Positions 1-47,047 of a stretch of DNA of 47,047 nt are shown one piece after another. The translations under genes were made by a program, and so were the position numbers. How positions within the stretch are numbered: the first letter of the stretch is position 1; the number at the start of each line of letters is the position of its first letter. This DNA comes from a phage. Location of the stretch: sequence record OZ335955.1. The stretch is one strand, 5' to 3'. Under the pieces are notes generated by a model. The model had not been told where the DNA came from and made no database searches. It saw nothing but the letters and a program-made list of their open reading frames with translations.

Positions 1-1425
1 ATGGCTAGAAAAAGACTCTCAAGTGTGGCAATCGAAAAACTTGAACAGGCGGTTGGAAACTCAACTTCAAAGCCTGAGTCTGCTGTATTTGGCATTGTTA
101 ACAAACTGCTTGCCGATGGTACGCCTAATGTTATAAAGCGCCTAAAAATGACATCAACAGGCGTATCTGAAACAAACGAAGAACCAACAATCATCATTCC
201 CGAGAGAATGGAATTACTGCTTTATCCTCGTCGTTTCAAAGTGTTCTATGGTGGTAGGGGGAGCGGAAAGACGGCTAACGTTGTTTCTTACCTCATCGAA
301 AAGGCAAGATTCCGTAACAGTCGCGTCGGATGCTTTCGTGAGATACAGAACTCAATCAAAGAATCAAGCTATGCCGAACTGGTTGATGAGATAAACAGGA
401 AAGGACACACTCAGGAATATCGTTGCGTGGATGGTGAAATAACCCACCATTCAACGAGGTCAAAGTTTGTTTTCCGTGGTTTGTGGCGAAATATAACCGC
501 CATTAAGGGTATGGCTGGCCTTACAGATGTATTCTGTGAAGAATCAGAAAATATCAGCCAGGTTTCATGGGATACGCTAATCCCAACAGTCCGCGCCGCT
601 GGCTCTGAAATTATTATTGTTTTTAACCCAAACAAAGAGACGGACCCGACATGGACTAACTTTGTTGCGCCTTATATTGACAAGATGGTAGATGGCATAT
701 ATCAGGATGATGATATCGTTGTTGTTAATGTTAACTACGTCCATAACCCGTGGTTCACGGAAGAGCTGAAGCAGCACATGAACCAGATGAAGGCTGTGGA
801 TTATGATCGCTACCTTTGGGTGTATGAAGGCTTATTCAACAAGCGGTCTGAAGAAGCTGTGCTTGGCGGGAAATGGCAAACGCTGGACTTCGATCCATCT
901 CCAGAATGGGGAGGTCCTTACTACGGCATTGACTTTGGTTTTTCTCAGGATGCAACAGCAGCAACAGAGTCATATGTAGAAGATTTGGGAGATGGGCGCA
1001 GGAATCTATATATCTACCGCGACTTTGCAAAGGTTGGCCTTGAGATAACTGACACACCGGAGGCGATGCGCTCAGCATTCCCAAATTCAGAGAAGTACAG
1101 ATGGTATGGGGATTGCGCTCGCCCTGAGACAATAAGCCATATACGCCGATCTGGATTCGATATTCATCCGTGCGCTAAGTGGCCGGGTAGCATTGAGGAC
1201 GGAATCACGTGGTTACGTGGGTGCGACAGGATTTACGTACACTCAAGATGCAGGCACGTCATTGAAGAGATGACAATGTACAGCTACAAGGTGGATAAAT
1301 TAACAGGGAACATACTCCCTGACATAGTTGATAAATACAATCACGCGATTGATAGCCTACGATATGGCCTTGGAGACCATATCGTCCAGCGCGGTAGCGG
1401 GATGCTAATCCGGCGCAGGAGATAA
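1..1425 (+). CDS. terL: terminase large subunit
   Basis: 474-aa ORF with Walker A-like FYGGRGSGKT near the N-terminus and large-terminase size; directly upstream of portal gene. Confidence 0.85.
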   Translation: MARKRLSSVAIEKLEQAVGNSTSKPESAVFGIVNKLLADGTPNVIKRLKMTSTGVSETNEEPTIIIPERMELLLYPRRFKVFYGGRGSGKTANVVSYLIEKARFRNSRVGCFREIQNSIKESSYAELVDEINRKGHTQEYRCVDGEITHHSTRSKFVFRGLWRNITAIKGMAGLTDVFCEESENISQVSWDTLIPTVRAAGSEIIIVFNPNKETDPTWTNFVAPYIDKMVDGIYQDDDIVVVNVNYVHNPWFTEELKQHMNQMKAVDYDRYLWVYEGLFNKRSEEAVLGGKWQTLDFDPSPEWGGPYYGIDFGFSQDATAATESYVEDLGDGRRNLYIYRDFAKVGLEITDTPEAMRSAFPNSEKYRWYGDCARPETISHIRRSGFDIHPCAKWPGSIEDGITWLRGCDRIYVHSRCRHVIEEMTMYSYKVDKLTGNILPDIVDKYNHAIDSLRYGLGDHIVQRGSGMLIRRRR

Positions 1426-1430
1426 AAATA

Positions 1431-1456
1431 AAGCCCTCAAATGAGGGCTTGTTTTT
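1431..1456. terminator. rho-independent terminator (bidirectional hairpin)
   Basis: aagccctc-aaat-gagggctt stem-loop followed by gttttt; sits between convergent genes. Confidence 0.6.
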
Positions 1457-1646
1457 AGTTTAGGTATGCTGCTCGACCGGCCATGTATCCAGATAAGTAC
1501 ATTTTAAACCATTCGTTGCACTCGCCCTGTTCGTAATAAGCGCCAATCTTCCACATTTCCTTATCTTCTTTATCAAAACGAAAGCGGCCTTTGCAATTCA
1601 TTTCGAAGGATTTCATAATCTCGTACCATTCTTTGCTGTATAACAT
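1455..1646 (-). CDS. hypothetical protein
   Basis: ORF-track 1455..1679; start refined to ATG at 1646, the first ATG downstream of the predicted promoter and preceded by GAGG/GGGGAA. Confidence 0.4.
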   Translation of the reverse strand: MLYSKEWYEIMKSFEMNCKGRFRFDKEDKEMWKIGAYYEQGECNEWFKMYLSGYMAGRAAYLN

Positions 1647-1677
1647 TTTTGTTCCCCAACCTCGTTTCAATAAGGTC

Positions 1678-1706
1678 ATTCTACGCCACCATTGAATCTA
1701 CGTCAA
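1678..1706 (-). promoter_or_regulatory. sigma70-like promoter TTGACG-N17-TAGAAT (conserved family)
   Basis: reverse strand reads TTGACGTAGATTCAATGGTGGCGTAGAAT; drives the 1455..1646 gene. Confidence 0.5.
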
Positions 1707-1744
1707 CATTTATTATTAATGTTGGCAAATCCGCATCAACACAC

Positions 1745-1773
1745 TTGACCAATCTACACCGAGCGCATAGTAT
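1745..1773 (+). promoter_or_regulatory. sigma70-like promoter TTGACC-N17-TAGTAT
   Basis: TTGACCaatctacaccgagcgcaTAGTAT followed by atctacatca element; upstream of the 1804 ORF. Confidence 0.5.
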
Positions 1774-1803
1774 ATCTACATCAGGCTTAACGGAAATACT
1801 ATT

Positions 1804-2010
1804 ATGCGCAGCTATGCAGGATTCACACAGGAGGAAAAAGAACAGGTTTATTCACTGGCGCGCGCTGGTGTGCCTGATGAGGTTATTTGTCGCCGGTATG
1901 ACATCGACGAGGATTTCCTGCTGCGCGTTATTGATGATGTTTTCGTTAACCTGCAAGAGAAGCGCGGGTACAAGGGTATCTGCTGCAAGAATGATTTTTT
2001 GAGAGGGTGA
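1804..2010 (+). CDS. hypothetical protein
   Basis: 68-aa ORF with protein-like composition; preferred over overlapping 1649..2002 frame. Confidence 0.35.
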   Translation: MRSYAGFTQEEKEQVYSLARAGVPDEVICRRYDIDEDFLLRVIDDVFVNLQEKRGYKGICCKNDFLRG

Positions 2011-2014
2011 TGTG

Positions 2015-2209
2015 ATGATTAAGATAAGCAAGATGAGCAACAGAAGCAAGGTCGGTAGGATTGCTTTACTGCCAGTTTTTGTTCCAGTGTGGTTGTTATG
2101 GCTTTTATTTTCTGGCGCAAGAAATTTATTTGAGTATCTTGAATTTTGGCAGGCAAAGGTTATGCGAAAATTCCAAGATGTCATTGATAAGTGGTTTCCG
2201 CTTGGTTGA
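2015..2209 (+). CDS. small membrane protein
   Basis: ORF-track 2012..2209 starts at GTG; ATG at 2015 preceded by GAGGG; one predicted TM helix (LLPVFVPVWLLWLLF). Confidence 0.4.
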   Translation: MIKISKMSNRSKVGRIALLPVFVPVWLLWLLFSGARNLFEYLEFWQAKVMRKFQDVIDKWFPLG

Positions 2210-2217
2210 GGTGAGTG

Positions 2218-2337
2218 ATGAGCGTTTATTTTATTCATGCAGAAGCTATTCTCAATAATGGCTGCGTTGCCGAGAAGGTCGGTAAAGTGATAATTGCTAC
2301 TAATGCGGCCGCTGCGCTTGCTGGGTTTTGGTTGTAG
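2218..2337 (+). CDS. small hypothetical protein (39 aa)
   Basis: ATG preceded by GAGGTGA; below ORF-track size cut-off. Confidence 0.25.
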   Translation: MSVYFIHAEAILNNGCVAEKVGKVIIATNAAAALAGFWL

Positions 2338-2405
2338 GATAGCGTGTCAGAGTTGACTGACCAGGGCATTAAAGTAGTTATCGACAAATTCGAAAAGGTG
2401 GAATG

Positions 2406-2567
2406 ATGGCACTATTCTGGTCGTTCTGTATTCCATTGAACTTTATGTTCTGGTGGGCTATGGCTGCCGGAGCGAGTGAGCCAAGCTGGAAGCATTTCAT
2501 GGTTGGCTCATTTTTCGCCGTGGTAACTGGCGTTGTGCCATGTTTGCTGTATCAATATTTCAAATAG
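2406..2567 (+). CDS. small membrane protein (53 aa)
   Basis: AAGGTGG upstream; highly hydrophobic product MALFWSFCIPLNFMFWW...; not in ORF track (<60 aa). Confidence 0.3.
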   Translation: MALFWSFCIPLNFMFWWAMAAGASEPSWKHFMVGSFFAVVTGVVPCLLYQYFK

Positions 2568-2577
2568 AGGTGGAGTG

Positions 2578-2781
2578 ATGGACAGAAAACATCTTCACGA
2601 GATGTCTGTTGAACTTAGAAAAAGATTTGAGAGCATCTGGTTTGATAACCTTCATGAACTCAATGATAAGCGATATCAGATTTACGCAAAATGCAGAGGG
2701 TTGGTGGTCGGGGATAGGATGGAAAATGCTGTATTCCATCACAGTAACGCCACGATGCACAGGCGAGCCTTCGACTACTGA
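2578..2781 (+). CDS. hypothetical protein
   Basis: ORF-track 2533..2781; ATG at 2578 preceded by AGAGGTGGAG. Confidence 0.4.
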   Translation: MDRKHLHEMSVELRKRFESIWFDNLHELNDKRYQIYAKCRGLVVGDRMENAVFHHSNATMHRRAFDY

Positions 2782-2793
2782 TACCATGCTATA

Positions 2794-2822
2794 ATCCCAT
2801 CCAACGTGATGGGATTTTTTTA
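2794..2822 (+). terminator. rho-independent terminator
   Basis: atcccatc-caacgt-gatgggat hairpin followed by T7 run. Confidence 0.6.
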
Positions 2823-2829
2823 TTGGTGA

Positions 2830-4254
<1,425 letters not shown>

Positions 4255-4348
4255 TATAATCATAAATGCAGCTAGTCCGGCCAGACGAAAAGGTGAACGT
4301 AGACACCCTGCTGCATCCTCAATCTACGAACCTACTACGGGGTTACTC

Positions 4349-4990
4349 ATGGCAAAAAGACTCACCACGGAAGAATTCATTTCTCGCGCCAGACAAAAAC
4401 ATGGCGACAAGTGCATTTATCATAAATGTGAATACGTCAACGCAAAAACAAAAATCGTCATAACATGCAAAAAGCACGGCGATTTCACGCAATCACCAAG
4501 TGACCACCTGCAAGGAAAGGGGTGCAAGAGGTGTGCAGATATCTCAGGGTGGGATAAGAGAAAGATAACAACCTCCGAATTTGTCTTGAAGGCAAACGCG
4601 ATACACTCCAACAAGTACACATATGAAAAAGCCAAGTATAAGCAATGTCATTTAAAGGTGTGCATAACATGCAGAAGGCATGGTGATTTTTATCAATCAC
4701 CAAGTAGTCATTTAAGGGGCTTTGGTTGTCCATCGTGCAAGTTTGAATTAAATGCAGAAAGATGCAGAATGACAAAATCAGAGTTCATATCAAGGTCAAA
4801 TGAACTGCATGGTGACTCATATGACTACTCAATGGTGGAGTATAAAAACAATAACACCAAAGTTGCTATATTGTGTAAGGAGCACGGATTGTTCATGATG
4901 TCACCTGGCAATCATCTTGCTGGCACGCAAAGTACGGATTTGATTATAAAAGGGAAGGTTTTGTATATTTCCTCATGGGTGATGGTGTGA
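4349..4990 (+). CDS. homing-endonuclease-like protein, N-terminal part with three tandem ~60-aa Cys/His repeat modules
   Basis: ORF-track 4190..4990, start refined to ATG 4349 after portal stop; three repeats of pattern EFI-R--HGD-Y-Y-----N---KV-I-C--HG-F---P--HL-G-GC; ends GKVLYISSW just before a frame change. Confidence 0.45.
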   Translation: MAKRLTTEEFISRARQKHGDKCIYHKCEYVNAKTKIVITCKKHGDFTQSPSDHLQGKGCKRCADISGWDKRKITTSEFVLKANAIHSNKYTYEKAKYKQCHLKVCITCRRHGDFYQSPSSHLRGFGCPSCKFELNAERCRMTKSEFISRSNELHGDSYDYSMVEYKNNNTKVAILCKEHGLFMMSPGNHLAGTQSTDLIIKGKVLYISSWVMV

Positions 4991-5232
4991 TAAAAGTTGG
5001 CATAACAAATGATATAAGACAAAGGATTGCAAGATTATCAAGGAGGACACCTTTTGAATTTTCCTTGATTGCAAAAATAAAAACAACCGGGGAAGAAGCT
5101 GCGGCGATTGAAAAGTATTATCATAACAAATATGAATCAGCCGGTCTTTATGGTTTTGATGGTGCAACAGAGTGGTTGAAATATTCGACAGAACTTATGA
5201 ATGAGATCATGAATGAAGATACTCCGGTTTAA
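4975..5232 (+). CDS. T5orf172/GIY-YIG-like nuclease domain (C-terminal part of split gene)
   Basis: GVIKVGITNDIRQRIARLSRRTPFEF...KYYHNKYESAG resembles the T5orf172 domain; different frame from 4349..4990, overlapping by 16 nt. Confidence 0.45.
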   Translation: MGDGVIKVGITNDIRQRIARLSRRTPFEFSLIAKIKTTGEEAAAIEKYYHNKYESAGLYGFDGATEWLKYSTELMNEIMNEDTPV

Positions 5233-6163
5233 CGCAAGGCTACCTCAACCGCGCATATCACAGAGCATTACTGATCCGTTGGGCGCTGCAACCCGTCTGT
5301 CAAAGATGGATAAGGTAATAACGCGCAAATATAAGCAACTCAGGACTCGTGCGCTTGAGTTGTTTCGCACCATTCCGCATAGTCAGGTCAACGCAGAATC
5401 AAGCGAACTGTATTTCTATGACTTCAGTAGTGCGCGGGCTGCCACCTTCATGGATGAGTTGCAGGCGCTGATTGACGAGATTCTGCTTGAAGGTGATGAT
5501 TTCGGTCACGGCAGAATGTGGGCTAACGTGTTTATTGGTGATGCGTATCAGACTGGCACGCAGAAGGCTAACTCAGAACTGTCAAGCCTGTCTCCGGTTT
5601 ATACCGAACAAAGGCCGATTGCCGCGATACTCTACAGCGAGCCTTACCTTAATCGCCTGCAACTGGCATACACATCCGGATACTCAGACTGGCGCGGATT
5701 GAGTGATTATTCCCGTCAGCAACTGGCATCTGTCATTATGGAAGGCATTGCCCGGGGTGCTAATCCTCGTGATGTTGAATCTGATATCGTTAAGCGTGTC
5801 GATGTGTCTCACAGCTACGCGAAACAGATAGCGCAGACTGAAATCACCGGAACGCTACGACAGGCTCACAGGAGGGAAGTCATTGAGGCGCGCGAGGAAT
5901 TGGGTATTGAGACTGTGATGCTGTGGCAATCGGCATTAATGCGCACAACGCGCCAGACTCACGCGGCGAGACACGGACGGTTTTATACACCAGAAGAGAT
6001 TGATACGTTCTATAGCGAAGTTGCTAATCGCAGGAATTGTCACTGCGCTCAAACCCCGGCGTTATTAATGGATGGAAAACCAGTCATTCTTGAGTCATCA
6101 CAGGAAAGGCTTGATAAGCAACGCGAGGCGTGGCAATCAGTCAACAAAAAGCCCTCTAAGTGA
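5213..6163 (+). CDS. head morphogenesis protein (Mu F-like / SPP1 gp7 family)
   Basis: QTEITGT...W...RTTRQTHAARHGRFY motif block typical of the family; follows portal; true start may be downstream (about 5306). Confidence 0.75.
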   Translation: MKILRFNARLPQPRISQSITDPLGAATRLSKMDKVITRKYKQLRTRALELFRTIPHSQVNAESSELYFYDFSSARAATFMDELQALIDEILLEGDDFGHGRMWANVFIGDAYQTGTQKANSELSSLSPVYTEQRPIAAILYSEPYLNRLQLAYTSGYSDWRGLSDYSRQQLASVIMEGIARGANPRDVESDIVKRVDVSHSYAKQIAQTEITGTLRQAHRREVIEAREELGIETVMLWQSALMRTTRQTHAARHGRFYTPEEIDTFYSEVANRRNCHCAQTPALLMDGKPVILESSQERLDKQREAWQSVNKKPSK

Positions 6164-6176
6164 GGGCTTGGTTTTA
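6149..6176 (+). terminator. rho-independent terminator
   Basis: aagccctc-taagt-gagggctt hairpin overlapping the stop codon, followed by ggtttt. Confidence 0.55.
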
Positions 6177-6246
6177 TCTTATTAGCATGCACAGAACAAA
6201 TATTATTATCGCATAGCACAATATCTCTACGATGCTGAATATTGTT

Positions 6247-6831
6247 TTAATCATCCAGTTTCACGCCGGGAATCTTGCCTGCTGCGATGGCTTCATAAAT
6301 TAGCTTGGCCTCACCCTCGCGCTTGTAATCTTGAGCTACCATTTCTAATACCGCGCAGATAGATTCAAGTACAGCCTCATGCTTCCTTTCTGATTCTGTG
6401 CGGAGTGGGCGGAACTGCGGTTTGTCGATGATGATATCCTTTGCTATTTCCGTGCCCTGCTCTACGCCGAGTATTTTAGTTATTCCATAAATAACAACCA
6501 GTTGGTCTGACGCATATTTAATTGTTACCGGATACCACTCACCGTTGTTGTCGCGATACTCACACTCACACCCCACTGGCGGTAGGCCTTCTCCGTTCCA
6601 TGCGGGCTTTTGCGATGCTGCTAGTGCGGATTCGTATTGGTCCTTGCTAATTTCAATGTCATTATCTTCCACTTCAGAATCCATCTCAATGCACCATTCT
6701 GACGGACAATCACCATTGGCATCAATGAAGTACAGCGTGGTGTTGCTGCATAAAAAACCAGCCTCCACCGCACCATCAGGCCACCCACCACGCTTAGGCA
6801 ATTCTTGAACTAACAGGTCGATAAGTTTCAT
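6247..6831 (-). CDS. hypothetical protein
   Basis: 194-aa ORF, last gene of a minus-strand cassette. Confidence 0.5.
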   Translation of the reverse strand: MKLIDLLVQELPKRGGWPDGAVEAGFLCSNTTLYFIDANGDCPSEWCIEMDSEVEDNDIEISKDQYESALAASQKPAWNGEGLPPVGCECEYRDNNGEWYPVTIKYASDQLVVIYGITKILGVEQGTEIAKDIIIDKPQFRPLRTESERKHEAVLESICAVLEMVAQDYKREGEAKLIYEAIAAGKIPGVKLDD

Positions 6832-7052
6832 TTTGTTTCTCCATCAAAAAGGATTTCTTTGTATTCATCACTAACTTCATATGCTTTATTTAGTTCAAAT
6901 ACCTCATAGGAGTTTTGACCACCTTCTCGCCATGAGTTTTTGTCATTTAGTTTTGCGGCAACAGCGTCGGCTTCATGCTTGTGTGGATAAATAGCAACGA
7001 CATTTGATGAGACGCCGCATTCGATACAACCAACATTAAATACAAGCCACAT
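6828..7052 (-). CDS. hypothetical protein
   Basis: 74-aa ORF, 4-nt overlap with downstream gene (translational coupling). Confidence 0.45.
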   Translation of the reverse strand: MWLVFNVGCIECGVSSNVVAIYPHKHEADAVAAKLNDKNSWREGGQNSYEVFELNKAYEVSDEYKEILFDGETK

Positions 7053-7062
7053 AATTATTCTC

Positions 7063-7350
7063 CTAACGCCTTATTAACCGCCGCATGCGCATTATCAAGA
7101 GCGCGGCGCTTGCTTGATGTTGTCCAGCCTTGCCGTATTGGTCGTCGTAGATTTCAAGTAGTTGCTGGAGTGCTGATAGTAGCTCTGGCGATTCTGCGAT
7201 TAATTTTGCGTTATGCCATTGTTCGGTTTTATCACCGTTATATGTTGGAGTTAACGCAATCTCAACGCCAATATCCGAGACAACATCTGGCGCGTTATCG
7301 TCACCATTAACAACCTCCCACACACCCGGCGTACCTTTAAATTTTCTCAT
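7063..7350 (-). CDS. hypothetical protein
   Basis: ORF-track 7063..7362 starts at GTG; ATG at 7350 preferred; product contains GTPGVWEV...NAKLIAESPELL motif seen in many enterobacterial phage proteins. Confidence 0.45.
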   Translation of the reverse strand: MRKFKGTPGVWEVVNGDDNAPDVVSDIGVEIALTPTYNGDKTEQWHNAKLIAESPELLSALQQLLEIYDDQYGKAGQHQASAALLIMRMRRLIRR

Positions 7351-7358
7351 CACCAATC

Positions 7359-7502
7359 TCACTTAATATATTCAATGATTTCGCATTCACGTATCTGCAC
7401 CAGACCAAATGGCGCAACCACTTTACCGCACGGACGGATTTTGATTTGCTCAAGGCAGAACACTCCGCAGCGTCCGTTTTCTTTGAATTTGACCATTACC
7501 AT
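7359..7502 (-). CDS. small Cys-containing protein (47 aa)
   Basis: MVMVKFKENGRCGVFCLEQIKIRPCGK...; not in ORF track (<60 aa). Confidence 0.25.
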   Translation of the reverse strand: MVMVKFKENGRCGVFCLEQIKIRPCGKVVAPFGLVQIRECEIIEYIK

Positions 7503-7511
7503 GATTTAACC

Positions 7512-7898
7512 TTAAAAAATAATTAATGTAGGCTGCAATTCTTCTTCATACCAAGTCCAGCCAATACACCGCCCTTCCATGGCGTCAATGTAAGGCTTTA
7601 CCCAATCCAAAAATGCCTGAATCTCACCGCTATAGTTTTTGATATCGCTGCGACTGAAGATGTATTGCTCGTCGCTGTAGTCAAATTTTGGGCAACTATT
7701 AACTACGGATGGGTGATGGTAAAAGCTACAGTAGTTACCAATAGAATCCCAGCGCGGTAGTGTGAAAAATTCATGCTCAGGAAGCTTTACCGGCCTGTCG
7801 GCACCAGCAAACATATACTGGATTACATCCATCACCTCTTTCGGTACACCCCCCCCCTTAATCTGACACTTTAAAACCAACTCTGTGTACATTCCCAT
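7512..7898 (-). CDS. hypothetical protein (contains G9 homopolymer in coding strand)
   Basis: 128-aa ORF, first gene after the minus promoter at 7931..7959; run of nine C at 7849..7857 encodes KGGGV. Confidence 0.5.
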   Translation of the reverse strand: MGMYTELVLKCQIKGGGVPKEVMDVIQYMFAGADRPVKLPEHEFFTLPRWDSIGNYCSFYHHPSVVNSCPKFDYSDEQYIFSRSDIKNYSGEIQAFLDWVKPYIDAMEGRCIGWTWYEEELQPTLIIF

Positions 7899-7930
7899 CT
7901 TTTATTCCTCACCGTTTGATTGATGTAGAT

Positions 7931-7959
7931 ACTATACGCCACCGCTCAATCTACGTCAA
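7931..7959 (-). promoter_or_regulatory. sigma70-like promoter TTGACG-N17-TATAGT (conserved family)
   Basis: reverse strand reads TTGACGTAGATTGAGCGGTGGCGTATAGT followed by ATCTACATCA; divergent from an extended -10 (TGaTAGAAT, 7968..7976) on the plus strand. Confidence 0.55.
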
Positions 7960-8002
7960 CACCATTGTGATAGAATTAATCATTATTTGAACAGGAGGCA
8001 TA

Positions 8003-8281
8003 ATGAAACTATCGCAACGCGGCATGGAGACGCTTGGAATCACCGATGCCGTGGATATATCGCCTTACATCACCACTGACACAACGCAGAATCAGTTCGA
8101 CGCGCTGACAAGCCTTGCCACCGACATCGGCATTGACGTGTTCCGTAAATCAACACTTCTGAAGAAACACAACCTGCGCTGCTTCTCATGTGCTGTTGCG
8201 CATTTCATCGTGTGGGGTGAGAAGACTGACGACAAAGCTAAGCGCAAAACTGAAAAAGAGGTTTACTGGTATGGCTATTAG
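8003..8281 (+). CDS. lysozyme-like protein, C-terminal domain only (probable remnant)
   Basis: TQNQFDALTSLATDIGIDVFRKSTLLKKHNL...F..W matches the C-terminal half of P22 gp19 / T4 e-type lysozymes; N-terminal catalytic E/D/T region absent; strong RBS AGGAGG. Confidence 0.5.
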   Translation: MKLSQRGMETLGITDAVDISPYITTDTTQNQFDALTSLATDIGIDVFRKSTLLKKHNLRCFSCAVAHFIVWGEKTDDKAKRKTEKEVYWYGY

Positions 8282-8735
8282 CAAAAACATGAAGGCGTTT
8301 CTGGATATGCTGGCGTACAGCGAGGGCACGGATAACGGGCGACAGAAAACCAATAATCATGGTTATGATGTAATTGTTGGCGGCTCGCTATTTACTGACT
8401 ACTCAGACCACCCGAGAAAGCTGATTAGCCTGCCAAAGCTGGGTATCCAATCCACTGCCGCCGGACGCTATCAGGTGCTGGCTAAGTTTTATGACGCGTA
8501 CAAAAAGCAGTTGCGCCTGCCTGACTTCTCCCCCGCATCGCAGGACGCCATTGCAATGCAGCTAATCCGTGAATGCAAAGCAACCGCAGATATTGAGGCT
8601 GGTCGCATTGCCGATGCCATCCATAAATGCCGTTCCCGCTGGGCTTCGTTGCCGGGCGCTGGCTATGGTCAGCATGAGCAGAAACTGGATAAGCTGATTC
8701 AGGTATACAAGGCCGCTGGCGGAGGTGTGGCATGA
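8271..8735 (+). CDS. R: endolysin, lambda R-type
   Basis: ORF-track 8190..8735 starts at GTG; ATG at 8271; product MAISKNMKAFLDMLAYSEGTDNGRQKTNNHGYDVIVGG...WASLPGAGYGQ is near-colinear with lambda R. Confidence 0.85.
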   Translation: MAISKNMKAFLDMLAYSEGTDNGRQKTNNHGYDVIVGGSLFTDYSDHPRKLISLPKLGIQSTAAGRYQVLAKFYDAYKKQLRLPDFSPASQDAIAMQLIRECKATADIEAGRIADAIHKCRSRWASLPGAGYGQHEQKLDKLIQVYKAAGGGVA

Positions 8736-8971
8736 AAAAGCTAAGCAACTGGCTGCTCGGCGCGTGGATTTCGTTCTGCTCGCTGTTGCAGCTATGGCCT
8801 GATGCAATGATGCATGTATGGGTAATGATGCCGGATGACCTGAAATCAGCACTACCGCCAATCGTGGTTAAAGGGGTGAGCTATTCAATCATGCTGGTTG
8901 GTATTCTCACCAAAATGCACGGCATGAGGAAGGAAAACCGGAGGTTGCGCAATGATGTCGATTCTCGCTAA
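8732..8971 (+). CDS. holin candidate (two-TM membrane protein)
   Basis: 79 aa, two hydrophobic helices and charged C-terminus; ATGA overlap with endolysin stop; lies between endolysin and spanin. Confidence 0.45.
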   Translation: MKKLSNWLLGAWISFCSLLQLWPDAMMHVWVMMPDDLKSALPPIVVKGVSYSIMLVGILTKMHGMRKENRRLRNDVDSR

Positions 8972-9449
8972 ATACTGGCGACCGCTGGCAATTATTATAA
9001 TTGTTGCCGCTGGCGCGCTGTGGGCAGCAAATAAAGTATCAAGCTACGGCGAACAGCAATACGCCGCCGGGTATGCAAAAGCAGTCGCCGAACAGAAGGC
9101 CGCAGACGAACAAGAGGAGCAACGACGCAATGCAGAACTGCAAAAGATTCAGGCCGACGCACAGCAAAGGATTGACGCTGCGCGCAATGACGCTGTCAAT
9201 GCTGCTGCTAAGTCTGGCAGGTTGCAGCAACAGCTCGCAAATATCCGCAAGCAGCTCATCGGATATTCCACCGCTGAGTCCATTGGCAATCCAGCCGCAA
9301 AAACCGGAGTTTTGCTTGGAAACGTGCTCAGCAAATCTGTCGAAAGAAATCGACAACTGGCAGATTACGCTGACAGGGCAAGAGAAGCAGGATTAGCGTG
9401 TGAGGCACAGTACAATTCATTGAGGGCGGGGAATGCTAAGCAGAGATAA
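8952..9449 (+). CDS. i-spanin (Rz-like)
   Basis: N-terminal TM helix then Ala/Gln/Glu-rich coiled-coil periplasmic domain; GGAGG RBS. Confidence 0.7.
   Translation: MMSILAKYWRPLAIIIIVAAGALWAANKVSSYGEQQYAAGYAKAVAEQKAADEQEEQRRNAELQKIQADAQQRIDAARNDAVNAAAKSGRLQQQLANIRKQLIGYSTAESIGNPAAKTGVLLGNVLSKSVERNRQLADYADRAREAGLACEAQYNSLRAGNAKQR
9187..9396 (+). CDS. o-spanin (Rz1-like lipoprotein), embedded in +1 frame of the i-spanin gene
   Basis: ATG at 9187 inside ORF-track 9001..9396; MTLSMLLLSLAGC lipoprotein signal with lipobox, Pro-rich mature region. Confidence 0.7.
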   Translation: MTLSMLLLSLAGCSNSSQISASSSSDIPPLSPLAIQPQKPEFCLETCSANLSKEIDNWQITLTGQEKQD

Positions 9450-9581
9450 ACGAGAAGAGTATGACAAGATGGCTTCTGATGTGGCAAGTGGTCGCGCTGG
9501 TTATCAGTCTGCGGTGAAATGCAGGCTAAGCAAATCACCAAAGAAATGCTATGGAAAACCACCTGAATCACTGCAATAAAA

Positions 9582-9606
9582 AAGCCCCGTAATGGGGCTT
9601 GTGTTT
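9582..9606. terminator. rho-independent terminator (bidirectional)
   Basis: aagcccc-gtaat-ggggctt hairpin flanked by A-run upstream and gtgttt downstream. Confidence 0.55.
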
Positions 9607-9731
9607 AATTGGCTTGCTCGGTGTTTTCTCTCTTCTTCCACATCTGTTTTAGCTGGAAATAAGCATAAGCCTCATCACCATCTTTCGCATTGCGCTCCAT
9701 TTGCTCACACCATGCTGATGGTTTTGGTGGC

Positions 9732-10040
9732 TCACTCTGCTGGCAATGTTGTTGGTTCATCAACAGATTCCTCAACCGCAGTTTCGACGATGCGCACCAA
9801 CGAACACTCAAGGTCCGGTGCATTGTAATTACCCGCCAGAAACAGAACGCTACCCGTGCTAATCAGCACCTGTTTTGCGTTTGCCTGCGACAGATTCTGC
9901 ACGATGAATTGCGCTGTTTCCGTGCCGATCTTGAGCACTGCGCTGCCGTCGCTGTTCAGTGATACCAGTTGCGCGGACGTGTCAGCAATGTTGGTAAAGT
10001 TTGCGTTTCGTTGCGCGATGGTGATGTCGCAGAATGCCAT
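9732..10040 (-). CDS. hypothetical protein
   Basis: 102-aa ORF; start overlaps stop of upstream gene. Confidence 0.45.
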   Translation of the reverse strand: MAFCDITIAQRNANFTNIADTSAQLVSLNSDGSAVLKIGTETAQFIVQNLSQANAKQVLISTGSVLFLAGNYNAPDLECSLVRIVETAVEESVDEPTTLPAE

Positions 10041-10309
10041 TATTTAATATCTCCGCTCAGTTCATGAACAATTAACGTTGCATAGCCAGCAATATCTTTC
10101 CAGCTGTCATCATAGGTTGGGTCACCATTCAGGATGCGCCCAATCTTGTGTTGAATCATGTCGAGCGCCTCGCGTTGGCTTGGCGTCAGATTGCGCCATC
10201 CATCCACCTCGCGCATCACATCTTTCAGCTCCTGCATGATTTCAGCGCCATCTTTGAATTTACCGTATCCACTGCCGCGTTCGGTGATAAGTTGCTCTGT
10301 ATCTTTCAT
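10040..10309 (-). CDS. hypothetical protein
   Basis: 89-aa ORF immediately downstream of HNH gene. Confidence 0.45.
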   Translation of the reverse strand: MKDTEQLITERGSGYGKFKDGAEIMQELKDVMREVDGWRNLTPSQREALDMIQHKIGRILNGDPTYDDSWKDIAGYATLIVHELSGDIK

Positions 10310-10798
10310 TTACTTTAATGCTCCGTGATTTTTATGGAAACAATATTTTTCCTCAGCTGCTTTTCTGCATTCTGCAGCCATTGACAAGTTTGAGAATCTG
10401 CCAAGCGCAATCTGCTTTCCGTTCACGGCAATCTTTGCATACCATTTCTTACTCTTGTTATCCCAACTAACTCCGACAACATTACTCGTGTTATCAGATC
10501 GCATAGAAAGATTCTTAGCGTTCTGCTTTCTGCTTACCAATCTGAGATTCTCAATCCTATTATCATCACGAATGTGGTTTATATGATCAATCTCCATCCC
10601 CTCTGGTATCTCACCATTGTGCATTTCCCAAATTATTCTATGCATCAGTCGCACTTTTCCAAAGCAATGAACCTGCATGTACCCATTACCTGCCATGCTT
10701 CCTGCCAGCCTCCCTATTTTCATGTTTCTGTTTGTTTTTATCTTCCAATATAGCAACCCATCACGGTATTCGAACACATCATTCCAATCCATCATCAC
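10310..10798 (-). CDS. HNH homing endonuclease (HNH + AP2-like domain)
   Basis: EIDHINHIRDDNRIENLRLVSRKQN HNH motif followed by VVGVSWDNKSKKWYAKI AP2-like region. Confidence 0.85.
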   Translation of the reverse strand: MMMDWNDVFEYRDGLLYWKIKTNRNMKIGRLAGSMAGNGYMQVHCFGKVRLMHRIIWEMHNGEIPEGMEIDHINHIRDDNRIENLRLVSRKQNAKNLSMRSDNTSNVVGVSWDNKSKKWYAKIAVNGKQIALGRFSNLSMAAECRKAAEEKYCFHKNHGALK

Positions 10799-10994
10799 TC
10801 TCCTTTATTGTGACTTTGTTATTCTCGTCAACACTGAAGTTGGCGCGAATTAAATCATACATGTCATTTTTAGACATATCAGCCAGCGCCACATAGCAAC
10901 GGGCAAAGTAGCGAACATCACGGAGTGTCAGCGGCTGCCGCTTCTCCACAATGCTGGTGATAATGTCCATCGGCTCGCGTCGTGGTCTTGGCAT
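10779..10994 (-). CDS. hypothetical protein
   Basis: 71-aa ORF; 20-nt overlap with HNH gene start. Confidence 0.4.
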   Translation of the reverse strand: MPRPRREPMDIITSIVEKRQPLTLRDVRYFARCYVALADMSKNDMYDLIRANFSVDENNKVTIKESDDGLE

Positions 10995-11093
10995 ATTTAC
11001 TACTCCTTCTCGAAAAACATCTTGACGTTTCTACATCACTTAGTCAATACTTATTGACGTAGATTGTACCACAACGGAAAAGGTGATGTGGAA

Positions 11094-11291
11094 ATGCGAT
11101 ACAAAAAAATAGCAGCGAGATACCAGAAAGAAGTGCGCGAGGTTATGGAAATCCTTAACGTTCGCGAAGATACCATTAAGTATGTGGAAACTGCCATGTG
11201 TTCACTTGCTCTTGAAGCGGAGGTTGCTGGTCGTGAAAAGGCTGACGAACTTATATCTGCGGTTGTTTATAGTTCAACCAGTAACGGTTGA
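11094..11291 (+). CDS. hypothetical protein
   Basis: ORF-track 11064..11291 starts at TTG; ATG at 11094 preceded by AAGGTGA. Confidence 0.4.
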   Translation: MRYKKIAARYQKEVREVMEILNVREDTIKYVETAMCSLALEAEVAGREKADELISAVVYSSTSNG

Positions 11292-11351
11292 GGATGAAGG
11301 TTATCTGTGCGTTGAGCACGTTGTTATTAAATTCTACGGGAGAAATTACAA

Positions 11352-11546
11352 ATGGCGCATGACGAACTGTACGAAGAATCGTTAATCCAGCTACTGAATG
11401 AAGTTGAGCGCACACGCGAATGGCTGGAGTGCGAGCTGCGGGAAGTGCGTAACCGCCTGCAACGCAAACGCAGCCAGCAGAAGGACGTTATCGACTGGTC
11501 TGGCGATACACCTAAATTTAATAATCTTGGGGAGTGGTTGAAATGA
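11352..11546 (+). CDS. hypothetical protein
   Basis: 64-aa ORF, coiled-coil-like composition. Confidence 0.4.
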   Translation: MAHDELYEESLIQLLNEVERTREWLECELREVRNRLQRKRSQQKDVIDWSGDTPKFNNLGEWLK

Positions 11547-11764
11547 GAAAGTTCAGCACGTTAGTTGATTTGATTCTCGCTGACATCAGAGAGTCCAACG
11601 CCAGAAACAAGAAGTCAAGAAATCAGCAGCAGGATATTACGTTTCGCACACTACTTAAGCAATCGATGCGCGGCAAAAAGGAATGGAGATACAGGCGCGA
11701 CCGAGTTCTGATAAGACTGTGCAAGTTGAACATGAACAAGATACTTAAGGATATGACCAAATGA
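11543..11764 (+). CDS. hypothetical basic protein
   Basis: ATG at 11543 overlaps upstream stop (ATGA); Lys/Arg-rich. Confidence 0.4.
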   Translation: MRKFSTLVDLILADIRESNARNKKSRNQQQDITFRTLLKQSMRGKKEWRYRRDRVLIRLCKLNMNKILKDMTK

Positions 11765-12009
11765 GCGCACCACATATGCCGATGATGAATTATGAGGGAT
11801 TGCTGGATTGCCCATTCTGCGGGAGCGGCGAGACGACAATGGATAGAGAGGATGGGTTATCGCAAGTTGTTTGCTTGGGGTGCGGCATTGCAACTGATTT
11901 ATATCAACAGAAATCAATCATAATTAAAAAATGGAATACCAGAAACGGACACCTCTACACCGCAGACGACTTCAATCAGGCAGCAGAGGAGCGCGATCAT
12001 GGACTATAA
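11761..12009 (+). CDS. Lar-family restriction-alleviation-like zinc-ribbon protein
   Basis: CPFCGSG...VVCLGCG...KKWNTR matches the CPFCG / C-x2-CG / WN-R pattern of Lar family proteins. Confidence 0.55.
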   Translation: MSAPHMPMMNYEGLLDCPFCGSGETTMDREDGLSQVVCLGCGIATDLYQQKSIIIKKWNTRNGHLYTADDFNQAAEERDHGL

Positions 12010-12487
12010 ATCACAAATCATGCGCGTGATTATCAATCATCCAGGCGCAACGCGTGCATATATTGAAAAGCATTGCGGAGGAAAGCATTCAAGCACCACA
12101 ACGCATCGTTTGCATGAGATGCTCGCACTTGGCTTTATTAGCCGCGAGAAGTCAGTTATTCGTGGTGGTAAGTGGCAGTATAAATATTTCATCTCTGATG
12201 ATGCGGCTGGCATTGATGATGCGATTAAGTGCCATTTGCTTGATAACACTGGCGCAGAGGTGAAAGAAATCAGCGCAGCCACTGGCATTGATTACCGGAT
12301 CGTAAAAAGCCGCATCCGCATTATGTTTCATAACGGTGATGTGACGCGAAGCTATGACCACCATAAGAAGCTGTGGCGTTATTCATGGAAGGAGAAGGAA
12401 GTCAATGTAAGCAATCTATTTAATTCACTTCTTCGCAACGCAAGGGGGCATCATGGGGAAAGCCAAACGCAAGAAGCAGGAGTATGA
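11999..12487 (+). CDS. putative winged-helix DNA-binding protein
   Basis: 162 aa; two segments resembling winged HTH modules. Confidence 0.35.
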   Translation: MDYKSQIMRVIINHPGATRAYIEKHCGGKHSSTTTHRLHEMLALGFISREKSVIRGGKWQYKYFISDDAAGIDDAIKCHLLDNTGAEVKEISAATGIDYRIVKSRIRIMFHNGDVTRSYDHHKKLWRYSWKEKEVNVSNLFNSLLRNARGHHGESQTQEAGV

Positions 12488-12629
12488 GCCATTGCCGCCA
12501 TGCGAAATGTCAGGAATGCCGCAGCAGGAGGATGTAATTCTTACCGAGGCAGAGTGGCGCAAAGTGGCAAGAGTGCAAATCATGTTCCGCAAACTTGCTG
12601 AGGACGTACTTAATGAGATGGGCTATTAA
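12453..12629 (+). CDS. small hypothetical protein (58 aa)
   Basis: ATG preceded by AGGGGG; overlaps 3' end of 11999..12487 in another frame; below ORF-track cut-off. Confidence 0.25.
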   Translation: MGKAKRKKQEYEPLPPCEMSGMPQQEDVILTEAEWRKVARVQIMFRKLAEDVLNEMGY

Positions 12630-13011
12630 GCATAAATCTGGCAGAACTCTGTTTGAAACATCGGATGAGTTTATTGCCAATAACCGTAAAGAGATGGGCT
12701 GGGTAGTGGAGGAAGTGAAGATGACGAGTAGAGAGCAGTTTGAGAAATTCATAATGTCTGTGGCTGGCAATGTGTCAATGCAGACATTCATGGTTCATGA
12801 CTCGATTTATTATAAAGACGCCCACATACAAGGTATGTGGAGAGCATGGCAGGCATCACGCGCAGCAATTGAGATTGAGTCTCCGGATTTCGTTGATTCA
12901 AGAGCGGCATTAAATAAAGGCTACACAGTTGATTACTCCAATGGATTTGGCGACGCAATGGATGCATATGAACTGGCAATTGAGCAAGCAGGCTTAAAGG
13001 TGAAAAAATGA
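12613..13011 (+). CDS. hypothetical protein
   Basis: ORF-track 12595..13011 starts at TTG; ATG at 12613. Confidence 0.45.
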   Translation: MRWAIKHKSGRTLFETSDEFIANNRKEMGWVVEEVKMTSREQFEKFIMSVAGNVSMQTFMVHDSIYYKDAHIQGMWRAWQASRAAIEIESPDFVDSRAALNKGYTVDYSNGFGDAMDAYELAIEQAGLKVKK

Positions 13012-13334
13012 TCATCCCATTAAACGACATTATGAAAGCAGACATCATTCAGCTTGAAGATTATGACATGCAACTGGCATTTGAAATTGAAACCGTTGAA
13101 CGGCAGCTTCAATATGCAGATAAGAAGAATGATCGAGTCTGGCATGAGAAAGCACTTAAGGCACGAGACCACATGAAGCGCACGCGAGCACTTATTAAAA
13201 CGCGTCTTGATAAGCTGTATTTTGGTGAGGAAAGGATGTTGCATGGCGCGATACTGGCACAAATCCGTAAGGAAATGCCGATCGGCAAGTTCATGTCATA
13301 CGTCCACCGGGCGAAGCAGGAGGCTGGGTTATGA
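13008..13334 (+). CDS. hypothetical protein
   Basis: 108-aa ORF, ATGA overlap with upstream gene. Confidence 0.45.
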   Translation: MIIPLNDIMKADIIQLEDYDMQLAFEIETVERQLQYADKKNDRVWHEKALKARDHMKRTRALIKTRLDKLYFGEERMLHGAILAQIRKEMPIGKFMSYVHRAKQEAGL

Positions 13335-13477
13335 TTCCGTTACTGTGGATATTATCAGCCTACGCATTCGCGAGAGTATTTGAGGCTGATACTCTGTACC
13401 AGATGATTTGCTATGGCGCTCTGTTCTGCCTGTCAGGTGCTGCGCTCGCATTCATGGATGATGTGATTTCAGACTAA
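13331..13477 (+). CDS. small membrane protein (48 aa)
   Basis: ATGA overlap with upstream stop; hydrophobic product. Confidence 0.3.
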   Translation: MIPLLWILSAYAFARVFEADTLYQMICYGALFCLSGAALAFMDDVISD

Positions 13478-13532
13478 CACCGTATATCTTTTGTTCATCA
13501 TGGGCTGCTATCATTTAATCAGGAGGTAGCCC

Positions 13533-13655
13533 ATGAATATAATCCCTATCACTTACTTTCTCACGCTATACGCGCTCACAGACTCACCATTGTTTGCACT
13601 GGCTACCGCCTCATGGTGCTATATCTCCCTGTGTTATAATTCGACCACAAACTAA
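13533..13655 (+). CDS. small hydrophobic protein (40 aa)
   Basis: AGGAGG 6 nt upstream of ATG; not in ORF track. Confidence 0.3.
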   Translation: MNIIPITYFLTLYALTDSPLFALATASWCYISLCYNSTTN

Positions 13656-13671
13656 CCGTGGAGAGTTAACC

Positions 13672-15551
<1,880 letters not shown>

Positions 15552-15553
15552 TA

Positions 15554-16624
15554 ATGGAAAAGATTATTTTTACCAAAGACTTGGTAGCCAACTCCGCAGT
15601 AGTGGCTGACCAGTGGAAACATCTCACTATCGACCGTAAAGTGTTCTGCAATGCAGAAGCTGAGCTGGCGAAAACCTATGGTGTTAACGCCACTGCGCTG
15701 GTAACGAAAGATTACTGGCGCGACGTGGATAACGTCACCACCCGCGTTTTCCGCAACGAAGCTGGTCAGGATATGATGGCTGACCTGATGGGGATCGCAG
15801 CAAACATCAATATCGGTAAGACTGTGGCAATCAGCCGCATCGCTTCCGATGCTGGTAAGGTTGTCCGCACTCTGTCTGGTCAGGAGCCGGAAGACTTGGA
15901 CAAAACTCGCTACGATTACACTGGCGATGTGATTCCAATCTTCAAGACTGGCTACAGCCGCGAATGGCGCGAACTGCTGGGTATGCAGTCAGAAGGTTTT
16001 GACCCACTGCTGGACGATCAGGCCAACGTCACCTTCAACCTGCGTTCAGATATGGCGCAATACCTGCTGACTGGCGACCAGACTCTGAACGTGAACGGCG
16101 TTTACACTGGCTACGGCATCACCAACCACCCGAACACTGTTCAGGTTAACCTGAATTCTTCCGGCGGTCTGAATATCGACCTGCAAACCGCAACGCCAGA
16201 CGAAATCGTGACCTTCTTTAATCAGGATTTCCAGGCTATTCTGGATGCGCAGAACGTATTTGAACAGGTGACTCTGTGGGTTTCTCCGGCAGTGCGCCGT
16301 AGCTTCATGCGTCCGTATTCTGATGCGGCAGGTTTCAAAGGCGGCACCGTTGAGCAGTACATCACGCAGTTCGGCAACGGTCGCATCGGTAAGATTGGCA
16401 CCAACTTCCTGCTGAGTGGTAACCATTTCGTTGGTTACGTTCGCAACGACATGTACATCCGTCCGCGTGTTGCTCAACCTGTTTCCACCTATGCGGCTGC
16501 CCGTGCCAACCCGCACGATAACTTTAACTTCCTCGTGTGGTCAGCTTTTGGCCTGCAAATCCGTAAGGATTTCACTGGTAAGTCAAAAGTGTTTAACGGC
16601 TACGGTACGCAAACTCCGCAGTAA
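15554..16624 (+). CDS. major capsid protein
   Basis: 356-aa ORF after scaffold gene; followed by a hairpin terminator. Confidence 0.7.
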   Translation: MEKIIFTKDLVANSAVVADQWKHLTIDRKVFCNAEAELAKTYGVNATALVTKDYWRDVDNVTTRVFRNEAGQDMMADLMGIAANINIGKTVAISRIASDAGKVVRTLSGQEPEDLDKTRYDYTGDVIPIFKTGYSREWRELLGMQSEGFDPLLDDQANVTFNLRSDMAQYLLTGDQTLNVNGVYTGYGITNHPNTVQVNLNSSGGLNIDLQTATPDEIVTFFNQDFQAILDAQNVFEQVTLWVSPAVRRSFMRPYSDAAGFKGGTVEQYITQFGNGRIGKIGTNFLLSGNHFVGYVRNDMYIRPRVAQPVSTYAAARANPHDNFNFLVWSAFGLQIRKDFTGKSKVFNGYGTQTPQ

Positions 16625-16666
16625 TAGAAAAGGGGCGAAAGCCCCTTTGTGAATTTGAGGTGAATA

Positions 16667-16864
16667 ATGGCTAAATACGAAGTCATCGCGCGAGGAATCT
16701 TTGTTAAAGAGAAGGGAAAGATTCGTGAGTTGCAGTTTGGCGAGGTGATTACCGAACCAGAAGAGCATCTGCTACCAAAACTGCGCATCATGCCAGAGCT
16801 GGAAAAGTCTTTCGAAGTCGCAACACCACAACAAAAGACGACAAAGAAAAAGAAAGCAGAATAA
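16667..16864 (+). CDS. hypothetical protein
   Basis: 65-aa ORF with GAGGTG RBS, Lys-rich C-terminus. Confidence 0.4.
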   Translation: MAKYEVIARGIFVKEKGKIRELQFGEVITEPEEHLLPKLRIMPELEKSFEVATPQQKTTKKKKAE

Positions 16865-16870
16865 AAAGAA

Positions 16871-16896
16871 AAGCCCCATGAAGGGGCTTTGGTTTA
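16871..16896. terminator. rho-independent terminator (bidirectional)
   Basis: aagcccc-atgaa-ggggctt hairpin then tggttt; between convergent genes. Confidence 0.55.
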
Positions 16897-17079
16897 CTGA
16901 CGATCTGGGTCTGAATAGAAGTTAACTAACTTAATGAAATCCCGCTTTCCGCTATGGTTTAAATAAAAACCAGCAATTTCATTAAACGCTTCGTTCGCCG
17001 CTCTTACGCTGCAGCCCATGTTTAAAGCATCACGCGCAGCGATGGCAGCCAGCTTTGTTTTCTCTTTGATGTCCATCAA
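16894..17079 (-). CDS. hypothetical protein
   Basis: 61-aa ORF, last gene of minus-strand accessory operon. Confidence 0.4.
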   Translation of the reverse strand: MMDIKEKTKLAAIAARDALNMGCSVRAANEAFNEIAGFYLNHSGKRDFIKLVNFYSDPDRQ

Positions 17080-17615
17080 TCAATCCTCCTCGGCATAACA
17101 ACAATCTTTGCAGTCTCGCCAGATGGAGCGCTAAGACAGCAAGCTGCGGCATTTGTGTTTCCATTCAGTTCAAACTTAACGCTACTGAATTTAGGGTTAA
17201 ACAGCTTCGCCACTTTCTCAATATCAACAAGGTATCCAGCATTGAAGCCAATTTCCTCTGTTGGCAAGGACTGTTTCGGTATCACTCGATCAATATCAGG
17301 GAATCGACCATCAATCTCTTCGCAGATACCAGCACCAACCATAGCGCCAGCTTCATCATGATACGTTGCAATTTTCGACTTTGTATCAATGATGGCGTAC
17401 TCATAGCGTTTTGTTGGAGATTTGGTGACCTTGATAATCACATTTTCTGTCAGCTTATTGTCATGACTGCCACCAATGAATGCGCGATGACCGTCAGTTG
17501 ATGCGATGCGGCCATCAGGCATGAAGCAGATGCCGTTCAGGTAGTAGCGCACATCATTGCGCGCCTGAAATATTAATGCTGACTCAAGTAATAATTTGCT
17601 GATTTTTAGCTTCAT
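17076..17615 (-). CDS. truncated beta sliding clamp (DnaN domain II-III) homologue
   Basis: ORF-track 17076..17618 starts at GTG; ATG at 17615 with AAGGTG RBS; NDVRYYLNG, TDGHRAF, DGRFPDIDRVIPK, EIGFNAGYLVD and IVVMPRRI align with E. coli DnaN residues ~125-366. Confidence 0.65.
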   Translation of the reverse strand: MKLKISKLLLESALIFQARNDVRYYLNGICFMPDGRIASTDGHRAFIGGSHDNKLTENVIIKVTKSPTKRYEYAIIDTKSKIATYHDEAGAMVGAGICEEIDGRFPDIDRVIPKQSLPTEEIGFNAGYLVDIEKVAKLFNPKFSSVKFELNGNTNAAACCLSAPSGETAKIVVMPRRID

Positions 17616-17788
17616 CACTTCACCTTAATCATATGTTGTTTTGCAACCTTCAGGCATTCCTCAAAAATGCCGCCCTTCTTTGCGCTCTGATTGCGCTTGT
17701 AATACTGGATTGCCGCATCAACTGCCATCTGGTCGATGTCTGGCAGCTTGGCGCGAAGTTGTTTTTCTATGAATGATTCTGGAGACAT
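17615..17788 (-). CDS. small hypothetical protein (57 aa)
   Basis: GAGGAT RBS; not in ORF track. Confidence 0.3.
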   Translation of the reverse strand: MSPESFIEKQLRAKLPDIDQMAVDAAIQYYKRNQSAKKGGIFEECLKVAKQHMIKVK

Positions 17789-17973
17789 TTAATATCCTCA
17801 TCATCGAAGTGGCGTTCATTCCATCTTTCTGCCGCATCTTCGGCACCGTACTCGCTTCTCTTTTCAGTGCCACAATAACCGCATTCAACAACAAACCTGT
17901 CCTGCCAGTTATTATCAATGAATGCCGATGGTGTATTTCCGCAAAACGGGCATATTTTTAATTTAATCATCAC
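17767..17973 (-). CDS. Lar-family restriction-alleviation-like zinc-ribbon protein
   Basis: KICPFCGNTP...FVVECGYCG...ERWNERH; same pattern as the 11761..12009 product. Confidence 0.55.
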   Translation of the reverse strand: MMIKLKICPFCGNTPSAFIDNNWQDRFVVECGYCGTEKRSEYGAEDAAERWNERHFDDEDIKCLQNHS

Positions 17974-18779
17974 ATCTTCTCCAGAATTGCCATAACCTCG
18001 TGAATGTCAGCAACAGGAATCTGGATAAACTCCTCATCCTCTGCCACCACATGACCAGCAGGAAGAATCACATGGTCTGCTGGCTTCAATAACTCAATCA
18101 GACGGTCTACTGGCTTAATCTTTTTCGACTTCAGCACTTTTGCCGTGACTTTGTCTTTACCCTGCGCCTTCGCTTCTTCGACTGCCTCGTCGATAACTTT
18201 AATCGCATCTTCACCATGCTCACGCGTTACTGCTACGGCGTTTGCATAGCTGATTTGCCCGGCATTGATTCGCGCTTTAACTTCCGCTGGCACATCACCC
18301 AACGACAGGTGCATCTGCACATCAGATACTGAGCGGCCTACCTTCCTGGCGATCTCTTCGTTAGTCCAGCCAAAGCCTTTTAGTCGCGTGTAAGCCTTTG
18401 CGCGCTCAAACGGGTCAAGCTGCTTCCCCTGACTGGATGACACCATGAATGCAATTTTATCCGCCTCATCGCCAGTGAAATCCTTGCACTCAATACGAAC
18501 TATTGGTGCGCCGCGCTCAATGGCACGCAATGCGCCGAGATAGCGATGCTGACCATCAAGAATGCGGATTCCCTTCTCGTCAGGAATAACTGTTAATGCC
18601 GGTAGTGGCTGACCAGACTCCCAGCACTGCGCGAAATATTCCACATGTTGCTCATCTGCTTCACGGATGTTGTATCCCGGTTCCAGATAGATTTGCTCCA
18701 CTGGCACGAGATAGGTTTTGTTAACGGCAATGCCGTTGCGGGTTTCTTTGTCTGAATAGATTTTGCTGAGTGTTTTCAT
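17970..18779 (-). CDS. ParB-like nuclease domain protein
   Basis: IRILDGQHRYLGALRA motif typical of the ParB/Srx N-terminal domain. Confidence 0.6.
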   Translation of the reverse strand: MKTLSKIYSDKETRNGIAVNKTYLVPVEQIYLEPGYNIREADEQHVEYFAQCWESGQPLPALTVIPDEKGIRILDGQHRYLGALRAIERGAPIVRIECKDFTGDEADKIAFMVSSSQGKQLDPFERAKAYTRLKGFGWTNEEIARKVGRSVSDVQMHLSLGDVPAEVKARINAGQISYANAVAVTREHGEDAIKVIDEAVEEAKAQGKDKVTAKVLKSKKIKPVDRLIELLKPADHVILPAGHVVAEDEEFIQIPVADIHEVMAILEKM

Positions 18780-18782
18780 TGT

Positions 18783-19406
18783 TTATTCCTCATTACCAGA
18801 ATTAGCAATATCGTAAAACTGACCGTATGTTATCTGCTTAAAGTTATCAGGTATCGTTACCTGCCCATGACCTTCATCTTTTGTATTTGGCACTGCAAAA
18901 ATCAGGCAATCATCCTTTTGCGGGTGTTTACCGCCATAAGTAGACAGCATTGCAAAACCAAATCCGCGACCAGATAGCTCACCAATGCCGGTGCGTGCGA
19001 TGCCATAATGGTTAACAATGTAGTCCTTCCATTCTGGCAATAACTTTAATTTCTCGTTTGCCTCGCGCATCACTGCGTCCAGCTTTTTGTTGTATTCGCG
19101 ACCATCCTTTGTGTTTCCCTTTCCGCGAGCAATAACCACGCGCTGACCTTCCCAAAAGTCTTCGCGCTTTATTGTTACATGGCACGGAAATTCAAACTGC
19201 TTACTCCACACAAAACTCTCAAGTAAGCCACCGCCGACCGCGCCCCAGCTACGTGTCGCGGTGAAAGCGATAGCACCAACCTTTTTCATTGCATCACCGA
19301 GAATTTCATTGCGGCGCTTTTGAATGTCATCATATGCATCAATGACTTTCTTAACATCATCACCTTCAACCATGTAGTAATCATAATGCTTTGCGTTGCT
19401 GCTCAT
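18783..19406 (-). CDS. hypothetical protein
   Basis: ORF-track 18783..19424; internal ATG at 19406 has GAGGTGA RBS and is preferred; no recognised motif. Confidence 0.5.
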   Translation of the reverse strand: MSSNAKHYDYYMVEGDDVKKVIDAYDDIQKRRNEILGDAMKKVGAIAFTATRSWGAVGGGLLESFVWSKQFEFPCHVTIKREDFWEGQRVVIARGKGNTKDGREYNKKLDAVMREANEKLKLLPEWKDYIVNHYGIARTGIGELSGRGFGFAMLSTYGGKHPQKDDCLIFAVPNTKDEGHGQVTIPDNFKQITYGQFYDIANSGNEE

Positions 19407-19447
19407 TTTTATCACCTCTAACATTTATTGTTGTTTCTACATCACTA

Positions 19448-25484: not shown

Positions 25485-27862
25485 TGGCTGAAGAAGTCGG
25501 CGGAATTGTCTATGAAGTCGGGATGGATGTTAAAGGCCTGAAGGCTGGCGCGACAACAGCCAACAAGACTTTAGATGACCTTGAATCATCAACCAACAAA
25601 ACCACAAGCGCGCTTGGCAGGCTGGATAAAAATGCCAGAAATGCTGGCAGCGGAATGAAGAATGCTGGCGGCGCAGCTTCAGGGCTAAAAACCAGTATGT
25701 CGATGCTGGCTAGCGCAATATCCGTGTCACTGATTATCGAATGGGGTAAGCGATTCCTTGAGGTTGCTGATAACATGACGCAGCTTCAGGCAAGGATTGC
25801 TCGCCTGTCAACTGATGCGAAAACCGCGAACGAAACATTCAGTTCACTGGCAAATATCGCCTCAACCACTGGTGCAAGCCTGAGTGACACTACGAAGTTG
25901 TGGGAGACATTGACGTCATCACTGAAAGAGGCTGGAGCGACAAATGCGCAGGTTCTGAACCTTACCGATACCCTGCAAAAAATAGGACGAATCGGCGGGT
26001 CATCAACCGAAGAAATGGCGAACGCATTACGTCAGTTCGGTCAGTCAATCGCATCTGGCACAATCCGTGCAGAAGAGTTCAACTCCATCCTTGAGCAGAT
26101 GCCTGAGCTTGCTCGCCAGATAGCTGCTGGTCTTGGTATTTCAATGGGTGAACTTCGAGCCAGAATGCTCGACGGAAAACTGACGGCGGAAGATGCACTG
26201 AACGCCATTCAGGACAGAACAAGAGTCGTCAATGCTGAGTTTGAAAAACTTCCTCGCACAATGGATCAGGCTGTTGGTTCTCTTGAGGTTTCATTCTCCA
26301 AACTTGTGGTTGCCGTTAACGATGCTACTGGCGCATCAAAAACAGCAGTTGAGATTATCGACCAGCTGGCAAAATACATTGATTTCCTCGGTGACAAGTC
26401 AACCAGCACGAGCGATAAAATTCTGTCTCTCGCCACGGTTATATCGAAGTTAAACCCGGGCGCGTGGGCGCAAATGGGAGTTGATGCGCTTTTTGGTGAT
26501 GACGATATTGAGAAGCAAAAACAATATAACGATCAGGTTGAGCGATTCGTTAAGGCATCGGCGGAAGGCTACGAACAGACAAAAAAACAGGCTGAAGCAA
26601 CAAAACACCTGAAGATTGCGCAAGCACCAACAAAAGATAAAAAAGGCAAAGGAAAGGGTAAGAGCGCAGAGGAACGTCAGGCTGAATCAGTCGCTGAAAA
26701 GCTGGAGAAATTACGCCAGCAGACCATGCTTAATGCCACATCTACCAGCGAATTATCCCGCGAGCAAGCCATTCTCAATGCTCAGCAATCACTTGGAAAG
26801 GCGGCGACTCAGGAGCAAATAAAACTGGCTGGTGAATATGCCGCTAAGATTTGGGACCAGAAGAATGCGTTGAAGGAGCAGGCAGAAGCGGAGAAGGAAA
26901 GGCAGCGTGTAGAAAAATCATATCAGGGACTACGCGCCATTGCGTCACCAACGACTGGCATTGACAGTGAATACCAGCAACGCATGGCTGACCTTGATGC
27001 TTATGCTGCTGCGTACCCGCAGAAAATTACGGAGATTGAACAGACTCGCGCAGCAATTGAAGCGCAATATAGCCAGCAGCGAATGGATGCCATGTGGGCA
27101 GAATGGCAGCAACAAAGCCTCGGAGCGCAACTTTTCGGTACGGCGCTTGATTCGGCAATGAGTACGGCATCAAACAGCATCACCGGATTACTGACAGGTA
27201 CAATGAGTGTACAGGATGCAATGCGCAGCCTCGGCTCTACTGTACTGAACTCTCTGGTAAATAGTTTCGTCGAAATGGGTGTGCAGTGGGTTAAATCTGC
27301 GGTTATGGGGCAGACTGCGCAGGTTGCAGCAACCGCTACCACAACAGCGGCGCAAACAGCAGGACTGGCAACTACCACAGCCGCCTCAACTGCGGCGGCA
27401 GCCACCACTACGGCGGCATGGACCCCAGCTGCAATTGTTGCTTCAATCGGTTCATTCGGCGGTGCGGCTGCAATTGGTGTAGGTGCTGTCCTTGGGGCGC
27501 TGGCGATGGGGATTGCTGGCAAGCGCAAGAATGGCGGCCCTGTTAGCGCCGGAAGCATGTACGAAGTGGGAGAAAATGGCTTGCCTGAGATATTCCAGGC
27601 ATCCAATGGTCGCCAGTACATGATTCCCGGCAACGATGGCTCCGTTATCAGCAACAAAGACCTTACCGGAGGTAGTGGCGGCGTTGTGGTTTATAATAGC
27701 GTTTATAATAATTCAAGCAATGCTAGCGCAACAAGCAGAGCCACTGATAACGGTGATGGATCGATAACTATTGAGACATTTATATCCGATATGAATGAAG
27801 GCGGCCCAATGAGTCAGTCTATCTCAAGGAACTTTAATACCAACAGGAGAGCAACCGAATAA
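25484..27862 (+). CDS. tail tape measure protein
   Basis: 792 aa, long coiled-coil region, C-terminal hydrophobic Gly/Ala-rich segment then GGPVSAGSMYEVGENGLPEIF block as in lambda gpH-type TMPs. Confidence 0.85.
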   Translation: MAEEVGGIVYEVGMDVKGLKAGATTANKTLDDLESSTNKTTSALGRLDKNARNAGSGMKNAGGAASGLKTSMSMLASAISVSLIIEWGKRFLEVADNMTQLQARIARLSTDAKTANETFSSLANIASTTGASLSDTTKLWETLTSSLKEAGATNAQVLNLTDTLQKIGRIGGSSTEEMANALRQFGQSIASGTIRAEEFNSILEQMPELARQIAAGLGISMGELRARMLDGKLTAEDALNAIQDRTRVVNAEFEKLPRTMDQAVGSLEVSFSKLVVAVNDATGASKTAVEIIDQLAKYIDFLGDKSTSTSDKILSLATVISKLNPGAWAQMGVDALFGDDDIEKQKQYNDQVERFVKASAEGYEQTKKQAEATKHLKIAQAPTKDKKGKGKGKSAEERQAESVAEKLEKLRQQTMLNATSTSELSREQAILNAQQSLGKAATQEQIKLAGEYAAKIWDQKNALKEQAEAEKERQRVEKSYQGLRAIASPTTGIDSEYQQRMADLDAYAAAYPQKITEIEQTRAAIEAQYSQQRMDAMWAEWQQQSLGAQLFGTALDSAMSTASNSITGLLTGTMSVQDAMRSLGSTVLNSLVNSFVEMGVQWVKSAVMGQTAQVAATATTTAAQTAGLATTTAASTAAAATTTAAWTPAAIVASIGSFGGAAAIGVGAVLGALAMGIAGKRKNGGPVSAGSMYEVGENGLPEIFQASNGRQYMIPGNDGSVISNKDLTGGSGGVVVYNSVYNNSSNASATSRATDNGDGSITIETFISDMNEGGPMSQSISRNFNTNRRATE

Positions 27863-28380
27863 TGGCTATCATCAAATACCCTGACTGGCTGCCACTGGCA
27901 CAGCGCGCCAGTAAAAACCTGACACAGCAAACCCCGTTCCGCAGTGACCAGCCTGCGGTTGGAACGCCGATTTTCCAGAAGTTGACAACTGACATTGCGG
28001 CGACATGGAGCCTGACGTGGAAGTTTACGCTAGCAGAAGAACGCGCATTTATCCAGTGGTTGCGTAGTTCGAACTACCTCAACAAATGCAACAACTGGTT
28101 CACCATGATGATTGACCTCGGCGGCAGCGGATTGCAGGAGCAGACTCTGCACTTTACCGATTATCCTGTGCAGACCAGTATTGATGGCGGCGTGGTCACA
28201 TGGACTGGCAATGTTATCGCCAAGAAACTCAATAACACAATGGATGAGTTTGATGATGTTCTGGTTGAGCTGGATTACAGATGGTATAACTGGCTGGATG
28301 AAGTCGTTAATCGCGAACTCCCGCAGGCCGATTCCGCGTGGGGTAGTAAGTACATCACAACAATAAAATTCAACGTCTGA
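27862..28380 (+). CDS. minor tail protein (gpM-like position)
   Basis: 172-aa ORF directly after TMP with ATGA-type overlap. Confidence 0.45.
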   Translation: MAIIKYPDWLPLAQRASKNLTQQTPFRSDQPAVGTPIFQKLTTDIAATWSLTWKFTLAEERAFIQWLRSSNYLNKCNNWFTMMIDLGGSGLQEQTLHFTDYPVQTSIDGGVVTWTGNVIAKKLNNTMDEFDDVLVELDYRWYNWLDEVVNRELPQADSAWGSKYITTIKFNV

Positions 28381-28392
28381 CGAGAGGTATAG

Positions 28393-31712
<3,320 letters not shown>

Positions 31713-31760
31713 TCCTCGTGATACAATATACATCAAATTCACAAAGGAGCATTTATAATA

Positions 31761-34271
31761 ATGGCTACTATCCCAACTAACCAGCCAATCCCATCAGAAG
31801 ACCCGCGAGACCTTAAATTTAACGCGGGGAAACTGGATGAATTTGTCACTTCGACTGCGCATTTTTATACTGACCGATTTGGCGTTCAACGCTGGACTAT
31901 TTCGGGCATAAACTATACCGCCGAGCAGGCCATTGCTCAGTTTGGTTACATCACACTGGACTCATTCCAGGATGGGGCAACGCTCACTCTGCCAAATCAG
32001 GTATTGCGTGATACAAGCACCGGAGAGTATTACCGCTGGGATGGGGCATTCCCAAAAACTGTTCCGGCAGGATCTACACCGGCCAGCACTGGTGGGGTTG
32101 GTATTGGCTCATGGCTGAGCGTTGGCGACGCCACTCTTCGTGGTCAGATATCTGACCCCAATGGTGCTAAGCTGTATCCAGAATTACAACTGGCGCGCTG
32201 GCGTGATGAGGGCGATGTCCGGGGATGGGGGGCCAGGATTGATGGCATTACAGATGACTCTGACGCCCTGATTTCAGCACTGAATTCAGGGAGTTCATTG
32301 TTGCGGATACCCGCGGGCCGCTGCATTGTAAAAAAATCATTATCCATTCCGCAGGGTGTTTCCTTAATTGGTGCCGGAATTGACTACTGGGATACTTATC
32401 GTCCGGCACCGGATCGCTTGTTAAAAAGCTGGTCAAAGGGAACGCATCTGGTTTTCACCGGAACGGGGGCGAAAAATAAAACATTCAGCAATATTTCCAA
32501 TGAGCGCCCTGTTAAGACCATCAGCGGAGTTGACTGTAAGTTCACGTCTTTCACCAATGAAGACTCTGTAGGAACAACCCCGGCATCCCCTCGGCAGTTA
32601 AGCGTTGCAGTAAGCGCGGCCAGGGCCAGTCAGATTCGCAACCTGCGCATCATGGTCAGCAAAAACGGGATTGATGGATACAACGATTCAAGCTCCAATA
32701 CACTGGGCGATGACTGGGATATTGGACTCCATATTTATGACAGTTCAGATGCCATCGTGGATAACGTCCAGATTGTAGGTTACTGGAGAGTGAAAGGACT
32801 GCTGCTGACTGAAAATGATGGTAGCCTCACAGTTAAAGGGAACTCCGAGAAGACTCATTTCAACAATCTGTATGTTCAGTCAGGTATTGCTGTCCGCAAC
32901 AGTCCTCAGATAGATGTCATCAGCAACACCACTGACAGCGTTACGTTTTTGCATCGTCCATCGTTGCGAATCACTGCAGGGAATACGTTTATGATTGCCG
33001 GAAGCGCAGATGTTCGTACATTCACCGGTTCGACATATGACGGAACAAATGTCACGTTGACGGGGGTAACACCTGCAATACCCGGAACAATAGGGGTTAT
33101 TAGATATTCCAGTATCGGTAACAACTTTTCCGGCACAGTCTTTGAAAATACTGTCGCCACCACGTTGGACCATACATCTGGACAGCCGGCAGAAACATTT
33201 GGACTACCCCCGTCTTTCGCGCTCGAGGTGGATGGATATCCAACCAGAAACCTTCGGTTTGATAAGTTTAAGGCGCAAACCACATACGACCACGGCAATA
33301 CGCTATGGGGTGACTGCAGAGACACCAAGCTGACCTCGTCAGAATTTGAGAATGGTCGGATGGTCGCCTACAGCTTTGCTCAGTCGAAGGGTTATACAGG
33401 TAATATGCGATTCTTCGCCTGCGACCTGCAGACAAGCGTCGATACATCCGGCTTCACCCCCCGAGATGCATTTGTTGATAACCGCCAGATAAAAACGGAC
33501 TTTACCGATGGTTCTTTTATCCTGAAGAACTGGAGGGCTACCAACACCAGGCTGCAATGGTCAAACGGGCAGGACGCGCTGGTATTACGCGAAGCATCAA
33601 CAGAGGCATCTGTAGGTGGACTGTACGGATATACCCTTGATGGCTCACGCTGGCTGACGGTGGATGGGCCAACCAAAGACATAACCATTCTCGCAAGGAA
33701 CGGTAGCATTCATAACCTGGCTGATAACACCTCTGTTATCAACTGGTTTGGCTCTTCTGGCAACGTCACATTTAAGGGCATCATCGCACCGATGGTCGAT
33801 AATAGCAAGTCTATTGGCTCTGCTTCTTTCAGGTGGTCTCAAGTTTATGCCGCTACCGGAACCATCAACACCTCTGACGGAAGATGCAAAACAGATGTTA
33901 CAGGAATTGAAGAAGCAGAGCGCAAGGTTGCTCAGAAGCTAAGAGCAATGATGCGTAAGTTCCGATTCACTGACGCAGTAGACGAAAAAGGCGGCAACGC
34001 CCGTTGGCATTTCGGCGTTATTGCTCAGGACGTTCAGAAGGCGTTTGCTGATGAAGGACTGGATGCGCATGAATATGGACTGTTCTGTCACGACACATGG
34101 GAAACTGAATACGTCCCGGTGATGGGTACAAAAACAGTAGTCGATGAAGAGACTGGAGTTGAGTCAGAGGTCATTTATGACACTAGCGAGAAGAAAGTCC
34201 ATATCGAAGGTGGCGACCGCTACGGCATCCGTTACGAAGAGCTTCTCTGCTTCATCATCGCAGCGATTTAG
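31761..34271 (+). CDS. tail fibre with C-terminal intramolecular chaperone (peptidase S74-like) domain
   Basis: 836 aa; beta-helix-like central region; C-terminal NTSDGRCKTD autocleavage motif and chaperone-domain-like tail. Confidence 0.7.
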   Translation: MATIPTNQPIPSEDPRDLKFNAGKLDEFVTSTAHFYTDRFGVQRWTISGINYTAEQAIAQFGYITLDSFQDGATLTLPNQVLRDTSTGEYYRWDGAFPKTVPAGSTPASTGGVGIGSWLSVGDATLRGQISDPNGAKLYPELQLARWRDEGDVRGWGARIDGITDDSDALISALNSGSSLLRIPAGRCIVKKSLSIPQGVSLIGAGIDYWDTYRPAPDRLLKSWSKGTHLVFTGTGAKNKTFSNISNERPVKTISGVDCKFTSFTNEDSVGTTPASPRQLSVAVSAARASQIRNLRIMVSKNGIDGYNDSSSNTLGDDWDIGLHIYDSSDAIVDNVQIVGYWRVKGLLLTENDGSLTVKGNSEKTHFNNLYVQSGIAVRNSPQIDVISNTTDSVTFLHRPSLRITAGNTFMIAGSADVRTFTGSTYDGTNVTLTGVTPAIPGTIGVIRYSSIGNNFSGTVFENTVATTLDHTSGQPAETFGLPPSFALEVDGYPTRNLRFDKFKAQTTYDHGNTLWGDCRDTKLTSSEFENGRMVAYSFAQSKGYTGNMRFFACDLQTSVDTSGFTPRDAFVDNRQIKTDFTDGSFILKNWRATNTRLQWSNGQDALVLREASTEASVGGLYGYTLDGSRWLTVDGPTKDITILARNGSIHNLADNTSVINWFGSSGNVTFKGIIAPMVDNSKSIGSASFRWSQVYAATGTINTSDGRCKTDVTGIEEAERKVAQKLRAMMRKFRFTDAVDEKGGNARWHFGVIAQDVQKAFADEGLDAHEYGLFCHDTWETEYVPVMGTKTVVDEETGVESEVIYDTSEKKVHIEGGDRYGIRYEELLCFIIAAI

Positions 34272-34360
34272 TAATCATCATCAATATCCTGCATGGCTGA
34301 ACGTGTAACCAGCCATGCAGCTATGATGAATATAATGAATATTGTTACTGTAATGAACAT
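34268..34360 (-). CDS. small hydrophobic peptide (30 aa)
   Basis: perfect SD AAGGAG 5 nt upstream of ATG; product MFITVTIFIIFIIAAWLVTRSAMQDIDDDY; antisense to last codons of tail fibre gene. Confidence 0.25.
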   Translation of the reverse strand: MFITVTIFIIFIIAAWLVTRSAMQDIDDDY

Positions 34361-34376
34361 GGTTACTCCTTAATTA

Positions 34377-34403
34377 AACCCCGCTTCGGCGGGGTTAGTT
34401 TTA
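34377..34403. terminator. rho-independent terminator (bidirectional)
   Basis: aaccccgc-ttcg-gcggggtt hairpin followed by agtttt. Confidence 0.6.
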
Positions 34404-34424
34404 TCATCAGAACGGAAATATTAA

Positions 34425-35024
34425 CTAAGGTTTATACGCCCAAAAAAATCCATTCCTGCATTTAACGCCATTTTTTATTTGATACTCAATTGAATAACCA
34501 CAGTCACGCGCCGCCGAATTATATGATGGATATTCACAAATAAGATTGTAATCAGAATCAAACTTCATGACTTTCTTGCACCTTCTTCCGCTCTTGTTTA
34601 CTCCAGACAATATATCCTGCTTTTGATGATTTCTATTCATCCTCCACGTCCCAAGCCTTATGTTGTCAAAACTATAACCAATAAAATCATTAATTCTGTC
34701 AACGCTTGGCTTTAAATCACAAAGATAACCAGATGAAACCCATTCATCATAAAGCTTTTTGAATCCATTGCTGTATAGCCATGATGACAATTCAGATTTT
34801 GAGTAAGGCATTTCACCATGCCCTCTGAGTTTATTGTGTCTTTTCTGCGTCTTGTATATAACCCTGATTACACCTTTTTCTGTTTTGTCATAAGCATCAC
34901 CAACATTCTTTAGATTTTCTCTAACATCACTCTTTGTGCAATCCTTGCACTTCATCCCTGCGCCTTTATAGAAAGAACCTTCATCCTTTTCAATTCCGCA
35001 TCTTTTACATAATTTCATATACAA
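34425..35024 (-). CDS. homing-endonuclease-like protein with degenerate HNH motif
   Basis: N-terminal Cys4 zinc ribbon, central DRIN...DNIRLGTWRMNRNH resembling a modified HNH motif, C-terminal KVMKFDSDYNLICEYPSYNSAARD...GFFWAY DNA-binding-like region. Confidence 0.4.
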   Translation of the reverse strand: MYMKLCKRCGIEKDEGSFYKGAGMKCKDCTKSDVRENLKNVGDAYDKTEKGVIRVIYKTQKRHNKLRGHGEMPYSKSELSSWLYSNGFKKLYDEWVSSGYLCDLKPSVDRINDFIGYSFDNIRLGTWRMNRNHQKQDILSGVNKSGRRCKKVMKFDSDYNLICEYPSYNSAARDCGYSIEYQIKNGVKCRNGFFWAYKP

Positions 35025-35086
35025 TCCCCCTTCTGTTTTTGTTAATTATATTCAGAAAGGGGCATTGCGTCAAACTAAATCACCAT

Positions 35087-35578
35087 TTAGAAGGGTATCG
35101 AATCGTCGAAGTCCATCGGCGGCTCGTTTCCTCCTTGTTGGCTCTGTTGTTTTGGTGATTGCTGTTGTTGTTGCCGTTGCGGTTGCTGTCCTGATTGCTG
35201 GCGTGGTTGTTGCTGATCAGAATCATCACGTCTACCACCAAGCATCTGCATAACACCACCCATCTGCGGAATGACAATCTCAGTGGTGTATTTGTCCACG
35301 CCGTTGCTGTCAGTCCACTTACGAGTGCGTAGCTGGCCTTCGATATAAACCTGAGAACCTTTGCGAAGGTATTCGCCTGCAATCTCAGCAAGTTTCCCGA
35401 AGATGACCACGCGATGCCACTCGGTCTGTTCTTTCTTTTCTCCTGTCTGCTTATCTTTCCACTGCTCAGATGTTGCAACAGAAAGGTTGACAATTGCAGA
35501 ACCTGATGCTGAATACTTAACTTCAGGATCGTTACCGAGAGTGCCGACAATAATTACTTTATTTACGCCGCGTGCCAT
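35087..35578 (-). CDS. ssb: single-stranded DNA-binding protein
   Basis: near-colinear with E. coli SSB: OB fold, Gln/Pro-rich linker and C-terminal [10 protein letters not shown] tail. Confidence 0.9.
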
Positions 35579-35581
35579 TTA

Positions 35582-36628
35582 TTAAAATCCTTCAATTGGA
35601 GTTGGTTTGTGTTCGGTTTTTTCTTCCTGTGGTTCTGGCTGTTGTGGTTGCGGTTTAGCCAGTTTCGCAGGGTTGAAGTTATCTTGCGGTGTGATTACCA
35701 CAGGAGATAATTGCTCATCATTGATGAAAGACTCAATGCGATCGTATTCTGCAGCCGAAGCAGCCAGAGAAGGCCATATTGCGCGAATCTTATCTTTCAG
35801 GTTATCAGGTATTGATTTTGCTTCTTCCTTCAAGCCTTCCATGCCTTTTGCGGCAGAGAGCTGAAGTCGTGAGCGCCATGACTCAAACTCTTCGTCAACT
35901 TTAACGCCAGAGTCCACCCATTTGATGAGTCCGCGACCGTGCGCCTCTCCAATATATCCATGACGAACGCTTTCACGACCAGACTCAAAGAAGATTGGGC
36001 GTAGCTCTTCTGGTAATTTGGTGAACTCCTGAATTTTGCCTCCATCGTGCATCATCATGCTCACAGTCATTTCGAACATGAAATCTTTCTCGCACACTGG
36101 CTGCAACCCAAGTGATACAGGTTCCTTCGGGTTTGCGAAATCAGTTTTCTGGCGGGCGCGAAGACAGACAATGATATGCATATTGCTTTGAAGCATGGCG
36201 TTCATGAACTTCTTATGTTCAGCTTTGGCGCGCTTCCAGTCAGCCATCTTTTTACCGTTAAGCAGAGGCTTTTCAGCAATCTCAGTGCAACTGCCTTCCC
36301 CTTCCCATTCGTGCGAACCTGAATCAATAACAAGAACCTTAACGCCAGCAGCCTGAAACTCTTCAATGGCCTGACGGTAACGAGCAGGACTGAATGGTGC
36401 ATACATATCAGCGTGCAGGAATTTACCATCAAGGATGTTTGAGTACAGGCGACCTCGACCATTTTCAGTATCAAGGAATCCAATTTCTTCTGGTGAATCA
36501 ACCATCCCCCGAGCCAGCTTAAGTGCGCTATATGTTTTGCCGCTACCAGACTGGCCAGATATACCGATTACCACGCGAGAACCGGAACGCTCCGCTGGTT
36601 TAATATTTAGAATACCCATTTGCATCAC
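35582..36628 (-). CDS. RecA-like / Sak4-type ATPase (recombination)
   Basis: Walker A GISGQSGSGKT and Walker B-like VLVIDSGSHEW; adjacent to ssb and exonuclease; long C-terminal extension. Confidence 0.55.
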   Translation of the reverse strand: MMQMGILNIKPAERSGSRVVIGISGQSGSGKTYSALKLARGMVDSPEEIGFLDTENGRGRLYSNILDGKFLHADMYAPFSPARYRQAIEEFQAAGVKVLVIDSGSHEWEGEGSCTEIAEKPLLNGKKMADWKRAKAEHKKFMNAMLQSNMHIIVCLRARQKTDFANPKEPVSLGLQPVCEKDFMFEMTVSMMMHDGGKIQEFTKLPEELRPIFFESGRESVRHGYIGEAHGRGLIKWVDSGVKVDEEFESWRSRLQLSAAKGMEGLKEEAKSIPDNLKDKIRAIWPSLAASAAEYDRIESFINDEQLSPVVITPQDNFNPAKLAKPQPQQPEPQEEKTEHKPTPIEGF

Positions 36629-36636
36629 CTCACTAA

Positions 36637-37575
36637 TTATAAATTAAATTGTTTTTTGAACCATTCTGGCGTTTCCATTTCTATTACAGGATTACCCATT
36701 GAATAACCCGGCCACGAATTGGCCTTTTTGCACGCCTTGTAAATTTCCATTGCACCATTTAACTGGATGCGACCGATTCGTAATTGCTCCTCTGTCAATC
36801 GAATCAACGCAGGAATAAACGGCGCTTTCTTTTCCTGCACGAGAAGATTCACAGAGCGTGGCGCATGACCATATGCCGCAACAAACATGTCGTGCTGCAT
36901 CGCCATTTTCATAAAGTAGCCAAGTCGCGCAGCATGGCGGAAAAACTCATCAGGCTTGGCGCTAACTGCCGTCTTGTAGTCAATGATGTCGCCACCTTTT
37001 GTCAGGCAGTCAAAGCGAACTTTTGCTTTTTCTCCATTAAGTTCACCGAGGATTGACACTTCCGCATAAGCACCAGAAAGAAGGCTGCTGTAATAGCTGT
37101 TTGCGTGAATTACAGCACGCATTTGCTGAATAGCATCATAATCATGCCCTTCTAACAAAATGCGACCATTGGAGTTAATTTCAGCAATAAGACGCTCTTC
37201 GTCGTAAATCTTCACTGGCTCGCCAGTTGCACGAATGATTTTGATCACATCAGCTTTCGACTTCCCTGAGAGTCCTTTGATGCCTCGCTCTTTCGCCCAT
37301 GAGTTCATGTCACTGACAGTAACTAGCAGATCATCACCAAAATCTTCTTTGGTTGGCATGCGAGCATATTCAGCATCAAAACGTTCAGGTTCAAGCAACG
37401 CAGTATGGCTACCTGTACCGAAGATAAGAGCTTTTGACTGATCATCTTCTTCGTCTTTGTAGCGCCATGCCGCTGGGCATCTGTCAAGTATATTCCATAA
37501 TCCAGAACCATTGATGTGCTCTGTGTCAGCGTGGTATTGCTCATTAGTTAATTCATTATTAAAGTAGACTTTCAT
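36637..37575 (-). CDS. PD-(D/E)XK family exonuclease
   Basis: 312 aa; D...DYK-type motif (GGDIIDYKT) in a recombination gene cluster. Confidence 0.55.
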   Translation of the reverse strand: MKVYFNNELTNEQYHADTEHINGSGLWNILDRCPAAWRYKDEEDDQSKALIFGTGSHTALLEPERFDAEYARMPTKEDFGDDLLVTVSDMNSWAKERGIKGLSGKSKADVIKIIRATGEPVKIYDEERLIAEINSNGRILLEGHDYDAIQQMRAVIHANSYYSSLLSGAYAEVSILGELNGEKAKVRFDCLTKGGDIIDYKTAVSAKPDEFFRHAARLGYFMKMAMQHDMFVAAYGHAPRSVNLLVQEKKAPFIPALIRLTEEQLRIGRIQLNGAMEIYKACKKANSWPGYSMGNPVIEMETPEWFKKQFNL

Positions 37576-37613
37576 TTGTCAACCTCACTAATCATCACAA
37601 AAATGAATCTACA

Positions 37614-38090
37614 TCAATCCACATCAAAAGGCAAGCCAAAATAGAAAAGTGTGGCTTTTTTTAGTTCATCAAGACCGTAAGCGATGGCTGCATAATGACC
37701 AAGCCTGCACATCTCTGTTAGAACTGCTGATTGATCCTTGCTCACTCTGCTCTTACTTTTGTCACGGCGCTTTGCCTCAATCATTCCGCAGCAGTGGTTC
37801 GCACCCGGAGTCATTATTACGTTATCGCCTATCCCAGCCTTAACACCCATCTTCTGGCGCTTCAGCACAAACTGCACCCTGCTTGATGTGCCAGTTTCGT
37901 TTGGTACATGAAACCACAGAACATCAGGGAAGCGGTGTTGCATCCATGTGCCGTAACCCATCTGGTCAGCCTCCTCTTTCGGGCATTCTCCGCGATAACC
38001 GCCATCAAATACCCATATACCGCTATCAAGCTGCTTCACTCTGTTCTCCTTAAAATTCTTTTCTGTGGATGATATCGCGCCCTTTATCAT
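37614..38090 (-). CDS. VRR-NUC domain nuclease
   Basis: MIEAKRRDKSKSRVSKDQSAVLTEMCRLGHYAAIAYG matches the VRR-NUC core. Confidence 0.55.
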   Translation of the reverse strand: MIKGAISSTEKNFKENRVKQLDSGIWVFDGGYRGECPKEEADQMGYGTWMQHRFPDVLWFHVPNETGTSSRVQFVLKRQKMGVKAGIGDNVIMTPGANHCCGMIEAKRRDKSKSRVSKDQSAVLTEMCRLGHYAAIAYGLDELKKATLFYFGLPFDVD

Positions 38091-39966
38091 TAATGCGATG
38101 CGTGATGCGCTTTGGCGCTTTAATCAATCCCGCATACATCATGAACTGCTTGGCGTTCTGACATTTCAGGATTTTCCCGGACATTGACTTATCATCAAGG
38201 TGAGGGAAGATAGCCTTTGCCTTAAACATGTTTTTCATGTGAATTGCGCCACCGTATGGATAGAAAACCTCGTTAGCCCAGCCTTCTTTCCCATCACAAC
38301 GATTAATCCAGTAGCGATACAAAATACCTTCTCCATCCTTCGTTAGCTGAACCTTGAAATCCATAACGTCAGCCCACTCATTATCGGTATACGCGCGCTC
38401 ATTCAATGCAGCGTTAGGGTCGCGCAAAACATGATCGCAATGTCGGCAATAGCGCGCCGTCGGGTCGTTTTTAGTGCCGCATCCATTATCAAAAATCCTG
38501 ATGCCGTGCTTGTCGAAACCGCAACGGATGTAACTGAAAAACTCTTCGCATCGACCATCTGGAGATAGCGCATCTTTGCCAATGCAGCGACGCGCATATG
38601 GGCTGTTCATTGTTCCGCATTTCGGGCACGGAACCTGTTCACCACTGCGTTTTGAACGTTGCGCCTCAGCCTCTTCAAGAATCGGGTCTTCATACAGCTG
38701 ACCAAGCTCAAACATCGTGCCTGAGAAATCAAGAACCAGATGGTCTTCTTTATGATACCCGGCATCAATTTGCTCTTTCTTCAGCAGGCGCATACCTCGA
38801 CCAAGCAACTGAACAAGAAGGGTTAGCGACATTATTTTCCGTAATATTACAGACGTATCCCAAAGCGGGATGTTGACGCCGGTCGTCAAGCAACCAATCT
38901 GGAAGACATATTTAATCTTGCCAGTGTATGCGTCTTTTAATGCCTTGCGTCTGGCTTTCTGCCCCATGTCTTCGGTGACGATCGCATAACTTCCTTCAGG
39001 TAAATATTTTGCCGCCTCCTGACAGTGCTTCTTGCCTGCGCAGGTAATTAACACGCCATTTCTGTTTTTTGTCAGCTCCATAACCTTAAGCATGATTTTC
39101 TGCGTGAGTGTTCCTTGCTCAAGTATTTCTTTCTGCATCTGCTTGAGCTGCTCTGCGGTGAAGTCCTGCGTCCCGTCAACATCTGAACCATGGAAGTTAT
39201 GCAAGTCATATTTCAAATCATCAACATCATGAAGACCAAAGATTGTTGGCACAACAAAACCGCGATCTACCATGTACTTTGTATCAATGTTTATTATTTC
39301 ATTTTTCCAGTACGCACCTTTCATTGATTCAGTACCACGGAATGGGCTACCGGTGAATCCAATTGTTATCATTTCATGCCCATATCTTGCCTTGCAGCGC
39401 CTGTTAAGTTCAGTAAGTATTACGCCATATTGTGTTGTTGGATTATCACTAATAATATCCTGCCATGGAGCTTGGTGGGACTCATCGATCAGGCAAAATC
39501 TTGGGGTAAAATCACTCAATCCACCTTTCTTGACGTCACCATTTGATTCATCTTTTTTATCAAAAAGTGCGTTCGCGATTGATCCTTCAGTACCGCATAT
39601 AATAGGGTATGCTGTACTTTTCCTGCCAAGAGATGCGCTATAAAGAGAGTTTTTTACACCACACTCCCACATCATTTCAGCATTCTGCTCAGCTATCTCG
39701 CCCTGCCTTGAGATTACAAGGCCATCCCACCCCATATCCTGAAATCTACTGCAAAGCATTGAAATCATCACGGTCTTTCCTGATGAAACAGACGCTGTAA
39801 CATAGCTTGGTTCAGGTTTCTTGCCAAAATTACGAATAACCTCAGCGCACTTTGCGTAAACAAGCCATTGGTAATCATACGGCTCTATGGAACCTATTTT
39901 TATTGATTGCTTTAATCTATCTATATCAATCTCTGAAATCATTTTGTCTATTTTATGCATCACCAA
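38050..39966 (-). CDS. SF2 (DExH-type) helicase with C-terminal zinc ribbons
   Basis: Walker A SVSSGKT, motif II LIDESH, helicase C-domain motifs, C-terminal CPKCG / CRHC clusters. Confidence 0.7.
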   Translation of the reverse strand: MVMHKIDKMISEIDIDRLKQSIKIGSIEPYDYQWLVYAKCAEVIRNFGKKPEPSYVTASVSSGKTVMISMLCSRFQDMGWDGLVISRQGEIAEQNAEMMWECGVKNSLYSASLGRKSTAYPIICGTEGSIANALFDKKDESNGDVKKGGLSDFTPRFCLIDESHQAPWQDIISDNPTTQYGVILTELNRRCKARYGHEMITIGFTGSPFRGTESMKGAYWKNEIINIDTKYMVDRGFVVPTIFGLHDVDDLKYDLHNFHGSDVDGTQDFTAEQLKQMQKEILEQGTLTQKIMLKVMELTKNRNGVLITCAGKKHCQEAAKYLPEGSYAIVTEDMGQKARRKALKDAYTGKIKYVFQIGCLTTGVNIPLWDTSVILRKIMSLTLLVQLLGRGMRLLKKEQIDAGYHKEDHLVLDFSGTMFELGQLYEDPILEEAEAQRSKRSGEQVPCPKCGTMNSPYARRCIGKDALSPDGRCEEFFSYIRCGFDKHGIRIFDNGCGTKNDPTARYCRHCDHVLRDPNAALNERAYTDNEWADVMDFKVQLTKDGEGILYRYWINRCDGKEGWANEVFYPYGGAIHMKNMFKAKAIFPHLDDKSMSGKILKCQNAKQFMMYAGLIKAPKRITHRINDKGRDIIHRKEF

Positions 39967-40223
39967 ATCCTCGCGCCAAGTTGTTCAATTGCTTGTTTCT
40001 TTGTTTCATCATCTATTCCGCTATAAAAATACATATAACTAAGATTCCATAGGTAATCTTCTGGCCTTTCATCGGCAAACAAATCATCCCACTCAAAAAT
40101 CCATTCTCCAGTTCTCTGTCTTCTGTATATGGTTAACCATGTGTTGCTTCGCGGTGGGTATCCGAAGGCAACAGGGACTGGCTTTCCATGAAAAATCCTC
40201 TTTAAAATGTTGTCAAGGAACAC
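39960..40223 (-). CDS. hypothetical protein
   Basis: 87-aa ORF. Confidence 0.4.
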   Translation of the reverse strand: MFLDNILKRIFHGKPVPVAFGYPPRSNTWLTIYRRQRTGEWIFEWDDLFADERPEDYLWNLSYMYFYSGIDDETKKQAIEQLGARIW

Positions 40224-40238
40224 TGTTATATCCTTTTG

Positions 40239-40268
40239 TTGATGTTTCTACGTCAGTTAGCTTATACT
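40239..40268 (+). promoter_or_regulatory. sigma70-like promoter TTGATG-N18-TATACT
   Basis: contains tctacgtca element in spacer and caatctacacc just downstream of -10. Confidence 0.5.
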
Positions 40269-40298
40269 CAATCTACACCAACAATCAAGGGTCAATTT

Positions 40299-41252
40299 AT
40301 GAGATACGACTGGAAAGACATTGAGCCAAAGATGCTCGGAAACTGGGAGGCGGCACTACTGTCAATAGTCAACATAGACAGGAAGATTTTTTCTGGAAAA
40401 CATCAGCCATGCCCTCATTGCATGGGGGTTGACCGGTTTCGTTGGGATAATCACTTCGAAATCAAAGGAGACGGCGGCGCAATCTGCAACCAGTGCGGTT
40501 CAGGCAGCGGCATGAACTGGCTAATGAAACTTTCTGGTATGAGCTTTCCCGAAGCACTGGAGGCGCTGGGTGGATTCCTGAATATGAATCCACGCGAAAA
40601 GCTGGATGCAATCAGGAAGGAACTGCCGAAGATAAATCACAATGACGACTTCATCACCGAGCAGGAAGTCGCCGCAATTATGGCTAAAACGACGCGTATC
40701 GCTATGAATGAGTGGACTTTGATAAATGGTATTGGTTGCGACGTTAACGTCGTCAGCGGCAAATCTGGAGAGCTTATTGCGGTTGAGATGGTGCGTGCTG
40801 ACACAATGAAGCCGTGCAACGTCGCATTCATTGGCATGGATGGTGATGCATTCAGAACATTCTACAAAGCAGGATATAACAAAGACTCAGCCATCAACGG
40901 AAAACTCACACGCGGCGCGATAAGCACAATCGGAGAAGATAACGGGAAGTTCATTTACCTGGTATCTGATTATGCCGACGCGTGGAAATGCCATTACTTC
41001 ACTGGCGTGCATGTCTGGTGCTGCTGGTCGCCGGAAAACATGTGGGAAGTGGTGCGCTCTGTTAGCGATGAGATGAAAGCACGGTTACGCTGCATAGTTA
41101 ATTATAAATTTGACGAGCTTTGCGCAGCGGACAACGCAGGACTTCCGGTAATGCTGCCTGATGATGCTGACACTATCAGGATGGCGAAGCGAATCAGGAG
41201 AAAGATTTATGACGCCGGCGAGTTGATAGGTAAAATGTCAGCCAGAAGATAA
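40299..41252 (+). CDS. DNA primase (zinc-ribbon plus Toprim-like)
   Basis: ORF-track 40236..41252 starts at TTG; ATG 40299; CPHCMGVDRFRWDNHF...CNQCGSGSG resembles the P4 alpha-type primase zinc-binding domain. Confidence 0.55.
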   Translation: MRYDWKDIEPKMLGNWEAALLSIVNIDRKIFSGKHQPCPHCMGVDRFRWDNHFEIKGDGGAICNQCGSGSGMNWLMKLSGMSFPEALEALGGFLNMNPREKLDAIRKELPKINHNDDFITEQEVAAIMAKTTRIAMNEWTLINGIGCDVNVVSGKSGELIAVEMVRADTMKPCNVAFIGMDGDAFRTFYKAGYNKDSAINGKLTRGAISTIGEDNGKFIYLVSDYADAWKCHYFTGVHVWCCWSPENMWEVVRSVSDEMKARLRCIVNYKFDELCAADNAGLPVMLPDDADTIRMAKRIRRKIYDAGELIGKMSARR

Positions 41253-41256
41253 AAGA

Positions 41257-41282
41257 AACCCTCCGATTGGAGGGTTTTTGTT
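41257..41282. terminator. rho-independent terminator (bidirectional)
   Basis: aaccctcc-gatt-ggagggtt hairpin followed by T-run, between convergent genes. Confidence 0.6.
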
Positions 41283-41283
41283 A

Positions 41284-41697
41284 TCAGCGTTTCATCTTGT
41301 CAATTTCATCGTCAATAATCTTTATTATCTCTCGCTTTGCATTCCTCCATGCATAAATGGCATCAAGCGAAGCTCTGTCTTTTGAATCACCGGTGGCTGT
41401 TGAATACAGTATTATGTCTCCCATCTTACAAAATTTATCAATGTAAACAGCCCTAAAAAGACCATCTCCGCAACTCCAGCACAAGCAATTATTTATTTTC
41501 TCGCAATCATTAACAATACTTAGAGTGTTAAACGTCTCAAACCATCCACGGCGTTCACCAATGCAAATGGAGTAATCATAATCACCATATCCACAAGGAG
41601 ATACTGAACACTCAAGAAGAAAAAGTCGATATTCATACAACTTTAGAGCTATCGCCTTGTGAATAAGAAACTTGAGTTTTTTCTTGGCGCTCATCAA
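41284..41697 (-). CDS. hypothetical Cys-rich protein
   Basis: 137-aa ORF. Confidence 0.45.
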   Translation of the reverse strand: MMSAKKKLKFLIHKAIALKLYEYRLFLLECSVSPCGYGDYDYSICIGERRGWFETFNTLSIVNDCEKINNCLCWSCGDGLFRAVYIDKFCKMGDIILYSTATGDSKDRASLDAIYAWRNAKREIIKIIDDEIDKMKR

Positions 41698-42060
41698 AGC
41701 ACACCCTCACTGCGTTTATGCTCAATTTCATTCCGTATACGAAGCCACAATTTCCTTGTGTTTTTTACTGCCTTGTCTTTTGTTTCCCCGATTCCAGACG
41801 TGTGAATCTGATACTTTTTACCAGTATGATGTCCATCTATGCCAATCAAGACGCCTCTCCAACCATTACCATGCACGTCTTTGAAGCAAAAAAATACCGC
41901 CAATAACTTCAATGCCTTCTTGAGAGTCTCCATATGGGAAAAACAGATCATGAAACCAATCACAATCCGCAGCTCCCAATATGAAATCAACTTTACCAGG
42001 ACGAGTTTCTGTTGCATAACAGTTAACAACATTTTCATTAATCACTATATTCATCGCCAA
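41694..42060 (-). pseudogene. hypothetical protein split by a frameshift at an A7/T7 homopolymer (ORFs 41866..42060 and 41694..42038)
   Basis: N-terminal frame ends ...EVIGGIF and the other frame continues FCFKDVHGNGW... at tract 41888..41894; a 1-nt deletion would fuse them into ~122 aa. Confidence 0.4.
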
Positions 42061-43541
42061 CCCCTCATTGCAGCCATATTCATGCCAATACCATCAACAA
42101 TTTGCGTGAATTTAACGCTCATTTTCGTACCTTCAAATTTACTTGCGTCGTTAATCCAGTAACCGCAACCTACAGCATCAATTGCACGAGATGCCATGAG
42201 AGATTGTATTACTGGAGTAACAAGAGTTTTTGCCCCATAGGAAAAATCTTCCCCATTAGACCTTGCTATTGCCTCAGCAAGAGCCTTGAGGGATTTTGTT
42301 TTAACAGCCCTCTGAACGAGAATAGACTGAGGCATCCTGTCATCCTTCGTTCTTCCAGAAAGGATATTCTCAATTCTATTTTTAATCTCATTCCATCTGG
42401 CCATTGTTCCGAGTTCTTCCTGGCTTTCGTTCACTTTTAGCATGCTCATGACGTCTGTCAGGCTTTCGCAAACAAAACAGAATGACCACATCAGCATTTC
42501 TTCTGTAATTACACCTTTATTCCCAGCAGAAAGTGCAGTTGCAACTTTTTCAACCTGTTCGAATGAACGGGCAATTACCGCGCCAAGAGAAACATCATTT
42601 ACCAGCTCCTCAAATCTGTCATCAAGTGATTCAGCCAGCGCCTGCACAACATCGTTTTCGTATCTTGCAACCTGTGGTGATGATTTTTCCACTGCCTTCA
42701 TTTTATCTATTAGAGACTGTGGTGTTTTATGGCCATATTTGCGTAATTTCCTCGCGCGACCGTCTTTCCCCTTAATGAAGATTGCTCGACCAATCAAGCC
42801 TGTTCCGATATTTTCTGAACAAATAATGCTGGACAGCTTCTCTGGTGTTGAAAAGCACATCATTGAGAATATCGGGTCTTCGATACCCTGCTGAATTGGC
42901 CACAATATTTCACGCTCAAGCTGCTGCTCGCGTCTGCGGTATTCTGACTCTACAATCCCTTTGTCCTTAACTTCAGCCTTCAGCTTCTTAAGCTCCTTCT
43001 CAAGCTGCTCTTTGGCGTTAACAGCATCAAGGTCGGAAAACTTCTTCAGCCTGTCGGAATAAACAGACAGAATTTCAGAACCAAGTTCAGCCATGTAAGC
43101 CGCGCCATTCTTCTGAGTCATTACACCAAACAATCCATGACATTCATCAATAATAAATGTCGCTACGCCATCATGATTTATCAGTGACCGACCGATATCT
43201 TTTGATGATGCAATGCGACCAAATACATGCATACCCTTTTCGATATCTCTCGCCATGATTTTGAAATGGCTTTGTGACCTATCCTTTCCTCCCGCTGAAT
43301 CTGCGATACAGATAGTAAGAAGATTTCCCTTCATACCGCTTGGTGTTTTAATCTTACCCTTGCTGGCAATAATCAGTTCATGAAGAGCGGCAACAGCCCT
43401 GAGTCTTGGTTGTTCACGAACCTCACCAGCGGCAATGTCATCAGCAATTTCACCGGCAAGACCAGGTGGTTTGGTAATGTCGTACCACTTTTCTTTGTTT
43501 ATGTCTGCCGTCAGGTCATAAATGGTTTTTATCGACATCAT
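42051..43541 (-). CDS. DUF3987-like replication-associated protein (putative helicase/loader)
   Basis: 496 aa; NLLTICIADSAGGKDRS P-loop-like segment and overall pattern resemble primase-associated DUF3987 proteins. Confidence 0.4.
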   Translation of the reverse strand: MMSIKTIYDLTADINKEKWYDITKPPGLAGEIADDIAAGEVREQPRLRAVAALHELIIASKGKIKTPSGMKGNLLTICIADSAGGKDRSQSHFKIMARDIEKGMHVFGRIASSKDIGRSLINHDGVATFIIDECHGLFGVMTQKNGAAYMAELGSEILSVYSDRLKKFSDLDAVNAKEQLEKELKKLKAEVKDKGIVESEYRRREQQLEREILWPIQQGIEDPIFSMMCFSTPEKLSSIICSENIGTGLIGRAIFIKGKDGRARKLRKYGHKTPQSLIDKMKAVEKSSPQVARYENDVVQALAESLDDRFEELVNDVSLGAVIARSFEQVEKVATALSAGNKGVITEEMLMWSFCFVCESLTDVMSMLKVNESQEELGTMARWNEIKNRIENILSGRTKDDRMPQSILVQRAVKTKSLKALAEAIARSNGEDFSYGAKTLVTPVIQSLMASRAIDAVGCGYWINDASKFEGTKMSVKFTQIVDGIGMNMAAMRGWR

Positions 43542-43783
43542 GAGATCCTTTTGATGATTACTTTCCCATCACTTGATTTGCATGTGAATGATTTTCCTGT
43601 TGCGTGCCCATAAGCATGGGCTTTTCTCTGAACCTTTGTATTGCTGTATTCACATTCTGATATACAAACAATGTCTCCTGGTTTCATCCTGCTAAAAGGC
43701 CACTTTGTTCTCTTTCTTGCATTATCCATATCAAATTGAGTTGCCATTGTTACCTTCATTAAAACCTCCTCACGCTTATACAT
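43538..43783 (-). CDS. hypothetical protein
   Basis: 81-aa ORF adjacent to putative origin. Confidence 0.4.
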   Translation of the reverse strand: MYKREEVLMKVTMATQFDMDNARKRTKWPFSRMKPGDIVCISECEYSNTKVQRKAHAYGHATGKSFTCKSSDGKVIIKRIS

Positions 43784-44220
43784 CAGGTATCTTATTCTTA
43801 TCCATTCCCCATGTCAACCAAGCCGCAACATGCGCAAATCACTTATCCGCTAAATGTAATTCGGGATAAAACGGGATAAGAACGGGGAAAGTTTGGGATA
43901 AGTAATTTTAGTACTAAGTATATGTATTTATTACTATTACTATTTATATATACTGCTATTTATCCTATTTATACCATTTTTCTCACCATGTTTTTGTCAC
44001 CAAAAAAATCCATTCCAAAAATTATATTTCTCTCTATTAGATTCGGGATAAGTGTAAATGGGATAAAACGACGCAACATCATGATTTATTACGAGTTTTT
44101 TGGGGTAAATGAAAAAATCAGCGGGATAAAACGGATAAATTCACCTGTTAAAAATCAATTACTTACAAAATTAATAACTGTTGGTGATAACTAACAGTGT
44201 GGTTTGTTTTAGTCATTGTA
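43784..44220. repeat. iteron-rich AT-rich non-coding region (putative replication origin)
   Basis: at least seven copies of GGGATAA(A/G) in both orientations flanking a ~120-bp AT-rich island (43900..44040). Confidence 0.5.
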
Positions 44221-44249
44221 TTGACGTAGAATCACAACTGATGTAGATT
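44221..44249 (+). promoter_or_regulatory. sigma70-like promoter TTGACG-N17-TAGATT (conserved family)
   Basis: TTGACGTAGAATCACAACTGATGTAGATT upstream of 44280 gene. Confidence 0.55.
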
Positions 44250-44279
44250 GAACTCATCGAAACAAGCGAGGGTGAAGAG

Positions 44280-44465
44280 ATGAAAGAAGAAAGCACGTAC
44301 AGCATCGACCAGATGAGGTTATTCAGCGATATATGCATGGCATTGTCGCAGCAGGTTCCAAGCCTTCCTGCTGACATGCGTTCAAATGCAATCATTGATG
44401 CAGCAAACATGATTTGCGAGGCTTATGCGATGAGTGAAGATGAATATAAGGCTTCGAAGAAATGA
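44280..44465 (+). CDS. hypothetical protein
   Basis: 61-aa ORF with GAGGGTGA RBS. Confidence 0.45.
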   Translation: MKEESTYSIDQMRLFSDICMALSQQVPSLPADMRSNAIIDAANMICEAYAMSEDEYKASKK

Positions 44466-44557
44466 CAGGCGCAACACTCGAGCTTATCGCCAGTCTGGTT
44501 ATCATGGCATTCATCATTATCGCAGTGGCAGTTTCTAAATCAGGGTATAAGGAGTAA
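44462..44557 (+). CDS. small membrane protein (31 aa)
   Basis: ATGA overlap with upstream stop; hydrophobic; another 26-codon ORF follows at 44562..44642 with AAGGAG RBS. Confidence 0.3.
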   Translation: MTGATLELIASLVIMAFIIIAVAVSKSGYKE

Positions 44558-44645
44558 CAAAATGAGTAGCTGGCATAACGAACACATCATGCAGTGGTAT
44601 CGCTGTCGTATTAAGGCAATTACTAACTCTTATGAGGTTTAACAA

Positions 44646-44828
44646 ATGGCAAAGACTATCTATCGTCGCGAGAAGCTGGAACAGGAACTTGGACGCGTTG
44701 GCGCGCAGAACTTCATGAGCAAGCAGGCACGCAATGCAATGGAATCTATCCGCGTAAATCGCGTTGTGCGCGTGTTTAATGGTGAAGGTAAGCGCAGAGT
44801 AATGGATGAGCTTATTATCGTGTTCTGA
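44646..44828 (+). CDS. hypothetical protein
   Basis: 60-aa ORF. Confidence 0.4.
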   Translation: MAKTIYRREKLEQELGRVGAQNFMSKQARNAMESIRVNRVVRVFNGEGKRRVMDELIIVF

Positions 44829-44864
44829 CCACGATTCAGCTATCTTATTTTTAATGGTGGTGAT

Positions 44865-45101
44865 ATGGCAAAAGTGAAAACATACGAGTTCTGGTTTTGC
44901 ACAAGCATATTTTGCAAAGTGCGTAAAAACATCAAGCGCGCTCGCTGGTGGAACAAGCCTATTTTATTGGCGCTTTACACTGTGACAGCAAAGTGCAAAT
45001 TCAAAGCGATTGACATCACAGATGAGGATGCGCTCAAAATCGCAAAGATTGAGTTTGAAGAAGATGGTTATTGCGAAGAAATTATGGGGGTTAGGGTATG
45101 A
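44865..45101 (+). CDS. hypothetical protein
   Basis: 78-aa ORF. Confidence 0.4.
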   Translation: MAKVKTYEFWFCTSIFCKVRKNIKRARWWNKPILLALYTVTAKCKFKAIDITDEDALKIAKIEFEEDGYCEEIMGVRV

Positions 45102-45379
45102 GTGAAGTTAAAACATACGCAGTAAACTGCAACGACGCGTGGCTTAATACAGATGGAGATGACATCTCTCGCTCATATGTTAAGTATGCTGATTACGCAG
45201 CGCTAGAAGCTAAATGCGATGAGCTACTTGAAGAAATCAAAAACATGCAGGACCAAGCCCTTGACGATGGATGTCGAATTGCAGAACTTGAAGAAGCCTT
45301 GCGAGATATGCAGGAACTAATTCCTGATGAGTTCGACACCACCAACCAGCAATTCGAAATCCTGGCTAAAAGTGAATAG
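45098..45379 (+). CDS. hypothetical acidic protein
   Basis: 93 aa, about one quarter Asp/Glu. Confidence 0.45.
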   Translation: MSEVKTYAVNCNDAWLNTDGDDISRSYVKYADYAALEAKCDELLEEIKNMQDQALDDGCRIAELEEALRDMQELIPDEFDTTNQQFEILAKSE

Positions 45380-45442
45380 CTACCCGTTCATGTTAATTAT
45401 CAGTTCGCTCTATGTGGCGCACGCTTTAGTGGAGATGTATAT

Positions 45443-45550
45443 ATGACCAGACACCAACGACGCCGCTACACCACTGGCGCTAAAATCTTCCTTGCTGTTT
45501 ATGCGCTGGCGATGGTAGCAGCTATTGCAGGAGTTGTGCATTATGTTTAA
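45443..45550 (+). CDS. small membrane protein (35 aa)
   Basis: GGAG RBS; Arg-rich N-terminus then one hydrophobic helix; not in ORF track. Confidence 0.3.
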   Translation: MTRHQRRRYTTGAKIFLAVYALAMVAAIAGVVHYV

Positions 45551-45722
45551 CGATATTAGCTGCGCAATGGAATTTATGTGGAAGCGCTACTGGGACGGCA
45601 TGATGACGTGTCATTACATGATGGTACAACTCAGCAATCGCATTGAGGTTGTGCCTGACAATGGTGTGCATGATATTAAATACATGTGCTCAACGAGGGA
45701 TTATGCTAATGCAAACCACTAA
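45543..45722 (+). CDS. hypothetical protein
   Basis: ORF-track 45525..45722; ATG 45543. Confidence 0.35.
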   Translation: MFNDISCAMEFMWKRYWDGMMTCHYMMVQLSNRIEVVPDNGVHDIKYMCSTRDYANANH

Positions 45723-45882
45723 ACAGAAAGTCTGGCACCTCGCAAAGCAGCACGAACTGGATGATTTTATCGCGAAGGTGGCAAAGATATTCCCTGATGC
45801 GCTTGAAATCGTTCATGTGCAGACTCGAAATGAAAATGCATGGTGCTATGCTGGCAAGCGTGATAATCATGGTGTACAATAA
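45703..45882 (+). CDS. hypothetical protein
   Basis: ORF-track 45643..45882; ATG 45703. Confidence 0.35.
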   Translation: MLMQTTKQKVWHLAKQHELDDFIAKVAKIFPDALEIVHVQTRNENAWCYAGKRDNHGVQ

Positions 45883-45926
45883 GCGCATAACCACCATTGC
45901 TTCACTCATATCATCACCCAACCTTT

Positions 45927-45954
45927 AACCCGCCTTGTGCGGGTTCTTTTTTAT
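45927..45954 (+). terminator. rho-independent terminator
   Basis: aacccgc-cttgt-gcgggtt hairpin followed by cttttttat. Confidence 0.6.
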
Positions 45955-45998
45955 CTGTGTTAAACTAACGATATCGAATACGAAAAGACGAAAACAGA

Positions 45999-46442
45999 AT
46001 GGCTAATCCAAACCCTGTCATGAAATTTTCCTCTGAGTACCAGCCTGCCGGCAGAGGATTAAGCTACAGAAACAGGCTTATTGAGGCATTAAAGCGGTGC
46101 GGACTTGGAGAAGAGGAGTTCCTTGACGCATTTATCAGGACTTCAATCAAGATGACTGAGGAAAACCCGACTCAGGGTGTGCAAATGCTGAAGGAAATAT
46201 TCCTGCGTATCAGTCCGGTACAAAAGAGTATGGCTCCTCCGGTTAATTTTAAATACCGCAAAGATGCCACGCCAGTAGAACAGATAGAGGACGTCATTCA
46301 ATCTGTTTCCAGTGGGGAACTTCCAATCGATGTGGCGTCTCAGGTTGTGTCTATGATTAAGGTTGGGCTTGATGTGAAAGAGTTAACCGAACTCGCTGCT
46401 AGACTTGAGCGACTGGAGAAATTGCTGGAACAGCAACAGTAA
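45999..46442 (+). CDS. putative terminase small subunit
   Basis: 147 aa with C-terminal coiled coil; position immediately upstream of terL on a circular map; positional inference. Confidence 0.4.
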   Translation: MANPNPVMKFSSEYQPAGRGLSYRNRLIEALKRCGLGEEEFLDAFIRTSIKMTEENPTQGVQMLKEIFLRISPVQKSMAPPVNFKYRKDATPVEQIEDVIQSVSSGELPIDVASQVVSMIKVGLDVKELTELAARLERLEKLLEQQQ

Positions 46443-46526
46443 CTGATTTATAATAATTAATGCGGCTAGGGGGCACCCGAAAAGCGACTCATCACCGCCT
46501 GCCGCATTCACTTCAATGATGCCCTG

Positions 46527-47045
46527 ATGAGGAATCTATATATGCTTACGCAAGCAGAATTAAAACACATCCTTGATTACAATCCTGACACCGGAATTTT
46601 CACATGGAAAAACCCACACAAGCAGGGAAGGGCTAAACCCGGGAAGCCAGCAGGAACAATAAAATTATGCGGTACCGTTGGTAGCAAACGGCCGTATCAC
46701 TATATTCATTTTGGAAGAAAGTGGTATAGATCGCATAGGCTGGCTTGGCTTTACATGACTGGTAGTTGGCCTGAAAAAGAAATAGACCACATAAACAACA
46801 ATACGCTTGATAATCGTTTCGTTAATCTGCGAGAGGCTGACCATCAACAAAATGGTTACAACAAAAAGCTACAGGCAAACAACACGTCAGGGGTTAAGGG
46901 TGTGTATTGGGATAAATCAAAATGCAAGTGGATGGCAAGATTAAATATAAATGGCAGGATGGTTAATCTTGGCAGGTTCGCCAACATTGAAGATGCAGTC
47001 AAAAAGATAATGGAAGAAAGAGAGAAACATCACGGGGAGTTTTAA
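46527..47045 (+). CDS. HNH homing endonuclease (HNH + AP2-like domain)
   Basis: EIDHINNNTLDNRFVNLREADHQQN motif and GVKGVYWDKSKCKWMARL AP2-like region; between putative terS and terL. Confidence 0.85.
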   Translation: MRNLYMLTQAELKHILDYNPDTGIFTWKNPHKQGRAKPGKPAGTIKLCGTVGSKRPYHYIHFGRKWYRSHRLAWLYMTGSWPEKEIDHINNNTLDNRFVNLREADHQQNGYNKKLQANNTSGVKGVYWDKSKCKWMARLNINGRMVNLGRFANIEDAVKKIMEEREKHHGEF

Positions 47046-47047
47046 TC

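Follow-up and report, generated by a model that had tools for sequence, protein, structure and literature searches.

The DNA analysed here is a stretch of 47,047 nucleotides from a phage of the Salmonella/E. coli type (sequence record OZ335955.1), hereafter referred to as the window. On its plus strand, a portal gene (2833..4254; Pfam Phage_portal_3, E=2e-21), which can be aligned with the portal gene of the Salmonella phage Skate, is followed by a Mu F-like head-morphogenesis gene (5213..6163; Pfam Phage_Mu_F, E=6.5e-11). The Pfam assignments of both neighbours confirmed the claim of an earlier, sequence-only reading that a further gene lies between them. Two open reading frames occupy this interval. 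ORF1 (4349..4990, +) runs from the ATG at 4349 to the TGA at 4988-4990 and comprises 213 codons plus the stop; its protein starts with MAKRLTTEEF and ends with ISSWVMV, not with ISSW as had been read at first, and the program-made ORF around it begins at 4190. ORF2 (4975..5232, +) lies in the -1 frame and encodes 85 residues (MGDGVIKVGITND...NEDTPV). This frame is open from about 4879, with HAKYGFDYKREGFVYFL encoded upstream of the ATG at 4975, and the overlap of the two frames extends over 4879-4990. The ORF1 tail TQSTDLIIKGKVLYISSWVMV amounts to 21 codons, in which the linker and the initial strand of the nuclease domain described below are read out of frame.

Ahead of these 21 codons, ORF1 is built of three zinc-finger modules, each of about 65 residues, which are 46-50% identical in pairwise comparisons and share 16 invariant columns (F, HG, Y, Y, K, I, C, HG, F, SP, HL and G). 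The module-to-module self-match by tblastn has an E value of 2e-30, which bears out, at the protein level, the three repeats that the sequence-only reading had seen in the 213 codons. Its further claim that the repeats are also visible in the DNA stood in part: a single 43-nt stretch is 81% identical between modules 1 and 2, and nothing comparable was found for module 3. As Tandem Repeats Finder reported nothing in the region, a tandem DNA repeat was rejected, and the repeats are regarded as protein-level modules. An alignment of 39 full-length homologues revealed the invariant residues of each module as C-x2-H(G)-x-F ... H ... G-x-G-C-x2-C. The corresponding metal-ligand pattern, C-x2-H ... 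C-x2-C, is present in module 1 (4358..4546) and in module 2 (4568..4753), which is complete according to both the homologue and the module alignments. Module 3 (4775..4925) is shortened and has lost its C-x2-C knuckle (KGCSGC) to a deletion. In module 1, a family-invariant Tyr is altered by the change Y22C, which is private to the window. The phrog_4605 profile covers all three modules (E=2.5e-31). The window ORF1 scored 15.1 bits with DUF4379, for which the cut-off is 24.5, and the scores of the Skate protein gp09 were also below threshold (DUF4379, E=5e-4; DUF723, E=0.022); the precomputed Pfam hits include PF05265 and PF14311 on nearly all of the homologues.

The segment at 4926..5232, read in the -1 frame, encodes a linker and a T5orf172/MUG113 domain of the GIY-YIG-fold type, as assigned by Pfam, phrog_681 and the alignment with Skate gp09. 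The ORF2-frame peptide (102 aa) reached 39.6 bits with MUG113 (Pfam cut-off 22.3; E=7.8e-10) and 32.3 bits with T5orf172 (cut-off 20; E=1.5e-7). The T5orf172-type domain that the sequence-only reading had placed in ORF2, in the other frame, is therefore significant in a profile search. The Pfam GIY-YIG model gave 19.9 bits, which is under its cut-off of 22.6. In the AlphaFold model of an intact orthologue, P0001 (mean pLDDT 84), three helix/beta-hairpin/helix modules are followed by a beta-beta-alpha-beta-alpha-beta-alpha domain, and this C-terminal domain is predicted to have the GIY-YIG fold, a three-stranded sheet with flanking helices. Sequence searches against PDB chains and NCBIfam returned no matches, and tblastn found no paralogues elsewhere in the window. 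Across the 39 homologues, the invariants of the C-terminal domain are the Tyr in G-F-V-Y, K-x-G, an Arg, a Glu, a His and G-F-x-G-x-T-E-W. The -1 frame of the window codes for all of the invariant nuclease residues, but not within one translatable ORF: the sole start codon in this frame, the ATG at 4975, lies beyond the strand-1 Tyr that is invariant in the family and is not preceded by a Shine-Dalgarno sequence at a useful spacing. ORF2 as an independent nuclease gene was rejected on these two grounds.

Both ORFs match one and the same profile, phrog_681 ("endonuclease"), with ORF1 aligned to positions 237-423 (E=2e-37) and the ORF2-frame peptide to positions 429-536 (E=5.7e-21). In Skate, the counterpart gp09 (YP_010053292.1; "endonuclease" / "GIY-YIG nuclease family protein") is a single gene of 900 nt encoding 299 residues. 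Its residues 1-192 are 93.75% identical to the translation of 4349-4924, its residues 199-299 are 98% identical to that of 4927-5229 in the other frame, and its residues 193-198 (KGCSGC) are missing from the window. An intact 299-residue orthologue occupies the same place in the Salmonella phage LPST49 and the Klebsiella phage VLCpiS13c. VLCpiS13c was considered as a second broken allele and rejected, since its RefSeq annotation is short (354 nt) and its ORF is intact. Over 3800-5700, the window shares 92-93% identity with Skate and LPST49 and 82% with VLCpiS13c, and the matching stretch in these three phages is longer than that of the window by 16 nt. These 16 nt (AGGGATGCAGTGGATG) are kept in all three phages and in the contig ERR6047881, and the alignments with the orthologues place their loss in the window at 4925..4926 (+), with the junction GGCA/CGCA. 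The lesion is thus about 50 nt upstream of 4970..4990, where the sequence-only reading had expected it, and microhomology flanking the deletion is absent. The deletion shifts the frame and removes both invariant cysteines of module 3. According to these alignments, ORF1 and ORF2 are halves of one gene. Among the options that the sequence-only reading had left side by side, a frameshift-inactivated endonuclease is the one supported by the two phrog_681 halves, by the single-frame 299-residue T5orf172 orthologues of Skate, LPST49 and VLCpiS13c, and by the 16-nt deletion.

The position of ORF2 in the -1 frame and the overlap of the frames at 4879-4990 would also accord with a programmed -1 ribosomal frameshift that fuses ORF1 and ORF2 into an active protein. 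However, the overlap contains no X_XXY_YYZ slippery heptamer, the relatives encode the protein in a single frame, and the fusion product would remain without the KGCSGC zinc knuckle. We regard such a frameshift as extremely unlikely and rejected it on the missing heptamer and the single-frame relatives. No intact enzyme is encoded in the window, and an enzyme made of two pieces is not plausible either, because the deletion takes the module-3 cysteines, the first Met of ORF2 lies past the catalytic-domain Tyr, and neither a slippery site nor a Shine-Dalgarno sequence is available. The 16-nt deletion severs the DNA-binding part, ORF1, from the nuclease domain and leaves ORF2 without the first catalytic strand. 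The gene is accordingly presumed dead in the window, with a probable loss of function, and ORF1 could still bind DNA. The interval 4349..5232 should be annotated as one disrupted endonuclease gene (pseudogene), not as two hypothetical proteins.

We also considered the age of the deletion and whether it is real. The dN/dS ratio of the repaired window gene versus Skate is 0.11 for the whole gene and falls to 0.05 in the nuclease part, and the changes private to the window comprise nine synonymous and five non-synonymous ones, Y22C being one of the latter. These values, with dN/dS around 0.1, indicate purifying selection until recently and suggest that the deletion may be recent. A search of IMG/VR did not yield the exact deletion junction, and no copy of the window ORF1 was found in a collection of 15 billion proteins; with a conserved 34-mer, a single intact allele was recovered from metagenomes, whereas GTDB genomes gave none. 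Since neither the junction nor ORF1 has been seen elsewhere, the allele is either very young or an artefact. In the latter case, the phage would truly have the intact 299-residue gene, and the gap would stem from assembly or consensus calling. The scarcity of decay besides the deletion agrees with this, as does the finding that the nuclease-frame peptide of the window is identical to the matching part of P0126, a 117-residue fragment that keeps KGCSGC. However, a clean loss of 16 nt in non-repetitive, non-homopolymer sequence is atypical of platform error, the gene is often broken by different lesions in other assemblies, and the change of the family-invariant Tyr is consistent with relaxed constraint. 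An artefact is, in our estimation, unlikely, and we proceed with a genuine deletion.

Besides the window, at least six independently broken alleles are present in public assemblies. The contig ERR6047881, in which the 16 nt are retained, carries a 1-nt deletion at codon 181, and two ENA contigs that also retain the 16 nt carry GGA>TGA at codon 202 and TAC>TAA at codon 201, respectively. Broken protein fragments point to further lesions, with premature ends at C198 and Y201 and with frameshifts near codons 138 and 94. C-terminal fragments of 117 residues occur on about 32 contigs and belong to two diverged sequence types. A further protein search with ORF1 revealed no more high-identity fragment clusters. 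Intact copies are found too, among them one in a human-gut contig and others in several assemblies of Salmonella and E. coli. The two-part arrangement that the sequence-only reading had allowed for is not borne out by these data: each of the other two-ORF assemblies arose by a different lesion, and the split is not conserved.

In a sampling biased towards that region, codons 181-202, where the DNA-binding array meets the nuclease, hold five of the seven lesions that were mapped; these are the 16-nt deletion, the 1-nt deletion and three different nonsense codons, the last of which fall within five codons. This position directly past the DNA-binding array raises the idea that the split is selected, rather than a product of decay, and that the nuclease-free zinc-finger array of ORF1 is kept as a site-specific DNA-binding protein, which could serve as a CapR-like repressor at the portal/head-morphogenesis junction or could shield the target site against related endonucleases. 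CapR provides a precedent for a domesticated DNA-binding domain of the T5orf172 type (PMC10448857), and the 117-residue fragments, on about 32 contigs and in two diverged types, also speak for it. On the other hand, the ascertainment bias bears on the clustering itself, module 3 lacks both knuckle cysteines and module 1 its invariant Tyr in the window, and the lesions are all different, with no single split form conserved. A functional remnant of this kind seems very unlikely to us, and inactivation by decay is the reading that we retain.

The boundaries of the insertion were defined with natural empty sites, at which the portal gene is directly followed by the head-morphogenesis gene. Such sites are present in KFSST1, in Segz_1 and in three metagenomic contigs (L018-L020), the last of which were found via the neighbours of head-morphogenesis genes; INT59, LPSTLL and SB28 have the same short spacing between the portal and head-morphogenesis genes and are also empty. 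Relatives that lack the insertion, which the sequence-only reading had proposed to look for, therefore exist. The empty-site junction is conserved (...GAAGACACNCCNCCGGAAGAYGAAAATGAAGATACTCCGGTTTAACGC). When the window was aligned with the five empty-site alleles of KFSST1, Segz_1 and the three contigs, homology was confined to 4150-4202 and 5212-5260, and where the window has 1009 nt, the empty allele has about 22 nt (AGACACACCTCCGGAAGATGAA), which the insertion replaces. The inserted cassette of about 1 kb (4203..5211, +) contains, in this order, a replacement portal tail with its stop (4203-4254, corresponding to the last ~17 codons of the portal gene), a leader of 94 nt from the portal stop to the endonuclease start (4255..4348, +) that is common to different endonuclease alleles, and the endonuclease gene. 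The original portal 3' end and stop, AATGAAGATACTCCGGTTTAA (5212..5232, +), encode NEDTPV followed by the stop and now serve as the C-terminus and stop of the endonuclease. They overlap the start of the head-morphogenesis gene, the ATG of which (5213) is preserved within this reused end of the portal gene. The cassette thus occupies the terminus of an essential gene and leaves both neighbours undamaged. The leader was also inspected for a promoter or an RNA structure of its own; both were rejected, as 4255..4348 contains no promoter-like site and its predicted fold is nothing unusual (z-score 0.17).

Among close relatives, the site is occupied (Skate, LPST49 and VLCpiS13c), empty, or taken by a rival allele, or the cassette lies elsewhere. 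PHA46_2, Seszw_1, VSt472, BS5 and NX263 carry, at the same site and with the same architecture, a second T5orf172 allele with 43% protein identity, which has the leader and the first ~144 nt in common with the window gene. In STGO-35-1, the same leader is combined with a third allele (36% identical) located after the head-morphogenesis gene. CRISPR-engineered seszw mutants without the gene at this site are viable (PMC9825161), which argues for its dispensability. Such a pattern is consistent with a homing endonuclease gene of the free-standing kind, and the homing-endonuclease-like label that the sequence-only reading had given to the gene agrees with its sporadic distribution among close relatives. 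We conclude with good confidence that the gene in the window is an orthologue of Skate gp09 within the T5orf172 branch of the GIY-YIG superfamily, namely a free-standing homing endonuclease gene inactivated by a deletion. The empty sites and rival alleles, together with the intact and the many broken copies, correspond to the classic gain, decay and loss of homing endonuclease genes.

By analogy with the free-standing GIY-YIG homing endonucleases T4 Seg and I-TevI, and in view of the T5orf172 literature, the intact gene may act as follows. In the 299-residue form, the three zinc-finger modules (CapR/DUF723/DUF4379 type) would read the DNA sequence by binding an extended asymmetric site, for which the conserved empty junction is the probable candidate, and the C-terminal GIY-YIG-fold domain would cut nearby; the T5orf172 protein Odn of ICP1, a distant relative, cleaves double-stranded DNA (PMC8263062). 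In a mixed infection, the enzyme would thus cut the conserved portal end and head-morphogenesis start of phages that lack the gene, and recombinational repair from the co-infecting carrier would copy the ~1-kb cassette into the genome that was cut. The carrier itself would be immune because the cassette, in replacing about 22 nt of the target sequence, disrupts the target site. Homing has been experimentally verified for no T5orf172 gene, as stated in PMC10448857. The conserved empty-site sequence of ~45 nt is a concrete candidate target, and since the intact donor Skate and the empty recipients KFSST1 and Segz_1 are isolated phages, a first experimental test of T5orf172 homing is possible. 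One small group of phages displays the invasion of the portal end, the replacement by rival alleles, decay and loss, that is, a textbook homing-endonuclease life cycle, in which the 16-nt knock-out is an ordinary stage; this is ordinary biology and no surprise to a specialist.

The gene architecture and the frequent frameshifts are already known from the work of Barth, Dunham & Seed (2023, PMC10448857), who described zinc-finger repeats of the CapR/DUF723/DUF4379 kinds in T5orf172 homing endonuclease genes: of the 229 genes in their data set, 87% have at least one of these domains, and the genes adjoin essential genes, vary between close isolates and are often frameshifted. The gene had been annotated before, and the window adds a new, broken allele of it to this known family. 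This allele is not a working member, since the nuclease, which is joined to a sequence-reading DNA-binding domain in the orthologues, is separated from it by the frameshift in the window and its catalytic domain is incomplete as a translatable unit. The closest systems, Skate gp09 and its counterparts in LPST49 and VLCpiS13c, have the same locus, the same leader and the same architecture of three modules plus T5orf172, at 87-94% nucleotide identity; they differ in being intact 299-residue ORFs, whereas the window is frameshifted by the loss of the 16 nt (codons 193-198). The T5orf172 genes of the vibriophage ICP1 and others (PMC10448857) likewise combine a C-terminal T5orf172 domain with N-terminal zinc-finger repeats. 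In contrast to the ICP1 genes, the window gene belongs to another phage lineage and another site, with its cassette located inside the portal 3' end and reusing the last six codons and the stop. A protein search yielded more than 1800 homologues, some of which fuse the same zinc-finger arrays to Vsr-like nuclease domains.

In the T4 Seg proteins and the intron-encoded I-TevI, the nuclease is N-terminal, whereas it is C-terminal in the window family, which also has an array of three C-H-C-C zinc modules instead of a zinc finger and a helix-turn-helix. Odn (Gp88) of ICP1 (Barth et al. 2021, PMC8263062) cuts DNA with its T5orf172 domain and, unlike the window family, binds DNA via RepA_N. CapR, from the Vibrio cholerae PLE satellites (Netter et al. 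2021, PMC8096241), descends from T5orf172 homing endonuclease genes and binds DNA through zinc fingers but has no nuclease, and ORF1 is similar to it in content; CapR, however, is a conserved and functional repressor, whereas ORF1 of the window has been freshly truncated and its third module is damaged.

Five inactivating lesions, independent of one another, cluster within codons 181-202 of Skate gp09, the intact 299-aa orthologue (window 4889-4940 region), a stretch that takes in the last part of zinc module 3 and the linker. They comprise the 16-nt deletion that splits the window's gene, a 1-nt deletion, and stop codons at C198, Y201 and G202. The sources compared with the window were the DNA sequences L006 (Logan contig ERR6047881), L007 and L008 and the homologous proteins P0135 and P0139, and this clustering, obtained from biased sampling, is only a hint. 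In addition, an imperfect tandem direct repeat of 10 nt (ATGCAGAAAG/ATGCAGAATG) lies at window 4750-4772, within the linker that joins module 2 to module 3. Judged from its protein sequence alone, the fragment P0137 reads as if it had been frameshifted by duplication of this repeat unit.

In ERR6047881, which carries the 1-nt-deletion allele, the N-terminal ORF's stop codon and the C-terminal ORF's start overlap (TCATGATG, 3680-3700 of the contig), and the C-terminal ORF keeps the entire nuclease domain. Fragments of 117 aa matching this C-terminal ORF were found in ~32 contigs, as two diverged sequence types (proteins P0126, P0129, P0130 and P0131). Small signs of erosion are visible even in alleles counted as intact: in Skate gp09, an otherwise intact gene, the final zinc ligand of module 1 (codon 62) is Arg rather than Cys (CKRR, not CKRC), and Cys occupies the position of the family's invariant Tyr22 at window 4412-4414. 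In Klebsiella phage VLCpiS13c (NC_071157), the full 299-codon ORF is intact (2043-2942) and the RefSeq "endonuclease" annotation covers the last 354 nt only, indicating that the database annotation is too short.

We found a different T5orf172 allele, with 43% protein identity, at exactly the window's site in Salmonella phage PHA46_2 (2050-2955), and alleles of this type also occupy the cassette site in Seszw_1, VSt472, BS5 and NX263. The PHA46_2-type allele has the replaced portal tail and the leader in common with the window's gene, as well as the first ~144 nt, suggesting that T5orf172 alleles have been replaced by recombination inside the cassette. Salmonella phage vB_Se_STGO-35-1 carries, at 2501-3500, the same ~95-nt leader as the window together with a related T5orf172 gene (300 aa, three modules, 36% identical to the window's). 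Since this copy is positioned after the head-morphogenesis gene, and that of the window before it, the cassette sits at differing intergenic sites among related phages.

The window genome, which was absent from the August 2025 phage collection searched, is a mosaic. The nearest relatives of its structural and tail half (12000-36000) are Escherichia phages HC6/6947 and Salmonella phages ST1UNAM and IME207 (~90% identity, 75-77% coverage), not Skate. The window also contains two more homing-endonuclease-like ORFs of a family different from that of the T5orf172 gene, each with an HNH_3 domain followed by an AP2 DNA-binding domain: 10310-10798 on the minus strand (HNH_3 E=2e-23) and 46527-47045 on the plus strand (E=4.8e-15).

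In protein searches, zinc-module arrays of the same DUF723/DUF4379 type turned up in many metagenomic and bacterial proteins, where the partner is a Vsr-like (PF04480) domain or no nuclease domain is recognised (P0035, P0058, P0267 and P0278 are examples). The DUF723/DUF4379 DNA-binding array appears to have been shuffled between nuclease types.

Follow-up and report, generated by a model that had tools for sequence, protein, structure and literature searches.

Genomic context of the G9 tract

The window, by which we mean the whole 47,047-nucleotide stretch of phage DNA that was analysed (sequence record OZ335955.1), is, by sequence comparison, a Skatevirus-like siphophage genome. Its first 25 kb has ~90% identity over 70-79% to the Salmonella phages KFSST1 and Skate, and likewise to INT55, Bas81 and others. 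The feature under study lies in a 128-aa open reading frame on the minus strand that begins MGMYTELVLKCQIKGGGVPKEV... and contains a run of nine G, read on the + strand as CCCCCCCCC (nine C), which takes in the last base of codon 14 (AAG), codons 15 and 16, and the first two bases of codon 17 (GGT). An initial annotation of the window had noted this run, encoding KGGGV and situated 14 codons from the start, as the longest G/C homopolymer noticed there. Its location and coding were correct by both the sequence and the ORF translation, and the claim as to its length was also true, the next G/C runs in order of length, a G6 (32227) and a C6 (33457), being three bases shorter. Indeed, no base forms a longer run than this anywhere in the window, the A/T maximum being 7.

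Table 1. Features of the leftward transcription unit and of the homopolymeric tract within its first gene.
Feature	Position	Strand	Details
128-aa accessory gene	7512..7898	-	Match to phrog_4334, a family of unknown function; ferredoxin-like alpha/beta fold predicted
G9 mononucleotide tract	7849..7857	-	From sequence; AAG GGG GGG GGT, codons 14-17
Internal ATG (Met23)	7830..7832	-	Start of the 106-aa remnant called in out-of-frame alleles
Shine-Dalgarno GAGGA	7906..7910	-	Read from sequence; 7 nt upstream of the ATG at 7898; kept in relatives
Sigma-70-like promoter TTGACG-17-TATAGT (predicted)	7931..7959	-	10/12 consensus positions
Downstream leftward genes (four)	6247..7502	-	47 aa (7359-7502), 99 aa (7063-7362), 74 aa (6828-7052), 194 aa (6247-6831)
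Bidirectional terminator-like hairpin	6149..6169	both	8-bp stem, 5 G-C pairs, T-runs on both strands

The promoter predicted upstream of the 128-aa gene would drive a leftward unit of which that gene is the first member (Table 1). Both of its hexamers are conserved in the phages NX263, LPST10, HC6, 6947 and HC8A, and it is directed away from the lysis genes, which start at 8003 (+); the terminator-like hairpin closes the unit at its other end. The 47-aa gene starts 9 nt past the stop of the 128-aa gene and without overlap, and for this reason an effect of the tract on the downstream genes is possible only via Rho-dependent polarity. Judged from the layout of the genes, such polarity could act over the ~270-330 bases that would be left untranslated.

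By chance statistics alone the G9 tract is unusual but not decisively so, with a p of about 0.05-0.1 that is only borderline. The number of G/C runs of at least nine expected in 47 kb is 0.13 under a model of independent bases and 0.047 under a first-order Markov model, while dinucleotide shuffling gave an expectation of 0.11, at least one such run being present in 9 of the 100 shuffles. G/C runs of at least six are depleted in the window (3 observed vs ~10.7 expected for independent bases), and in the related phage Skate (47.4 kb) G/C runs do not exceed 5.

The 128-residue protein and the loop encoded by the tract

The gene containing the tract is, judging from its conservation, a real and conserved protein gene. 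Its product gave a full-length match to phrog_4334 (E = 2.9e-42; residues 1-128 aligned to positions 1-134 of the 190 in the profile) and had 208 homologues at E ≤1e-3, and an alignment of 60 of the homologues contained 23 invariant positions. One intact homologue of 127 aa, in Salmonella phage NX263 (L001, MW427215.1, 1562-1945), is absent from the GenBank annotation of that phage. Neither Pfam nor NCBIfam had a family for the 128-aa protein, and scanning each of the 60 aligned homologues against Pfam was also uninformative. A PDB sequence profile search with the protein returned nothing informative (best E 0.34), and in a Foldseek search of its model against viral models the matches were exclusively uncharacterised proteins of jumbo phages.

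An AlphaFold model produced with the 60-sequence alignment as input had a pLDDT of 93.6 and places a first strand at residues 5-13 and a first helix at residues 20-31. Residues 14-19 (KGGGVP), encoded by the tract, form the predicted loop that joins the two. This loop is variable in both sequence and length across the 60 homologues and, as far as the model and the alignment indicate, tolerates change. Consecutive glycines occur within it in only 6 of 134 homologue sequences, and one of the six (P0002, GGA GGC) encodes them without a G-run.

The gene is accessory. The neighbourhood was matched by 194 phage records, of which 79 gave any match to the gene query and only 10 covered at least 80% of it; in Skate the same slot is filled by other genes. 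The 128-aa early gene is dispensable in nature, from which it follows that its protein is non-essential, and this dispensability provides a simple handle on the role of the protein.

Alleles of the tract in related phages

Tract alleles were surveyed by exact-protein look-ups, for which 40 of 147 cluster members were read, making the survey incomplete and biased, and by an 800-column alignment of 24 near-identical sequences that includes the promoter and gene stretch. The alleles recovered are listed in Table 2. At the level of individual fetched loci, G6 followed by TGTA was found 12 times and G6 followed by CGTA 7 times, while G5, G7, GGTGGGG, GGGGGGGAG and G9 were found once each. Contig counts obtained from exact protein matches were 18+13+2 for KGGVP, 2 for KGGAP, 3 for KGGSVP and 2+1 for the 106-aa remnants.

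Table 2. Alleles at the tract and their predicted effect on the reading frame.
Tract	Frame and product	Occurrence
G6 (GGG GGT or GGG GGC)	in frame, 127 aa	~35 contigs
G5 (GGC sub-lineage)	-1, 20-aa stub	1 contig, L012 (2.3 kb)
G7	+1, 39-aa stub	1 contig of 34 kb, L014; 106-aa remnant also NCBI nr UVY19009.1
GGTGGGG	+1, out of frame	1 contig, L011
GGGGGGGAG (K-G-G-S-V-P)	in frame, 128 aa	3 contigs, L013 type
G9	in frame, 128 aa	window only

Relatives from GenBank at ~91-92% identity (NX263, LPST10, HC6, 6947 and HC8A) have no homopolymer at this position and read AAG GGA GAT GCG CCA (K-G-D-A-P), which is one codon fewer than in the window. Pattern scans identified four closer relatives: an IMG/VR contig, two human-gut metagenome contigs and a scaffold of a Pantoea eucrina assembly. 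Their identity to the window is 95.6-98.2% within the gene and 98.4-99.5% across the surrounding 1.9-5.4 kb of alignment, and all four read AAG GGG GGT GTA (G6, K-G-G-V-P). The 3-nt difference at the tract is the sole internal indel in each comparison with the window. The protein of one of the G6 loci (L008) is the window's protein minus one glycine. Locus L031, reading GGG GGT GCA (K-G-G-A-P), is intermediate between the G6 alleles and the tract-less state. Locus L013 reads AAG GGG GGG AGT GTA, and a tract length of 9 nt therefore exists outside of the window.

Within the promoter and gene stretch of the 24-sequence alignment the tract was the only recurrent internal indel site, with lengths of 5, 6, 7 and 9; the other internal gaps of the alignment were one singleton upstream of the promoter and one mosaic junction downstream. 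Together with the presence of OFF (out-of-frame) alleles in assemblies, this marks the tract as a real indel hotspot and bears out the view of the initial annotation that such tracts are hypermutable. The comparison with relatives proposed as a check on that view gave a divided answer, since the distant relatives keep the codons without a homopolymer, whereas the closest ones vary in tract length. The tract is not maintained across the relatives as a whole, those at 91-92% identity reading GGA GAT GCG.

The G9 allele was found nowhere but in the window, whose exact 128-aa protein is absent from a collection of 15 billion proteins. Nor did exact look-ups match the G3 protein (126 aa), the G12 protein (129 aa, looked up in the R background only), the G9 protein with the Q background or the KGGSVP protein with the R background. 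Three IMG/VR pattern scans returned one contig only, which carries G6. No GenBank phage isolate represents the G6 or G9 lineage, the best gene match among them being 92.3% identical and tract-less.

Out-of-frame alleles and the effect of slips

In silico, tracts of G6, G9 and G12 give a full-length protein, while G8 or G11 would terminate translation after 21-22 aa and G7 or G10 after 39-40 aa. A slip of one base in the window's G9 tract would thus leave a stub of 21 aa (G8) or 40 aa (G10) in place of 128 aa. The gene in the window itself is ON. In the out-of-frame loci L011, L012 and L014 a 106-aa remnant (proteins P0123 and P0126) is called from the internal ATG. This remnant is without strand 1 and without the invariant residues Y4, T5, E6 and K10, leading us to treat the OFF alleles as probable nulls. 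The downstream genes are still called in the out-of-frame contigs, with the exception of the 47-aa gene in L011 and L014.

Two of the out-of-frame contigs, L011 from run DRR205586 and L014 from run SRR31312858, align without a gap over 3.3 kb at 99.7% identity. Both have a 7-nt tract, and both have a variant of the promoter spacer that is missing in the 22 other sequences. The variant, a private G-to-A change, is at the equivalent of window position ~7937, just upstream of the -10 hexamer (GGTATATAGT). As the two contigs come from independent runs and share both the tract length and the linked variant, we infer that the +1 frameshift was one inherited event that is circulating, rather than an assembly error. 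In L011 the run is interrupted by a G-to-T change that was gained later, and in L014 the dead frame has three nonsynonymous changes private to this contig, which suggests, by sequence, that this out-of-frame lineage is locked and possibly decaying rather than reversibly switching. The single G5 contig, L012, is only 2.3 kb in length and could be an assembly error.

The 106-aa remnant was also looked up for 11 tract-less backgrounds, none of which gave a match, and it was missing as well for three of the G6 backgrounds that were tested. As a weak test, this fits with frameshifts being specific to tract-bearing backgrounds. Exact look-ups of the 39- and 40-aa frameshift products likewise returned no match, but that look-up is uninformative, since the collection lacks even the 39-aa products that were called in L011 and L014. 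For annotation, the tract marks a spot at which pipelines split or drop the gene, out-of-frame contigs receiving calls of 39 aa and 106 aa, and assemblies of this phage are worth checking against reads at this point.

Origin of the G9 allele

Our preferred explanation, to which we assign a probability of roughly 0.65, is that the G9 tract is a real and young mononucleotide repeat, situated in a tolerant loop of a dispensable accessory gene, that arose by expansion of G6 by GGG through slippage. We see in it a repeat observed midway along the course that such repeats usually take. The repeat would have been born by substitutions converting GGA GAT GCG (K-G-D-A-P) to GGG GGT GCA/GTA, thereby creating G6 within codons of the variable loop. 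Slipped-strand mispairing during replication would then have generated length variants: a gain of three bases from G6 would produce the window's G9, with one glycine more and the protein intact, while gain or loss of a single base would produce G7 or G5, frameshifts that leave stubs of 39 and 20 aa, respectively. Finally, substitutions would have interrupted some of the long alleles, converting G7 to GGTGGGG and a 9-nt allele to GGGGGGGAG.

Rates of single-base indels scale with homopolymer length, and spontaneous slips are mostly of ±1 (PMC5854121). In coliphages, runs of at least six have read-level indel frequencies of ~3e-4 to 7e-4, the A9 run in T2 agt among them (bioRxiv 10.1101/2025.10.21.683753). 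On the basis of this increase with run length and of the published coliphage frequencies, we expect that a population of the phage would continually shed G8 and G10 nulls, on the order of ~1e-4 to 1e-3 of reads. The real rate may be different in a phage of this kind. No phage DNA polymerase is annotated in Skate, and for this reason Skate-like phages are probably copied by the host replisome under host mismatch repair; with mismatch repair active, the rate could be far below that of T-even phages.

The predominance of ±1 slips also implies that the +3 step was either rare or took place via non-functional intermediates, and the latter route would fit a reversible ON-OFF-ON history as well. As G6 and G9 are both ON, the alleles themselves are compatible with either a direct +3 step or an ON-OFF-ON path. 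We think that the locus acts like a simple contingency-type locus, with its hypermutability being incidental and not selected.

Alternative interpretations

A stronger reading of the same locus sees in the tract a true contingency locus, evolved for bet-hedging and kept because it is advantageous to turn the 128-aa early protein ON and OFF reversibly; the protein could, for example, help on some hosts and on others trigger, or fail against, a defence system. The tract would be well placed for this, lying towards the 5′ end of the gene that comes first after a strong predicted promoter, where a slip gives a clean null. ON (6, 9) and OFF (5, 7) lengths both exist in nature, with the OFF lineage in two independent samples, and passage from G6 to G9 through ±1 steps would imply an ON-OFF-ON history. 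There is also precedent, in that coliphage runs of at least six are reportedly enriched in hypothetical and regulatory genes and are reported to serve as putative contingency loci in T2 agt and T4 rIIA (bioRxiv 10.1101/2025.10.21.683753), and Campylobacter phages use polyG tracts in this manner according to the account of Sorensen et al. (2021) given in PMC10877375. However, most of the family is tract-less, including relatives at 91-92% identity, and the dominant allele is the short G6, which is stable over ~35 contigs and 4.4% flanking divergence (L009), with OFF alleles in only 3 of ~42 contigs. Both long alleles, moreover, have interrupted derivatives (GGTGGGG and GGGGGGGAG), which would stabilise the tract rather than keep it mutable, the three private nonsynonymous changes of L014 are as expected of a decaying pseudogene, and the family, profile and fold searches gave the protein no function and no trade-off. 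We therefore regard bet-hedging as an unlikely reason for the existence of the tract. It is similarly doubtful that, in this enterobacterial siphophage, the conserved phrog_4334 protein is toggled by reversible slippage. On such a reading the protein could be, for instance, a factor for host takeover or against host defences that does harm wherever the host can sense it; every burst would release both ON and OFF progeny, and the G6, G7 and G9 alleles from gut metagenomes would be snapshots of that process. The suggestion of the initial annotation that changes in tract length could switch expression of the gene holds insofar as a ±1 slip removes almost the whole protein, but an evolved switch is unsupported, most homologues lacking the tract and the common allele being G6.

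That the window's tract is truly G6, or of some other length, and G9 an artefact of sequencing or assembly deserved consideration, since long G/C homopolymers are classic sites of error, as had been pointed out in the initial annotation, and G9 occurs in the window only. Homopolymer errors, however, are overwhelmingly of ±1 and break the frame, whereas the window has exactly three bases more than G6 and keeps the frame, and a 9-nt allele, GGGGGGGAG, was assembled independently at the same place in three other contigs. These two points make a length artefact unlikely. In addition, the window gene has three private synonymous changes in the 24-sequence alignment, which argues that the window represents a distinct lineage and not a miscalled copy of a known one. 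The run might also be imagined to be a recoding signal, either a G GGG GGG heptamer for -1 ribosomal frameshifting or a site of transcriptional slippage, from which a second protein would be made, and formally it does fit X XXY YYZ in frame. Against this, both alternative frames stop within 5-24 codons, with products of 21 or 40 aa, and the motif is not conserved in the relatives. As no alternative frame stays open, we rejected the production of a second protein by programmed frameshifting or slippage as not credible. To our knowledge, the known transcriptional slippage sites of bacteria are A/T runs.

A role for the run as the spacer of a promoter for the + strand lysis genes, its length acting as a switch, was considered separately and likewise rejected, as a scan found no + strand promoter spanning the run. 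The nearest + strand -35-like hexamer that we could identify by eye, CTGACA at 7863-7868, is downstream of the run, and consequently tract length would not alter a + strand spacer.

Comparison with known hypermutable tracts

The repeat within an ORF, the length polymorphism confined to the tract and the natural OFF alleles are all features of a contingency locus. The locus works like one, by a mechanism that is not new, and we make no claim that it is adaptive. The closest known description is that of the putative contingency loci of coliphages, runs of at least six such as A9 in T2 agt and A6 in T4 rIIA (Gomez, Barrick & Waters, bioRxiv 10.1101/2025.10.21.683753), followed by the polyG tracts of Campylobacter phages and the contingency loci of bacteria. 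As in the coliphages, the run is inside a phage ORF, slips of ±1 lead to nulls and the gene is non-essential or 'hypothetical', and the length of 9 nt is the same as that of the T2 agt run. The BASEL collection used in the coliphage study includes relatives of this phage, Bas77-82 being among the matches obtained. In contrast to those loci, the run is G/C here and A there, and the phage probably relies on the host replisome, unlike the T-even phages with their own polymerase. The kind of evidence is also different, consisting of between-genome alleles in natural samples here and of read-level frequencies and reversion assays in the coliphage study. The present data thus add to a recent proposal made from laboratory lysates of T-even and other phages evidence from natural populations, namely in-frame and out-of-frame lengths at one tract among independent metagenomes of near-identical phages, one out-of-frame lineage having spread between samples.

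Hypermutable polyG tracts in Campylobacter Fletchervirus phages generate phenotypic diversity and contribute to evading bacterial resistance, as the work of Sorensen et al. (2021, Cell Rep 35:109214) is cited in PMC10877375. Both systems have G tracts in phage genes, and in Fletchervirus, as represented in that citation, changes in length switch the frame and make phenotypic subpopulations. The two also differ, in that the locus described here has only one tract, which lies in one small early gene and is missing in most relatives. The polyG/polyC loci of bacteria (Campylobacter, Neisseria, Haemophilus) resemble it in that a homopolymer lies close to the start of an ORF, that their ON lengths are multiples of 3 apart and that OFF alleles occur in natural populations. 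Classical bacterial contingency loci usually keep long tracts (at least 8) across strains and have high measured switching rates, whereas at this locus the usual allele is G6, with long alleles being rare and prone to interruption.

Additional observations in the region

The Pantoea eucrina scaffold that carries a G6 allele (L009, NZ_JAOBTT010000003.1) is 20 kb in length and contains virulent-type phage sequence, and its protein (P0124) is also listed from an assembly of Sphingomonas sanguinis. The phage sequence in these assemblies looks like contamination or carry-over and not like prophages.

In the leftward unit, the 99-aa gene at 7063-7362 (-) belongs to PF27050 Phage_P22_Y8K6 / phrog_1273. 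At ~7127 within this gene there is a 1-nt deletion (GGCAAGG-CTGG) in the window and in L011, L014, L015, L017, L018 and L026, at a site where L012, L013, NX263, L006, L007, L009, L016 and Skate read GGCAAGGTCTGG. The deletion shifts the frame of the last ~20 residues (GKAGQHQASAALLIMRMRRLIRR against GKVWTTSSKRRALDNAHAAVNKALGE), and both of the alternative tails are open and of similar length. A mosaic junction is present at ~7359-7362, several relatives being ~99% identical through the 128-aa and 47-aa genes and then, downstream of ~7359, continuing abruptly into unrelated sequence (L006/L007/L016).

On the other side of the tract gene, an inserted homing endonuclease separates the lysis genes from the 128-aa gene in phage LPST10. 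The lysis cassette is headed by two adjacent, overlapping lysozyme-type ORFs, of which that at 8003-8281 (+) encodes a 92-aa partial T4-type lysozyme (PF00959, residues 19-74 against profile positions 55-110 of 125; phrog_10457) and that at 8190-8735 (+) a lambda-R-like endolysin of GH104 type; the counterparts of both are annotated as endolysins in relatives. Among the small early genes, a 162-aa ORF at 10310-10798 (-) resembles, from its translation, a homing endonuclease of the HNH/AP2 type, and the positions of HNH genes vary among the relatives.

Follow-up and report, generated by a model that had tools for sequence, protein, structure and literature searches.

Nearly all predicted early promoters of the phage analysed here are built from one sequence of 11-13 bp, which recurs in both orientations across the window (the whole 47,047-bp stretch of DNA). 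We hold with moderate confidence that this motif is the core of the host sigma-70 promoters of the clade, and that it very probably serves also as a dispersed, asymmetric operator. The promoter part, a genome-wide sigma-70-type family as put forward in the original prediction, is well supported, with motif sites at the top of generic -35/-10 scans. The operator part we infer as the best available account of the conservation of the motif as a whole, and a phage-specific regulator, likewise suggested earlier, may read it. The motif family is not described in the literature searched and appears as a variant of phage promoter families and dispersed asymmetric operators.

The window represents one complete genome, circularly permuted, from a lytic siphovirus in the Skatevirus / Vi II-E1 / IME207 / KFS-SE2 group. 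Its gene order is collinear with that of Salmonella phage Skate, and many Salmonella and E. coli phages are ~88-90% identical to it across 70-77% of its length. No integrase or CI-type repressor was seen in the window. The structural, lysis and tail genes run rightward, and leftward clusters of small or replication genes break in, with eight divergent junctions of 75-496 bp each. Phages of the Skatevirus type are often isolated and used in the biocontrol of Salmonella and E. coli, and the BASEL reference collection now includes them. The literature searched contains no paper on promoters or transcription of the Skate group, nothing on gene-expression timing in Skatevirus-like phages, and no occurrence of the motif string in any phage context. 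Existing annotations of these phages give generic TTGACA/TATAAT matches only.

Seventeen aligned sites yield the consensus tTGAYGTAGAWWSA, in which T1, G2, G5, T6, G8 and A9 are invariant and A7 is present in 16 of 17. Information reaches positions 12-13, and the motif is non-palindromic: it has no dyad symmetry and only 6 of its 14 positions are self-complementary. The original prediction had described two separate elements; since ATCTACATCA is the reverse complement of TGATGTAGAT, these are one motif in two orientations. The nine intergenic regions said to carry them are present as described, and so are three 29-mers, TTGACGTAGATTCAATGGTGGCGTAGAAT (1706..1678, minus strand), TTGACGTAGATTGAGCGGTGGCGTATAGT (7959..7931, minus strand) and TTGACGTAGAATCACAACTGATGTAGATT (44221..44249, plus strand).

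The exact string TTGACGTAGATT occurs four times in the genome. With up to two mismatches it is found 15 times against 3.8 expected, a count reached by 0 of 100 shuffles, and ATCTACATCA with up to one mismatch is found 21 times against 3.7 expected. The degenerate form TGAYGTAGAWT, again with up to one mismatch, gives 21 matches, and 18 of these lie in non-coding DNA, which makes up 7.7% of the genome (binomial p = 9e-18). The intergenic enrichment that the original prediction calls for is thereby borne out. This form is present in all eight divergent gaps, in none of the four convergent gaps and in one of the ten co-directional gaps; the single co-directional case lies upstream of the tailspike gene and is a further member of the family. 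Altogether 19 copies in the genome are promoter-associated. Leftward-pointing copies (13 of 17) face the non-structural clusters, and rightward-pointing ones either precede rightward small-gene operons (P3R, P9R) or, at P2, sit antisense after the leftward -10. Copies stand 10, 17, 22, 25, 27 and 31 bp apart, in both orientations, with no consistent inverted pairing; this variable spacing and orientation fits independent binding to an asymmetric site.

Site by site, the motif supplies promoter hexamers in two registers, its 5' half, TTGAYG, as a -35 and its 3' half, TAGAWT, as a -10 (Table 1). P1L and P9R each consist of two sense copies, 17 bp apart, that together give a whole predicted promoter. 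The motif is the -35 at P2L and P4L, where TATAGT is the -10, and it is the -10 at P5L and P6L, where a separate TTGACA is the -35; at P7L it is again the -10, paired with the weaker TTGCCT. P1L, P2L, P4L, P5L and P6L have 10 of 12 -35/-10 matches with 17-bp spacers and stand at the top of the genome scans, and P9R has the same -35/N17/-10 layout. In generic sigma-70 scans, shuffled sequences give at least as many promoter-like matches overall as the genome does. From the predicted starts it is 16-62 nt to start codons that have ribosome-binding sites ahead of them. The design is unusual in that one 12-mer gives either promoter hexamer and also covers start sites. The resulting map of ~17 predicted promoters is precise enough for testing.

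Table 1 Motif copies and predicted promoters and terminators of the window
Feature	Position	Strand or direction	Remarks
Motif copy TTGACGTAGATTCA	1693..1706	-	TTGACG is the -35 of P1L (1706..1678)
Motif copy GTGGCGTAGAATGA	1676..1689	-	17 bp downstream of the TTGACGTAGATTCA copy; TAGAAT is the P1L -10
P1R	1745..1773	+	TTGACC-N17-TAGTAT; weak antisense copy 1749-1762 in spacer; copy 1771-1784 directly past -10
Motif copy CTGATGTAGATATA	1771..1784	-	Antisense to P1R; ~-6 to +5 of P1R
Motif copy TTGACGTAGATTGA	7946..7959	-	-35 of P2L (7959..7931, TTGACG-N17-TATAGT); also -35..-24 of P2R
Motif copy TTGATGTAGATACT	7920..7933	+	Antisense to P2L, directly past its -10 (~-6 to +5)
P2L -10 TATAGT	7931-7936	Leftward
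P2R extended -10 TGTGATAGAAT	7966..7976	+	Lysis cassette, ATG at 8003; no -35 match
Motif copy TTGACGTAGATTGT	11054..11067	+	Gap 10995-11093; sense to rightward small-gene operon, just past P3R -10 (P3R 11022..11051)
Motif copy GTGATGTAGAAACG	11026..11039	-	Antisense in P3R spacer; spacer or leader of P3L (P3L hexamers ambiguous)
Motif copy TTGACGTAGATTGA	19463..19476	-	-35 of P4L (19476..19448, TTGACG-N17-TATAGT); operon with ParB-like gene
Motif copy GTGATGTAGAAACA	19432..19445	-	Sense, 3 nt past P4L -10 (~-3 to +8)
P4R extended -10 TATGCTAAAAT	19483..19493	+	Head-tail genes
Motif copy GTGGTGTAGATTTA	22974..22987	-	TAGATT is the -10 of P5L (23004..22976, TTGACA-N17-TAGATT), upstream of two tRNA genes
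P5R extended -10 TGTGATATAAT	23009..23019	+	Major tail gene; back to back with P5L
Motif copy GTGATGTAGATTCA	24697..24710	-	TAGATT is the -10 of P6L (24727..24699, TTGACA-N17-TAGATT)
P6R extended -10 GATGATATAAT	24737..24747	+	Tail assembly and tape-measure operon; back to back with P6L
Tailspike promoter	31718..31736	+	Extended -10 GTGATACAAT, directly followed by degenerate antisense copy ATATACATCAA
Two sense copies TTGATGTGGATTGA, TTGATGTAGATTCA, 10 bp apart	37604..37627	-	Second copy is the -10 of internal P7L (37634..37606, TTGCCT-N17-TAGATT)
Motif copy TTGGTGTAGATTGA	40268..40281	-	P8L spacer (40288..40261); antisense, 2 nt past P8R -10
Motif copy CTGACGTAGAAACA	40243..40256	-	~+1 of P8L; antisense in P8R spacer
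P8R	40239..40268	+	TTGATG-N18-TATACT; primase gene
P9R	44221..44251	+	Two sense copies 17 bp apart: -35 TTGACG, -10 TAGATT; small-gene operon from 44280
Shared terminators (examples)	1431-1450, 6149-6169, 9582-9600, 16870-16890, 23780-23799

The remaining copies take other places. Antisense copies directly follow the -10 in P2L, P1R, P8R and the tailspike promoter; the sequence aATCTACAYCA, which had been thought to follow the -10 usually, does so in about five promoters only (these four and possibly P3L), not in most. Antisense copies also lie just downstream of the -35 in P1R, P3R and P8R, and P4L and P8L have sense copies, of subtype TGAYGTAGAAAC, 3-5 nt past the -10. Motif positions therefore vary over the -35, spacer, -10 and +1, with orientation both ways, and the copies past the -10 point in the direction of transcription in P4L but against it in P2L, P1R and P8R. 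Several copies, among them those at 1771, 7920, 19432 and 40243, have no partner hexamer at 16-18 bp in either direction. A separate shared leader, TCATCGAAAC(G/A)AG, follows three promoters, P1L, P6L and P9R.

Many of the sites are overlapping divergent pairs, in line with the back-to-back promoters proposed originally, and the overlapping pairs sit in divergent gaps of 75-125 bp. Five rightward elements (those of P2R, P4R, P5R, P6R and the tailspike promoter) are of the extended -10 type, with TG one base upstream of the hexamer, and none of the five has a -35 match at 16-18 bp. They precede lysis, head-tail, major tail, tail assembly and tailspike genes, and the leftward members of the pairs lead into small non-structural genes. 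The extended -10 TGTGATAGAAT is kept in nearly all of 33 relatives. At P2 and P4, an identical 12 bp forms positions -35..-24 of both the leftward and the rightward promoter, and the middle of the shared motif is 20 bp away from each of the two -10 elements. By this geometry the two polymerase footprints are mutually exclusive, so that only one direction could be used at a time. At P5 and P6, the leftward -35 sits 9-14 bp from the rightward -10, and at P8 the -10 hexamers of the two strands overlap each other. The best reading is that the leftward promoters are early and -35-dependent and the rightward ones late and of the extended -10 type, with the labels early and late taken from gene content only.

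To compare relatives, we collected ~170 related loci from IMG/VR around three anchor genes, together with three annotated genomes. Selection was measured on promoters from more than 100 related loci, anchored on TTGACG-N17-TAnnnT only, which avoids circularity. The six bases after the -35 (TAGATT, -29..-24) have a minor-allele fraction of 0.012-0.014, as against 0.10-0.27 in the remainder of the spacer and 0.27-0.39 in the flanks, and are thus ~10-20 times less variable than the remaining spacer. No contact of sigma-70 is known at -29..-24. Conservation beyond the sigma-70 hexamers, on which the idea of a regulator site had been based, therefore holds and fits such a site. The Salmonella, Klebsiella and SB28 lineages all retain the sense copy past the P4L -10, and GTAGAAAC does not vary among them. 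The P8 region comes in three unrelated alleles with different neighbours, and in all three an antisense copy lies 0-2 nt past the rightward -10. The antisense copy past the P2L -10 is no better conserved among close relatives than the adjacent spacer (0.098 vs 0.101), which counts against the operator reading.

The motif extends well beyond the closest relatives. Klebsiella phage VLCpiS13f has 19 matches against 3.4 expected, located at equivalent promoters, and a weight matrix trained on this phage alone recovers the copies of the window. Motif and layout persist in Klebsiella phages in which core proteins are 50-80% identical and ParB is 80% identical. Motif density is ~4 per 10 kb in ~75 related loci, a level seen in the close group, the Klebsiella-phage group and a group with 70% identical ParB; in a distant group with 45% identical ParB it equals background, and k-mer counts there show no comparable alternative motif. 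Among 2.9 million viral contigs, the paired motif is found in 88 IMG/VR stretches, almost all of this clade. Bacterial genomes (596 Gb) carry it at chance level only, one match being a phage contig in a Pantoea assembly.

The motif is conserved at positions that sigma-70 does not contact, and some copies have no hexamer role, so each copy is probably recognised independently, as double-stranded DNA, by a sequence-specific protein, most likely one that acts as a monomer or uses two domains. Host sigma-70 polymerase would use the motif halves as the -35 or -10 of early leftward promoters. All copies lie, at varying places, between ~-35 and +12 of a promoter, which suits a repressor better than an activator; the binder would mainly repress the early leftward promoters, which would free the overlapping extended -10 promoters.

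A rival account, which we consider rather doubtful but the most serious of those weighed, takes the motif as a promoter building block only, spread by duplication and recombination and serving no dedicated regulator, with its conservation due to polymerase contacts or to dual use by overlapping promoters. Each half is indeed a near-consensus hexamer and a 17-bp tandem gives perfect promoters; moreover, family scans of ~50 proteins found no universal DNA-binding protein, and two conserved small proteins gave no DNA-binding fold. This account is set against the low variability of TAGATT outside known sigma-70 contacts, the copies that lack a partner hexamer in either direction, and the same 11-mer placed in reverse over start sites in unrelated promoter alleles. 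In addition, gene conversion cannot homogenise repeats this short.

Building on the operator reading, it is tempting to speculate that a phage-encoded regulator with no recognisable DNA-binding signature occupies the shared -35 region and flips ~eight tightly overlapping promoter pairs from early leftward, -35-dependent transcription to late rightward transcription of the extended -10 type. A single repeated bidirectional switch would then constitute the whole temporal programme of a lytic siphovirus that relies on host polymerase only. We regard this bolder version as unlikely. As a single cis element, the motif is a site whose mutation should perturb the whole expression programme.

If a binding factor exists, a motif probe would offer a direct route to a new phage regulator, and several candidates were considered. 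The first is a 162-aa winged-helix protein (11999-12487, PHROG 'MarR family regulator') that would bind the asymmetric site as a two-domain monomer, a proposal to which we give a small chance. It matches PHROG 1687 at 2e-58, and its residues 6-68 weakly match the winged helices of MarR, Lrs14 and Sta1; its gene lies within a motif-controlled operon, is present in 158 phage records of the clade and is kept in Salmonella phage SB28. Monomeric two-domain repressors acting on asymmetric, dispersed sites have a precedent (PMC9283540). However, phage Akira keeps the motif with this gene cut to a 23-aa remnant, and a search of 10 kb on each side of ParB in the group with 70% identical ParB did not find the gene. 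In Klebsiella phages, where the motif is identical, the protein has just 36-38% identity and its putative N-terminal recognition helix is poorly conserved; no internal repeat was detected in it. No solved homologue of it was found.

Two further small proteins were set aside. DUF7540 (44646-44828) looks by eye like a ribbon-helix-helix protein, but its model (pLDDT 95) is beta-alpha-beta-beta with no fold match. The 57-aa protein (17615-17788) models as a plain three-helix bundle with no fold match; all motif-bearing lineages examined, SB28 and the 70% group among them, have it. Pfam, PHROG and NCBIfam scans of ~50 proteins revealed no other DNA-binding candidates. Nothing supports a host factor as reader either. 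The FNR, DnaA, EvgA and IHF consensus sequences partly resemble the motif by eye, but the invariant GTAGA falls in their non-specific positions, and the paired motif stays at chance level in bacterial chromosomes.

The conserved blocks might instead be mainly recombination linkers, with regulation secondary, an explanation we think quite improbable as the main one. In 33 relatives, conservation of the P2 block reaches through the 5' UTR, while any of at least six unrelated genes may come first on the leftward side; only ~14 of 31 close loci have the first gene behind P4L, and the P8 alleles differ in their neighbours. A common family of bidirectional terminators closes the cassettes, at convergent junctions and not beside the promoters. 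On the other hand, the 12-bp core alone is too short for homologous exchange, selection acts on individual motif positions and not on a long block, and any conserved regulatory blocks would give cassette boundaries at promoters. The linker role is compatible with the promoter-operator reading and does not exclude it: as a side effect, the conserved promoter blocks appear to mark the edges at which leftward gene cassettes swap between relatives, and would account for where accessory cassettes exchange in the Skate group. In the PeSL promoter/terminator cassettes of T4-type phages, a stem-loop lies directly upstream of an early promoter (PMC2839356, PMC4122927). There too, conserved early promoters flank variable small genes and mark exchange points. 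PeSL cassettes differ in being composite, with the stem-loop directly upstream of the promoter, whereas here the terminators are at the far convergent end of the cassette.

A ParB/KorB-like protein (17970-18779, minus strand) could be the motif binder and a global regulator, as KorB is on plasmid RK2, which we judge very unlikely. It contains ParB-HTH and KorB domains and is 97-99% conserved in the close group, where genomes are ~90% identical; its gene sits in the operon of P4L, which has the most conserved motif pair, and the motif is common to lineages with ParB at 70% identity or above and absent from the 45% group. Against it, SB28, in which this gene is deleted to a 44-aa remnant, keeps full motif density (21 matches vs 3 expected) and has new tandem copies upstream of an inserted homing endonuclease. 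The ParB gene is also at another genomic position in the 70% group, and parS and KorB operators are palindromes, which the motif is not. The KorB operator OB of the IncP plasmid RK2 is a 13-bp palindrome. RK2 and the present phage each have about a dozen copies of one site across promoters, in a small replicon encoding a KorB/ParB-type protein, but the phage motif is asymmetric and persists in a relative without the ParB-like gene. The loss of the ParB-like gene in SB28 and of the winged-helix gene in Akira weakens both candidates. Mycobacteriophage D29 lacks its repressor. As a deletion derivative of a temperate parent, D29 has stoperator sites that stay well conserved (PMC5712189), so such losses weaken rather than eliminate the candidates.

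That the motif acts in RNA as a common 5' leader of transcripts is scarcely credible: copies do lie at ~-6 to +12 in roughly eight promoters, and P1L, P6L and P9R have their separate common leader, but start-site copies in both orientations would give transcripts differing, mutually complementary sequences, a copy serving as -35 or -10 lies outside the transcript of its own promoter, no Rfam family matches at the motif regions, and the shared initial transcribed sequence of the original prediction falls with it.

Other known systems resemble parts of the proposed promoter-operator arrangement. In phi29, the early/late switch operates at the divergent A2c/A2b-A3 promoters under protein p4, which has inverted-repeat sites. 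Like the present phage, phi29 has close-packed divergent early and late promoters that share regulator sites, and its late promoter is without a good -35. It differs in using one region and inverted repeats, whereas here ~8 junctions carry an asymmetric motif and a p4-like protein was not found. T4 middle promoters combine a MotA box at -30 with a sigma-70 -10, and AsiA inhibits -35-dependent promoters. A phage-specific asymmetric box in the -35 region and the use of host polymerase are common to T4 and the present phage, and extended -10 promoters escape -35-directed inhibition. The MotA box, however, takes the place of the -35 and keeps to one position and orientation, whereas here the box holds a consensus -35 and is found at many positions. 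Family searches of ~50 proteins gave no MotA or AsiA homologue.

A further likeness is to cluster A mycobacteriophages (L5, D29), in which stoperator/operator sites are bound by a monomeric two-domain repressor (PMC9283540, PMC5712189). Stoperators, like the present motif, are asymmetric, ~13 bp long, present in ~20-30 copies, almost all intergenic and variably spaced; one site overlaps an early promoter, and in the derivative D29 the sites outlast loss of the repressor. The two systems differ in several respects. Stoperators belong to temperate phages and confer immunity by blocking elongation, whereas the present phage is lytic. They lie between genes in a single orientation relative to transcription; here, the sites are in promoter cores, are themselves -35/-10 hexamers and occur in both orientations within one promoter, and no cognate protein is known.

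The promoter blocks could serve engineering as compact, strong and possibly switchable promoters. Three features had been passed over in the original prediction, namely that the motif is a fused -35/-10 unit, the degenerate family member at 31718-31736, and the weak copy at 1749-1762.

The leftward and rightward gene cassettes meet at convergent junctions, and at these junctions lie five hairpins of one near-identical family, with flanking T runs on both strands. As judged from their sequence, these hairpins are the predicted bidirectional terminators that close the cassettes. A similar hairpin with another stem is also present (see table).

At the other end of the predicted transcripts, the leftward motif promoters P1L and P6L and the rightward motif promoter P9R have in common a leader, (G/C)A(A/C)NT(C/T)AT(C/T)GAAAC(G/A)AG, located just 3' of the -10 element, and it occurs in relatives too. 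Sense motif copies placed after a -10 likewise end in GAAAC. Thus, GAAAC may be common to many early transcripts near their 5' ends.

Two good predicted sigma-70 promoters of the replication module lack the motif. The first is preceded by an SSB-family gene (35087-35578) and followed by a 199-aa ORF for which the three relatives examined have no homologue. The second, located 5' of the primase/helicase operon, carries no more than a degenerate motif copy after its -10 element.

About 500 bp between this operon and P9R are non-coding. Six exact GGGATAA repeats (43863, 43873, 43895, 44045, 44060 and 44123) together with degenerate copies are found within 43850-44140, and the same stretch contains a very AT-rich block (43905-44010). 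By its repeats and composition, 43850-44140 looks like an iteron-type replication origin. A 90-aa ORF at 43922-44194 matches no family and is probably spurious.

The ParB/KorB-like protein (17970-18779, minus strand) is 97-99% identical among relatives, whereas their genomes are only ~90% identical. In Salmonella phage SB28, its gene is cleanly deleted (SB28 14409-14707) and the RusA-like gene is lost along with it. The adjoining 57-aa gene is kept in SB28, as it is in all lineages examined.

The insertion sites of several HNH or homing endonuclease genes differ from one relative to another, and one such gene in SB28 has its own tandem motif pair upstream. An HNH endonuclease gene and a 147-aa gene, likely encoding the small terminase, flank a match to the Rfam family int-alpA (46459-46522, plus strand; 42.6 bits against a gathering score of 35.8).

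Scaffold 3 (20 kb) of a Pantoea eucrina assembly is a Skatevirus-like phage contig, whose proteins are 92-100% identical to those of the window. Its presence there probably reflects contamination or a carried phage.

Coordinates of predicted features (window positions unless SB28 is named)
Feature	Position	Strand	Detail
Terminator hairpin	1431-1450	both	AAGCCCYC...GRGGGCTT
Terminator hairpin	6149-6169	both	AAGCCCYC...GRGGGCTT
Terminator hairpin	9582-9600	both	AAGCCCYC...GRGGGCTT
Terminator hairpin	16870-16890	both	AAGCCCYC...GRGGGCTT
Terminator hairpin	23780-23799	both	AAGCCCYC...GRGGGCTT
Similar hairpin	34377-34396		AACCCCGC...GCGGGGTT
Leader	1655-1677		P1L
Leader	24675-24698		P6L
Leader	44250-44272		P9R
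Promoter	35045-35073	-	TTGACG-N17-TATAAT; upstream of ORF 34425-35024
Promoter	43789-43817	-	TTGACA-N17-TAAGAT
HNH/homing endonuclease	4190-4990
HNH/homing endonuclease	10310-10798
HNH/homing endonuclease	46527-47045
HNH/homing endonuclease	28316-29986		SB28

Follow-up and report, generated by a model that had tools for sequence, protein, structure and literature searches.

A lysozyme C-lobe predicted to be catalytically dead, kept by selection at the edge of an exchangeable endolysin slot in Skatevirus-like phages

Lysozymes of the GH24 family, such as P22 gp19, the T4 gene e product and R21 of phage 21, are enzymes of 146–165 aa. Non-catalytic endolysin subunits are known from PlyCB of PlyC and from the stand-alone cell-wall-binding domains of CD27L, CTP1L and Lys170; polypeptides of this type are encoded beside or within an endolysin gene, made together with the enzyme, equipped with dedicated wall-binding folds and devoted to one specific partner. 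There are also precedents for a phage lysozyme in a non-lytic role: T7 lysozyme, an amidase of unrelated fold that has kept its catalysis, moonlights as a regulator of T7 RNA polymerase, and the muramidase domain of SpmX (PDB 6h9d) is a co-opted GH24 domain in which both lobes are retained. In T4 lysozyme, the discontinuous C-terminal subdomain (residues 1–12 plus 75–164) folds autonomously by experiment (bioRxiv 10.1101/353649). The fragment concerned, in which the Marqusee laboratory joined helix A to the C-lobe (75–164 plus 1–12), is a laboratory construct of marginal stability and without a biological role (bioRxiv 10.1101/353649).

Here we describe a gene for a 92-aa protein, referred to below as the mini-lysozyme, in a 47,047-nucleotide stretch of phage DNA (OZ335955.1; hereafter the window, meaning the whole of that stretch). 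The window is a Skatevirus-like siphophage genome, and its lysis region is approximately 91% identical to those of Escherichia phages Bas77–79, Shigella phage DS8 and Salmonella phages VSt472, Skate and Vi II-E1. Members of this phage group, Bas77–80, grow on E. coli K-12. Heavy mosaicism has been reported for the group, in which 'Skatevirinae' and 'Roufvirinae' have been proposed (PMC11769527), and the announcement of Skate names only the transglycosylase as endolysin (PMC6606912). A direct homologue of the mini-lysozyme, 'lysin2' of Escherichia phage swi2 (orf 51, 'muraminidase'; 92 aa, 89% identical and at the same position), has been expressed as a soluble 62 kDa trigger-factor fusion that reportedly lowered the colony count of E. 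coli BL21 by about 1 log, and was treated as an active lysin, the missing N-lobe and catalytic residues passing unremarked (Sui et al. 2021, PMC8185280). In the window, the mini-lysozyme gene is the promoter-proximal, first gene of the lysis operon, with the following features in and around it.

7931..7959, − strand: sigma-70-like promoter TTGACG-17-TATAGT for the divergent leftward genes, from a consensus scan (10/12 matches)
7968..7976, + strand: extended −10 TGaTAGAAT, putative lysis-operon promoter, from invariant columns in alignment A6
7993..7998, + strand: Shine-Dalgarno AGGAGG of the mini-lysozyme gene, from the sequence, 4 nt 5′ of the ATG; GGAG core conserved in A6
8003..8281, + strand: mini-lysozyme gene, 92 aa, GH24 without N-lobe, predicted catalytically dead (ORF; C-terminal half of PF00959; phrog_10457)
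8003..8056, + strand: residues 1–18, N-terminal helix (equivalent of helix A) and deletion junction, from homology to MKLSQRGKELI of the D10 and F14 lysozymes
8057..8278, + strand: residues 19–92, end of the inter-lobe helix and complete C-lobe, aligning to D10 residues 69–145
8168..8191, + strand: invariant H56-N57-x2-C60-x2-C63 motif, from invariant columns in alignments A4/A5
8256..8261, + strand: Shine-Dalgarno AAGAGG of the R-type endolysin, within mini-lysozyme codons 85–87, from the sequence, 9 nt before the ATG at 8271
8271..8735, + strand: lambda R-type endolysin (lytic transglycosylase type), 154 aa, intact (lambda R similarity; phrog_90 endolysin)
8732..8971, + strand: holin, 79 aa, DUF7940 family (Pfam PF25612; phrog_13249 holin)
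8952..9449, + strand: i-spanin, DUF2514, Rz-like (Pfam PF10721, E = 7e-30; phrog_312)
9130..9396, + strand: embedded o-spanin in the +1 frame, lipobox LAGC; start uncertain, set by analogy with the Skate annotation
9582..9600, both strands: bidirectional intrinsic terminator ending the lysis operon, from a terminator scan of both strands

The initial annotation had credited the gene with a strong ribosome-binding site and a promoter. The former is evident as AGGAGG; as to the latter, no sigma-70 promoter was called by the consensus scan on the + strand upstream of the gene, the extended −10 at 7968..7976 having been missed because it lacks a good −35. This element is invariant in alignment A6 (columns T84 G85. 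T87 A88. A90 A91 T92), which takes in phages with a full-length lysozyme as well as the most divergent lineages of the mini-lysozyme, and from it a promoter before the gene appears plausible. Both the extended −10 (TGnTAnAAT) and the Shine-Dalgarno sequence are kept in all aligned lineages, whatever architecture lies downstream, and the CGTCAA block of the divergent promoter is invariant in the ten-lineage alignment. At its 3′ end, the gene stops with TAG at 8279–8281 and, in agreement with the initial annotation, overlaps the start of a complete lambda R-like endolysin (ATG at 8271) by 11 nt. That endolysin is 66% identical to lambda R over its full length of 154 aa (65.6% to lambda records), with the SEGTD catalytic-Glu motif aligned. 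The ORF 9001..9396, in which the o-spanin lies, holds MLLLSLAGCSNSS, and the Skate record has an O-spanin at the equivalent offset and a terminator at the position equivalent to 9582..9600.

The 92-aa protein matched the Pfam profile PF00959 (Phage_lysozyme) with 38.4 bits (cut-off 22.3; E = 1.8e-9); this was the only Pfam domain detected, and no recognised wall-binding fold was found in it. The match covers residues 19–74 only, corresponding to profile positions 55–110 of 125, and in a PDB profile search GH24 chains were matched only in their C-terminal halves, so that the similarity to the C-terminal half of GH24 lysozymes claimed at the outset is borne out. The protein is, however, not the pure C-terminal fragment it had been taken for: the C-lobe is there, but its opening 11–18 residues (MKLSQRG.E.L) also correspond by homology to the start of the complete lysozymes found in sister phages (D10: MKLSQRGKELIKSFEG...), and the lesion is therefore an internal in-frame deletion. 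Compared with the lysozymes of D10 and F14, approximately 54 residues are missing (D10 residues ~19–72), namely the N-lobe with the catalytic Asp and Thr (alignments A1 and A2), as the initial annotation had stated for the catalytic residues. No coding remnant of the N-lobe was found elsewhere in the window. A second deletion, present in every mini-lysozyme, has removed a 7-residue loop holding a conserved G-L segment of the cleft; in addition, [TA]-x-I-G now stands where GH24 enzymes have the cleft motif [YF]-N-x-G (T/A-D/S/A replacing [YF]-N), and the W-x(4-8)-G-L-x-x-R-R cleft motif is not kept.

The exact junction of the main deletion is ambiguous between residues 12 and 18, and 'DAV' (residues 15–17) has two possible counterparts in the alignment, the catalytic 'EGL' and the 'DGV' near D10 residue 68. 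Judged from the alignments, the catalytic triad is gone in either case. The residue placed by MAFFT at the position of the catalytic Glu varies among mini-lysozymes (D, N or E), and this Glu is probably lost as well, besides the Asp and Thr. By spacing alone, the window protein does have E9-x8-D18-x5-T24; these residues are not homologous to the catalytic ones and the spacing is absent from mini-lysozymes of the RSU and L077 types, so the remark 'has Ex5Dx8T motif' in the GenBank record of Skate reflects a chance spacing. The mini-lysozyme cannot form an inter-lobe active-site cleft. It has no transmembrane domain, signal peptide or other hydrophobic segment.

An AlphaFold2 model of the protein, made from an input alignment that contained five full-length lysozymes and is thus biased towards the lysozyme fold, has six helices and no strands (pLDDT 95.7, pTM 0.88), with neither the N-lobe beta-sheet nor the two-lobe fold. 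Its best PDB matches were all GH24 endolysins (AbLys1, the FAHEc1 endolysin, R21, P22 lysozyme and DLP12 RrrD). Foldseek gave TMq 0.70–0.72 for alignments of the C-lobe only and 0.80 against 7m5i (FAHEc1), with low target coverage throughout (TMt 0.31–0.50); since the latter alignment runs from the N-terminus to the C-terminus of the enzyme, the N-terminal helix of the mini-lysozyme (residues 5–11 in the model) occupies the place of helix A. An independent BFVD model of the homologue from KFS-SE2 superposes on ours with TM 0.99. The mini-lysozyme thus consists of helix A, the end of helix C and the C-lobe, to the exclusion of the N-lobe. This is the composition of the autonomous C-terminal subdomain of T4 lysozyme, and the deletion has therefore removed one structural subdomain cleanly. 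The T4 lysozyme fragment likewise joins helix A to the C-lobe, but the mini-lysozyme is natural, old and under selection, and has additional invariant His and Cys residues and a C-terminal Y-x-Y-G-Y. With GH24 enzymes in general it shares the helical C-lobe fold (TMq 0.7–0.8), the homologous N-terminal helix and 32–36% sequence identity in the C-lobe to solved structures, and it differs from them in its length and in the missing N-lobe and cleft motifs.

The H56-N57-x2-C60-x2-C63 motif is common to the lysozymes of D10, F14 and L123–129 and absent from P22 gp19 and other GH24 proteins; a metal or redox site at H56, C60 and C63 is possible. The cluster aligns to T4 lysozyme positions 121, 125 and 128, of which 125 and 128 have served to engineer zinc sites into T4 lysozyme in PDB 3sb5 and 7dws, two structures found among the fold matches of the model. 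Its coincidence with these positions suggests that a metal or a disulfide at the cluster may stabilise the free-standing lobe.

The gene was found by tblastn at full length and at least 80% identity in about 140 phage records. In DNA-level comparisons, 37/37 loci of close relatives were exactly 279 nt long and free of stops and frameshifts. The ratio pN/pS in these relatives was 0.14 for the mini-lysozyme, as compared with 0.15 (holin) and 0.046 (R); within the mini-lysozyme, residues 1–18 were less constrained (0.40) than the C-lobe (0.10). More divergent versions of 85–98 aa and 36–58% identity occur in Klebsiella phage RSU-F4K5, Flyfo siphovirus Tbat1_6 and metagenomic phage contigs. In every subclade dN/dS was 0.05–0.19 (at dS 0.25–2.2), synonymous sites being saturated between clades, and 26 residues are invariant across all versions including the divergent ones, among them K55-H56-N57, C60, C63, W71, R81 and the C-terminal Y-x-Y-G-Y. 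The calculated pI varies from 5.4 to 9.1. Frameshifted 3′ parts were seen in a few metagenome sequences (P0029, P0033 and L072, the last with coverage of 2.5x), all shifting into the R frame, which is +1 relative to the mini-lysozyme and open from 8190; they are probably sequencing errors or rare cases of decay. Disrupted frames, variable length and dN/dS near 1, as expected of a pseudogene, do not describe this gene, and on the pattern of substitutions it is a real, selectively maintained gene and not a decaying remnant.

In a tree built on C-lobe columns, the mini-lysozymes are monophyletic (87% bootstrap) and weakly sister to the full-length lysozymes native to this phage family, the only others to have the K-H-N-x2-C-x2-C motif, while the types of downstream enzyme are interleaved within the mini-lysozyme clade. 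The single clade and the shared motif argue for one old deletion followed by long retention, and point to descent of the mini-lysozyme from the family's own GH24 endolysin by one ancient in-frame deletion of approximately 54 residues. Its nearest full-length relatives are the lysozymes of D10, F14 and Aeromonas phage pIS4-A (43–52% identity in the C-lobe), which occupy the same slot with the same promoter and Shine-Dalgarno sequence and have the MKLSQRG and K-H-N-x2-C-x2-C motifs; they differ in being complete enzymes of 145–146 aa whose gene is immediately succeeded by that of the holin, a second endolysin gene being absent.

Sister phages illustrate how this slot is exchanged. In Salmonella phage D10 (a Skatevirus) and Klebsiella phage vB_Kpn_F14, the full-length lysozyme of 145–146 aa (146 aa in D10) stands in place of the mini-lysozyme and is followed by the holin; the R-type gene is absent from both cassettes and there is no second enzyme. 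Between D10 and the window, DNA homology of 85% extends from upstream through nt 8024 (codon 8), taking in the gene's initial 22 nt, and begins again precisely where the holin starts, at 8732, so that mini-lysozyme plus R on the one hand and the full-length lysozyme on the other interchange as a cassette. Behind the mini-lysozyme, most loci have the R-type transglycosylase, two (L040 and L074) have GH108+PG_binding_3, and L069 has a SAR-type GH24 lysozyme with a DUF7940 holin of its own. Mini-lysozymes 91–92% identical to one another precede GH108 (L074) or R (L075, L077), with homology breaking at the 3′ end of the mini-lysozyme gene; others, 84% identical, precede R (L068) or the SAR lysozyme (L069), with homology resuming only in the spanin gene. 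The stop of the mini-lysozyme gene always overlaps or abuts the next start (by 4 to 23 nt in L040, L074, L075, L077 and L068). The modular exchange of the endolysin proposed in the initial annotation is supported by the D10 cassette and by the GH108 and SAR-GH24 alternatives of relatives.

Another 36 loci were anchored on the holin: 32 had the full-length family lysozyme, 3 had the mini-lysozyme plus R, and one (L155) had no matches in the scanned range and was left unclassified. The classified cassettes of the whole sample carry either the family's full-length lysozyme or a mini-lysozyme with another enzyme behind it, and none a foreign enzyme without a mini-lysozyme, a rule that rests on few independent swap events and could reflect recombination in which the mini-lysozyme gene serves as homology arm. 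The phage collection had 143 records with the R-type gene (at least 80% identity) and 143 with the mini-lysozyme (140 close ones, RSU-F4K5 and two Tbat1_6 records), the two lists having been counted separately. The endolysin slot behind the mini-lysozyme has been refilled at least twice while the mini-lysozyme stayed, and its gene is the fixed left edge of a hot-swappable endolysin slot.

We consider it very probable that the mini-lysozyme is a functional, non-catalytic, domesticated lysozyme subdomain, in line with the second option of the initial annotation, a repurposed non-catalytic domain, which is favoured by the evidence for selection and retention. That annotation had also read the gene as a remnant or footprint of endolysin replacement, which by itself would do nothing. 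Modules are indeed exchanged at the locus, a few copies in metagenomes are frameshifted, and plain decay of this kind does occur in a P22-type lysozyme without its N-lobe (P0087/L159), from a lambdoid prophage that has no further endolysin; P0087 was considered as a convergent mini-lysozyme, its deletion being independent, and was set aside on account of this prophage context. The contexts of two other candidates for convergence, P0068 and P0170, were uninformative. Phage genomes usually lose useless DNA fast. This gene has the same length in about 140 phage records, intact frames in all 37 close loci, pN/pS and subclade dN/dS values far from those of a free-drifting sequence, and persists down to 36% identity across three types of downstream enzyme, having outlasted at least two endolysin replacements. 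The selection data thus largely refute a neutral remnant, which we regard as very improbable. The initial annotation had named homologues of identical length in many phages with a demonstrated distinct function as evidence against its reading; such homologues were found, whereas a demonstrated function was not. It is similarly hard to credit that the 92-aa protein is a second, working muramidase, although GenBank, RefSeq and PHROGs label it 'endolysin', 'lysozyme' or 'muraminidase', and the motif remark of the Skate record, the E/D/T spacing in the window protein and the killing obtained with the swi2 fusion speak for it. The whole N-lobe is absent, including the beta-sheet that bears the catalytic Asp and Thr, the cleft motifs are lost, and neither the non-homologous E/D/T spacing nor the residue at the Glu position is constant among mini-lysozymes. 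The swi2 result is weak evidence for catalysis: the assay used a 52-kDa tag, reached 0.01<P<0.05, was made without a peptidoglycan assay, and gave an equal effect whether or not EDTA was present and whether the protein acted from within the cell or from without.

Two further explanations accept a function other than catalysis. The gene might act as an expression leader, its translation feeding ribosomes to the endolysin start while it carries the Shine-Dalgarno sequence and stabilises the mRNA, so that the protein need only be harmless. The constant first position of the gene, the overlap or abutment of its stop with the next start, the Shine-Dalgarno sequence of R within codons 85–87 and the swap breakpoints at its 3′ end all fit this account, but it predicts dN/dS near 1 against the 0.05–0.19 found, and leaves unexplained both the 26 residues invariant across proteins only 36% identical and the confidently folded domain; moreover, this promoter and Shine-Dalgarno sequence directly drive an endolysin in D10 and F14, and a leader of 279 nt is dispensable in principle. 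We therefore think it unlikely. Soluble antiholins are exemplified by T4 RIII, and a comparable regulator of lysis timing, with the lobe attaching in the cytoplasm to the DUF7940 holin or to a different phage lysis protein, would suit a small, soluble, helical protein that has no transmembrane domain or signal peptide and is co-expressed with a holin of this family in every architecture, the SAR-GH24 variant included. Against it, near-identical mini-lysozymes occur with holins 57–75% identical (Mantel r = −0.17 for mini-lysozyme and holin distances), the D10 holin is 97% identical to that of the window while the C-lobe of the D10 lysozyme is 43% identical to the mini-lysozyme, and the pI range leaves no conserved electrostatic interface; the protein has neither a holin-like transmembrane domain nor signs of a specific holin partnership. 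This possibility, too, seems to us an unlikely one.

With regard to partners, distances between mini-lysozymes did not correlate with those between R proteins (Mantel r = −0.01), and in 22 pairs of loci the mini-lysozymes were at least 94% identical with holins at most 75% identical; mini-lysozymes were also combined with different spanins, and near-identical ones with three unrelated enzyme families. Given this absence of co-variation with R and the holin and the interchangeable enzymes, a constant component of the host is likelier as partner than a phage protein, and a specific complex with R or the holin was rejected. The same applies to several other candidates. A cationic, membrane-active helper is not tenable as a general property in view of the pI range. 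A programmed frameshift fusing the mini-lysozyme to R was rejected, as there is no slippery or +1 site and the relative frame differs in L040. As for the non-catalytic subunit of a two-component endolysin, the protein has no wall-binding fold and its catalytic neighbour differs (R-type, GH108 or SAR-GH24); like PlyCB and its kind it adjoins an endolysin gene, but it is half of a catalytic fold, belongs to phages of Gram-negative hosts and has an interchangeable partner.

The explanation that we prefer overall, and hold to be somewhat more probable than its rivals taken together, is that of a selected, non-catalytic, lysozyme-derived accessory lysis protein. How it might work can be proposed only tentatively. 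The pseudo-lysozyme would be synthesised in the cytoplasm at a late stage, alongside the endolysin, would reach the wall and be released with the endolysin once the holin has opened the membrane, and would there bind the murein sacculus or a muropeptide through the remaining ancestral glycan-binding face, assisting or tuning the breakdown of the wall. Wall binding is proposed because the ancestral ligand of the C-lobe is murein glycan or peptide; the degraded cleft motifs ([YF]-N-x-G changed, GL loop deleted) count against canonical peptidoglycan binding, and this accessory mechanism is accordingly put forward as a possibility short of an even chance. A bolder version, which we consider rather doubtful, is that the family's lysis system depends on a second activity, originally built into the lysozyme and now embodied in the free C-lobe, perhaps a wall- or precursor-binding or timing module, whose splitting-off would have made the enzyme a plug-in and allowed a transglycosylase, a GH108 enzyme or a SAR lysozyme to take its place behind the mini-lysozyme. 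Since phages of the D10 type manage with a single full-length lysozyme, a free lobe is not universally required. If this version were true, there would be a fifth class of lysis protein in Gram-negative phages, beside holin, endolysin, spanin and antiholin, and a natural pseudoenzyme derived from half a lysozyme.

The gene family is already in databases (phrog_10457) under a misleading name. In a literature search, we found no description of a truncated or inactive lysozyme in lysis cassettes, of a pseudoenzyme with a deleted N-lobe or of a variable downstream enzyme (the paper on vB_Sal-S-S10 concerns an unrelated Jerseyvirus), and the nature, age, selection and fixed-edge role of the mini-lysozyme appear to be previously undescribed. 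More than 140 phage genomes, together with RefSeq and PHROGs, call it an endolysin; statements that these phages have two endolysins, and enzybiotic work based on it, are probably wrong. In the mini-lysozyme, selection has preserved a natural pseudoenzyme that consists of a single autonomous subdomain of a textbook fold, and the edge that its gene forms at the swap site documents how lysis cassettes get rebuilt. If the lobe has a lysis role of its own, the holin–endolysin–spanin scheme would be missing a player in this large group of phages of Salmonella, E. coli and Klebsiella.

The gene of the mini protein, a 92-aa lysozyme of family GH24 (which includes P22 gp19 and T4 e) lacking the N-lobe, overlaps that of the lambda R-type endolysin, the frame of which is open for 80-170 nt 5' of its ATG:

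Window 8190..8270: open endolysin frame
L004 2221..2733: open endolysin frame
L161 2098..2733: open endolysin frame

Because of this open frame, the records of the divergent mini carriers RSU-F4K5 and Tbat1_6 contain over-long 'endolysin' or 'lysozyme' genes, covering most of the mini gene. Three metagenome copies (P0029, P0033 and L072) pass from the mini frame into the endolysin frame near residues 54-71; P0029 and P0033 then return to the mini frame, and in L072 (646-1374, coverage 2.5x) the shifted frame continues as a 243-aa fusion of both proteins. No slippery site for such a shift was seen, and these cases are probably sequencing errors or rare decay. The name 'endolysin' is carried across the whole mini family by RefSeq and PHROGs, and the homologue in phage Skate was deposited with a motif:

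L002 1590..1868: Skate mini homologue (GenBank AXC42973.1), with the note 'has Ex5Dx8T motif; endolysin_glycosidase'

This motif consists of E, D and T that are spaced in this way by chance, at non-homologous residues.

Other GH24 proteins, P0068 (101 aa, 'TADIGID') and P0170 (110 aa), are likewise shortened internally. A further case comes from a lambdoid prophage contig:

L159 3001..3297: P0087, 98-aa N-lobe-deleted P22-type lysozyme

The P0087 gene is flanked by holin and Rz, and the contig has no other endolysin. Its deletion arose independently and is ordinary decay that mimics the mini architecture.

Several features surround the lysis operon:

7512..7898, minus strand: 128-aa ORF (phrog_4334)
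7931..7976: back-to-back divergent promoters, TTGACG-17-TATAGT for the leftward genes and a putative one with the extended -10 element TGaTAGAAT for the lysis operon
10310..10798, minus strand: 161-aa homing-endonuclease-like ORF (HNH_3 and weak AP2)
L001 2553..2759: 68-aa extra ORF of phage VSt472

The promoter pair is kept throughout the phage group, whether or not the flanking genes differ. The 128-aa ORF, which has no Pfam match, is an insertion separating this region from the leftward genes; among the loci compared, the window, L007, L020 and Klebsiella phage RSU-F4K5 alone have it. D10, Skate and most relatives lack it at that site, which gives it the look of a mobile accessory gene. In many relatives, but not in the window, ~140-190 bp with a small additional ORF are inserted between holin and i-spanin (the VSt472 ORF has equivalents in KFS-SE2, IME207, 64795_sal3 and C1). 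The HNH_3/AP2 ORF is found ~0.9 kb beyond the end of the lysis operon; VSt472 and L040 also have an HNH gene close to the cassette, at other positions, and the HNH gene may drive local recombination.

The mini protein itself carries a His/Cys motif:

Window 8168..8191: H-N-x2-C-x2-C, mini residues 56-63

Every mini has this motif unchanged, as do the full-length lysozymes of this phage family, and other GH24 enzymes are without it. Its cysteine positions align with R125 and E128 of T4 lysozyme, positions employed for engineered zinc-binding sites (PDB 3sb5 and 7dws); both structures are in the list of fold matches for the mini protein. H-N-x2-C-x2-C is a possible natural site for metal binding or redox chemistry.

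Follow-up and report, generated by a model that had tools for sequence, protein, structure and literature searches.

Spanin pairs in which the o-spanin gene is embedded in the i-spanin gene have already been described in close relatives of the phage analysed here. SpaninDB gives the pair of Salmonella phage Vi II-E1 (VIP0009/VIP0010) the label 'emb' and assigns it to the Bcep176 family, apart from the Lambda family (Kongari et al. 2018, PMC6139136), and the homologous pair of Salmonella phage Skate (CPT_Skate_018/019, annotated I-spanin/O-spanin) has been described in print as embedded (PMC6606912). The pair located at 8952..9449 of the window (i.e., the whole 47,047-nt stretch that was analysed, record OZ335955.1) is of this already known kind and constitutes an ordinary catalogued phage lysis module. 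It shares 91% identity with Vi II-E1 in the i-spanin (158 of 165 residues) and 89% in the o-spanin (88 of 88 residues, ten substitutions); the two pairs share the +1 embedding, the RBS, a 31-residue signal, the SLAG/C lipobox, a 57-residue mature part, and two periplasmic Cys, and the cassette order is identical. The i-spanin ends in ...RAGNAKQR in the window (165 aa) and in ...RNKKAP in Vi II-E1 (163 aa), and the ~125 nt that come after it in the window (9450-9572) are absent from both Vi II-E1 and Skate. By the SpaninDB clustering rule (at least 40% identity over at least 40% of the length, PMC6139136), the window pair joins the Bcep176 i-spanin and o-spanin families via E1, which is a member of both. 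Relative to Skate, we observed sequence differences only, the Skate i-spanin having a shorter C-terminus: the gene order and the annotated RBS positions are the same, the O-spanin is 82% identical over all 88 residues, and the genome backbone is ~90% identical over ~73% of a 24-kb sample.

The preliminary description had assigned this pair to the Rz/Rz1 type of phage lambda, and the parallel holds for the embedded architecture. As in lambda, the o-spanin gene is entirely contained within the i-spanin gene and read in its +1 frame; the i-spanins of both phages comprise a transmembrane helix followed by two helices joined by a linker; both o-spanins are small outer-membrane lipoproteins (by prediction in the window); and periplasmic Cys are found in both subunits. 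Moreover, the spanins close the lysis cassette in both cases, and the window endolysin is homologous to lambda R. On the other hand, a Pfam profile search with either window protein returned no match at E <= 1 to the lambda families PF03245 (Phage_lysis) and PF06085 (Rz1), and the lambda label does not extend to any detectable membership in these families. The mature o-spanin of the window is Ser-rich, with 9% Pro over 57 aa, whereas lambda Rz1 is strongly Pro-rich and, in its mature form, shorter (40 aa); conversely, the window signal peptide, with its 31 residues, is longer than that of lambda. The gene order also differs, i.e., endolysin, holin, and spanins in the window, and holin, endolysin, and spanins in lambda. 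The resemblance of the pair to lambda is thus one of architecture and presumed mechanism, without detectable sequence homology.

The spanin pair forms the final unit of a tightly overlapping endolysin-holin-spanin operon, after which a terminator is found (Table 1). A lambda-R-type endolysin and a holin-family ORF stand directly upstream, which is the cassette location used to recognize spanins in PMC6139136. The product of the first ORF of the cassette is related to GH24 (T4/P22-type) phage lysozymes, but only to their C-terminal half: it matches Pfam PF00959 at 1.8e-09 over profile positions 55-110 of 125, its alignment with PDB lysozymes is confined to chain residues ~107-174, and it matches PHROG 10457 at 7e-41, the Skate counterpart being annotated 'endolysin/glycosidase'. 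The endolysin matches the lambda lysozyme structures 3D3D and 1AM7 (E = 1.5e-60, residues 3-153) and the PHROG 90 endolysin family (1.9e-56), and no N-terminal hydrophobic segment was found in it (maximum 19-residue hydropathy of 0.38). Its stop overlaps the start of the holin candidate in an ATGA, and the 3' end of the latter overlaps the i-spanin start by 20 nt. By hydropathy, the holin candidate has two hydrophobic segments (residues ~5-23 and ~40-60), and its C-terminus is basic; it matches PHROG 13249 holin (3.4e-51) and Pfam DUF7940 (6.6e-09), and its Skate homologue is annotated 'class II holin'. The order of endolysin, holin candidate, and spanins, which had been remarked upon as unlike the S-R-Rz order of lambda, is real and common to every annotated relative examined.

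Downstream of the pair, the hairpin at 9582..9600 is conserved in nearly all loci and is likely a two-way terminator, at which both the lysis cassette and the minus-strand genes converging on it end; the Skate annotation has a terminator at the equivalent position. The small ORFs located 3' of the spanin genes (9433..9579 on the plus strand and 9365..9571 on the minus strand) matched no PHROG family. A sigma-70 promoter scan of the plus strand upstream of the cassette gave no match by the scan criteria. By eye only, a possible extended -10, TGATAGAAT, can be seen at ~7961-7969, and we do not claim it as a promoter.

Table 1. Features of the lysis cassette in the window.
Feature	Position	Strand	Basis or remark
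ORF, 92 aa, first of the lysis cassette	8003..8281	+	context gene; AGGAGG 5 nt before ATG
Endolysin, lambda R type (lytic transglycosylase), 154 aa	8271..8735	+	structure and PHROG matches
Holin candidate, 79 aa	8732..8971	+	PHROG, Pfam, hydropathy
i-spanin Shine-Dalgarno GGAGG	8940..8944	+	7 nt before ATG 8952; sequence
i-spanin gene (Rz-like), 165 aa	8952..9449	+	PHROG 312, Pfam DUF2514, E1 identity
i-spanin transmembrane helix codons, residues ~9-26, WRPLAIIIIVAAGALWAA	8976..9029	+	hydropathy
o-spanin Shine-Dalgarno GAGGAG	9114..9119	+	10 nt before ATG 9130; Glu55-Glu56 in the i-spanin frame
o-spanin gene, most likely extent, 88 codons plus stop	9130..9396	+	PHROG 11621, E1/Skate identity
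Lipobox L-A-G-C	9214..9225	+	Cys codon 9223-9225; sequence
Mature periplasmic part of o-spanin after the lipid-bearing Cys	9226..9393	+	Ser-rich stretch, Pro cluster, two invariant Cys
GC-rich hairpin with T-runs on both strands, likely two-way terminator	9582..9600	.	terminator scan of both strands

The i-spanin gene consists of 165 codons plus stop, and SpaninDB marks the same RBS for E1 (PMC6139136). Its product matches PHROG 312 'Rz-like spanin' at 3.5e-50 and belongs to Pfam DUF2514 (PF10721), with 7.2e-30 and 104.6 bits against a gathering cut-off of 26, over profile positions 1-160 of 161; PF10721 is found on 120 of 120 homologues among the matches listed. The protein has the organization described for i-spanins in PMC6139136, i.e., one N-terminal transmembrane domain by hydropathy and a largely helical periplasmic domain in the AlphaFold2 model. 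The Kyte-Doolittle 17-residue maximum is 2.01 at residue 11 (peak over residues ~9-27), and the model places helices at 4-109 and 115-164, with a low-confidence stretch at 105-118. This is a monomer model (mean pLDDT of 70.9 and pTM of 0.27), which cannot show a coiled coil. Hence, of the i-spanin initially proposed, we recovered the ORF, the transmembrane helix, and two long predicted helices, the coiled coil being indicated by a crude heptad signal only (residues ~57-110). C150, the sole Cys of the protein, is invariant among relatives. A PDB sequence search with the i-spanin profile gave nothing relevant, the best match being an unrelated designed repeat protein at E = 0.26. In the full-text literature on DUF2514, we found phage-characterisation papers only, and no experimental work on DUF2514 spanins.

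Inside this gene, the +1 frame contains no stop from 9001 until the one located at 9394-9396. The proposal of an embedded 69-codon ORF starting at ATG 9187 and carrying an LAGC lipobox is exact as to ORF, frame, and lipobox (MTLSMLLLSLAGC...), and the frame, whether opened at 9130 or 9187, lies wholly within 8952..9449, i.e., it is embedded in the sense of PMC6139136. The ORF matches PHROG 11621 'Rz-like spanin' at 3e-32; against Pfam and NCBIfam, no usable match was obtained, but only sub-threshold matches to lipoprotein signal peptides. Read from ATG 9130, the precursor starts with the 31-residue signal peptide MQNCKRFRPTHSKGLTLRAMTLSMLLLSLAG, which includes five Lys/Arg and zero acidic residues and is followed by the lipobox Cys, residue 32. 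The LAGC sequence fits the consensus [LVI][ASTVI][GAS]C given for o-spanins (PMC6139136), and the residue at +2 is Ser, not Asp. The Cys encoded at 9223-9225 would be the lipidated first residue of a mature lipoprotein of 57 aa. This mature part had been called Pro-rich, which is overstated: it is Ser-rich with a short Pro cluster, 5 of its 57 residues being Pro (9%, clustered in IPPLSPLAIQPQKP) vs 11 Ser. Its FCLETC motif carries two invariant Cys, so that both subunits possess periplasmic Cys that could take part in intermolecular disulfide bonds, as considered in PMC6139136 (C150 in the i-spanin, Cys 31 and 35 of the mature o-spanin). We also observed that 31 residues is long for a lipoprotein signal peptide, and that internal in-frame ATGs are present, at 9187 in this window and at 9175 in 23/28 relatives.

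The choice of the start codon deserves a closer look. ATG 9187 does open the frame, but ATG 9130, located 19 codons upstream, is better supported and is likely the start. ATG 9130 is present in 28/28 sequences, and the two Glu codons that form its Shine-Dalgarno (SD) sequence are GAG in 28/28 (Glu55) and 27/28 (Glu56), whereas Glu is encoded by GAA in 172 of 262 cases elsewhere in the i-spanin genes; the well-placed GAGGAG is thus kept against codon preference. SpaninDB chose the equivalent start and the same RBS in E1 (PMC6139136), and the Skate annotation agrees on both. In Citrobacter phage K1M, ATG 9130 is replaced by GTG, itself able to act as a start, with the same SD, and in every distant relative (E15-like, CB1, and Flyfo phages), an ATG with its own SD is located 25-32 codons upstream of the lipobox Cys. 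The conservation of ATG 9130 could nevertheless partly reflect the i-spanin residues Asn-Ala, since, over region 9130-9186, amino-acid diversity is lower in the i-spanin (0.05) than in the o-spanin (0.15). Because the i-spanin itself is so conserved there, amino-acid conservation is not decisive between 9130 and 9187, and the choice of 9130 is based on the SD, the signal-peptide rules, and the distant relatives.

We consider it unlikely that this real o-spanin gene is translated from ATG 9187 (69 codons) or TTG 9172 (74 codons) instead of ATG 9130, an alternative that would leave the mature lipoprotein unchanged and modify the signal peptide alone. Several observations speak for it: ATG 9187 is found in 27/28 sequences and TTG 9172 in 28/28, the o-spanin frame shows non-conservative changes over 9130-9186 (e.g., P/L/Q/S, T/M/K/A), and weak sub-threshold NCBIfam alignments (YgdI/YgdR and RcsF lipoprotein signal peptides) start at residue 17 of the 88-aa form, so that an ordinary-length signal would begin near 9172-9178. 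Moreover, ATG 9175 would give most relatives a textbook 17-residue signal, MLRAMM...LAGC; this window, however, has ACG at that position. Starting from 9187, only 12 residues with zero Lys/Arg would precede the Cys, which is outside the usual range of lipoprotein signals, the PROSITE lipoprotein rule being a Cys at position 15-35 and Lys/Arg within the first seven residues. The closest SD-like element, AAAGGA (9166-9171), is 15 nt away from 9187 and directly adjoins 9172, leaving no room for a spacer. These last points, together with the SD of ATG 9130 and the arrangement in K1M and the distant relatives, argue for ATG 9130.

The o-spanin may also be produced from more than one in-frame start, i.e., from ATG 9130 and internally from 9187 (or 9175 in most relatives), but we regard this as very improbable. 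The SD of ATG 9130 is strong, and the 19 residues that it adds relative to 9187 are highly basic; a dual start would, if true, yield two precursors differing in length and in export kinetics, a timing device like the dual-start motif of holins. For these conserved in-frame starts, the data show conservation only, which is inseparable from the constraint on the overlapping i-spanin codons.

The embedded organization is maintained among relatives. Each of the 27 distinct relatives (64-94% Rz identity) retains the +1 ORF, the lipobox, and a stop inside Rz; the lipobox is LAGC in 26 of them and LVGC in one, with an invariant Cys. The more distant E15-like, Flyfo Tbat1_6, and Citrobacter K1M phages also keep the ORF, the lipobox, and the internal stop, and the o-spanin C-terminal motif is present in E15-like, Klebsiella, and Pectobacterium phages. 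In Pectobacterium phage CB1 (N4-like), the pair is formed by HWB08_gp58 and an unannotated +1 ORF, in the same endolysin-holin-Rz order; the i-spanin is 35% identical over its full length and the o-spanin 49% over 49 residues, including FCLPTCS.NLS.EIDNW, and an SD-preceded ATG lies 32 codons ahead of the lipobox Cys. Unlike in the window, the CB1 o-spanin ORF ends 22 nt downstream of the i-spanin stop, and its architecture is therefore overlapped rather than embedded.

A long open frame can nevertheless arise from composition, and we controlled for this with 5000 permutations of synonymous codons in which the Rz protein was kept. A +1 ATG-initiated ORF of at least 69 codons appeared in 23% of the permutations and one of at least 88 codons in 8%, the longest open stretch of the +1 frame being 86 codons on average. 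Similarly, the codon-aligned antisense frame is open over 80-155 codons in all 28 sequences with no sign of a gene, which is a composition effect. As composition alone opens long frames, ORF length and its persistence were dropped as evidence. By contrast, an ORF combining a lipobox with signal-peptide spacing was obtained in 13 of the 5000 permutations only (0.26%). The diversity of i-spanin third codon positions, of 0.31 and 0.40 outside the overlap, falls to values of 0.13 to 0.20 within it. Three o-spanin Cys, that of the lipobox and the two periplasmic ones, are invariant even though the overlapping i-spanin codons vary; indeed, no variation is seen in the Cys codons at 9313 and 9325, while the overlapping i-spanin codons have a diversity of 0.14 and 0.48. 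None of the 64 observed i-spanin-synonymous variants creates a stop in the o-spanin frame, as 6.8% of the possible ones would (P about 0.011), a test confounded by the fact that most stop-creating changes also give rare codons in the i-spanin frame (ATA, CTA, GTA). Taken at the sequence level, these patterns show that the embedded frame is under a frame-specific constraint.

On this basis, we dismiss as scarcely credible the idea that the +1 ORF is not a gene but a codon-composition by-product of an Ala/Gln/Glu-rich coiled-coil gene, with the outer membrane being disrupted otherwise or an i-spanin-like protein acting alone: the open permuted and antisense frames, and the lack of an exact o-spanin match (88 or 69 aa) in a collection of ~15 billion predicted proteins, where it is uncalled on this phage, do favor it, but they are outweighed by the rarity of lipobox ORFs among permutations, the invariance of the lipobox, stop position, and three Cys, the match to a PHROG family of annotated o-spanins, the recurrence of the C-terminal motif in unrelated phage types (siphophages, E15-like podophages, and N4-like Pectobacterium phages), and the drop in third-position diversity, while absence from protein collections reflects the known tendency of gene callers to miss embedded genes (PMC6139136).

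Considering the directly observed ORFs, signals, family matches, conservation, and embedded-frame constraint, the gene at 8952..9449 and its embedded +1 gene very probably specify one subunit each of a two-component spanin, which is the last to act within the lysis cassette of this Skate-like enterobacterial siphophage. The initial reading of the locus as a spanin pair is thus upheld by PHROG 312 and 11621, Pfam DUF2514, the Skate annotation, and SpaninDB. By analogy with the work on lambda Rz/Rz1 and T4 PseT.3/PseT.2 (PMC6139136), from which we infer export, lipidation, complex formation, and membrane fusion, the N-terminal helix of the i-spanin would anchor it in the inner membrane, its two long helices and flexible linker reaching into the periplasm. 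Translation of the o-spanin most likely begins at ATG 9130; the precursor would be exported by its 31-residue signal peptide, lipidated at the LAGC Cys, and then processed by signal peptidase II. Owing to the Ser at +2, the lipoprotein would be sorted to the outer membrane, in the inner leaflet. The C-terminal parts of both proteins would bind each other across the periplasm. Once the holin has released the lambda-R-type endolysin and the peptidoglycan mesh has been destroyed, the freed spanin complexes would collapse and fuse the inner and outer membranes, letting the progeny phage out.

In conclusion, this pair adds nothing new to spanin biology, its close relatives having been annotated or catalogued since 2018-2019, and its importance is mainly one of annotation. 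Embedded o-spanin genes are missed by gene callers, and in the same collection of ~15 billion predicted proteins, the i-spanin appears only as a 'DUF2514 domain-containing protein'. Recording the pair, with its correct start at 9130, makes the lysis cassette of this phage complete.

The i-spanin gene lies at the 3' end of a compact plus-strand operon, and the presence of an o-spanin gene embedded in its +1 frame is confirmed; reading the two as a spanin pair is likewise supported, once the start codon is corrected and two minor points are qualified. Inspection of the ORFs and of the sequence showed that the preliminary description was right about coordinates, frame, lipobox and the count of 69 codons from ATG 9187. 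Indeed, this frame is stop-free from 9001 to a stop at 9394-9396, offers four start candidates (ATG 9130, 9187 and 9199; TTG 9172) and encodes the L-A-G-C lipobox at 9214-9225.

Features of the lysis cassette and of its 3' boundary
Feature	Coordinates	Strand	Remarks
92-aa ORF	8003..8281	+	first gene of the lysis cassette
154-aa ORF, lambda R-type endolysin	8271..8735	+	PDB 3D3D and 1AM7 match
79-aa ORF, holin family	8732..8971	+	PHROG holin match
165-aa ORF, i-spanin	8952..9449	+	Pfam DUF2514, PHROG 312
GC-rich hairpin AAGCCCCGTAATGGGGCTT	9582..9600	both	scores as a terminator on each strand; T-runs on each strand

The length of the embedded ORF is by itself unconvincing, because codon permutation and the antisense frame also give long open frames; its lipobox signal and its conservation set it apart. 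When synonymous codons were permuted within the i-spanin gene, keeping protein and codon usage (5000 trials), the longest open +1 stretch averaged 86 codons, and ATG-initiated +1 ORFs of at least 69 and at least 88 codons arose in 23% and 8% of the trials. The codon-aligned antisense frame is open over 80-155 codons in 28/28 sequences (the window and 27 distinct relatives), with drifting boundaries. The antisense ORF of the window (9039..9356, minus strand, 105 codons), inside the i-spanin gene, was rejected as a gene, being a composition artefact of a sequence poor in TTA, CTA and TCA codons, and serves as a control on ORF-length arguments. A lipobox ORF at signal-peptide distance was obtained in 13 of the 5000 permutations, and ORF, lipobox (LAGC, but LVGC in one) and stop within the i-spanin gene are kept in all 27 relatives, which come from IMG/VR and have i-spanins 64-94% identical to that of the window. 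Moreover, third-codon-position nucleotide diversity of the i-spanin gene is 0.13, 0.125 and 0.20 in three overlapped segments, against 0.31 and 0.40 at the two ends that lie outside the overlap. All three Cys of the o-spanin, that of the lipobox included, are invariant, also at sites where the i-spanin codon on the same bases is variable (diversity up to 0.48); farther downstream the reverse is observed, the i-spanin motif SVERNRQLADYADRAREAG being conserved and the o-spanin variable. Such a complementary pattern has been reported for embedded spanins (Kongari et al. 2018, PMC6139136). Finally, a stop in the embedded frame would result from 6.8% of all possible i-spanin-synonymous variants but results from none of the 64 observed (P about 0.011); rare-codon avoidance may account for part of this.

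The start had been placed at ATG 9187, but ATG 9130 is quite probably the one used. GAGGAG (9114-9119) sits 10 nt 5' of ATG 9130, while 9187 has nearby only AAAGGA, a Shine-Dalgarno (SD)-like element at a distance of 15 nt. ATG 9130 is found in 28/28 sequences, although this conservation is partly confounded because the i-spanin is very conserved across 9130-9186. The two Glu codons forming the SD are GAG in 28/28 and 27/28 sequences, whereas Glu is GAA in 66% of cases elsewhere in these genes. Citrobacter phage K1M has a GTG at the equivalent position, with the same SD, and three phages with diverged i-spanins (an E15-like podophage, Pectobacterium phage CB1 and Flyfo siphovirus Tbat1_6) each carry an SD-preceded ATG 25-32 codons 5' of the lipobox Cys. 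Initiation at 9130 would give a signal peptide with five Lys/Arg and make the Cys residue 32; initiation at 9187 would leave 12 residues before the Cys, none of them basic, which is outside the usual lipoprotein rules (PROSITE). An additional ATG at 9175, ACG in the window, would give a textbook 17-residue signal in most relatives. The 9130-equivalent start is the one chosen in the Skate annotation and in SpaninDB (88 aa, 31-residue signal, 57-residue mature part). The mature lipoprotein is identical for every candidate start.

The embedded protein matches PHROG 11621 'Rz-like spanin' (3e-32). Its predicted mature part, 57 residues after the lipobox Cys with Ser at +2, was overstated as Pro-rich: it holds 11 Ser, 5 Pro that cluster in IPPLSPLAIQPQKP, and the two Cys of an FCLETC motif. 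The i-spanin matches DUF2514 (7e-30) and PHROG 312 'Rz-like spanin' (3.5e-50), and the transmembrane helix proposed for it is borne out by a clear N-terminal segment at about residues 9-27. The AlphaFold2 model (mean pLDDT 70.9), a monomer built from 25 input sequences that cannot prove a coiled coil, presents helices at 4-109 and 115-164, with low confidence over residues 105-118, and a rough count of heptads gives a positive signal across residues ~57-110. This is the layout of lambda Rz, i.e., transmembrane domain, CC1, flexible linker and CC2 (PMC6139136). The designation 'lambda Rz/Rz1-type' holds for architecture and presumed mechanism, but not for sequence family, the pair having no match to Pfam PF03245 or PF06085. 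The exact i-spanin protein occurs in NCBI as WP_322539963.1, a 'DUF2514 domain-containing protein' of Sphingomonas sanguinis; this points to carry-over of phage DNA into the assembly, because this species is an unlikely host and the relatives infect Salmonella, Escherichia and Shigella.

Successive genes of the operon overlap by 11, 4 (ATGA) and 20 nt. The endolysin, which lacks a hydrophobic N-terminus, is closely homologous to lambda lysozyme R (E = 1.5e-60); the holin candidate (3.4e-51) has two hydrophobic segments. The hairpin, which the Skate record marks as a terminator and which almost every relative retains, is likely a two-way terminator between the lysis cassette and converging minus-strand genes. 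The product of the first gene lacks the usual N-terminal catalytic region of GH24 phage lysozymes, its only alignments being to their C-terminal half (Pfam profile positions 55-110 of 125; residues ~107-174 of the PDB chains). This gene has a strong SD, overlaps the next one and is present and annotated 'endolysin' in all close relatives, and the Skate record asserts an 'Ex5Dx8T motif' for its counterpart; it may be what is left of an endolysin gene that was replaced, or may encode an accessory protein. Between the i-spanin stop and the terminator, ~125 nt (9450..9572) are without counterpart in most relatives, including Skate and Salmonella phage Vi II-E1. Found in only four of the fetched loci, this segment co-occurs with an alternative i-spanin C-terminus (...GNAKQR instead of ...NKKAP) and carries a conserved 48-codon ORF (9433..9579, plus strand) with no match in PHROG, Pfam or NCBIfam.

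Our literature search found no experimental work on the DUF2514 spanin family. By analogy with lambda Rz/Rz1 and T4 PseT.3/PseT.2 (PMC6139136), the inner membrane would hold the i-spanin and the outer membrane the lipidated o-spanin. Their C-terminal parts would bind each other across the periplasm, and homotypic disulfides formed by the conserved Cys would probably stabilise this binding. The holin would let the endolysin destroy the peptidoglycan, and the spanin complexes would then fuse both membranes.

The window belongs to a Skate-like siphophage, the closest genomes being KFS-SE2 and Skate (about 90% identical across about 75% of the 24 kb sampled). Its embedded spanin pair is already known: in the Skate record all five genes are annotated, two of them as 'I-spanin' and 'O-spanin', a pair described in print as embedded (PMC6606912), and the Vi II-E1 proteins are 91% (i-spanin) and 89% (o-spanin) identical. 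SpaninDB lists the Vi II-E1 pair as embedded and groups it with epsilon15, phiV10 and SPC32H as the Bcep176 family, its exact 88-aa o-spanin sequence and RBS being in the supplement (Kongari et al. 2018, PMC6139136); the window's pair qualifies under the membership rule of that study (at least 40% identity over at least 40% of length). The practical value is one of annotation. A collection of about 15 billion proteins does not contain the exact o-spanin (88 or 69 aa), and the only label given to the i-spanin is that of a DUF2514 protein. In CB1 (L038, NC_048653.1), an unannotated o-spanin homologue (1330..1656; Rz at 1137..1634) is 49% identical over 49 residues to that of the window, and its ORF extends 22 nt beyond the i-spanin stop, i.e., an overlapped architecture. 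According to Kongari et al. 2018 (PMC6139136), none of the families combined embedded with overlapped or separated members; this o-spanin family may be such a mixed case. In two relative loci, L031 and L032 (IMG/VR UViGs 2974773671 and 2974773212), the first half of the i-spanin and the o-spanin signal peptide are almost identical, while strong divergence sets in just past the lipobox and affects both the second half of the i-spanin (from residue ~92 to its end) and the mature o-spanin, as if recombination had exchanged the two interacting C-terminal domains together on a single piece of DNA. The order endolysin, holin, spanins, correctly recognised at the outset, recurs in Skate, Vi II-E1, Flyfo Tbat1_6, Citrobacter K1M and Pectobacterium CB1, and belongs to a mobile cassette rather than to this phage.

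Follow-up and report, generated by a model that had tools for sequence, protein, structure and literature searches.

Gene content and organisation of the locus

The window, meaning the entire 47,047-nucleotide stretch of DNA analysed here (record OZ335955.1), is the ~47 kb genome of a siphophage of the Skatevirus group. The ORF list and the sequence place an ATG-started reading frame of 82 aa plus stop at positions 11761..12009 (+); this gene is referred to below as Lar1, and its full product is MSAPHMPMMNYEGLLDCPFCGSGETTMDREDGLSQVVCLGCGIATDLYQQKSIIIKKWNTRNGHLYTADDFNQAAEERDHGL. That the frame is a real gene, as the sequence-only reading had proposed, is borne out by its Pfam match (E = 1.2e-11), by the presence of orthologues in 202 phage records and by a dN/dS of 0.10-0.22. 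The DNA of the region is 87-92% identical to that of the Salmonella phages LPST49 and D10, among others, and of the Escherichia phages Bas77-81 and Shigella phage DS8 (PMC11990801).

Directly upstream lies a DUF7301 gene (11534..11764, +; Pfam PF23975, 81 bits), the TGA of which overlaps the Lar1 start codon as ATGA, and downstream is a MarR-like winged-helix gene (11999..12487, +; PHROG 1687 at 1.9e-58), with the start of which the 3' end of Lar1 shares 11 nt. These overlaps make Lar1 one of a series of translationally coupled small genes at 11094-13478. The cluster of small co-directional ORFs previously described at 11094..13478 is indeed evident from both the ORF list and profile matches; its label as 'early' is unproven, because it stands between a leftward block and the head genes, which start at 13594, runs in the same direction as the latter, and has nothing ahead of it but a weak promoter-like site (11022..11051, +; 9/12 matches in a consensus scan). 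In that scan, promoter-like sites in the region showed no excess over the shuffled expectation.

The MarR-like gene is found beside Lar1 in 66 of 68 IMG/VR loci, and the annotation of Klebsiella phages likewise puts it alongside Lar. Residues 63-135 of its product additionally match PHROG 142, 'Ren-like exclusion protein', though less strongly (6e-7). In Bas78, an HNH endonuclease gene directly follows the Lar1 orthologue at the position where the MarR-like gene otherwise stands. The DUF7301 gene is present in some relatives but absent or divergent in many, and a PHROG 343 gene further downstream (12595..13011, +) is no more than 43-88% identical; hence Lar1 is not the sole variable gene in an otherwise conserved cluster. 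The leftward block adjoining the cluster contains an HNH endonuclease gene (10310..10798, -; PHROG 99, 5e-67), which is probably a mobile insertion, as positions 10500-10738 find no alignment in most close relatives.

A scan of the window at Rfam gathering thresholds identified two tRNA genes (22453..22525, - and 22535..22619, -) and an int-alpA small RNA motif (46459..46522, +; 42.6 bits, gathering score 35.8) alone, none of them near Lar1. No match to the PADLOC models was found for Lar1, for the second Lar-family gene described below or for their neighbours.

Sequence motifs and family membership

Three motifs can be read directly from the sequence of Lar1: a first zinc knuckle, CPFCG (aa 17-21; 11809..11823, +), a second, CLGCG (aa 38-42; 11872-11886, +), which falls inside the variable core of the protein, and WNTR (aa 58-61; 11932-11943, +). 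All three had been correctly recognised from the sequence; the further claim that WNTR forms the C-terminus of the protein does not hold, as only the Lar domain ends there, and 21 more conserved residues follow (NGHLYTADDFNQAAEERDHGL). WNTR and this acidic, near-invariant tail together make up a conserved C-terminal segment (11932..12006, +). In alignment A1, C20 is invariant and C17/P18 are nearly so, while an alignment of homologues has W58, N59 and R61 invariant and the tail nearly invariant; across 41 homologues, the four cysteines (C17, C20, C38 and C41) and W58-N59-T60-R61 are invariant or almost so, with T60 found in 67/67 orthologues. In some orthologues (Bas78, L070 401-643; L062; L063), the conserved tail is swapped for GGFVYSN(A/S)DYEDIN(N/D)EVRS.

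The protein is acidic, with a net charge of -6 and a pI of 4.7, as are its 67 orthologues (median pI 4.5, median net charge -7). The predicted structural model is confident over residues 8-66, which form a zinc ribbon plus helix, with a beta hairpin at 25-38 and the helix at 51-59; for the tail, a helix is predicted at aa 68-80, but at low confidence.

Assignment of Lar1 to the Lar family is upheld by several searches. The match to Pfam PF14354 (Lar_restr_allev) scores 45.1 bits (E = 1.2e-11), relative to a gathering score of 28.6 bits, and covers profile positions 2-58 of 58, including the characteristic layout of a pair of CxxC knuckles (Cys4) and then a helix with WNxR. There is a further match to PHROG 599, 'Lar-like restriction alleviation protein' (E = 2.8e-13, 51.6 bits), and the best model matches in BFVD, a library of viral predicted structures, are mostly to Lar-family proteins, all at E >= 1.5e-3. 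The NCBIfam model TIGR03655 (anti_R_Lar) scores 39.2 bits, 0.4 under its cut-off of 39.6, and the RalR equivalog model NF007260 only 22 bits, compared with a cut-off of 113 and a score of 166 for authentic RalR. Weak PDB matches to the zinc fingers of GATA, eIF2-beta and TFIIB were discounted as generic on the basis of the shared C-x2-C-x17-C-x2-C spacing; the top PDB sequence match, to GATA-3, reaches E = 8.9e-5 over the whole sequence but only 0.19-13 for individual domains.

A profile search of 1.84 billion representatives retrieved 6762 relatives at E <= 1e-3, barely a handful of which matched at full length, implying that Lar1 belongs to a subfamily with terminal extensions that is confined to Skatevirus/Roufvirus-type phages. 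Many members of the wider family are instead tandem arrays of 2-5 Lar domains, 100-450 aa in length (P0107, P0114, P0172, P0200 and others). No further Pfam domain was found in these arrays, so they give no clue to a target; their organisation fits that of a modular binding unit.

The identification of a Lar-family gene at this locus is already known. An identical protein is deposited in nr as UVY18996.1 and DAL83436.1, 'Lar family restriction alleviation protein', and by tblastn a full-length orthologue is present in the records of 202 cultured phages, among them 124 Salmonella, 46 Klebsiella and 20 Escherichia phages, all with genomes of Skatevirus/Roufvirus type and many annotated likewise, so that the original observation, though confirmed for gene, motifs and family, adds nothing new. 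A Lar-like gene also appears in a table of genes that form the core of the proposed Skatevirinae, a list that does not derive from virion proteomics (PMC11769527). The proposed activity against type I systems fares less well than the family assignment, in that it finds no support past the family name: the annotation, commonly taken to mean activity against type I restriction, leans on a single characterised prophage protein (1995), 30% identical to Lar1 and later reported to be a DNase. Lar1 is an ordinary member of the family, whose putative anti-restriction role derives from the family name.

A hypervariable core between conserved termini

Variation in Lar1 was studied in 67 orthologous loci drawn from IMG/VR. 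These split into a Skatevirus-like clade A of phages, to which the window belongs, and a Roufvirus-like clade B; the identity of most neighbouring genes to those of the window is 87-100% in the former and 35-68% in the latter. The identity profile of the 67 loci delimits a hypervariable core of 37 aa (aa 21-57; 11821..11931, +), over which the mean pairwise protein identity within clades is 0.39-0.41, as against 0.82-0.87 for the termini (the N-terminal 12 aa with the first CxxC, and the segment from WNTR to the end). The same pattern is found in the DNA, where nucleotide identity within clade A is 0.32-0.55 over 11821-11928 and 0.75-0.90 in the flanks. The polymorphism of this core places Lar1 among the fastest-diversifying loci of an otherwise conserved module: in nearly all clade A loci the MarR-like gene is 87-95% identical, compared with 55-65% for Lar1.

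Single linkage at 60% groups the cores into 21 cassette types, three of which are common to both clades. One clade A locus (L006) and two from clade B (L064/L038) have cores that are identical in protein sequence and 95% identical in DNA, within flanks of 80-83% identity. This is a recent transfer, and shows that cassettes have moved intact and been retained. Within types, the core has a dN/dS of 0.22, so each cassette is constrained by purifying selection. Comparison of different types finds synonymous sites at saturation (pS 0.74), which makes the types old, and not recently selected. Hypermutation was rejected as a source of the variation owing to this saturation and because no template copy of the core, such as a diversity-generating retroelement would use, is present elsewhere in the window. 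On these sequence comparisons, the core alleles appear to be old and constrained, rather than the product of neutral drift or hypermutation.

Four different cassettes are represented among five BASEL phages (Bas77-81) from a single city, and these phages are engineerable, which makes the gene a practical entry point to what Lar-family proteins bind. The cassette type of the window is rare, with a whole-protein identity of at least 80% in just four of the 202 cultured records. The arms-race-like character of the polymorphism is worth a look. One tentative interpretation, for which the odds are somewhat against, is that Lar1 may consist of a constant frame (20 aa at the N-terminus, 25 aa at the C-terminus) carrying an exchangeable 37-aa 'specificity cassette', with at least 21 alleles maintained by balancing selection, shuffled between clades and each tuned to its own variant of a host defence component; Lar-like proteins would then be polymorphic modular anti-defence binders, and not possessed of a single anti-EcoKI function.

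A second Lar-family gene

The labelling of Lar1 as a first copy had implied a second, and one exists: a Lar-family gene of 67-68 aa at 17767..17973 (-), with a PF14354 score of 40.2 bits. It also passes the TIGR03655 model (44.3 bits against the cut-off of 39.6), and has 25% identity to Lar1. This second copy is a separate accessory paralogue outside the Lar1 operon. A tblastn search of cultured phages found no close homologue in the cultured Skatevirus relatives; the best matches, at <60% identity, are in Pectobacterium and Cronobacter myoviruses.

The slot it occupies, directly downstream of a ParB-like gene and before a RusA-like gene, is variable. In Bas79 the slot contains a 798-nt DNA methyltransferase gene (L074 999-1796), in other relatives an annotated C-specific methylase, and in phage Akira an unrelated gene of 83 aa (L075 989-1240). 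It thus looks like an accessory hotspot with an anti-restriction theme, a context that is mildly supportive of a candidate anti-restriction role for the second copy.

Restriction of related phages

[quoted passage not shown] On EcoKI these are 0.04-0.1 for Bas77, 0.02-0.03 for Bas78, 0.03-0.1 for Bas79 and 0.04-0.2 for Bas80, each of these genomes having one EcoKI site; on EcoCFT_I, for which Bas77 has two sites and the other three phages three each, the efficiency is 1e-4 to 1e-3 in all four (PMC11990801). Hence in these data the four phages, all with a Lar1 orthologue, are restricted 5-50-fold by EcoKI and ~1000-fold by EcoCFT_I, and they show similar type I sensitivity despite representing three different cassettes. 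To the extent of these published figures, the relatives show no strong protection; this argues against strong protection, and not against a partial alleviation of the kind exerted by Ral.

The window itself contains an excess of EcoBI sites (21 vs 5.8 expected) and is depleted of those for EcoKI (2 vs 5.2), EcoDI (3 vs 13.2), StySPI (4 vs 11.1) and EcoRI (3 vs 13.8), although these expectations come from mononucleotide shuffles only, and the deviations are consequently weak indications.

Possible targets and modes of action

The reading that we favour, at a probability of roughly 0.4, is that Lar1, a zinc-ribbon protein, would bind a component of host defence, the methyltransferase core of type IA enzymes being the leading candidate by homology, with the termini acting as a base and the cassette providing specificity. 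The product of a translationally coupled gene in a Skatevirus-like siphophage, this small, acidic and presumably zinc-binding Cys4 ribbon may serve host takeover or anti-defence through contact with a host protein, and not with DNA. Going by its homology to Rac Lar, the protein contacted would most likely be a type IA restriction-modification enzyme, at its methyltransferase core, which Lar1 would tip towards methylating incoming phage DNA de novo, with only partial alleviation as the outcome. The two terminal segments, with T45, W58, N59 and R61, would make up the constant base, and the exchangeable 37-aa core would choose the host variant that is recognised. A core that is hypervariable, selectively maintained and exchanged, within a conserved neighbourhood, is what would be expected of a protein facing polymorphic host factors.

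With respect to type I enzymes in particular, the window does have targets to protect (two EcoKI, 21 EcoBI and four StySPI sites). Against this stand the continued restriction of Bas77-80, irrespective of which of three cassettes they carry, in the plating results available from that study; the narrowly missed TIGR03655 cut-off, the far missed RalR equivalog cut-off and a charge opposite to that of RalR; the existence of 21 cassette types, more than one conserved target explains, HsdM being well conserved within a type I family; and the distribution of Lar1 as a core syntenic gene in 202 genomes instead of a sporadic accessory, which is unusual for an anti-defence gene (PMC11769527).

It is possible, if rather doubtful, that Lar1 does serve anti-defence or host takeover, but with something other than a type I restriction-modification enzyme as its target. 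This could be some other defence system or a host protein that is itself polymorphic, with one cassette type for each variant of the target. The divergence of the 21 cassette types, purifying selection within each and their exchange between clades would all be consistent with another target, as would the lack of visible protection from two type I systems in the reported plating of Bas77-80, whichever cassette is present. In addition, a Lar homologue of phage Bas63 was found to be conditionally important in hosts without intact type I systems, for which another target has been suggested (PhageMaP, PMC11482910), and the proteins of the wider family composed only of 2-5 tandem Lar domains are as would be expected of a modular binding unit. 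Weighing on the other side are the failure of the PADLOC models to match Lar1, and the fact that what genetic evidence the family has is limited to EcoKI.

A role unconnected with defence, whether as a regulatory or structural partner of the MarR-like protein or as an Elf1-like zinc ribbon acting on the transcription machinery, is improbable. While the MarR-like protein is conserved at 87-95% in nearly all clade A loci, the Lar1 core has an identity of ~40% and is swapped independently of it, which a fixed MarR-like partner would not tolerate, and the likeness to Elf1 is at the generic level of zinc ribbons.

More improbable still is that the variability of the core is non-adaptive, such that four cysteines and a few anchors suffice for function, the loops drift and the conserved ends merely serve as recombination points. 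Conservation across the Pfam family as a whole is limited to the knuckles and WNxR, and the saturation between types (pS 0.74) is that of old variants not recently selected, both of which such drift would accommodate; it does not readily account for the constraint within cassettes (dN/dS 0.22), for the L006/L064 pair, in which a core with 100% protein and 95% DNA identity sits between flanks of 80-83%, or for the lack of any comparable drift in most neighbouring genes.

A non-specific DNase toxin of the RalR type, as suggested by the activity reported for that founding member of the family (PMC4041452) and by a weak NCBIfam match to the RalR model, is highly improbable given an equivalog score of 22 vs 113, a pI of 4.7 vs 9.1, the replacement of the lysine essential to the DNase activity of RalR, the lack of a nuclease-like fold in Lar1 and, in the Rfam gathering scan of the window, of any small RNA near the gene.

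Comparison with known systems

RalR, a 64-aa protein of the Rac prophage of E. coli K-12 (the query was confirmed as RALR_ECOLI by exact look-up), gives an ungapped alignment of 53 aa with Lar1 (30% identity, E = 1e-9), and the two have CPFCG, CxxC and WNxR in the same order and with identical spacing. It has been reported to be a non-specific Mg/Ca-dependent DNase toxin, with residues 14, 37, 39, 49, 51 and 52 required for toxicity and the K52Q substitution abolishing DNase activity (PMC4041452). These residues align with S22, T45, L47, K57, N59 and T60 of Lar1. The equivalents of T37 and N51 are conserved, as T45 and N59; that of K52 is threonine in 67/67 Lar1 orthologues and glutamate in the second copy. 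Furthermore, RalR is basic (net charge +5, pI 9.1) where Lar1 is acidic (-6, pI 4.7), and lacks both the conserved 21-aa C-terminal tail and the N-terminal extension. The contexts of the genes also appear to differ, Lar1 being part of an operon in a lytic siphophage, whereas RalR is one half of a type I toxin-antitoxin pair in which RalA, a small RNA, is the antitoxin. Threonine at the position of K52, combined with the acidity of Lar1, makes a RalR-like DNase role unlikely and binding to protein more likely.

Elf1, transcription elongation factor 1, has 15% identity to Lar1, and the resemblance is one of a generic zinc-ribbon-plus-helix fold. Ocr and ArdA are small, strongly acidic DNA mimics, of phage or plasmid origin, aimed at type I enzymes, and Lar1 orthologues are acidic as well (median net charge -7); their fold is unrelated to the Cys4 zinc ribbon of Lar1, and the sequence and structure searches with Lar1 gave no match to them. 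Ocr confers near-complete resistance to type I restriction, and nothing of that order is apparent in the published plating of Bas77-80.

For lambda Ral, the likeness is functional only, as no match of Lar1 to the Ral family was found in a Pfam scan at E <= 1. Ral turns the type IA enzyme M.EcoKI into a de novo methyltransferase, with partial alleviation as the result (PMC3874165, PMC12707154), and reviews describe Rac Lar as guarding incoming DNA in the same manner, by enhancing the type I methyltransferase (PMC2993543). By analogy, Ral may provide a model for the mode of action of Lar1.

Follow-up and report, generated by a model that had tools for sequence, protein, structure and literature searches.

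A 119-codon accessory gene of a Skatevirus-group phage appears to have lost its reading frame where a coding run of six Ts has become seven. We give about even odds (roughly 0.5) to this site being a non-programmed single-base expansion, T6 to T7, that is a real mutation of the phage. The DNA analysed, hereafter the window, is 47,047 bp long and comprises a complete siphophage genome of this group (Salmonella-phage-like), opened at the large terminase gene (ORF 1..1425). Its gene order is collinear with that of Salmonella phage Skate, and the nearest records, KFSST1 and Skate, show ~90% identity across ~79% of the first 25 kb of the window. The gene itself is already known, as an intact, conserved and narrowly distributed family in Skatevirus-type Salmonella phages.

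One gene divided at a homopolymer

Two overlapping minus-strand open reading frames (ORFs), 41866..42060 and 41694..42038, are present where the original prediction placed them, and their frames switch exactly at the T7 run, as it had claimed. The first encodes 64 aa if started at TTG 42060 and 62 aa if started at ATG 42054, and the second encodes 114 aa. Across the site the minus strand reads GAA GTT ATT GGC GGT ATT TTT TTG CTT CAA AGA CGT GCA TGG TAA, and the second ORF, in the +1 frame, reads CFKDVHGNGWRGVLIGIDGHHTGKK from the run on. Deletion of one T leaves 121 codons from TTG 42060 or a protein of 119 aa from ATG 42054. The continuity foreseen for the restored protein and its junction peptide (...EVIGGIF-CFKDVHGNGW...) are borne out, and its predicted size of ~122 aa is to be corrected to these values. 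The shift required between the upstream and downstream frames is +1 (or −2), at ATT TTT T/TG C, where the slash marks the change of frame; a −1 shift leads into the wrong frame.

The repaired product matches the phrog_38095 profile end to end (positions 1–119 of 119, E 1e-80) and aligns in one piece to 119-aa genes, so that, judged from sequence, the two ORFs are one gene divided at the homopolymer and not a chance pairing. Profile similarity and gene position both place the window copy in the phrog_38095 / Skate gp65 family, and the uninterrupted 119-codon frame is missing from it. The window copy is evidently a broken allele of this family, with its frame lost after codon 57.

The gene is the second of three mapped in an operon that runs from a helicase/primase-like gene to a terminator (Table 1). 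ATG 42054 is the start annotated in relatives; it overlaps the helicase stop as ATGA and has GAGGGG just before it. For the 3′ part, the sole in-frame start is a fortuitous upstream ATG at 42038. In relatives, the ATG of the downstream gene overlaps the stop of the 119-aa gene (TGATG), and the annotation of Skate has terminators at the place equivalent to the hairpin of the window.

Table 1. Coordinates of the split gene, its operon and the other frame breaks in the window
Feature	Position	Strand	Description
Frameshift site, T7 homopolymer	41888..41894	−	A7 on the + strand; T6 in relatives, Ile-Phe-Cys (ATT TTT TGC)
Whole disrupted gene, frameshifted 119-codon Skatevirus accessory gene	41694..42054	−	phrog_38095; 361 nt here, 360 nt in relatives
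5′ fragment, 62 codons from ATG 42054	41866..42054	−	residues 1–57 native, then LLQRRAW; stop TAA 41866..41868
3′ part, +1 frame	41694..41893	−	native residues about 57–119, CFKDVHGNGW...SEGVL; stop TGA 41694..41696
Upstream gene, 496-aa protein annotated as primase or replicative helicase, intact	42051..43541	−	phrog_33132; same operon
Downstream gene, 136 aa from ATG	41284..41694	−	phrog_29997, function unknown; own GAGGG ~9 nt upstream
Terminator-like hairpin ending the operon	41256..41277	−	common to the convergent primase gene 40236..41252 (+)
Sigma-70-like promoter match upstream of the operon	43789..43817	−	TTGACA-17-TAAGAT; consensus match only
Second private frameshift, 1-nt deletion	24370..24662, break ~24518	−	CGGCAAG to CGGAAG, no homopolymer; Skate gp83 homologue, 97 aa, phrog_2315
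Third private frameshift, 1-nt deletion	7058..7362, break ~7131	−	TTT to TT; Skate gp12 homologue, 100 aa, phrog_1273
Homing-endonuclease-like gene, 16-nt deletion relative to Skate, frame broken	4181..5229, break ~4925	+	Skate gp09; T5orf172/MUG113 and HNH-type PHROGs

Relatives carry an intact gene with six Ts

The repaired protein aligns to 93 phage records at 92.8–98.3% identity, all of them Salmonella phages. Among the 60 rows listed for these records, 58 match over the full length in a single piece; the remaining two belong to engineered mutants of phage seszw, one of which (seszw_40S) is frameshifted at a different run and the other truncated at the 3′ end. Skate (gp65), KFS-SE2 (gp48), KFSST1 and Seszw_1 (orthologue Seszw_45) each have a single 360-nt CDS annotated at the same position. 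The orthologues are flanked by a 496-aa helicase/primase-like gene on one side and a 136-aa gene on the other, start with the same ATGA overlap, and precede a bidirectional terminator that also serves the convergent primase gene. Two clusters of full-length proteins, P0001 and P0002, contain 67 and 37 sequences, respectively.

At the nucleotide level, the window has exactly one T more than KFSST1, KFS-SE2, Seszw_1 and Skate, in a gene that is otherwise 97–99% identical. A DNA search returned 92 records covering ≥80% of the query, and in the full-length rows among the 52 of them listed, 601 query bases map onto 600 record bases; the exception is the seszw mutant MZ375306.1, which aligns in two pieces spanning 646 bases. 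In three contigs that encode a helicase protein identical to that of the window, the gene that follows is an intact 119-aa gene with T6. A pattern in which T6, T7 or T8 was permitted matched seven times in IMG/VR, always with T6, and had no match in GTDB genomes or JGI metagenomes. Exact-match queries with the 62-aa and 114-aa ORF products, the 136-aa downstream protein and the 836-aa tailspike, aimed at an independent assembly of this phage, came back empty in the collections queried, and megablast gave no match among E. coli genomes. When the run was counted in every fetched locus, T6 was found in 16 of 16 clean loci and T7 only in two contigs, L008 and L009. An alignment of homologues had been proposed as a check on the split gene: the homologues do not stop at the junction and read through it with T6, which upholds the idea of one divided gene and points to a simple indel rather than recoding.

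Other copies of T7 and a distant homologue

In a protein search, two truncated or chimeric products imply T7, namely P0004 (NCBI contig VZQY01000168.1, GCA_018263635.1) and P0006 (ENA ERZ1948697 contig_319). In both of the T7 contigs, L008 and L009, the essential 496-aa helicase gene is shattered into at least four pieces, and over 4.2 kb they differ from Skate by 31 and 39 indel events, nearly all of them ±1 changes at short homopolymers. We rejected P0004 and P0006 as natural T7 alleles because their contigs are riddled with homopolymer indels; these copies of T7 appear to show only that the run is easily miscalled.

A HMMER scan of 1.84 billion representative proteins gave six matches only. 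One of them, P0008 (115 aa), is the sole distant homologue found, with 35% identity to the repaired protein in the multiple alignment and 38% in the HMMER hit table. It is continuous across the junction (IINGVICYKD versus VIGGIFCFKD) and keeps C56, K58, D59, G62 and W65, and its DNA at this place is ATT TGC TAT, with no T run. Because P0008 reads through the junction without any run, the T run of the Skatevirus genes is evidently no conserved device and is incidental to the codons ATT TTT TGC; what appears to be conserved is a single-frame protein. In Logan SRR10605991_75 (422..2322), the P0008 gene comes directly after a primase/helicase-type gene (DUF3987), whose stop its own start overlaps. 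BLASTP detected no similarity between the product of this DUF3987 gene and the 496-aa protein of the window, so the small gene seems to accompany replication genes of more than one type.

Recoding and phase variation

The original prediction had suggested a slippage or phase-variable site at the run, and several observations leave this suggestion unsupported. Clean relatives have T6 in frame, the other T7s are confined to error-rich contigs, and P0008 has no run: the two-frame layout is not conserved. The shift needed is +1, no stimulatory structure follows, and the seven bases are short of the ~9 nt that are typical of programmed transcriptional slippage sites (PMC1088944).

Programmed recoding would make T7 the site of a ribosomal +1 shift, or of the loss of a U by RNA polymerase, that yields 62-aa and 119-aa products in a set ratio. 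The site has features that could be read in this way: T TTT TTG is a slippery sequence, and a Shine–Dalgarno-like GGAGAGG with a TTG lies just past the stop of the first ORF. However, a heptamer of the form X XXY YYZ serves −1 shifting and is irrelevant to the +1 or −2 shift needed here, and a −1 programmed frameshift is ruled out by the +1 relation of the two frames. Sites of +1 frameshifting of the prfB type combine an in-frame stop in the A site with an upstream Shine–Dalgarno-like stimulator. The window resembles them in needing a +1 shift and in having a U run that would let the P-site tRNA-Phe re-pair one base downstream. It differs from them in that the A-site codon is TTG and not a stop, in that no Shine–Dalgarno-like stimulator lies upstream at the right distance (there is GGCGGU only), and in a layout that is conserved in no homologue. 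A downstream RNA stimulator was also considered and rejected: minus-strand RNA from 41790..41910 (121 nt) folds with a z of +0.73, a result equalled or bettered by 152 of 200 shuffles.

On the side of transcription, E. coli RNA polymerase slips detectably from T7 upwards, so that some full-length product is plausible (PMC6260861). In the GFP reporter experiments of Koscielniak et al. (2018) with this enzyme, rescue was nil below T7 or A8, and reached ~5% at T7, by insertion slippage, and ~10% by deletion at T8 (PMC6260861). The window is comparable to such non-programmed rescue, with a sense-strand poly-T of seven and a +1 indel that the host RNA polymerase would transcribe. It is unlike the cases in which slippage is exploited (Thermus dnaX A9, Shigella mxiE T9 and IS elements; PMC1088944), which have longer runs and a conserved frameshifted layout; selection against A/T runs begins at ~9 bases in many bacteria (Baranov et al. 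2005, PMC1088944). The host enzyme may delete one U on U7 in at most a few percent of transcripts, giving a trace of full-length protein, which would be leakiness and not a regulated device. It is very unlikely that the T7 allele is real and leaky in the sense of making mostly the 62-residue fragment together with a small set amount of 119-aa protein, as U7 loses one U in a few percent of transcripts; if it were, an accessory gene of the replication module would have come by accident, and recently, to make two products. Programmed recoding proper is likewise very unlikely.

A phase-variable (contingency) tract, in which switching between six and seven Ts at high frequency toggles the gene on and off, is similarly improbable. 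Homopolymers do mutate through replication slippage, a second run of the same gene (A6) is frameshifted in the laboratory clone seszw_40S, and T7 is also read in two metagenome-type contigs. However, both of these contigs are unreliable at every homopolymer, and the tract shows no length polymorphism, being T6 throughout in 93 phage records, 3 contigs with the identical helicase and 7 IMG/VR contigs. Six to seven bases are also short for a contingency tract, and the gene has no known host-range or surface-interaction role that would reward switching. Even when programmed recoding and phase variation are taken together, their chance is slim.

Real mutation or assembly error

The main competitor of a real mutation is an artefact of sequencing or assembly, in which case the gene of the phage itself is intact, with T6, and base-calling, polishing or consensus error added one more T. 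We consider this quite possible, at somewhat less than even odds. A +1 change in the longest A/T run class of the genome is a classic error context, and T7 is unique to the window against >100 relatives. The same T6-to-T7 reading occurs, among dozens of ±1 errors, in VZQY01000168.1 and ERZ1948697 contig_319, two independent, error-ridden assemblies of long-read type, so the run is miscalled in practice.

Against such an origin, the window is otherwise clean at homopolymers, unlike these error-rich assemblies, and its essential genes are intact. KFSST1 or Skate allow a comparison for ~30 homopolymers, of which only 5 differ in length; among these, the one at 2815 matches Skate and the one at 44002 varies between relatives too. 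A genome-wide excess of ±1 homopolymer changes, the signature of such errors, is absent from the window, as compared with the 31–39 events per 4.2 kb in L008 and L009.

Two further private frameshifts, both 1-nt deletions in conserved small genes (24518 and 7131; Table 1), can be read either way. For 24518, 117 phage records match, and the 25 of them listed all have one base more than the window; the same holds for the best-matching relatives at 7131. These deletions would fit the low residual indel rate of a polished long-read assembly, and a natural isolate would usually have fewer than three private frameshifts in a 47-kb genome. All genome-reduced seszw mutants listed keep their orthologue of the gene broken at 24518, so this gene might not be freely dispensable, which would speak for error at that site. 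On the other hand, both deletions lie outside long runs (TTT to TT, GGCAA to GGAA), and a 16-nt deletion elsewhere in the window is atypical for a base-calling error and supports real change.

The distribution of the breaks also argues against random error. All four that we found affect small genes of accessory or homing-endonuclease-like type (phrog_38095, phrog_2315, phrog_1273 and the T5orf172-like gene), and none in the large or essential genes that make up ~60% of the genome, with all large genes intact. The chance that random error would put three of three single-base indels into the accessory one third or so of the genome is ~4%, as a rough estimate and not a formal test. We infer, at about even odds, that the extra base is truly in the phage DNA. 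For a real mutation, the most likely origin would be replication slippage at the T run within this lineage, and the break would be tolerated because lytic growth in the laboratory does not require the gene.

The gene broken at 24518 adjoins a superinfection-immunity gene, and the homing-endonuclease-like gene sits between the portal and head-morphogenesis genes. The tape-measure gene (792 aa, versus 1096 aa in Skate) was considered as another break and rejected; it is divergent but intact, with the usual stop/start overlap with the next gene.

Dispensability and consequences of the break

Work that used CRISPR to reduce the genome of phage seszw deposited the sequences of many viable mutants, and classed genes absent from isolated mutants as non-essential (PMC9825161). 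In the deposited genome of the viable mutant seszw_180S, a clean 312-nt deletion takes nearly the whole orthologue together with the next gene. Because a viable engineered mutant thus lacks the orthologue, we take the gene to be dispensable in the laboratory, on evidence from one host strain and from a relative with 97.5% identity across the 601-bp query. A second viable mutant, seszw_40S (MZ375302.1), has a 1-nt deletion in the A6 run of the orthologue (GTAAAAAAC; A6 to A5, alignment column 306), which indicates that the gene has two slippage-prone runs and tolerates frameshifts.

In the window, translation from ATG 42054 would stop after 62 residues, 57 of them native and followed by LLQRRAW. 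In an AF2 model of the intact protein, the break falls within a beta hairpin (strands 48–51 and 54–58), upstream of strands 65–73 and 81–89 and helix 92–115; the model is of moderate confidence, with a mean pLDDT of 63, 75–88 in the C-terminal half and <50 in the N-terminal 45 residues. Of the predicted fold, the truncated product would thus lack the C-terminal helix and two of the four core beta strands. The downstream 136-aa gene has probably lost its translational coupling as well, because ribosomes would now terminate 172 nt before the TGATG overlap.

Searches of Pfam and NCBIfam with the 119-aa protein, and a profile search of PDB sequences, gave nothing usable, and a Foldseek search of the AF2 model against the PDB had a best E of 0.41, with TM <0.4. 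Residues 35–96 of the repaired protein, from the half that contains ...GNGW...HHTGKKYQIH..., weakly match P0010 (E 2.4e-4, 27% identity), a 325-aa, three-repeat GBS Bsp-like protein (PF08481, E 6.7e-59). P0001 itself has no match to PF08481, and for this reason we did not assign a GBS Bsp-like fold to the phage protein. Gene order suggests an accessory role associated with replication, because even the 35%-identical homologue is paired with a primase/helicase-type gene.

Other homopolymers and related assemblies

The longest homopolymer in the genome is C9 on the plus strand (G9 on the minus strand) at 7849..7857, within the minus-strand ORF 7512..7898. It is in frame near the 5′ end of this 128-aa ORF (IKGGGVP), and at its position the relatives NX263 and HC6 have GGGAGATG (IKGDAP), which is 3 nt shorter. 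The G9 tract is a more plausible slippage-prone site than T7, although it is in frame here. A run of A7 on the plus strand at 44002..44008, in a region of tiny ORFs upstream of the promoter-like site of the helicase operon, corresponds to T5 in KFSST1 and in a Salmonella-assembly contig, to T6 in Skate and to T7 in the window, and is interrupted in another contig. KFSST1 also differs from the window by one T at 44096..44101.

Two NCBI assemblies each include a near-complete Skatevirus-like genome in one contig (GCA_006141095.1, AAERWG010000033.1, 49.3 kb; GCA_036959165.1, JARAKY010000029.1, 47.0 kb), and both encode a 496-aa protein identical to that of the window. If these are assemblies of bacterial isolates, the phage would have been carried along in culture, as a carrier state, pseudolysogeny or contamination.

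Implications

The site is an ordinary frameshifted allele of, or an error in, a known and dispensable phage gene, and it opens no new biological question. The annotation should show a single frameshifted gene here, marked as a pseudogene or as 'sequence to be checked', in place of two hypothetical proteins or a recoding site. If the extra T is an error, it would flag the assembly for re-polishing, along with the positions 24518 and 7131. If it is real, it would be a small natural confirmation that this gene is dispensable, in agreement with the CRISPR genome reduction of seszw.

Follow-up and report, generated by a model that had tools for sequence, protein, structure and literature searches.

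The DNA between positions 43840 and 44140 of the window is a candidate for the replication origin of the phage that carries it. The window here is the whole stretch of DNA analysed; it is 47,047 bp long and makes up the complete genome of a virulent siphophage of Salmonella, one of the Skatevirus group. The candidate origin combines iterons with a presumed DNA-unwinding element, and would belong to the type that is opened by a self-loading helicase-initiator, like those of SaPI Rep or P4 alpha. We put the probability of this reading at roughly 0.68. The original prediction of a putative origin at this place is supported: the repeats and the AT-rich core are kept in relatives, the core is at once the least stable duplex and constrained, and the DNA is retained in viable mutants. 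Searches of the literature returned no description of an origin for Skatevirus-like phages; those that combined GGGATAA with phage origins returned unrelated primer sequences only.

The genome around the region

The iteron cluster lies in a divergent intergenic region of 518 bp, at positions 43762-44279. To its left is the replication arm, where the minus strand carries the 73-aa ORF (whose ATG start at 43759 is supported by a ribosome binding site), the 496-aa protein, and two small ORFs. In Skate, whose genome is co-linear with the window, the arm continues with exonuclease VIII, an AAA protein, and SSB, and no DNA polymerase is annotated in it. To the right of the intergenic region come small early genes, then the gene in the position of terS, an HNH endonuclease gene, and terL. 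The features are collected in Table 1.

The region had originally been described as 437 bp of non-coding DNA lying between the replication genes and the next rightward promoter. It is indeed non-coding, and it does lie between the replication arm and a rightward promoter, as a P_R-like site begins at 44221. Its extent, however, was understated; the intergenic region really runs over 43762-44279.

A 1-kb query (43500-44500) finds vB_StyS_KFSST1 and KFS-SE2 at 97% identity, and Skate and Seszw at 91%. The region under study, taken alone, is matched by 106 phage records, 105 of these being Salmonella phages. An Rfam search of 43500-44500 at E <= 1 gave chance snoRNA matches only, far below threshold. 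A terminator-like hairpin at 44177-44198 was considered and dropped because its stem differs among relatives.

Table 1. Features of the candidate origin and of the adjoining replication genes, with positions in the window.
Feature	Position	Strand	Remarks
SF2 helicase	38050-39966		replication arm
Zn-ribbon (DnaG/T7-type) primase, presumed helicase partner	40236..41252	+	PF08273, phrog_510; kept in minimal seszw genome
496-aa MCM-like (SF6, DUF3987-type) helicase	42051..43541	-	predicted C-terminal winged helix; candidate iteron reader
73-aa ORF, first gene of the leftward operon	43538..43759	-	phrog_28399; dispensable, deleted in viable mutants
P_L, leftward early promoter-like site, TTGACA-17-TAAGAT	43789..43817	-	10/12 match; would drive small ORF and helicase operon
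Reverse iteron copy TTATCC inside the 17-nt P_L spacer	43798..43803	-	possible autoregulatory site (putative role)
Outlying reverse iteron TTATCC	43843..43848	-	about 15 bp left of the forward array; position conserved
Left iteron array R1-R4: CGGGATAAAA, CGGGATAAGAA, CGGGGAAAGTT, TGGGATAAGTA	43862..43903	+	
AT-rich core, presumed DNA-unwinding element	43904..43956	.	58 bp; least stable duplex; includes conserved TAAGTATATG motif
Spurious 90-aa ORF	43922..44194	+	"putative membrane protein" in some records; frame broken in relatives and mutants
Reverse iteron pair TATTTATCC, TATTTATACC	43957..43975	-	closes the AT core; opposed to R1-R4
Right-side iterons R5, R6: CGGGATAAGTG, TGGGATAAAACG	44044..44070	+	starts 44045, 44060
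Right-side iterons R7 (GGGGTAA), R8 (GGGATAA), R9 (CGGATAA)	44102..44138	+	starts 44102, 44123, 44132
IHF-core-like site AATCAATTACTTA, predicted	44153..44165	+	exact consensus match
P_R, rightward early promoter-like site, TTGACG-17-TAGATT	44221..44249	+	

The repeats

Across the 47-kb window, GGGATAA occurs 13 times where 3.5 copies are expected, and none of 100 shuffles reaches 13. Six exact copies, all on the plus strand, fall within 43863-44129. Given the local composition of the 518 intergenic base pairs, a first-order Markov model predicts 0.13 exact copies there against the six observed. If up to one mismatch is allowed, the same 518 bp hold 13 copies against 2.1 expected, with a maximum of 8 in 5000 simulations. 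The repeat cluster is confirmed as real, and far above chance.

The original prediction had counted at least seven copies of GGGATAA(A/G) or TTATCCC, in both orientations. The cluster survives this recount; the composition given for it does not. Exact copies of GGGATAA(A/G) number six, and TTATCCC is absent from the region, where the reverse copies read TTATCC or TTATACC only (at 43798, 43843, 43960 and 43969).

From left to right, the region presents reverse copies, four forward copies, the AT core, two reverse copies, five forward copies, the IHF-like site, and P_R. The forward copies of the left array begin at 43863, 43873, 43884 and 43895. The steps between them are therefore 10, 11 and 11 bp, or one helical turn each. 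Degenerate forward copies are found at 43884 (GGGGAAA), 44102 (GGGGTAA) and 44132 (CGGATAA). The reverse pair consists of TTATCC at 43960 and TTATACC at 43969, and a spacer of T- and A-runs separates it from R5. Thus, at least two copies stand on each side of a central AT segment, and those on one side point against those on the other. Clusters of the SaPI Rep/ori type are recognised by repeats of 5-7 bp in some 6-12 copies, far above chance, and a cluster of just this kind is present here.

The AT-rich core

An AT-rich island had been predicted inside the array of repeats, and it is there. The GC content is 17% over 43900-43979, and 25-28% from there onward to about 44040. The conserved TAAGTATATG motif sits inside the core at 43915-43925. 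Calculated from nearest-neighbour energies in stretches of 40, 80 or 120 bp, the least stable duplex of the entire genome is the one that begins at 43898-43919. At 40 bp, the core has a value of -0.92 kcal per step, as compared with -1.06 for the next best segment and a genome mean of -1.38 (SD 0.10).

The core is also conserved. The segment 43905-43985, which holds the AT core and the reverse pair, is 76% identical to its counterpart in Klebsiella phages, whereas the third-codon positions of the helicase gene share only about 45% identity with the same phages. By this comparison the AT core evolves far more slowly than synonymous sites. The difference argues that the core is under purifying selection as DNA.

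A cumulative GC-skew plot had been proposed as a check on the origin. Its minimum, at 44034, does fall in the region. This is weak evidence and not independent, however, because transcription and gene orientation diverge at the same place, and its weight is accordingly small.

Promoter-like and IHF-like sites

P_L and P_R are sigma-70-like sites that bracket the region. The -35 element of P_L is conserved in Salmonella and Citrobacter relatives, and the -35 region of P_R, TATTGACGTAGA, does not vary among the 11 relatives aligned. The window holds a single exact match to WATCAANNNNTTR, the IHF-core-like site at 44153-44165, and the core bases of this site are invariant across the 11-phage alignment.

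Relatives keep the layout and change the repeat

The region was first aligned from 11 phages (Salmonella, Citrobacter, Klebsiella, and a bat-faeces metagenome). Further relatives were reached through helicase homologues 67-80% identical to that of the window. All of the relatives fetched have an intergenic gap of about 500 bp in the same place. The finding that was to count against an origin, that repeats be absent from related phages with conserved flanking genes, was looked for among them; all such relatives keep both the repeats and the AT core.

What they keep is an architecture. A reverse copy, three or four phased forward copies, an AT core of 55-65 bp, and two reverse copies follow each other in this order in 11 of the 12 regions displayed, and the layout persists in about 15 lineages, each with its own repeat. 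The reverse pair is likewise present in 11 of the 12, always in the iteron sequence of the lineage concerned. The outlying reverse copy (43843-43848 in the window) also varies with the iteron type, reading CTTATCC, CTTACCCC or CTTCCCCC. Within each lineage, then, forward copies, reverse pair and outlying reverse copy change together.

The iteron itself is GGGATAA in the window, KFSST1 and Skate; GGATAA and GTATAAA in NX263, LPST10 and BS5; GGATAAG in L038 and L032; GG(G/T)ACAA in L039 and L041; GGGTAAG in L037 and L042; GGGGAAG in L040; AGGGAAG in L043; and GG(A/T)T(A/G)A in the Klebsiella phages. These lineage motifs are enriched 7-72-fold over the flanks, with P values that are optimistic because the motifs were picked after the regions had been inspected. 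Rewritten, the iterons of the series run GGATAA, GGACAA, GGTAAG, GGGGAA and GGATAT. R4 reads GGATAAG invariantly in 11 relatives. In Citrobacter K1M, exactly one 11-bp unit of the left array is missing.

More distant phages have similar regions. In Serratia phage ZDD2, whose helicase is 33% identical, repeats of GGGATAT/GGATATCC surround an (AT)n core. Serratia phage Eta, with a fused primase-helicase that is 29.5% identical, carries 13 copies of GGATAA/TTATCC around an AT- and A-rich centre, just downstream of the primase-helicase gene. In Vibrio phage 1.100.O, a matching repeat or AT-rich region adjoins the primase-helicase gene.

A constant architecture with a changing repeat is what would be expected of iterons that are read by a protein encoded by the element itself. 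The fact that the repeats are specific to each lineage within one and the same architecture therefore points to a reader encoded by the phage, not to DnaA.

Genome-reduced mutants keep the region

The database records named seszw are genome-reduced mutants, produced in a study of CRISPR-based (CiPGr) genome reduction (PMC9825161). Viable 37-kb mutants have lost genes 47, 48, 50 and 53-59, gene 50 being the 73-aa ORF, which is precisely deleted in the viable mutants seszw_280L and seszw_300S. The mutants retain the SF2 helicase, the primase, the MCM-like helicase, and all of the intergenic DNA. In the five late mutants that were aligned, the region is kept, with only point changes and 1-nt indels inside it; the hexamer at 43798-43803 shows two different T-to-C mutations in evolved mutants. 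Gene 50 was deleted and gene 51 (ORF 43922-44194) was frameshifted in viable phages, so both are dispensable, yet the DNA is kept. Retention of the region under CiPGr could, of course, also mean that both promoters are needed or that usable cassettes were lacking. Among Salmonella phage records, 105 have the helicase and 105 have the region, and every record with the helicase, those of the seszw mutants included, has the region.

The adjacent helicase as candidate reader

The 496-aa protein encoded beside the region is labelled "DNA primase" (phrog_33132), and the original prediction spoke of a DUF3987 protein. This name is not supported for the protein itself. The protein has no Pfam match of its own, and none to PF13148 (DUF3987) at E <= 1. 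However, PF13148 is matched by 6 of the 20 aligned members of the helicase family (best E 2.6e-08) and by homologues 26-29% identical, and the predicted fold is MCM-like. An AlphaFold2 model built from the 20-sequence alignment has a mean pLDDT of 81. The protein is predicted to contain an AAA+ core with Walker A and B motifs, an MCM-like fold, and, at its C-terminal end, a winged helix-turn-helix (wHTH). Residues G85 and K86 of Walker A do not vary, nor do D132 and E133 of Walker B. The region thus adjoins a gene whose product has the predicted fold of an AAA+ (SF3 or SF6) helicase with a C-terminal winged helix. DUF3987 proteins have been described as phage SF6 (MCM-like) replicative helicases that carry a C-terminal wHTH and are often paired with a primase (Kazlauskas et al., PMC4889955), and one PriCT-DUF3987 protein has been demonstrated to act as a helicase (PMC11724360).

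Elimination and analogy both lead us to regard the winged helix of this helicase as the best candidate to read the iterons. The 73-aa upstream ORF was considered as reader and rejected; it falls into two subtypes that are unrelated to iteron type, and viable mutants lack it.

If the winged helix reads the repeats, one might look in it for residues that change with the iteron. Differences from the Klebsiella homologues are spread along the whole helicase and are not concentrated in the winged helix. Only 3 of the 496 positions are common to the three phages of the GGATAA type and different in three other types. Two of these, T442 and I445, fall in helix 433-450 of the winged helix (Fisher p = 0.054). 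T442 covaries best: both phages of the GGACAA type have D in its place, and these two are no more closely related to one another than either is to the window. However, T442 is kept in L042 and L043 despite their other iterons, and there its covariation with iteron type fails. Covariation of helicase residues with the iteron is only suggestive.

NX263, LPST10 and BS5 have a helicase about 99% identical to that of the window. In these three phages R2 and R3 both read GTATAAA, as against GGGATAA and GGGGAAA in the window. Recognition must therefore tolerate variation outside the G-ATAA core.

Taken together, the relatives may constitute a natural series of mutually orthogonal origin-initiator pairs, in which the origins share one architecture, their iteron has been rewritten several times, and the MCM-like helicases that serve them are 67-88% identical. 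This is a tentative proposal, to which we give somewhat less than even odds.

A possible mechanism

In the mechanism proposed, host RNA polymerase would transcribe leftward from P_L, leading to synthesis of the 496-aa MCM-like helicase. The C-terminal winged helix of this protein would bind the repeats through their GGATAA core: the four phased forward copies to the left, the two reverse copies to the right, and further forward copies beyond. Helicase rings could then assemble on both sides in opposite orientation and melt the 58-bp AT core between them, possibly aided by bending of the DNA by IHF at 44153 and by divergent transcription. The Zn-ribbon primase would prime the strands, and host DNA polymerase III would extend them. 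Through the reverse repeat in the spacer of P_L, the helicase may also hold down its own production. In this scheme we infer four things: origin activity, the identity of the repeat-reading protein, the loading of helicases in two orientations, and autoregulation. Since the phage encodes recombination functions (in Skate, exonuclease VIII, the AAA protein and SSB), part of its replication may be independent of any origin.

Alternative readings

The repeats might instead serve as operators or activator sites at which a transcription regulator acts on the two divergent early promoters. The AT-rich DNA would then be promoter-upstream or curved, with no origin at all. Such a role would suit a region that lies between two promoter-like sites, that has one reverse copy within the P_L spacer, and that holds a conserved IHF-like site; the need for promoters would also explain why reduced genomes retain it. 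It suits the layout less well. Most copies are 45-200 bp away from either -35 element and overlap no promoter, and constraint is strongest in the AT core, which stands over 85 bp from P_L and over 230 bp from P_R. Further, the only small protein encoded nearby is dispensable and does not track repeat type, and opposed repeats that bracket the least stable DNA of a genome are a design of origins. A purely regulatory function is therefore unlikely. A transcriptional role and an origin role are, of course, compatible and do not exclude each other.

A second alternative keeps the origin and assigns the repeats to the host. Here, they would be low-affinity DnaA boxes (TTATCC half sites), filled cooperatively by host DnaA-ATP as in the phased arrays of oriC. 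The original prediction had indeed described the complement of the repeat as resembling a DnaA box, and half of this description holds: the box begins with the six bases TTATCC, the copies of the array are phased at 10-11 bp, and R4 reads TTATCCAAA in some relatives, a match at 8 of 9 positions. The full box is another matter. No 9-mer within one mismatch of TTATCCACA occurs in 43784-44220, and this segment accordingly holds no cluster of 9-mers matching TTATNCACA with at least one high-affinity box among them. Positions 7-9 of the box are not conserved in any lineage. Relatives of the same architecture use GGGACAA, GGGGAAG, GGGTAAG or GGGTTGA, which are not DnaA boxes. The DNA-binding domain of DnaA is nearly identical among enterobacterial hosts, which also speaks against a repeat that changes from lineage to lineage being read by it. 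Dependence on DnaA is very improbable.

Just as improbable is the proposal that the repeats form a pac site recognised by the small terminase subunit. Small subunits of terminase do bind to short repeats set in arrays, the way in which seszw packages its DNA is stated to be unknown, and a cis-acting pac site would likewise persist in all viable mutants; the papers on KFSST1 and vB_CECAV_048 contain no statements on packaging. In headful-packaging phages, however, the pac site, where terminase first cuts, is usually found within terS or beside it, and here about 1.8 kb separate the region from the gene in the terS position and 2.8 kb separate it from terL, some ten small genes standing between. 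In L037 the gene in this position matches terS of the P22 gp3 type (PF16677), and pac sites of the P22 type lie within the terS gene; the corresponding ORF of the window (45999-46442) has no Pfam match. In Serratia Eta and Vibrio 1.100.O, moreover, the matching region adjoins the primase-helicase gene and not a terminase gene, and recognition of a pac site has no use for an easily melted core flanked by opposed repeats.

That ORF 43922-44194 is a real gene for a small membrane protein, with the repeats incidental, is scarcely credible: some GenBank records do annotate a "putative membrane protein" (gene 51 of seszw), but in KFSST1, which is 97% identical, the frame is interrupted at codon 38, all other relatives break it at one point or another (leaving 40 to 90 open codons), viable seszw mutants tolerate 1-nt indels that shift it, and conservation is limited to the first part of the ORF, which overlaps the AT core, and stops where the frames diverge. 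The original prediction was therefore justified in rejecting it.

Implications

Skatevirus-like phages are being developed for the biocontrol of Salmonella and serve as a chassis for genome minimisation. Knowledge of a cis-acting origin would tell engineers which non-coding DNA they must keep, and the recurring mis-annotation of a "putative membrane protein" is corrected. More generally, the family offers a compact bacterial system in which to ask how an MCM-like helicase recognises and opens an origin, and its natural iteron variants make specificity-swap experiments straightforward. If the winged helix is the reader, a handful of residues would set the origin specificity of a self-loading MCM-like helicase. 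If it is not, another reader is to be sought among the few genes that are kept in the 37-kb minimal genome.

Comparison with known origins

The design, in which iterons surround an unwinding element that adjoins the gene for an initiator-helicase, is already well known. The question is which of its known forms the candidate origin most resembles.

The iterons of lambda are four sites of about 19 bp, each an inverted repeat, that lie within the gene for the O protein. AT-rich DNA adjoins them on a single side, and O recruits the host DnaB through P. The candidate origin shares with lambda ori the placement of iterons beside an AT-rich unwinding segment in an early operon, and activation by nearby transcription is plausible. 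It differs in that its iterons are 6-7 bp long, non-coding, and present on both sides, and in that the phage brings its own helicase. An arrangement of about four dyad iterons of ~19 bp inside an initiator gene is absent from the region.

Closer in host is satellite P4. Its alpha protein is an enterobacterial satellite helicase in which a C-terminal winged-helix domain binds the origin and reads short direct repeats. The likeness, which is drawn from descriptions, consists in the enterobacterial setting, the winged-helix replicative helicase, and the short repeats. Alpha, however, is a fused primase-SF3 helicase, while here one gene encodes the primase and another the MCM-like helicase; and P4 depends on ori and crr, two separate cis elements that have the octamer TGTTCACC.

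Iteron plasmids (pPS10, RK2, F, R6K) and oriC have phased direct repeats beside a DNA-unwinding element, together with an IHF site (PMC4980987); the region described here likewise has phased direct repeats, a presumed unwinding element, and an IHF-like site. In plasmids, inverted iteron copies in the promoter of the initiator give autoregulation (PMC4980987). Plasmid iterons are, however, 17-22 bp long, and are read by dimers or monomers of winged-helix Rep proteins that recruit the host DnaA and DnaB (PMC4980987); here, the repeats are much shorter, and no DnaA boxes are found.

The closest documented precedent for the proposed mechanism is the ori of the SaPIs with its Rep protein (PMC9371898). 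The two are not the same, of course. SaPIs are satellites of Gram-positive hosts, while the element here is a virulent enterobacterial siphophage. The SaPI origin lies immediately downstream of rep, while the candidate lies upstream of the helicase operon, between divergent promoters, which counts against the likeness. The phage region also has extra forward copies on its right side and an IHF-like site, and binding by its helicase is putative. SaPI Reps are self-loading helicases whose winged helix reads iterons of 5-6 bp that flank an AT-rich centre in opposite orientations (PMC9371898). In both systems, short iterons (5-7 bp) stand on the two sides of a central AT-rich segment and face in opposed directions; in both, the gene next to the origin, a candidate one in the phage, encodes a hexameric AAA+ helicase whose C-terminal part forms a winged helix (predicted for the phage protein), some of the Reps being SF6/MCM-like; and in both, the sequences of the iterons differ among related elements.

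A conserved motif at the left edge of the AT core

Within the candidate origin, which lies in the intergenic region 43762-44279, the AT-rich core begins beside the last of the left forward iterons, the short repeats that read GGGATAA in the window. Alignment of relatives placed a short motif here (see table). Its shared form, TAAGTATATG(T/A), is found at the equivalent place in the aligned or displayed regions of eight compared phage DNAs (L001, which is Skate, L003, L007, L032, L037, L038, L042 and L043). Across those regions, nearly all lineages retain it, irrespective of the type of iteron that they carry. This conservation is beyond what AT-richness alone explains. Judged from sequence, the motif may mark the point where melting or priming starts, or may be a site for a second protein.

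At the other side of the region, a terminator-like hairpin near the rightward promoter-like site P_R was also considered. It was dropped, because its stem is not conserved among the aligned relatives.

Features of the window discussed here, with their coordinates
Feature	Position	Strand	Description
Motif TAAGTATATGT	43915-43925		Directly 3' of the last forward repeat; from alignment of relatives
Terminator-like hairpin (rejected)	44177-44198		9-bp stem, then T-rich tail; immediately precedes the -35 element of P_R
Perfect DnaA box TTATCCACA	3996-4004	minus
Perfect DnaA box TTATCCACA	6982-6990	minus
HNH_3 + AP2-domain endonuclease gene	46527-47045		Flanked on one side by the terS-position ORF, on the other by the gene for the terminase large subunit (terL)

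DnaA-box-like sequences

Over the whole window, 9-mers with no more than one mismatch to the DnaA box are about twice as common as in shuffled sequence (24 observed, 11.8 in shuffles), a count reached by 0 of 100 shuffles. The minus strand carries 17 of the 24. The candidate origin contains none of these sites (0 of 24).

Variation around the candidate origin

In late genome-reduced seszw mutants (L012, L014-L017), the reverse TTATCC copy that lies in the spacer of P_L, the leftward promoter-like site (window 43798-43803), shows two distinct T-to-C substitutions. In the same mutants, the fourth left iteron (R4, window 43895-43901) has undergone an A-to-G change, from GGGATAAG to GGGGTAAG. These changes could represent escape from Cas9, or could be adaptations of initiator binding or of autoregulation.

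A mosaic breakpoint lies at window 43762-43858 when the comparison is with phages BS5 and Segz_1 (L009, L011). There, the segment holding P_L and the 5'-UTR, together with the left spacer, is only 14-35% identical between the window and these phages, next to a helicase protein that is 99% identical. The small upstream ORF annotated in BS5 encodes 88 amino acids, versus 73 in the window, and its sequence is also divergent.

Endonuclease genes elsewhere in the genome

Homing endonuclease genes of the HNH type separate the SF2 helicase and primase genes in Skate (1005 bp; L001 1652-2656) and in KFSST1 (648 bp; L002 2080-2727). The window has at this junction only a 270-bp gap (39966-40236); of the six 40-bp stretches where the genome's duplex is least stable, this gap contains two (39894 and 40021). 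Near the terminase genes, KFSST1 has the same order as the window, with an HNH endonuclease gene between the terS-position gene and terL; seszw differs, its terL being directly abutted by the terS-position gene.

Comparison with distant Serratia phages

Origin-like regions adjoin DUF3987-type helicase genes in two distant Serratia phages as well. In ZDD2 (L006 1209-1732), an (AT)n core is flanked by 16 copies of GGATAT/ATATCC. In Eta (L019 4443-5044), where the GenBank annotation is limited to a putative IHF site and repeats, 13 copies of GGATAA/TTATCC flank a centre that is rich in AT and in A.
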